Shown here: positions 1 through 11,575 of the stretch, piece by piece
How positions within the stretch are numbered: position 1 is the first letter of the stretch
Layout: each line of letters begins with the position of its first letter
NCBI GenBank assembly: GCA_050293845.1
Contig: JBNKNM010000183.1
Location: 1 to 11,575 of the forward strand
Length of the DNA: 11,575 bases
From: Pseudobacteriovorax sp.
GTDB taxonomy: Bacteria > Bdellovibrionota_B > Oligoflexia > Oligoflexales > Oligoflexaceae
Direction of reading: 5' to 3'
Notes under the pieces: generated by a model
Database searches by the model: none
What the model was told of the DNA's origin: nothing
The model's input: only the letters and a program-made list of their open reading frames with translations
Translations under genes and position numbers: made by a program

Positions 1-635
1 TATGACCTATGCTCATAAGACAATGCAGTATATCTGGTTCAATCGCTACAAAATAAATTCCTCTAACAACCCCATCATAGATCCCTATTGTTCCGCTGCT
101 TGGCGCATCAATCCCCTAATCATCTCAAAAATTAACATTTCCAATGAGGAAAAGTTAACTCTAGCTAACCTTTTGGACTCTGATGATTATATATATCCCG
201 AAAAGATCATAAAATTTGTCAGGGATTTGATCAACTCTGCCATGGGAAGACTTATAGATCTAAACGATGCCTCTTTGATCCATGGTCATACTATTGGTGA
301 TAGAGAAGCAGTTAAATTCAGGGCTGAGCTGCTAAGCTGCTATCGCCGACTGAAAAGTCCGACCACATTTTACTAAGAATCCACCCTACACCAGAGGGTA
401 GGTGCGTCTAATCTGGAAGTCAGGGAGCAATTTCAGATAAATTAATAGACTAAGTTGAGATCTAGCTTTTATTTACTTTAGAAACGTTGATTTTTTGATG
501 CTTCTAAAGCCTCTTTCAAGGAAACTAACCTAAAACAAACTGTATTGGGAGTTTAAGTATTTTTTGGAGAACTTTTTTTCTTAATTTCATGGTTTTAACG
601 CTCCGTCCTCTCTCTCCTCTCTCTCCCCCCCTATT
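1..635 (+). mobile_element. Y1-transposase element copy A (3' part plus right end)
   Basis: 61-339 matches 9063-9341 (20 mismatches in 279 nt by hand count) and 296-604 matches 6591-6900. It ends in ACGCTCCGTCCTC(tc-stutter)CCCTATT at 598-635. Confidence 0.8.
2..376 (+). CDS. C-terminal half of a Y1/HUH (RAYT / IS200 TnpA-like) tyrosine transposase, 5' part outside the window
   Basis: YAHKTMQYIWFNRYK...NP..DPYCS resembles the RAYT 'YI-x-x-N-P...P-x-D-Y-x-W-SS' catalytic-Tyr region, and HGHTIGDREAV resembles the 'G-x-x-LG-x-x-x-F' tail. Copy B joins this C-terminus to a Y1_Tnp-like N-terminus. The ATG at 2 is probably internal. Confidence 0.7.
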   Translation: MTYAHKTMQYIWFNRYKINSSNNPIIDPYCSAAWRINPLIISKINISNEEKLTLANLLDSDDYIYPEKIIKFVRDLINSAMGRLIDLNDASLIHGHTIGDREAVKFRAELLSCYRRLKSPTTFY

Positions 636-744
636 GGAGAGCAGTCGCAGCTGCTTGAAGCATAAAATTCATCGAGCCTTTATTGAAATTAAATGATCAT
701 TCACCATAATCTTAGCAAACTAACGAATGAGTCGAGGAAGAATT

Positions 745-2214
745 ATGGATTATAAGACTAAAGTAGAATCTAATGAAAATTCGTTTCGCGGATCACGGCG
801 TACCTTTATGAAAGGAACGGCTGCAAGTTTAGCCTTCGGGTCTCTAGGTGCCAATAGCGCTAGCGCTTTAGCTAAAAGTGTTTTGGGAGAAAGCAAGCAC
901 CCCTTTTCCAAGAACTACGGCCCTCTTAGCCCCACAACAGATTTGGCCACGGGTCTTGATCTATTAGCTCTTCCTGAAGGATTCATTTACCAATCTTACG
1001 GTTGGACAGGGCAAACTATGTCCGATGGGCGACCAACTCCTACTGACCACGATGGAATGGCTGTGGTGTCGCGTCGAGGCAGTCGTATCTGTTTGGTACG
1101 TAATCATGAACTGTCTGCAGACGAAGGACCACGGTGTACTGTTCCAGGTGGGGAATACAATTTCAGGGAGTGGGGCGGCACTACTAGCCTTGTGTTCAAC
1201 CTAGAAACAGGTCGATTTGAAAAATCTTGGGTTTCTCTGGGCGGAACAATTAGAAACTGTGCGGGAGGTCCAACACCGTGGGGAAGCTGGTTATCTTGCG
1301 AGGAAACCTTCCACAAATGGAACGAACACGCTGATGCTATCAATCATGGCTATATATTCGAGGTGCCGGGTTTTGGAATCGCCACAGGTCAGCCTATTCG
1401 AGCTGCTGGACGTTTTAAACACGAGGCCGTTGCAGTAGATCCGGCTACATCCTTTGTTTATGAAACAGAAGATACAGGGGAGTCTGCCTTTTATAGATAT
1501 GTGCCGCCTGTAGGCGGCAATGGGTCTGGAGTAAGCTGCCAAAAGCTAGAAGATGGCGGTAAGCTTTACGCGATGGTTGTTAATAATACGCCACGCTTTG
1601 ATCTACGCGGTGGATTTATGCAAGGTGCAGAGTTTCAGGTGACCTGGCAGTTAGTAGAAGATCCTGAAGCTAAGGAAATGACGACCTTCCAATCAGCCAC
1701 TGACGCAGCCATCATTAGCCGTGGAGAAGGTTGCTGGGCAGACAAAGGCAAGATCTACTTTGTGTCTACCGATGGAGGTACGGCTAGATTGGGGCAAGTT
1801 TGGGCTTACGACCCTTTGTATGAAACCCTAACCTTAGTTTACGAATCAACACGAGCCAGTGATGTGGATGGCCCGGATAACATCGCCATCAGTCCAAGGG
1901 GTGGCGTGATCTTATGTGAAGATGGTGATTCCAATCCCAAACGACTGATTGGATTAGATAATGAAGGACGCACCTTTGAATTTGCAAAGAATAATATCCA
2001 ACTGAACCAATCAACGTTAACCTCTATCGGCAAACAGTTCCCAGGGGTAGCTGAAAATTTTTGGGATGAATTGAATGCAGATGGATCTATGAAGTCCTTT
2101 ATGGGACGGGAGTGGGCGGGAGCCACATTTTATGGTGAATGGCTATTTGTTAATATCCAGTCACCTGGGGTGACCTTCGCGATCACAGGACCCTGGAGTC
2201 GAGGCTTCCTATAA
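745..2214 (+). CDS. phoX: PhoX-family (DUF839) alkaline phosphatase, Tat-exported
   Basis: Twin-arginine SRRTFMK signal and motifs DHDGM, LVRNHE, NCAGGPTPWGSWLSCEE, GRFKHEA, RGEG, DGPDN, LCEDG, EWAGATF, NIQSPG. The SD GAGGAAG (734-740) favours the ATG at 745 over 727. Confidence 0.88.
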   Translation: MDYKTKVESNENSFRGSRRTFMKGTAASLAFGSLGANSASALAKSVLGESKHPFSKNYGPLSPTTDLATGLDLLALPEGFIYQSYGWTGQTMSDGRPTPTDHDGMAVVSRRGSRICLVRNHELSADEGPRCTVPGGEYNFREWGGTTSLVFNLETGRFEKSWVSLGGTIRNCAGGPTPWGSWLSCEETFHKWNEHADAINHGYIFEVPGFGIATGQPIRAAGRFKHEAVAVDPATSFVYETEDTGESAFYRYVPPVGGNGSGVSCQKLEDGGKLYAMVVNNTPRFDLRGGFMQGAEFQVTWQLVEDPEAKEMTTFQSATDAAIISRGEGCWADKGKIYFVSTDGGTARLGQVWAYDPLYETLTLVYESTRASDVDGPDNIAISPRGGVILCEDGDSNPKRLIGLDNEGRTFEFAKNNIQLNQSTLTSIGKQFPGVAENFWDELNADGSMKSFMGREWAGATFYGEWLFVNIQSPGVTFAITGPWSRGFL

Positions 2215-2276
2215 CCTTTTGTGAAGTAAACTACTCGGCCCTAAAGGACTGACTTTTACCCATAAATAGACAATAC

Positions 2277-2388
2277 GGCACTGGTGCGAACTTTTGTAAC
2301 ACACTAATATTATCACTCACATCAAAAGTAAAATTTACCATAAATTTAGATGGTTGAAAAAACTTAGTCAAAAGTTTGTACCAGTGCC
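2277..2388 (+). mobile_element. 112-bp MITE with 20-bp terminal inverted repeats, derived from the ISAs1-like element at 5082
   Basis: Left GGCACTGGTGCGAACTTTTG (2277-2296) and right CAAAAGTTTGTACCAGTGCC (2369-2388) are 18/20 inverted. 2277-2366 matches 5082-5171 (about 79/90). No clean target-site duplication. Confidence 0.8.
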
Positions 2389-2472
2389 AAATATCTTCCT
2401 TCCCTCGACGCTGAGAAATGTTTTACGATTGCGAGGACAAATAGGGCCTTTTTAAGACTGAAGATGAGATCT

Positions 2473-3837
2473 TTAGTTGCCCAAGAGCTGATAGGCGAGC
2501 TCCAGTAGATCTAAGTCTTTTCCAGGCTTTGATGCAAAGTGGCTTCCTAACGGAAGATCATTGATAGTTGTAAAAAGAGGAACGCTCATTGCCGGAGCGC
2601 CAGCAATATTATGAATGGCAGTATACCCCGCGAACTCAATGGTACGTTTTATGAGGAGCTCTGGATCTAGGCTAGGGGATAGATACCCCAACTCTCTAGC
2701 AGGATAGGGTTGTGTTGGGCAAAGAGTGATATCCACCTTATTCAGGTGATTGATAATAGCCGACTCTGTATCGATTAAAGTCTTTCCCAGTACTTGAAGG
2801 TACTCGGGATCAGTTTTCCGAAATAGATCTCTCACCCATAAGGTGAAAGGTTCAATATGATCTTCCCCTAAGCCTTGAGGAAGCATTTTAGCAACCATCT
2901 TTTCAAGAGTATCTATTGATGCTCCAGCAAATGTAAAAAATGCTCTACCAATAACTGCGGCATCTACTTTTGGTGAATCTATCTGGATCAGTTCATGGCC
3001 TAAATCTCGGCACCGCTCGATAGTTTTATTTAATACTGTCTCGGCTTCACTGGTAATCGGCTTCCCACTACTGGGACACGTATAGTATCCTATTTTAAAC
3101 TTTTTACCTATTGCCCCTTTCACAAATCCAACGGGAGGGTATAGAGCATTCCGATCCTTTCTTTCCGTAATGGATAAGAAGCACGCACTATCTCTCACAC
3201 TTTTAGTGATGCAATGATCCACCAGTAAAGATAAGGGGGATGGTTCTGGAACTGATATAGCATTGACACTTCGCCCTCGACTTGGTTTGAAACCAAATAA
3301 TCCATTTATGGATGCAGGAATGCGTATAGATCCTCCTCCGTCGTTTCCGTGTGCCATAGGTACGATTCCGGCTGAAACAGCAGCCGCAGCGCCACCGCTA
3401 GATCCACCAACGGATAATTTTTCGTCTAGAAAATGTCTTGTGGGTCCATGGAGTAGGGTTTCAGTACTTCCCAAAAGTCCAAATTCAGATGTTGTGGTTT
3501 TTCCAAAAGTGATAAGTCCTGATTTATCAATTTTGTCGATGTATTCAGGAGCATTCTTTGGAATATATTGGGCGAATAGTCGCGATCCCGCGGTAAAAGC
3601 CATGCCAGGATATGGGAGCAAATCCTTGATTAAAAAAGGCACACCTTGGAAGGGACCTTTAGGTATGTGCAACGCTTTTTCCCGTGCTAGGTCTAACTGG
3701 ATAGAACAAATGCCCGTACACGTCGGATCTAGTGCTTCAATTCTGGCGATAACAGCGTCTAGAAGTTCGAGGGGAGAAATTTCCCCGTCCTTAATTTTTT
3801 TTGCTTGCCCTATGGCATCTAACGAAAGGATGTTCAT
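2473..3837 (-). CDS. Amidase-signature family amidase
   Basis: GVPFLIKD (catalytic Lys), GKTTTSEFG, GGSSGGAAAAV, GNDGGGSIRIPAS (Ser-cisSer-Lys triad), GLFGFKPSRG. A GGAGG SD precedes the ATG at 3837, favouring it over 3882. Confidence 0.92.
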   Translation of the reverse strand: MNILSLDAIGQAKKIKDGEISPLELLDAVIARIEALDPTCTGICSIQLDLAREKALHIPKGPFQGVPFLIKDLLPYPGMAFTAGSRLFAQYIPKNAPEYIDKIDKSGLITFGKTTTSEFGLLGSTETLLHGPTRHFLDEKLSVGGSSGGAAAAVSAGIVPMAHGNDGGGSIRIPASINGLFGFKPSRGRSVNAISVPEPSPLSLLVDHCITKSVRDSACFLSITERKDRNALYPPVGFVKGAIGKKFKIGYYTCPSSGKPITSEAETVLNKTIERCRDLGHELIQIDSPKVDAAVIGRAFFTFAGASIDTLEKMVAKMLPQGLGEDHIEPFTLWVRDLFRKTDPEYLQVLGKTLIDTESAIINHLNKVDITLCPTQPYPARELGYLSPSLDPELLIKRTIEFAGYTAIHNIAGAPAMSVPLFTTINDLPLGSHFASKPGKDLDLLELAYQLLGN

Positions 3838-3958
3838 AATTGCCTCCGAAATATTGATTATTAGAAGACCGTTTCTGGTCATAATTCAATTTTCGGCGGG
3901 AAATCTAGTTTTGGGGTACTCCCCAGCTGCTATTCCTGTAGTCCTATTCTGCTATTAT

Positions 3959-4891
3959 TTATAAGATGTTTATTTTTCTCCATAACTCCTGAATAAAAGG
4001 GGATTTATCTGGAGTAAGGAGGTGATCGACCGTAGGGAAGTCTGATGGTTCGTACCCGCTGCGAGGCAACCAAACAGTGGCAAATTCAATATATTGGGGT
4101 AATACACTTTCTTGTGGTCCTTCGCAGGAACAAATCGCAAAGCGTCCACCAGGTATTTTTGTTTTGAGAAGAGGTAAATCTGCAAGTTCAGGAATTGCTT
4201 TTATGCAAGCATCGTAACGACAACGATGGGCCGGAAATAGTCCAGGGTGATCATGGCATATTGCAAAACGGTCAACCGCATCCAATGAGATATTCCTATC
4301 CTCTAACAGCCGTTGAATATAGATCCAAAGGTCTGTAATGGCATCAAGCTGATAACCACAATCACTAGTGAGAAAAAAGACCTCAAAGGGTTGAATTGTT
4401 ACGATGGTGACGCGTTCATCTACATACTTAAATCTACTATTTAGTTCCTCTATAGACGGTTTAGGGTTGGATGTAAAAATTTCTGACGGATTCATCTTTT
4501 TAAGATGCTTGGTTTGTAGTTTTCCAGGCTTTGAAGGTGGTGTAATTAAATATTGTTGCATTTCACTGGGACGAACTCCAAAGAAGCGATCAAATGCTTT
4601 AGAAAAATTTGAGAGCGAGGAATAACCGTATCGAAAGGCAATATCTGTCAAGTTAGTAGCACTACCATAGGCGATTTTTATAGCTGCGGTTTCTAACTTC
4701 TTTCGAGTTACATATTCACCAAAGGTTTCTCCCAATACTTCTTTAAAAACTCTTTGAAAATGATACTCGCTATAACAAGCTATCTTTGCGGCCTCAGGGG
4801 CTGTTATTATGGAATGAATGTTATCGCGAACATATTCAATAACTCTTTGTATTCTTTGGGCACTATCTAAATTGTTTTTAGATCTATTCAT
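3959..4891 (-). CDS. AraC-family regulator with C-terminal GyrI-like ligand-binding domain
   Basis: N-terminal AraC double HTH (ACYSEYHFQRVFK...LTDIAFRYGYSSLSNFSKAFDRFFG) and C-terminal HDHP..CRYDACI..IPGGRFA..WLPRSGY typical of GyrI-like domains. Confidence 0.9.
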   Translation of the reverse strand: MNRSKNNLDSAQRIQRVIEYVRDNIHSIITAPEAAKIACYSEYHFQRVFKEVLGETFGEYVTRKKLETAAIKIAYGSATNLTDIAFRYGYSSLSNFSKAFDRFFGVRPSEMQQYLITPPSKPGKLQTKHLKKMNPSEIFTSNPKPSIEELNSRFKYVDERVTIVTIQPFEVFFLTSDCGYQLDAITDLWIYIQRLLEDRNISLDAVDRFAICHDHPGLFPAHRCRYDACIKAIPELADLPLLKTKIPGGRFAICSCEGPQESVLPQYIEFATVWLPRSGYEPSDFPTVDHLLTPDKSPFIQELWRKINIL

Positions 4892-5081
4892 TTTATGTAT
4901 CCAAGCTCTGTAGTAGAAATACCAAGCAATCAGTCCTAACGATAAACCACCATAATTCTAGTTGAAGTTCATCGTAATTTCTACATTCTTACAAGTTTGC
5001 GACATATATAGTACATCTACCGGCTTTGCTGCAACTGATGGACAACGACGATGATAGTTCACACGTACCAGCTGCTTATGC

Positions 5082-5350
5082 GGCACAGGTGCATACTTTT
5101 GTAACATACTAATATTATTATCCGCATCAAAAGTAAAATTTACCGTAAATTTAGGTGGTTGAAAGAACTTAAATTATCTGATCTTTTTAAGCATGTGGAT
5201 AATCCAAGAAATAAACAAGGACTTATTTATCCCTTAGCCTTTATTTTAAATTGTGCTCAGTAAGCAATTCTTTGTGGTGCTTCTGGATTTAAGCAAATCG
5301 GTGAATGGATAAATGCTCAATCCTATTCACGGATACCGTTGAATTTGTAG
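5082..5350 (+). mobile_element. Truncated ISAs1-like insertion sequence (left end plus transposase 5' fragment)
   Basis: Begins with the TIR-like GGCACAGGTGCATACTTTTG shared with the MITE and is followed by a transposase N-terminal pseudogene. No right TIR seen. Confidence 0.7.
5159..5350 (+). pseudogene. ISAs1-family (DDE_Tnp_1-associated domain) transposase N-terminal fragment
   Basis: Hand translation LKELKLSDLFKHVDNPRNKQGLIYPLAFILNCAQ*AILCGASGFKQIGEWINAQ matches the 'F..V.DPR...G..Y.L..IL......A.LCGA.G...I.EW' pattern. In-frame TAA at 5261-5263. Absent from the ORF track. Confidence 0.75.
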
Positions 5351-5484
5351 CATCATAAGCCATTTTCCCAATCACAATTGTAGATAAACCATTGCCGATG
5401 TTAGATATAAAAACTGAAAGTGGGTAAATTAATCGATTTCTTGATTCAATTTTATAAAACATAATCTATCGAAATTTCCTAATT

Positions 5485-5928
5485 TCAGACCGTACGTTCG
5501 AATCTAATTGCGGGACAGTTTTCTTCATTCTCGGAACTTTCTTCCACCGCTTTGAATCCATGTTTTTTGTAAAAACTAGTGGCTCTATGATTTTCGGCAA
5601 ATGTCCAGAGTGTAAGGACTCCTTCTGATTTTTCTATTGCTGCTTCGAGGAGTTTTGACCCTAAACCTTGCCCAACTTGTTTTGGGGCAAGATAGAGATG
5701 CTCAATCCAGCCACTACCAAAGATAACAAAACCAGTTACAGAACCGTCCATGGCAAAAGCAACAATAATATGAAAATTTGGAGCTACCTCATTTTCAATA
5801 AATCTTTCGAAACTCTCCTTTGTGTACTTGTGTTCTATAAAAGGGAGAGTAAAGCGCCGACTTTCCTCCATAACATGACCAATTTCCTTGTAGTGTTCTT
5901 TTTGCGCGTCTTTCAAAACAAAATTCAT
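5485..5928 (-). CDS. GNAT-family N-acetyltransferase
   Basis: WIEHLYLAPKQVGQGLGSKLL (acetyl-CoA motif A) and LWTFAENHRATSFYKKHGF. Confidence 0.9.
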   Translation of the reverse strand: MNFVLKDAQKEHYKEIGHVMEESRRFTLPFIEHKYTKESFERFIENEVAPNFHIIVAFAMDGSVTGFVIFGSGWIEHLYLAPKQVGQGLGSKLLEAAIEKSEGVLTLWTFAENHRATSFYKKHGFKAVEESSENEENCPAIRFERTV

Positions 5929-5931
5929 AGT

Positions 5932-6213
5932 TTAATCCTTAATTTCTGATTCTAATTGGACAAGAGCTTGTTCTTCAATAGCCGTTGCCATCGACTGAAC
6001 TGTTGAGCATTCATATAGTTGCCAGAGACCTAATTCAATACCTAATATTTCTTGGACCCTGGACAATATCCTCGTTCCCAGGAGAGAGTGCCCGCCAATC
6101 TCAAAGAAATCGTCATGAATTCCAACTTGTTCTATAACTAAAAGGTCTCCCCAAATCTGACAAAGTGCTTCTTCAAGTTCGTTGGTCGGTGGTAAAAAGG
6201 TCCGAGTTTTCTG
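5932..6213 (-). pseudogene. 3' remnant of an NRPS: terminal peptidyl-carrier (phosphopantetheine-binding) domain
   Basis: PPTNELEEALCQIWGDLL..EQVGIHDDFFEIGGHSLL is the A-T linker plus PCP with the conserved Ser. The first ~68 codons of track ORF 5932-6417 look non-homologous and run into element copy B, so the 5' boundary is approximate. Confidence 0.78.
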
Positions 6214-6375
6214 CGAGATTTCACGGAAGATTTTGACGATAGATTCGTCAACACAACAAACTTTACAGCAGACTCTCCTTGGTTTGAGTACCGCCTTGAA
6301 AGTAATTATGGTTCTGTGAGTAGTAACGGCTATCTTTATAGTGGAACATCGAGACAAAATAGAATGTTTCTCTTG

Positions 6376-6984
6376 TTTCTCTGAACAGAGCGCTTCTACA
6401 TACGCAGCTCTATCCATTTAGGTCAGCGACAATCAATGTCACTGGAAACTAGTCCTAAAAACTGTCAATTTTACAATCATGTATTCAAGAAAGCAGATAT
6501 TGTCAGACAACTCATATTCCCATGTATTCTTCAGATGCCACAACAGGCAGTTTTTACTGAAACCTAGGCATGTGAAAGATTACCTTTTGCGGTGATCGAA
6601 AAGCAGTTAAATTTAGGGCTGAGCTAATAAGCTGCTATAGCCGACTGAGAAGTCCGACCACATTTTACTAAGAATCCACCCTACACCAGAGGATTGGTGC
6701 GTCTAATCGGGAAGTCAGGGAGCAATTTCAGATAAATTAATAGTCTAAGTTTAGATCTAGCTTTTATTCACTTTAGAAGCGTTGATTTTTTGATGCTTTC
6801 TAAAGGCTCTTTTAAGGACATGAGCCTAAAATAAATTGTATTGGGAATTTAAGTAGTTTTTGGATAACTTTTTTATTTAATTTCATGGGGTTAACGCTCC
6901 TTCCCCCCTCTTTCTCCCTCTTTGCTTAATACCATTACTTTGACGCTCCGTCCTCCCTATTTTCGTCCTCCCTCTTCTCCCTCT
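6376..6984 (+). mobile_element. Y1-transposase element copy B: non-autonomous, internally deleted, both ends retained
   Basis: 6376-6525 matches 11423-11575 (left end and gene start) and 6591-6900 matches 296-604 (gene end and 3' region). The right-end motif is repeated at 6894, 6939-6961 and partially at 6964-6984. Confidence 0.85.
6479..6671 (+). pseudogene. Internally deleted Y1 transposase (N-terminal 38 codons fused out of frame to the last 26 codons)
   Basis: 6479-6595 reads MYSRKQILSDNSYSHVFFRCHNRQFLLKPRHVKDYLLR*, resembling the Y1_Tnp start 'R..R....YHV..RGNNRQ.IF'. 6591-6671 reads GDRKAVKFRAELISCYSRLRSPTTFY*, matching the end of ORF 2-376. Confidence 0.8.
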
Positions 6985-7025
6985 AACAAGAAGGTCTGGG
7001 GACACCTAACAAAAGCATTAGGGAC

Positions 7026-7628
7026 CTATTTTTTTAGTGTTAGTTTCGATGCGGCATCGGTATAACGGTAGAGGTTTTCCACTTGAACTCCCTCGGGAAT
7101 CTTGAGGGTAATCTCGTTTGCGTTACCATCAACACCAATAAAAATTTCTTTCACATCTTTCTCAATGGAAATATTTACGATATCGTTGTTCCCATTCACG
7201 AAATTACAAAAACTACTGATAGCTTCCTCTGAATTGAGTTGTACATCCACCTGATTGCGATTGCCCTCAATCAGAACGATGCTATCACTATCAAGAAGGA
7301 TGGATTCATTGAGATTGTTCTCATTGAGCCGCACAGACCCTGTCCCCTCGTCATCGTCTTCTTCTTCGTCCATGCGACAGTTCTCTTTGATGAAGGGTGC
7401 ATCAACATCAATGATGTTAAAATCATAGCTTAGCTCCTGCTGCAATTCGCTATCAGAAGTCGGCGCATCCACAGGTGTAATTGGATTTGTCGAGCTAGCA
7501 TCATTGCTTATTCCTACTTGCTCTACGGTTTTTTGTCCTGTTTTTTTTTGATCTAACAAGCCATTCCCACAGGCTGCAATAGTCATCGTGAGGCCCATAG
7601 TTGTCATCATTTTAAAGATCGTTTTCAT
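7026..7628 (-). CDS. Putative lipoprotein of unknown function, acidic, with short (I/V)xGNxN beta-solenoid-like repeats
   Basis: Lipobox IAA-C at Cys20, SD AGGGG, and repeats IEGNRN, VNGNND, VDGNAN. Confidence 0.7.
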   Translation of the reverse strand: MKTIFKMMTTMGLTMTIAACGNGLLDQKKTGQKTVEQVGISNDASSTNPITPVDAPTSDSELQQELSYDFNIIDVDAPFIKENCRMDEEEDDDEGTGSVRLNENNLNESILLDSDSIVLIEGNRNQVDVQLNSEEAISSFCNFVNGNNDIVNISIEKDVKEIFIGVDGNANEITLKIPEGVQVENLYRYTDAASKLTLKK

Positions 7629-7764
7629 TTGTCATCCCCTCTAAATTGAACTTTGATTCGAGTGTTCCGTTTGAGTCTCATGTTCCATAGGCTCCAGGTC
7701 CTGTAACTCTTAATCCTCCGCTAGTGAAACTGTCCTCTAGTTCTTGACCTTACCTACATTAAAC

Positions 7765-7792
7765 GTTTCGGGTTCTATATCACTGAAATTGA
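7765..7792 (-). promoter_or_regulatory. Possible sigma28-like promoter for the lipoprotein gene
   Basis: Minus strand TCAA-N16-CCCGAAAC against consensus TAAA-N15-GCCGATAA; weak match only. Confidence 0.2.
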
Positions 7793-8168
7793 AAAGTATT
7801 TTCCCTGCCTTAATTTCAGTGTAAAATCAGCTAGTAACAGATGCACCAAACCAATTAATTAGCGTTCTATTTTTTAAACTAGCATTTTAAATTGTTTAGA
7901 ATCTATATTAAACTATGTAATATTAGATAGTTATGGTATTAGTTCACGTATGCGTTCTAGAAATGATTTTTTCCTTATTTTTTAATAATAACCATCATCC
8001 TAGAGCAAACCTTGTTAGGGCTGGCTTATCTCTGTCTAAACGTTAGTCACCATTTATGAGTTGTAATAATGCTTTGTATTTCCTCTTGGGCTTCAACTTG
8101 ATATTGTAGAGCCATAGCACAGCCACATCTATTATTCAAACCCAGGTGAGTGCTCAGGAAGAGTTACT

Positions 8169-8948
8169 ATGAAACACATATCAAAGATAAAAAAACTACA
8201 GAAAAAACTTGATGCGAAAAGTCAGGTAAAAACCAAGAAATGGTTTGAGGAATATTTAAAGGGAGCCATCAAGTACAGGGGTGTGAAAACACCTCAGATT
8301 TTAGCTAGTGTAAAAAGCTGGCGCATATCTGAGCGGATTGATGCACTCTCGCCAAAGATACAACTTGAGATCGCGATCAATCTCATACGTCAAAATCATG
8401 CTGAAGATAAATTCTCTGGCATTCTGTACTTACAACACTTTCTATTGAATGATTTGGAATTTGAAATTCTCGCTACTGAGTTTGAGGAATTATTTCAGCA
8501 GTCGCATTTTTATGACTGGTCAACAACTGATTGGTTTAATGTTCGTGTTCTTTCTCCACTCATAAACATCCATGGTAGAAGAGCGATCAAACGGTTCATA
8601 TCATGGTATAACAGCAACAATCTATGGCAAAGACGATCATCGATAGTCAGTCTACGCCCCTGTGTACGGAAATCTGAATGTATTCCAATTATTGAAAAGC
8701 AAATCGCTAGGTTAGTCAGTAGCAATGAACGGTTTATCCAAACAGGTATTGGATGGCTCATTGCGGACCTTGTGAAACAGTCGCCGGAGTCCTCTCAAAT
8801 AATCGTCGAAAAACATCTGAACAAACTATCACTTGAGGTTATCAAGAGACATACAAAACACCTTCCTAAGCACCACTACTACCTCGAAAAGAAAAAGCAG
8901 ATGCTGAGCAGGGTCGATAGGGGGTCCGATGCCACGGCTAGTCTCTGA
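8169..8948 (+). CDS. DNA alkylation repair protein (AlkD-like HEAT-repeat family)
   Basis: YLKG..KYRGVKTP, EDKF.GIL.L, DWSTTDW, W..S.NLWQRRSSIV, ERFIQTGIGWLI. SD AGGA upstream. Confidence 0.85.
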   Translation: MKHISKIKKLQKKLDAKSQVKTKKWFEEYLKGAIKYRGVKTPQILASVKSWRISERIDALSPKIQLEIAINLIRQNHAEDKFSGILYLQHFLLNDLEFEILATEFEELFQQSHFYDWSTTDWFNVRVLSPLINIHGRRAIKRFISWYNSNNLWQRRSSIVSLRPCVRKSECIPIIEKQIARLVSSNERFIQTGIGWLIADLVKQSPESSQIIVEKHLNKLSLEVIKRHTKHLPKHHYYLEKKKQMLSRVDRGSDATASL

Positions 8949-9062
8949 CAATAAGGGACGATACTTCTAGCTAACCAATTTTCGTTCAGTTATGTCAAGT
9001 ATAACTATCATAGAATCCTGTGAAAGGAATTTATGGATTCGCTGCTTCGTAGATGATCACAC

Positions 9063-9500
9063 CTCTAACAACCCCATCAAAGATCCCTATTGTTCCTCTG
9101 CTTAGCGTAGCAATCCCCTAGTCACCGCAAACATTAACATTTCCGATGAGGAAAAGTTAACTCTAGCTAACCTTTTGGACTCTGATGATTATATTTATCC
9201 CGAAAAGATCATAAAATTCGTCAGGGATTTGATCAACTCTGCAATGGGAAGACTTATGGATCTAAATGATGCCTCTTTGATCCATGATCATACCATTAGT
9301 GATCGAGAAGCAGTTAAATTCAGGGCTGAGCTGCTAAACTGAGGTCTAGCTTTTATTTACGTTAGAAGCGTTGATTTTTAGATGCTTGTAAAGCTTCTAT
9401 AAAAAAAACTAACCTAAAATAAATTGTATTGGGAGTTTAAGTAATTTTTTGAGAACTTTTTTGCTTAATTTTATGGCTTTGACGCTCCGTCCTCCCTATT
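9063..9500 (+). mobile_element. Y1-transposase element copy C: 5'-truncated, decayed, right end retained
   Basis: About 93% identical to 61-339, with TGG>TAG at 9103-9105 and a 118-bp deletion near 9335-9341. It then matches 450-610 and ends TTTGACGCTCCGTCCTCCCTATT (9478-9500). Confidence 0.85.
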
Positions 9501-9587
9501 CTAAATGTTTTGGTAAGGATCGTAAGACTACTAGAAAAGGATTTCCAGTACGAATGGACCACGACTGACCCTGAAAAATTATTCTAA
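9501..9587 (+). pseudogene. Possible orphan 3' gene tail (28 codons)
   Basis: Open frame LNVLVRIVRLLEKDFQYEWTTTDPEKLF* starts at the element end, and its stop lies 4 nt before an intrinsic terminator. Confidence 0.4.
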
Positions 9588-9591
9588 AACT

Positions 9592-9616
9592 AGGCCCGAT
9601 GATTCGGGTCTTTTTT
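9592..9616 (+). terminator. Rho-independent terminator
   Basis: AGGCCCGA-tgat-TCGGGTCT stem (one G-U pair) followed by a T run. Confidence 0.7.
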
Positions 9617-9785
9617 ATCTGAAAAATATAAAACCATTGGTGGCGATGATCAATTTATGGGCATCGGTGTTATGATCAGATTCCCGCGGTTTCTAATTGT
9701 ATTCTACACTGATAGGTGGACATAAGAGATTGACACGAAATGTTAGTGATATGACCATAGGATTTGGCTGGTATTTAGGTTGATG

Positions 9786-9819
9786 GAAAAAGCTAAGAGA
9801 GCTGCGCTAAACAGCTCTC
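9786..9819 (-). terminator. Likely terminator hairpin downstream of the CBM lipoprotein gene
   Basis: Perfect 8-bp stem GAGAGCTG/CAGCTCTC (9797-9819), followed on the minus strand by TTAGCTTTTT. Confidence 0.5.
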
Positions 9820-9944
9820 AACAAAATCCTTCACCCAACTATATCTAGTATTTGCTCCTCACTGAGCCTGATCAAAAACCCCATCCAAGTAGCTAAACCT
9901 TTTAATGAAAAGTTCAGATTTCTACTGAGTAAGGGCACCGATAA

Positions 9945-10568
9945 CTATTCCGTTACGACACTAACAGTGGCTTCACCTTCGCCGCCGTTTGTCGCGTATT
10001 GCCAATCTTCCTCGCTAATGATCCCGCCGTTGGTGATAAGTTCTAAAGCGTTTTCCTGGGTTGACATTAAAGTGAGGTCATCAAACCATATTTGATAGGC
10101 TCCGTTAGCACCTAGATTGATTTGAAGTTGAATGGACTCGTCGGTTTCATCGGCGACGAATGTCTTAGTAAACACCTGCCATTCGGTGGTCACTGTCACT
10201 AGATTGTCGGAAGGATAACCCTTGTAGCCATTGTCCTCTCCGAGGTTGGCCTGAACTACCAGCATTTTTTCTTCAGAAGCTTTTGCTCTATAGCTAAGTG
10301 TGTACTCTTGTCCGGCCGTTAAGCCCTGGGGTAAATTCTGGAATACCTGAGGTTCGTAGTTGTTGACACCTGGCTTAGTGACATCAATTTCAAGAATCAA
10401 ATTCTTTTCCTCAGGGTCCGTTGGATCCATCGGTTTCTCGGTTTCTGTGGAAGCTTCCTCTTCAACTGGAGGAGTGCTGTCATCAGAATCTGAGTCTCTG
10501 CAACCGGAACCCATCAAAACAGCTAGGGTTAGTACTGCTAATGGTTTTAGGTTATTTTGTTTACGCAT
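9945..10568 (-). CDS. Lipoprotein with CBM4_9-like carbohydrate-binding domain
   Basis: Lipobox-like MGSG-C, acidic Pro-rich linker, GLTAGQEYTLSYRAKA, VTTEWQVFTKTF, LQINLG...IWFDDLTL. SD AGGAG. Confidence 0.78.
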   Translation of the reverse strand: MRKQNNLKPLAVLTLAVLMGSGCRDSDSDDSTPPVEEEASTETEKPMDPTDPEEKNLILEIDVTKPGVNNYEPQVFQNLPQGLTAGQEYTLSYRAKASEEKMLVVQANLGEDNGYKGYPSDNLVTVTTEWQVFTKTFVADETDESIQLQINLGANGAYQIWFDDLTLMSTQENALELITNGGIISEEDWQYATNGGEGEATVSVVTE

Positions 10569-11296
10569 AGCTACTCCTAATTCATAAATTTTCGTTGATA
10601 TGACCTATGATATATCGAATTAAGCTTATTCCCTCTACTAATTTGACTCTCAAATAATAAGGCTCTTAGCAAGGGAAAACTTCAATTGTTGATTCCATCC
10701 AGACTTGATTACGAAATTGAGATCTTTAAGCCACTGATAGGAAAATGTTTATTGAAGGGTCGCTGATTTTTGAGTTGAATTGACTTTTGTAAGATTTTCG
10801 CTTTATGTCGATTTGATCAAGTATTTTAATACTATGAGAATTTATATTTTAGGTTTGTTTCGCAACCCTCGCTGATTATATCTGTGATATCAACCTGTTA
10901 GTCATATTTTTGATTTTACCCTTAACATGCTATAATCATAGTATTAATCAAGATTTAAAAATAGAGAACAGTAATAAATTCACAGCGATTTTCAGTGATA
11001 TTTGGGAGAGATTTAAACTCTCAAAGTAATTTAACATTACCCGCCGGAATTCCCCCACTAAAGCTCACAGTCCAAAGAACGATTGAGTTAAATGGGGGAT
11101 GGATAGGCGGATTGTGATCCGAGCAATTGCGAGGTGAGTAATCATTTTGTAGTGTACTGCCAACCCGAGAATCCAACTTCCCGTCAATCTTTTGACATAG
11201 ATTAAGCCAGTTTTGCAAGTTCAATTTGAGAATTCATTTCTCTCCATGTCTGTTTTCTTCTCTCTCGGGCCTTTTCTAACTTCATTTCTCTGGATT

Positions 11297-11443
11297 TCTC
11301 TGAACGGAGCTGGATCTCTGAACGGAGCGATTCCAGATTTCTCAGATCTCTCTGAGATCTCTCTGAACGGAGCGATTCTGATTTCTCTTTTCTCTGAACG
11401 GAGCGATTCGATTCCTCTGGGATTTCTCTGAACGGAGCGATTC
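11297..11443 (+). repeat. Five direct copies of TCTCTGAACGGAGC(GATTC), the reiterated left end of the Y1 element
   Basis: Starts at 11297, 11315, 11360, 11391 and 11425 (periods 18, 45, 31, 34). A single variant copy occupies the equivalent position in copy B (6378-6396). Confidence 0.9.
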
Positions 11444-11528
11444 CACATACGAAGCTCAATCCATAAAGTCAGCAGTAACCACTCAATGTCACTGGAACCT
11501 AGTCCTAAAAACTGTCAATTTTACAATC

Positions 11529-11575
11529 ATGTATCCAAGAAAGCAGATATTGCCAGACAACTCATATTCCCATGT
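11529..11575 (+). CDS. 5' start of Y1/RAYT-like transposase (partial)
   Basis: ATG at 11529 reads MYPRKQILPDNSYSH..., homologous to 6479 onward. Intactness beyond the window is unknown. Confidence 0.65.
   Translation, partial: MYPRKQILPDNSYSH

Follow-up and report, generated by a model that had tools for sequence, protein, structure and literature searches.

A probable TIRtron-type Y1 element repeated in one direction among accessory genes of an Oligoflexia genome

How four copies of one mobile element came to lie in a row on the same strand, with unrelated genes between them, is the question raised by the window analysed here, an 11,575-nucleotide stretch of Pseudobacteriovorax sp. that constitutes an entire contig (G000:C183) of a 741-contig draft genome whose contigs break at this element and at other repeats. 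The preliminary description read the locus as a gene-accumulation platform, built by an element that preferentially inserts or recombines next to its own ends and takes adjacent DNA along. Repeat families, BLAST against the full copy, which is seen only on contig C7, and protein matches locate four copies or remnants (A–D; ~1–632, 6367–6985, 8989–9497 and 11290–11575), all on the + strand, with spacers of 5.7, 2.0 and 1.8 kb; the four same-family copies within 11.6 kb and the spacers of about 5.7, 2.1 and 1.8 kb described earlier are thereby borne out. Because the window is a whole assembly contig, the outer copies A and D are cut by its ends. Below, ‘ref’ denotes the reverse complement of C7:60950–62650 (ORF at ref 394–1140), and LE and RE the left and right ends of the element.

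1–632, + strand: element copy A, cut by the contig start; 1–609 corresponds to ref 766–1377 (93%, BLAST)
727–2214, + strand: PhoX-type alkaline phosphatase, intact, 495 aa (PF05787, E 3.2e-66)
2273–2395, no strand: MITE-like dispersed repeat with 20-nt inverted arms; copies on C85, C622, C614 and C607
2473–3882, − strand: amidase, intact, 469 aa (PF01425, E 1.1e-74)
3959–4891, − strand: AraC-family regulator with GyrI-like effector domain, intact, 310 aa (profile match)
5485–5928, − strand: GNAT acetyltransferase, intact, 147 aa (PF00583, E 1.5e-13)
5932–6237, − strand: NRPS C-terminal carrier (PP-binding) domain, a gene scrap with upstream modules missing (PF00550)
6367–6985, + strand: element copy B, internal-deletion derivative with both ends kept
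7026–7628, − strand: predicted lipoprotein of no known family, 200 aa (profile searches without a family match)
8169–8948, + strand: DNA alkylation repair (AlkD-like HEAT repeat) protein, 259 aa (PF08713, E 1.8e-27)
8989–9497, + strand: element copy C, 5′ truncated, without LE and HUH motif
9498–9709, no strand: IS21-family right-end fragment abutting the RE of copy C; 88% identical to C353:3992–4204
9945–10568, − strand: lipoprotein with CBM_4_9 carbohydrate-binding domain, 207 aa (PF02018, E 8.5e-8)
11030–11284, no strand: terminal-sequence fragment of another multicopy element; copies in G001, G002 and this genome
~11290–11575, + strand: element copy D, cut by the contig end; LE array and tnpA start

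The element is ~1.2–1.5 kb long and consists, in order, of an array of LE units, a gene for a Y1 HUH transposase of 234–248 aa, a 230-nt untranslated part and an array of RE units. Each end comprises 1–10 short units, the left-end unit reading TTTCTCT-GAACGGAGCG... and the right-end unit ...CGCTCCGTCC-TCCCTCTT, with 10-nt cores that are mutually inverted; these units are rare away from element copies. The transposase encoded on C7 matches Pfam Y1_Tnp (47.5 bits versus a cut-off of 23), and its N73-H74-x-H76 (NHAH) motif and Y134 are invariant in 29 family members. A Foldseek search with its AlphaFold model (pLDDT 83.6) returned RAYT 4er8 as the best match (E 1.4e-5), followed by IS608 and ISDra2 TnpA, whilst the best NCBIfam model is REP_Tyr_transpos (score 41.6, below the cut-off of 80) and the IS200 model scores 31.8 (cut-off 55). 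Sequence and model together identify a predicted Y1/HUH enzyme of the RAYT/TIRYT-like class, in agreement with the Y1/RAYT-like, HUH-type identity first proposed. The end units have no stable hairpin fold (z-scores +0.28 to −0.89), unlike the ends of IS200/IS605 elements or REPs, and the mode of recognition may therefore differ from either; a reading of the ends as REP hairpins was rejected, as the units lack both GTAG and a stable hairpin.

The likeness to TIRtrons, whose TIRYT transposases (Di Nocera et al. 2013, PMC3733652) largely correspond to TnpA-Y1 subclass 2.1 (Quentin et al. 2018, PMC6006769), is drawn from the published description of that subclass and lies in a RAYT-like Y1 protein of ~240 aa (core, then a ~100-aa C-terminal tail), a gene flanked by inverted repeats other than GTAG REPs, end repeats in dimers or clusters, and a host from a former delta-proteobacterial lineage. 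The element differs in that the whole unit is multicopy (~27 loci, whereas subclass 2.1 averages 1.9 copies per genome, with 49% identity; PMC6006769), the GGGGWSAS motif as published does not match its inverted core (GAACGGAGCG), and it has NHAH and a tyrosine motif Y-x3-N-R rather than Y-x3-N-P. The best structural match, RAYT 4er8 of E. coli, and the best NCBIfam model also recall the REPtrons (RAYT/TnpA-REP with REP/BIME or REPIN), on which Bertels and Rainey and Ton-Hoang et al. have reportedly worked. RAYT genes are typically single-copy, with evidence of mobility absent, whereas here the gene itself has spread and decayed and its units lack the GTAG and stable hairpin of REPs. Short repeats, inverted relative to each other, flank the gene and are multiplied beside it as in the Marinomonas REPtrons, whose description includes REPs multiplied next to tnpA (Corneloup et al. 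2021, PMC8266576); its most frequent flanking 16-mer, however, occurs 15–16 times, compared to 57 and 140 in REP-associated groups (PMC5581495), and its REP_Tyr_transpos score is sub-threshold. With the IS200/IS605 elements IS608 and ISDra2 it shares the Y1 HUH fold and a high copy number with partial copies, and a long target duplication is not evident; it differs in having a tyrosine motif other than Y-x3-Q, a sub-threshold IS200 score, no tnpB, a long C-terminal tail, and ends made of unit arrays with an inverted core rather than single subterminal hairpins.

Copy A retains tnpA codons 125–248 at 2–376, open (94% aa identity, no stop), followed by the untranslated part, one RE unit (587–616) and a CT-rich tail to ~632. 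Copy B has an LE unit (6376–6404), the ORF start (6479), two RE units (6883–6912 and 6932–6961) and a tail to 6985, its right boundary being set by the homology of 6986–7143 to C421; an internal deletion joins ref 548 to ref 1061 at 6590/6591, and the protein matches cover aa 8–53, with a TGA, and aa 222–248. In copy C, aa 121–236 are encoded at 8989–9339 (73% identity, TAG stop), and BLAST aligns 9062–9341 with ref 825–1104 and 9334–9496 with ref 1218–1380, giving a 110-nt deletion in the 3′ untranslated part ahead of one RE unit (9471–9500). Copy D begins with five LE units (heads at 11295, 11313, 11358, 11389 and 11423) and ends within tnpA (ATG at 11529, first 15 codons; protein match to aa 8–29 at 100%). 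Two of the four copies are thus dead, B being without the catalytic core and C without LE and HUH motif; of the differing states of decay described earlier, degradation holds for these two, A and D being cut by the contig ends. A and D may even belong to a single copy on a circular molecule, each being one of its ends; neither a replication gene nor an overlap of the contig ends was found in the window. Elsewhere in the genome, internal-deletion derivatives with both ends occur on C175 and C2, independent of copy B and with different joints, and copies on C132 and C407 are cut by the ends of other IS elements that are 100% identical across many contig ends. Copies of the element decay by internal deletion, truncation and the insertion of younger IS elements.

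Identity among the window copies is 81–87% over the 3′ part and 91% over the 5′ part, and copies on other contigs are at least as close to them. They therefore represent separate events, as the preliminary description had argued, and a single local duplication as their origin is ruled out. The element is present at ~27 loci on 21 contigs, mostly decayed, with ORF-bearing fragments of 81–98% identity in unrelated flanks on 20 contigs, which suggests, from sequence, an element mobile as a unit. When 27 loci were placed at random over the 741 contigs (20,000 runs), four fell within 11.6 kb in 0.005% of runs (P ~5e-5); six neighbour pairs lie within 7 kb, against a mean of 0.56 expected, a number reached in 0/20,000 simulations, and five of the six are co-oriented. 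The clustering that the preliminary description led us to look for is present, and neighbouring copies mostly share a direction. Exceptions to the shared direction are two solo LE units in opposite directions on C161 and an inverted RE-type tail adjoining an LE array on C86. With elements masked, the coding strand is the C-rich strand in 13/20 contigs (P 0.26) and in 7/8 contigs with significant skew (P 0.07), neither value being significant; the window's own flanks have no skew.

The element also piles up next to its own ends, as had been claimed. In this genome, end-unit arrays and same-direction partial copies lie directly upstream of full copies on C7, C356 and C86; three other genomes have arrays of end units in whose core CGGAG is conserved, and partial or deleted copies that lie 0.2–6 kb upstream of full copies and in the same direction, a fourth (G024) is alike in its arrays and partial copies, and related elements in other Oligoflexales genera share both traits. 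The head-to-tail layout of the window (RE, a few kb, LE) recurs on C359 (4 kb), C175 (6 kb) and L040 of another genus (6 kb).

We read this, at a probability of roughly 0.62, as an IS-like Y1 element of the TIRtron type whose insertion is strand-specific and local, within an accessory region rich in repeats. The window would be such a stretch of an Oligoflexia chromosome into which the element has inserted several times. By analogy with IS608, ISDra2 and RAYT, the transposase would cut and rejoin one DNA strand at the end units and the element would move as single-stranded DNA at replication forks, the strand, cleavage sites and single-strand mechanism here being taken from homology only. Single-strand transposition of the IS608/ISDra2 type is strand-specific, gives one orientation per replication direction and favours stalled forks. 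Such a mode would explain why neighbouring copies are close together and share a direction, and how existing copies come to be accompanied by multiplied end units and partial copies.

We read the genes between the copies as resident accessory genes together with debris of other mobile elements, not as captured cassettes. All are single-copy in the genome, and the blocks contain two to five genes that face both ways, along with intergenic repeats of their own and scraps of other IS elements. The PhoX ortholog in the same-genus genome G001 (72% aa identity) lies on another contig and has none of the other cargo genes as neighbours. In G002 (contig C18) the amidase ortholog (55% identical) adjoins an AraC ortholog (61%) with order and relative strand kept; AraC regulator and amidase form a conserved pair, and there is no close element copy near it in that relative, which argues against a cassette-like array. 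A second member of the MITE-like family (5078–5171, 87%) lies on the opposite side of this pair. The predicted lipoprotein at 7026–7628 has a 37% identical relative in G002, and the AlkD-like protein has relatives on G002:C27 and G001:C67; for the GNAT acetyltransferase no convincing ortholog was found in five relatives (one weak match, E 5.4e-4), nor for the CBM_4_9 lipoprotein (one weak match). The NRPS scrap lies in a frame of 161 aa, with PF00550 at aa 83–147 and NRPS models matching aa 67–156 only; the first codons of this frame (to 6417) are inside the LE unit of copy B. The stretch of C353 resembling 9498–9709 starts 24 nt past the stop of an IstB_IS21 gene (PF01695, E 6.5e-33), and 11030–11284 matches, at 87–89%, the terminal ~80 nt at one or other end of at least ten G001 contigs and has matches in G002 and weaker copies in this genome on C143, C66 and C89. 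Across the genome, 6/15 RE and 2/15 LE flanks abut other dispersed repeats.

An unlikely alternative is that dispersed same-direction copies recombined, either by homology or by the transposase joining ends of different copies, so that deletions, translocations and chimeric copies juxtaposed the blocks and the array records rearrangement rather than simple insertions. Joining the flanks of any window copy yields no intact ancestral site: copy B lies between the NRPS scrap and an unrelated lipoprotein terminator, and copy C is without its left half and has its RE against the IS21 scrap; none of the window copies thus gives evidence of having simply inserted into an intact locus. The 5′ part of copy B is nearest to C262 (96%) and its 3′ part at most 87% identical to any copy, which would fit a chimera, and the cargo genes are on different contigs in G001 and G002. 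However, copies only 81–93% alike over a few hundred bases are poor substrates for homologous recombination, and relatives as diverged as these (72% aa identity for PhoX, even within the genus) would be expected to have lost synteny; the genes next to PhoX in G001, and those next to the AraC–amidase pair in G002, have no adjacent orthologs at all in this genome. Nor was a reciprocal product seen, the missing NRPS part not being found beside another element copy.

The preliminary description's own reading, an HUH-driven platform that carries adjacent DNA into a cassette-like array, is improbable, also in the variant in which same-direction LE and RE of neighbouring copies are used jointly and move RE–cargo–LE or LE–copy–cargo–copy–RE segments. 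It is partly supported: all three points on which it could have failed were checked, and HUH/Y1 homology is present, copies are clustered and mostly co-oriented, and no contiguity of the cargo was found among the relatives searched, although, since the cargo is non-syntenic there, ancestral contiguity of the blocks is not shown either. Self-end piling is a family trait, the layout recurs on C359, C175 and L040, and where several LE and RE ends share a strand, excision of composite segments by a Y1 enzyme is conceivable in principle. Positive evidence for capture, however, is nil. None of 30 flanks (15 LE-side and 15 RE-side, 600 nt each) is common to loci, and there is therefore no sign of flank transduction; single-copy genes, in both orientations and mixed with mobile-element scraps, likewise tell against flanking DNA having been brought along, ordinary chromosomal genes (porin, PAP2, serine hydrolase) lie between same-direction copies elsewhere, and half of the window copies are dead. 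The resemblance to ISCR/IS91 and integrons is one of layout only, with repeated element ends between unrelated genes. ISCR/IS91 elements have a two-tyrosine (Y2) rolling-circle HUH enzyme and carry flanks by read-through of one end, whereas the present enzyme has one tyrosine; integrons require attI/attC sites, a tyrosine recombinase and unidirectional cassettes without promoters, all absent here, where blocks of several genes replace one-gene cassettes.

Logan contigs from two metagenome runs cross element/flank junctions with 0 differences (506–1707, over the RE junction of copy A; 5299–6459; 6832–7996; 8024–9091), and the last junction, left of copy D, is crossed by one covering 10572–11506 with 2 differences; because both runs may be the source sample, this bridging is not independent support. 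That metagenome assembly fused separate stretches through the repeated element, making the contig a chimera in which the four copies are not true neighbours, is scarcely credible: the 741-contig draft does break at this and other repeats, and among the Logan contigs listed none spans the inside of copy B (6460–6831) or copy C (9092–9838), but no other copy exceeds 96% (5′) or 90% (3′) identity to either of these two, and their deletion joints are private, so that their k-mers are largely unique, the outer junctions are all crossed by these unitig-level contigs, depth is similar across the unique blocks (5.7–10.2 in run X1), and the layout recurs on other contigs and in other assemblies.

The source genome (G000) is a 6.68-Mb draft in 741 contigs (N50 21.5 kb, GC 41%), in which the only complete copy found of the Y1 element, an IS-like repeat with a Y1 HUH transposase gene between arrays of left-end (LE) and right-end (RE) units, lies at C7:61064–62506 (C-numbers denote contigs of this assembly). 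The reverse complement of C7:60950–62650, with the ORF at positions 394–1140, was used as the reference. Both matching to this reference and self-comparison of the window (the whole of contig C183) bear out the preliminary description of four copies, all on the + strand, and give spacers of 5.7, 2.0 and 1.8 kb between them:

1–609, + strand: copy A (reference 766–1377), residues 125–248 with no stop; cut by the contig start
6367–6985, + strand: copy B, an LE unit, the first 37 and last 27 codons, the 3′ untranslated part and two RE units; reference 549–1060 lost
8989–9497, + strand: copy C, beginning at residue 121, stop present, no left end, an extra 110-nt deletion
~11290–11575, + strand: copy D, five LE units and the first 15 codons, then the contig end

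The repeat pairs underlying these copies are 60–339 with 9062–9341 (93%), 296–503 with 6591–6798 (93%) and 6430–6525 with 11480–11575 (96%); a 52-nt unit occurs four times. No tRNA genes or known RNA families were found in the window. The assembly breaks off within copies A and D, so only part of each is visible, and the two may be one copy if the contig is circular; against this, its ends do not overlap and no 11575-to-1 joint occurs among the Logan contigs (contigs of two metagenome runs). The Logan contigs span every unique part of the window, and the pieces listed for the unique blocks are free of differences, except for 10572–11506 (two differences), which bridges the last element/flank junction; the other junctions are bridged with 0 differences (506–1707, 5299–6459, 6832–7996 and 8024–9091). 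As these runs may be the source of the assembly, this agreement is a consistency check only. Depth is 5.7–10.2 over the unique blocks in one run (X1) and sums to 38–197 over the element parts, which fits a multicopy repeat. Joints seen in Logan contigs were rejected as excision or circle products; they connect different repeat copies, with short sides of 20–45 letters.

Across the genome, the Y1 element occupies approximately 27 loci on 21 contigs (24 matches at the protein level, with ORF-containing fragments on 20 contigs). Since 11 of these loci touch a contig end, some may be halves of one copy. The C7 copy alone is visibly intact; three loci (copy B, C175 and C2) are internal-deletion derivatives whose joints all differ, and others are 5′-only or 3′-only pieces. 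Copies on C132 (15010–15086) and C407 (3509–3588) are disrupted by the termini (74–77 nt) of other IS families, which recur at many contig ends with 98.7–100% identity; the fragmentation of the assembly into 741 contigs is probably due to these younger, active families. Identity between Y1-element copies is 81–98%, far below the 99% typical of copies in subclass 1.1 (PMC6006769, Table 1), indicating an old burst. The window copies are 81–91% alike (A–B 87%, A–C 86%, B–C 81%, B–D 91%), and closer relatives lie elsewhere (D is 97% identical to a copy on C359 and B 96% to one on C262). None of them thus has its nearest relative within the window, which points to separate events spread over time, and the earlier proposal of repeated events rather than one duplication stands.

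The full ORF comprises 248 codons, with a start at M15 (MYPRKQ) in most homologs and most copies here, giving 234 residues. Residues 26–135 of the full C7 copy match Pfam PF01797 (Y1_Tnp) at 47.5 bits (curated cut-off 23; E 2.4e-12), in agreement with the Y1/HUH identity first proposed; the 124-residue window fragment alone, in which the core is absent, gave no PF01797 match. An alignment of 29 family members shows N73-H74-x-H76, Y134 and N138 to be invariant. In an AlphaFold model (pLDDT 83.6), Y134 sits within a helix (125–142); from model and alignment, the core is predicted to extend to approximately residue 142, with a helical tail at 155–240, in which no HTH domain was detected with Pfam (a relative, P0009, has N-terminal HTH domains). 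The best Foldseek match of the model is 4er8_A, an E. coli RAYT in complex with a REP hairpin (E 1.4e-5; TM 0.66 normalised to the target), followed by the IS608 (2vjv_A, E 1.4e-4) and ISDra2 transposases; there were 22 matches at E ≤ 0.001, and those listed are all Y1 transposases. The link to solved structures from sequence alone is weak, with 0 phmmer matches and E 0.02 to ISDra2 in a profile search. The best-scoring NCBIfam model is REP_Tyr_transpos (41.6 bits; cut-off 80), followed by transpos_IS200 (31.8 bits; cut-off 55), each under its cut-off. The Pfam score, the NCBIfam ranking, the invariant residues and the structural matches together assign the predicted protein to the one-tyrosine HUH transposases, as a divergent member of the RAYT-like class.

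A two-tyrosine (Y2) enzyme, for which the nearly invariant Y127 might be cited, was rejected; this residue lies seven positions before Y134, a spacing different from the rolling-circle Y-x3-Y, and a tyrosine at this place is common in RAYT-like proteins. The genome also encodes a second, distant Y1 paralog (C284:3936–4625), which is 34% identical to the element protein and contains one in-frame TGA.

Upstream of the gene lie 1–10 LE units of TTTCTCTGAACGGAGCG(C)TTCCACATACG, and downstream 1–10 RE units of (TCATGGCTTT)GACGCTCCGTCCTCCCTCTT; their 10-nt cores, GAACGGAGCG and CGCTCCGTCC, are inverted relative to each other, and the coding strand is pyrimidine-rich at both ends. Predicted folding of the end units as single strands did not beat shuffled sequence (z +0.28 to −0.89), the only stem being a 4-bp GACG/CGTC, and neither a GTAG tag nor the GGGGWSAS motif was present in the LE or RE units. 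The first LE unit is preceded by ‘TA’ in 10/16 junctions and the RE side terminates in ...CCCT(C)TA at four (B, C, C407 and C72); this sequence pattern hints weakly at cleavage following TA at each end. Nearly all end units belong to element copies; the few that stand alone lie on C161, C179, C341, C72 and C312. At C179:2000–2060, two inverted LE units form a near-perfect palindrome resembling a REPIN doublet, the sole such case seen. Proliferation of the units in the manner of REPs was considered and rejected: the most abundant flanking 16-mers of the element occur 15–16 times genome-wide, far fewer than in REP families, and are tied to element copies, and the most abundant 16-mers of the genome belong to another repeat. 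The latter (~30–33 copies each) overlap in chains and derive from one or two GC-richer families of dispersed repeats, unrelated to the Y1 element.

Placement in the Y1 superfamily is supported by the profile score above cut-off, the HUH motif with one catalytic tyrosine on the next helix, and the TnpA fold. Within the superfamily, the element was compared with three described groups. RAYT/REPtron genes are typically single- or low-copy, with no evidence of mobility, and their GTAG REPs are palindromic and dispersed in high numbers, whereas here, with REP_Tyr_transpos as the best model, albeit under cut-off, ORF fragments occur on 20 contigs and the units have neither a GTAG nor a stable hairpin. 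With respect to the Y-x3-N-P tyrosine motif of class 2 (PMC6006769, Table 1), the Y and N are invariant here and position 139 is R in at least 90% of the 29 sequences; more distant paralogs in two other genomes (G015 and G002) carry N-P. IS200/IS605 elements are multicopy, with partial copies and high identity between copies; the element studied here is multicopy with many partial copies, at the 81–98% identity given above. The IS200/IS605 motif is Y-x3-Q, and the ends of that family have subterminal hairpins and no terminal inverted repeats, as against the inverted 10-nt core common to both ends here. The element resembles TIRtrons (subclass 2.1, with TIRYT proteins) in that the protein is RAYT-like, of 234–248 residues, with a C-terminal extension, and the clustered inverted repeats are unrelated to GTAG REPs; the inverted cores and arrays recur in G023, G024 and L040 (genomes or loci of the order). 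The length and tail recall subclass 2.1/TIRYT as described in PMC6006769 and PMC3733652; the GGGGWSAS repeats and HTH-type C-terminal domain of that group were not found in the Y1 element. The most fitting classification is as a TIRtron-like Y1 element of the RAYT class that behaves like an insertion sequence. Open-access full-text keyword searches returned no description of such a family.

RAYT-class genes are regarded as single-copy and domesticated, and the introduction of PMC8266576 states that ‘there is no evidence of tnpAREP mobility’. In contrast, the protein nearest that class by structure and profile is found here in a unit that spread whole to approximately 27 loci and then decayed. 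Provided that the class assignment is correct, the Oligoflexales family would be a living link between IS200/IS605 elements on one side and domesticated REPtrons/TIRtrons on the other, and would offer a practical system for studying how such enzymes recognise non-hairpin ends.

The clustering noted in the preliminary description exceeds chance. In 20,000 random placements of 27 loci over the contigs, 0.005% brought four loci together inside 11.6 kb; neighbour pairs no more than 7 kb apart averaged 0.56 per simulation and never numbered six or more, against six observed. Neighbours mostly share an orientation. Five of the six pairs are co-oriented (three on C183 and one each on C359 and C175), as are tandem partial copies on C356 and C7, and on C202 a left end is preceded, at a distance of 1.1 kb upstream, by a co-oriented RE-like array. 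The sixth pair, two solo units on C161, is opposed, and an inverted RE-type tail beside an LE array on C86 speaks against strict co-orientation. With elements masked, the coding strand is the C-rich strand in 13/20 contigs (P 0.26) and in 7/8 of those significantly skewed (P 0.07), which is suggestive only of a link to GC skew; the window's own flanks are uninformative.

The element protein occurs in 9/41 genomes of the order, G000 included, and was not found in the one other genome of the genus (G001, 94% complete). A GTDB search with a single protein as query found no close relatives; with the family alignment, 38 loci were recovered, 19 of them close relatives, nearly all with a label of Oligoflexales or Bdellovibrionota MAG; a single MAG contributes at least six loci. 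The homologs that carry names are from MAGs of Oligoflexales and other Bdellovibrionota. In G023 and G024 the gene again lies between unit arrays with a CGGAG core (in G024, GAACGGAGCA upstream and CTCCGTTC downstream), and each has a decayed or partial copy immediately upstream that points the same way; at L040, in another Oligoflexales genus, a full copy has a co-oriented internal-deletion derivative 6 kb upstream. An extra fragment was found at 3/19 close-relative loci, upstream and co-oriented in all three. Piling beside its own ends, as suggested earlier, and same-direction neighbours are therefore family traits, the end-unit arrays and same-direction partial copies being common to G000, G023, G024 and L040.

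The present data document how the element is built, that it has spread as a complete unit, that its copies cluster locally in one direction, that the end units have multiplied and that copies have decayed. By analogy with the family, transposition would proceed by single-strand cutting and joining at the end units and may be coupled to the replication fork, as for IS608 and ISDra2, which are described as having one insertion orientation per replication direction and an attraction to stalled forks (PMC5027513). Local multiplication of the ends may likewise resemble that described next to Marinomonas tnpA-REP genes (PMC8266576).

The three blocks between the copies contain the following genes and remnants of other mobile elements:

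Block 1 (A–B), + strand: PhoX phosphatase, intact
Block 1, − strand: amidase
Block 1, − strand: AraC/GyrI regulator
Block 1, − strand: GNAT
Block 1, − strand: NRPS carrier-domain scrap
2273–2395 and 5078–5171, in direct orientation: MITE-like hairpin element with 20-nt inverted arms, also on several other contigs, flanking the amidase–AraC pair
5019–5084 and 5165–5290: further small dispersed repeat families with copies on several other contigs
Block 2 (B–C), − strand: lipoprotein
Block 2, + strand: DNA alkylation repair protein
9498–9709: IS21-family right-end fragment directly after the RE of copy C, 88% identical to DNA following an IstB gene (C353:3992–4541)
Block 3 (C–D), − strand: CBM lipoprotein
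11030–11284: terminal fragment of another multicopy element, before copy D

The last of these matches the terminal ~80 nt with which at least 10 G001 contigs begin or end, as well as sites in another genome (G002); it presumably represents one end of a further multicopy insertion sequence, the body of which is unassembled in G001.

The proposal that the element brings flanking DNA with it finds no support in the flanks themselves. Had the element carried them, a flank should recur beside another locus, yet among 30 flanks compared (600 nt each; 15 left and 15 right) no two match. Flank carriage as in ISCR elements is also disfavoured by the type of enzyme, since it involves a Y2 rolling-circle enzyme and flanks recurring with the element. 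Another dispersed repeat begins at once in 6/15 right and 2/15 left flanks, two of these cases being in the window: the IS21 scrap, and a 158-nt segment (6986–7143; 94% identical to C421:2855–3012) that comprises the last 38 codons of the lipoprotein gene and a terminator hairpin, its homology to C421 beginning exactly at the end of the right end of copy B. We read such cases as nesting of mobile elements in tolerant DNA rather than as transduction.

A broader reading is that the family targets its own ends, so building same-direction arrays, and that the Y1 enzyme cuts at the ends of different copies and excises, deletes or moves the DNA between them, making the arrays sites of single-strand, HUH-driven gene shuffling with no integrase. 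The presence of several left and right ends on one strand would permit such cutting. We nevertheless consider this reading very improbable (under one chance in ten), and the gene-accumulation platform initially envisaged currently has no support: every cargo gene is single-copy in G000, the genes face both ways, the enzyme has one catalytic tyrosine, and the blocks bear no resemblance to integron cassettes, the window lacking the integrase (a tyrosine recombinase, which in integrons acts with att sites).

Synteny cannot separate these readings, as G001 matches the window cargo at the DNA level in PhoX only (67%, at a contig end) and the relatives' own PhoX and AraC neighbours have no nearby orthologs in G000; the relatives are too diverged for missing synteny to say much. 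The GNAT and CBM proteins were not found in the five genomes searched, a PhoX ortholog lies on G001:C7, the AraC–amidase pair is adjacent on G002:C18, and relatives of the alkylation repair gene lie on G001:C67 and G002:C27. The G001 ortholog of the latter (C67:135429–136141) matches in two pieces in different frames and may be broken there. Over window positions 1001–2000 the PhoX gene has a GC content of 0.48–0.50, compared with 0.41 for the genome.

Follow-up and report, generated by a model that had tools for sequence, protein, structure and literature searches.

The window, by which is meant the whole stretch of DNA that was analysed (11.6 kb, the entire contig C183 of genome G000, an assembly of 6.68 Mb in 741 contigs with 41% G+C), carries at positions 6376 to 6984 a short repeated segment, copy B, that is, to judge from sequence comparison, an internally deleted, non-autonomous derivative of an IS-like element of ~1.07 kb in an Oligoflexales-type genome. 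The full element is predicted, from its sequence and from a structural model, to encode a RAYT-type Y1 (HUH) nuclease/transposase, and the ends of this element and of its homologues carry a conserved pentamer, CGGAG, in inverted orientation, at fixed positions and with fixed outer boundaries, and with no conserved hairpin at either end. These features of the ends, taken with the modelled fold of the protein, suggest that cleavage at both ends probably occurs at a fixed offset, which is set by a tag that the protein reads.

Copy B and its repeat family

Four defective pieces of one repeat family lie in the window, as found by BLAST and by a repeat search. Copy B had been described in an earlier note as a minimal, non-autonomous copy that keeps both ends, and this description holds, with the coordinates and end sequences exact. 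BLAST against the full copy on contig C7, used here as the master, aligns window positions 6374 to 6590 with master positions 1 to 220, and window positions 6591 to 6915 with master positions 733 to 1059, which places the deletion junction at 6590/6591, precisely where the loss of the catalytic middle of the gene had been proposed. The 512 bp that are gone (master 221 to 732) took with them the HUH motif and the catalytic tyrosine, such that copy B is without residues ~39 to 207, including H60, H62, and Y120, and retains 38 N-terminal and 27 C-terminal codons. The position of the junction at 6590 is confirmed by contigs from public runs, which run on past this point into full-length gene sequence.

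Read on the plus strand, the left arm of copy B (6376 to 6590, master 1 to 220) comprises the left end and the 5' leader, followed by codons 1 to 38 of the Y1 gene, with the ATG at 6479 and a protein match to residues 1 to 38 over positions 6479 to 6592. The left-end unit itself (6376 to 6396, repeat family D5) begins with a pyrimidine-rich outer stretch of 9 nt (TTTCTCTGA, 6376 to 6384), followed by the core variant ACAGAGCG (6385 to 6392) and then by CTTC. Abutting this unit on its outer side, on the same strand, is a truncated extra left-end unit (TTTCTCTTG, 6367 to 6375), in the same nested pattern as is found in left arrays. The right arm (6591 to 6915, plus strand, master 733 to 1059) contains the last 27 codons, the stop codon at 6669 to 6671, and a non-coding spacer of ~250 nt, within which an internal hairpin is predicted on the plus strand at 6771 to 6805 (-5.7 kcal/mol, z -2.17). 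The right end is doubled, both units being in the plus orientation. The first right-end unit (6872 to 6923, family D4) is collinear with the master and has a degenerate core, CGCTCCTT (6893 to 6900); the intact right core belongs to the second, nested unit (6921 to 6984), where TTTGA (6939 to 6943) precedes the core CGCTCCGT (6944 to 6951), which is followed by CCTCCCTATT (6952 to 6961) in a CT-rich tail. Copy B is a natural mini-element of 609 bp. Rfam gave no match on the whole window, and a consensus scan of positions 6300 to 7050 returned neither promoters nor terminators.

The remaining pieces in the window are likewise in the plus orientation. A defective copy cut by the contig start (1 to 645) retains the last 124 codons, the spacer, the right core (599 to 606), and the CT-rich tail, and a third defective copy (9062 to 9511) consists of master positions 497 to 776 joined to 890 to 1052, with its right core at 9483 to 9490 and the end of the element near 9499. 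At the other extremity of the contig, an array of at least six nested left-end units (11270 to 11575) leads into a copy that is cut by the contig end after its 5' leader and 15 codons (ATG at 11529); CGGAG occurs in this array at 11305, 11323, 11368, 11399, and 11433 (families D5 and D8). The repeat search delimited four right-end units in the window (576 to 627, 6872 to 6923, 6921 to 6972, and 9460 to 9511) and four left-end units (6363 to 6396, 11345 to 11378, 11376 to 11409, and 11410 to 11443), the latter belonging to a five-copy repeat family whose fifth member, at 7143 to 7176, is without a core, has 65% identity, and seems to be a match by chance.

The intact copy on contig C7, which encodes a protein of 234 aa (P0001), measures ~1.07 kb from its first left unit to its first right unit; among the matches listed, it carries the only intact gene in G000. 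In total, 21 protein matches were obtained in this genome, corresponding to ~20 loci on 19 contigs with unrelated flanks and five different internal deletions, and the copies are 85-95% identical to the intact copy. Activity of the element in G000 may be ancient, given the single intact gene and this level of identity. Solo end units without gene fragments are present on contigs C161, C179, C213, C312, and C135. In two public runs, the summed contig depth over the element was many-fold above that of the flanks, a sum that may include other organisms. In its dispersed copies, deletions, decay, and solo ends, the element of G000 behaves as an IS-like family that is old and for the most part decayed, and copy B is one of its MITE-like derivatives.

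No excision joint or empty site that would independently fix the termini was recovered: a comparison of window positions 5400 to 8000 with a genome of the same genus (G001) found no empty site, and the contigs of four of the six public runs that contain part of the stretch had neither a flank-to-flank joint nor a circle junction. What these contigs did show were small skips within the right-end array, together with loose ends running into full-length copies or into further left units. No target duplication is evident.

P0001 scores above the gathering threshold of the Pfam family Y1_Tnp (PF01797; 47.8 bits, E 2e-12, cut-off 23) and under the cut-offs of the NCBIfam models REP_Tyr_transpos (41.8 bits, cut-off 80) and transpos_IS200 (31.9 bits, cut-off 55). 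It possesses the features of the HUH Y1 superfamily, namely an HUH motif (H60-A-H62) and a single catalytic tyrosine (Y120) on a C-terminal helix, and across 68 relatives H60, H62, Y120, and N124 are invariant, with R100-E101-R102 and R125 nearly so. The tyrosine motif reads Y120-I-W-F-N124-R125 (Y-x3-N-R), the nearly invariant arginine standing at the position of the proline in Y-x3-N-P, the motif by which the tyrosine region of class 2 TnpA-Y1/RAYT proteins is defined (PMC6006769). The best solved match to the AlphaFold model (pLDDT 92) is E. coli TnpA-REP bound to REP (4ER8; Z 15.6, rmsd 2.4 A, 155 residues), as compared with a Z of 8.9 over 103 residues for IS608 TnpA, and Foldseek gives the same ranking (IS608: E 4.5e-05). 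A sequence search of the PDB gave no hits at E <= 1, and the link to 4ER8 came only through the fold searches. Relatives of P0001 amount to 122 clusters at E <= 0.001 in one library and to 44 representatives at E <= 1e-30 in another; the named ones are MAGs of Oligoflexales, Bdellovibrionota, or Pseudobdellovibrionaceae, and some carry the JGI label 'REP element-mobilizing transposase RayT'. Four of 25 sampled distant relatives have a C-terminal Bac_DnaA_C or HTH_23 domain; in P0001, no HTH domain was matched in Pfam at E <= 0.01, and the leads from Atlas were weak (0.76-0.77).

Conserved features of the ends

The ends were compared in 12 elements for which both flanks were available, that is, the G000 element and 11 others with 38-56% protein identity, which came from genomes and metagenomes of Oligoflexales/Bdellovibrionota. 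Seven homologous loci came from a metagenome scan and 10 from a genome scan, and the logos rest on about a dozen elements. In 11 of the 12 elements, the top strand carries CGGAG upstream of the gene, 60-140 nt from the ATG, and CTCCG ~184-265 nt downstream of the protein match. An agnostic scan of all pentamers for inversion at both flanks also returned CGGAG in 11 of 12, followed by the overlapping GGAGC in seven, with unrelated pentamers reaching four at most. The one exception, L015, has no tag inside the windows examined. The tag extends to a homologue of 40% identity (L006) and is absent from relatives at 34-38% identity, including a second, broken paralogue in G000. Of the inverted 8-bp core that had been proposed from copy B, the inversion is therefore conserved in homologues, but just five of the eight bases (CGGAG) are kept.

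Within copy B, the two cores match at seven of eight positions and six other inverted pairs of 8-17 nt exist in the same 751 nt, so the core pair of this copy alone does not rise above chance. Exact ACGGAGCG sites number 99 in G000, against ~88 expected from composition, and about half of the 99 sit in two stereotyped contexts, a left type with a pyrimidine-rich 5' flank and a right type with a purine-rich 5' flank, read on the bottom strand. The significance of the core lies in its recurrence, both genome-wide and across species.

With the ends aligned on the pentamer, left ends on the top strand and right ends on the bottom strand, the family consensus is G-S-W-CGGAG-C. G occupies position -3 (10 of 11 left ends and 10 of 11 right ends), C, G, or A position -2, A or T position -1, and C position +6. 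The two ends agree at -2 in nine of 11 elements, with three states that track subfamily, and are discordant at -1 in seven of 11, where one end has A and the other T; in those seven elements, the 9-nt palindrome GCTCGGAGC is perfect at just one of the two ends. This A/T asymmetry was noticed post hoc. In most elements the inverted stretch reaches 8-14 nt with at most one mismatch.

For predictions of structure, 60-nt windows round each gene-proximal core were folded as single-stranded DNA on both strands and compared with dinucleotide shuffles, giving 44 folds for the 22 ends of 11 elements. The palindromic left end of G028b, with z near -7.7 on both strands, is the sole strongly structured end of the 22; the left end of G024 has a z of -2.51 on the bottom strand, and the remaining 41 of the 44 folds fall between +1.3 and -1.4. 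Ends in the window itself fold at -2.2 to -5.4 kcal/mol, with z of +0.59 to -1.30, save for a 4-bp mini-hairpin (GACG-CTC-CGTC, -2.2 kcal/mol, in a G-poor context) that is the only structure predicted at the right end of the G000 element. At the left end of this element, a 5-bp stem (-2.9 to -4.4 kcal/mol) lies directly 3' of the core. These small stems have no register or position in common among homologues. The claim that the ends have no GTAG-type REP and no strong subterminal hairpin is thus borne out, and conventional conserved hairpins, which had been named as grounds for refutation, were not revealed by folding at the window ends or in the 44 folds of element ends. With no GTAG or hairpins, and with a conserved core that is inverted, the pattern of recognition of IS608/ISDra2 or of E. 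coli REPs cannot apply here in any simple way. A hairpin inside the element was considered as well, as the intact G000 copy has one of 12 bp (-8.6 kcal/mol) ~105 nt past the stop codon, the counterpart of that at 6771 to 6805 in copy B, but it was rejected as a conserved feature because homologues show nothing consistent in position or strength.

Arrays of end fragments are found beside most family members. When the arrays of G023 are decomposed against the gene-proximal unit, 11 of 11 left units begin 8-12 nt 5' of CGGAG, with inner limits that vary, and all right units stop 10-14 nt after CTCCG, with variable inner starts; one to six filler bases are often present at the joints. In the C7 copy of G000, six of six left units begin 10 nt 5' of CGGAG, and both the left array of the window (11270 to 11460) and the doubled ends of copy B are of the same form. 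The fixed outer boundaries of the arrays are the best available markers of the likely termini, 8-14 nt outside the pentamer, and presumably mark the points of cleavage as well. That the boundaries are symmetric about the element is as expected if processing takes the same form at both ends, on opposite strands.

In G024 the outer 10 nt are inverted; in G000 (TTTCT) and G023 (TGAAGT) they are not, and a short motif is shared between the ends in direct orientation. Such direct outer motifs recall the flank and tip cleavage motifs of IS200/IS605 elements. A reading modelled on IS608, in which a direct motif forms the left flank and the right tip, was tried and rejected: it fits G000, G023, and perhaps G024, but not L018 or L020. 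The direct-orientation motifs are unexplained by a purely symmetric model.

How the ends may be recognised

From the positions of the tag and the boundaries of the arrays, we infer a mechanism that covers recognition of the tag by the protein, the strand and site of the cuts, and the origin of the arrays. Each end is a short imperfect inverted repeat built round the invariant pentamer. The protein would recognise CGGAG as a sequence tag, in the role that GT[AG]G has in REPs and GGGGWSAS in the repeats of TIRYTs, and by means of this tag the tyrosine active site would be brought into position to nick at a fixed distance, 8-14 nt outside the pentamer, with the nicks falling on opposite strands at the two ends and with no need for a stable hairpin. 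Repeated nicking specific to the ends, with subsequent rejoining or slippage, would have left the nested arrays behind as scars. Alternatively, the arrays could have originated when a new copy inserted into the end region of one already resident and the genes of the two copies then recombined; nicking with slippage and self-targeted insertion both fit the array geometry, which does not tell them apart.

A more far-reaching version of this mechanism is put forward only tentatively. It holds that a Y1 HUH transposase with no requirement for hairpins may read the bare CGGAG and nick opposite strands 8-14 nt outside it, that the arrays may be footprints, left in vivo, of the sites at which the enzyme cleaves and of strand transfers that were aborted, and that the A/T asymmetry at -1 may tell left from right. 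If true, this would represent symmetric, inverted-repeat style end processing, which is not known from any Y1 enzyme. A literature search found no biochemical study of the CGGAG-tagged family or of any TIRYT.

The earlier note had offered two ways in which the inverted cores might act, by pairing with each other in single-stranded DNA as a bipartite stem or by serving as protein-bound sites. Elaborated, the former idea is that the left core pairs with the right core ~1 kb away to form a panhandle, the foot of which presents both cleavage sites, like a giant REP hairpin. On one strand the ends are complementary over the pentamer in 11 of 11 tagged elements, and over 8-14 nt in G000, G024, L024, and L026, and both termini lie at a similar distance from the paired bases. 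Local pairing is also available on the left side of G028b, L025, and L029/L030, which holds CGGAG and CTCCG 18-40 nt apart, with a predicted -20 kcal/mol (z -7.7) in G028b. However, compensatory change between left and right, which had been proposed as a check on pairing, shows no element-specific covariation: outside the pentamer, the identity of cognate ends is 7.55 of 20 positions versus 7.18 for non-cognate ends, and the cognate figure is reached in 5888 of 20000 permutations. The pentamer itself never varies, so that this comparison bears on the positions outside it. Furthermore, the A/T discordance at -1 means that the stem would carry an A.A or T.T mismatch next to its five invariant pairs in seven of 11 elements, just five contiguous pairs are available in G023, L018, and L023, and a stem of 5-8 bp closing a 1-kb loop would have negligible stability without protein. 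The absence of covariation and the mismatch beside the pentamer leave the bipartite stem unsupported, and a panhandle is considered quite unlikely. The second idea, of protein-bound sites, is a better fit to the family-wide consensus, and it is this consensus, along with the nested arrays and their fixed outer boundaries, that favors a protein-read tag over a stem.

It is conceivable, if improbable, that the enzyme instead recognises folded DNA, in the manner of REP and IS200/IS605 enzymes; the fold would be a tiny one made by the near-palindrome in which the pentamer lies, or else a weak hairpin immediately internal to it. The pentamer often lies within a 9-nt near-palindrome (GCTCGGAGC), perfect at one end in seven elements, and a protein could stabilise such a fold; the mini-hairpin at the right end of G000, the 5-bp stem directly 3' of its left core, and a 9-bp hairpin just inside the right core of L026 are candidate structures of this kind, and 'atypical' weaker structures without GT[AG]G have been described for TnpA-Y1 subclasses 2.6 and 3 (PMC6006769). 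Yet the register varies, with a GAG loop in G000 and a CGG loop in the GCTCGGAGC type, the palindrome is mismatched at the other end of the same element, and the cores of G024, L024, and L026 are not palindromic. Stems of 3-4 bp with loops of 1-3 nt would also be unstable, and among the tag-strand folds 21 of 22 have z between +1.3 and -1.4, with only the left end of G028b (z -7.7) standing out. A different kind of alternative concerns the nature of the element, in that the gene could be a domesticated RAYT whose repeats are REP-like cargo, as in a REPtron or TIRtron, and the copies in G000 could reflect duplication and decay and not transposition of the whole unit. The JGI naming of relatives as RayT, a fold nearest to that of TnpA-REP, the 1-3 matches in most relatives' genomes, the solo end units on C161, C179, C213, C312, and C135, and a REPIN-like inverted doublet in G028b are all consistent with domestication. 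Against this, the unit that is repeated in G000 is the gene together with its ends, at ~20 loci with unrelated flanks, and deletion derivatives keep both ends; there are only tens of tagged units and not hundreds, most of them joined to remnants of the gene, and many metagenomic relatives lie on contigs of ~1 kb, as is the case for multi-copy elements. Domestication is thus regarded as an unlikely account of the family.

Relation to known Y1 systems

The question addressed by these observations is how DNA is recognised and cut by RAYT-like Y1 enzymes that are without REP hairpins, as in the large TIRYT/subclass 2.1 group and its kin. The CGGAG family constitutes a compact natural data set, with an invariant 5-nt tag, termini at a fixed offset that natural arrays mark, a high-confidence model near TnpA-REP, and a 609-bp mini-element as a possible substrate, and it would allow a test of whether sequence by itself is enough to guide HUH Y1 nucleases. 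The answer is relevant to the origins of REPs and REPINs, and to HUH enzymes as sequence-specific DNA tags.

The best structural match is to the E. coli REPtron (TnpA-REP, RAYT group 2, 4ER8), with a Z of 15.6 over 155 of 165 residues, and in both systems the gene is flanked by repeats in inverted orientation and a short conserved tag adjoins the recognised DNA. The repeats of REPtrons are described as GT[AG]G-tagged hairpins (PMC6006769), the GTAG being read by the protein and possibly acting as a guide (PMC8266576). In contrast to the E. coli REPs, which are hairpins of 20-40 nt with a 5' GT[AG]G read as single strand, the ends of the present element have neither; in addition, the W-Q/E motif there is R-E here, the REP_Tyr_transpos score of 41.8 is under the cut-off of 80, and the present element is multi-copy, with its gene inside. 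With the IS200/IS605 elements (IS608, ISDra2) it shares the Y1 HUH core fold, an IS-like, multi-copy organization with deletion derivatives, and the lack of an evident target duplication. Those elements carry hairpins near both termini that resemble each other and lie on one strand; here the ends are inverted and hairpin-less, the tyrosine motif is Y-x3-N and not Y-x3-Q, and the transpos_IS200 score of 31.9 is under the cut-off of 55. TnpA-Y1 subclasses 2.6 and 3 are similar in that their flanking repeats are without GT[AG]G, with weak atypical structures found by manual inspection. They differ in host (Bacteroidetes; Planctomycetes/Acidobacteria/Proteobacteria), in motif (YIH[QN]NP; YV..EQ), and in length (~178 aa), and are set apart here by these descriptions.

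The earlier note had also inferred that recognition differs from that of IS608/ISDra2 and of E. coli TnpA-REP. The ends are indeed unusual relative to those systems, but to call them unprecedented would be an overstatement, as RAYT-like Y1 genes with terminal inverted repeats unrelated to REPs were named TIRYT/TIRtrons by Di Nocera et al. 2013 (PMC3733652), in whose account some TIRYT repeats share GGGGWSAS and some form clustered repeat families. According to the classification of Quentin et al. 2018 (PMC6006769), most TIRYTs correspond to TnpA-Y1 subclass 2.1, or Bertels group 1; subclasses 2.1 and 2.3 are described there as without flanking REP-like structures and subclasses 2.6 and 3 as having only atypical ones, and a C-terminal Bac_DnaA_C, HTH_23, or HTH_28 domain is given as the hallmark of subclass 2.1. 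Bertels et al. present group 1 as the most IS-like of the RAYT groups proper (1-5) (PMC5581495).

The present family resembles the TIRYT/TIRtrons in its RAYT-like Y1 protein of ~235 aa with a C-terminal extension, in having the gene flanked by inverted repeats and not by GTAG-REP hairpins, as found in 11 of 12 elements, and in having repeats that are sometimes clustered and that form moderately abundant families; the C-terminal domains of subclass 2.1 occur in four of 25 distant relatives of P0001. The differences are that the repeat motif is GGGGWSAS there and CGGAG (G-S-W-CGGAG-C) here, that the inverted part is very short here (5-14 bp), that P0001 is without a Pfam HTH and has Y-x3-N-R in place of Y-x3-N-P, and that nested end arrays with fixed outer boundaries are found here, which receive no mention in the passages describing TIRYTs (PMC3733652). 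A literature search within one library of papers found no description of CGGAG-tagged ends or of the family, in Oligoflexia/Bdellovibrionota or otherwise. A RAYT-type enzyme with inverted repeats replacing REPs is therefore already known from the TIRYT/TIRtrons; what differs here is the tag, the very short inverted segment, the Y-x3-N-R motif, the absence of a detectable HTH, and the well-defined nested end arrays.

Sequences flanking the Y1 gene

Between the left core and the Y1 gene, many members of the Y1 element family share a conserved tGTCAYTnGAa box, situated approximately 40-50 nt 5' of the ATG. The box is found twice in the window, at 6440-6460 in the internally deleted copy B and at 11490-11510 in the 5' leader that follows the left-end array, and also lies upstream of the gene in the homologous elements L004, L005, L018-L020, L023, L024, and L026. 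It may be a promoter or operator. On the other side of the gene, a non-coding 3' spacer extends from the gene end to the right core (6669-6943 in the window), and its length is almost constant, with spacers of 14 homologous elements measuring 184-264 nt, mostly 242-264 nt. No conserved hairpin was found in this spacer among the homologous elements.

The genome that holds the window (G000) carries a divergent second Y1 paralogue (C284, 3936-4619; 34% identity, one in-frame TGA), around which CGGAG-tagged flanks are absent.

Neighboring features in the window

Copy B lies immediately upstream of an open frame on the minus strand (5932-6417) with a PP-binding (carrier protein) domain, and the nominal start of this frame falls within the left end of copy B. 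Because the domain corresponds to residues 83-147, translation probably begins at a point deeper within the frame. A 94-nt direct repeat with 87% identity (2273-2366 and 5078-5171) has no relation to the Y1 element; short frames after its second copy resemble what we take to be remnants of an ISAs1-type transposase, and the repeat is probably the end of a further decayed IS family.

Repeat tracts, tag arrays and an inverted doublet

The right ends of the Y1 element are extended by CT-rich, microsatellite-like tracts (607-645 and 6952-6984 in the window; G000:C7 61050-61260), with units such as CTCCCTCTTT and ACCACTTTCT, and in L018 a long run of (CTCTAG)n forms part of the left array. At G000:C202 9980-10194, short GTTA-CGGAG-CG units are densely arrayed, 1.1 kb away from a left-end copy on that contig, and package the CGGAG pentamer differently from the Y1 element ends. 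The left end of the homologous element L012 (G028:C489) is a near-perfect 27-nt inverted doublet with the tag on both arms, located ~85-135 nt 5' of the gene and folding at -20 kcal/mol (z -7.7). This REPIN-like arrangement recurs in weaker form in L025, L029, and L030.
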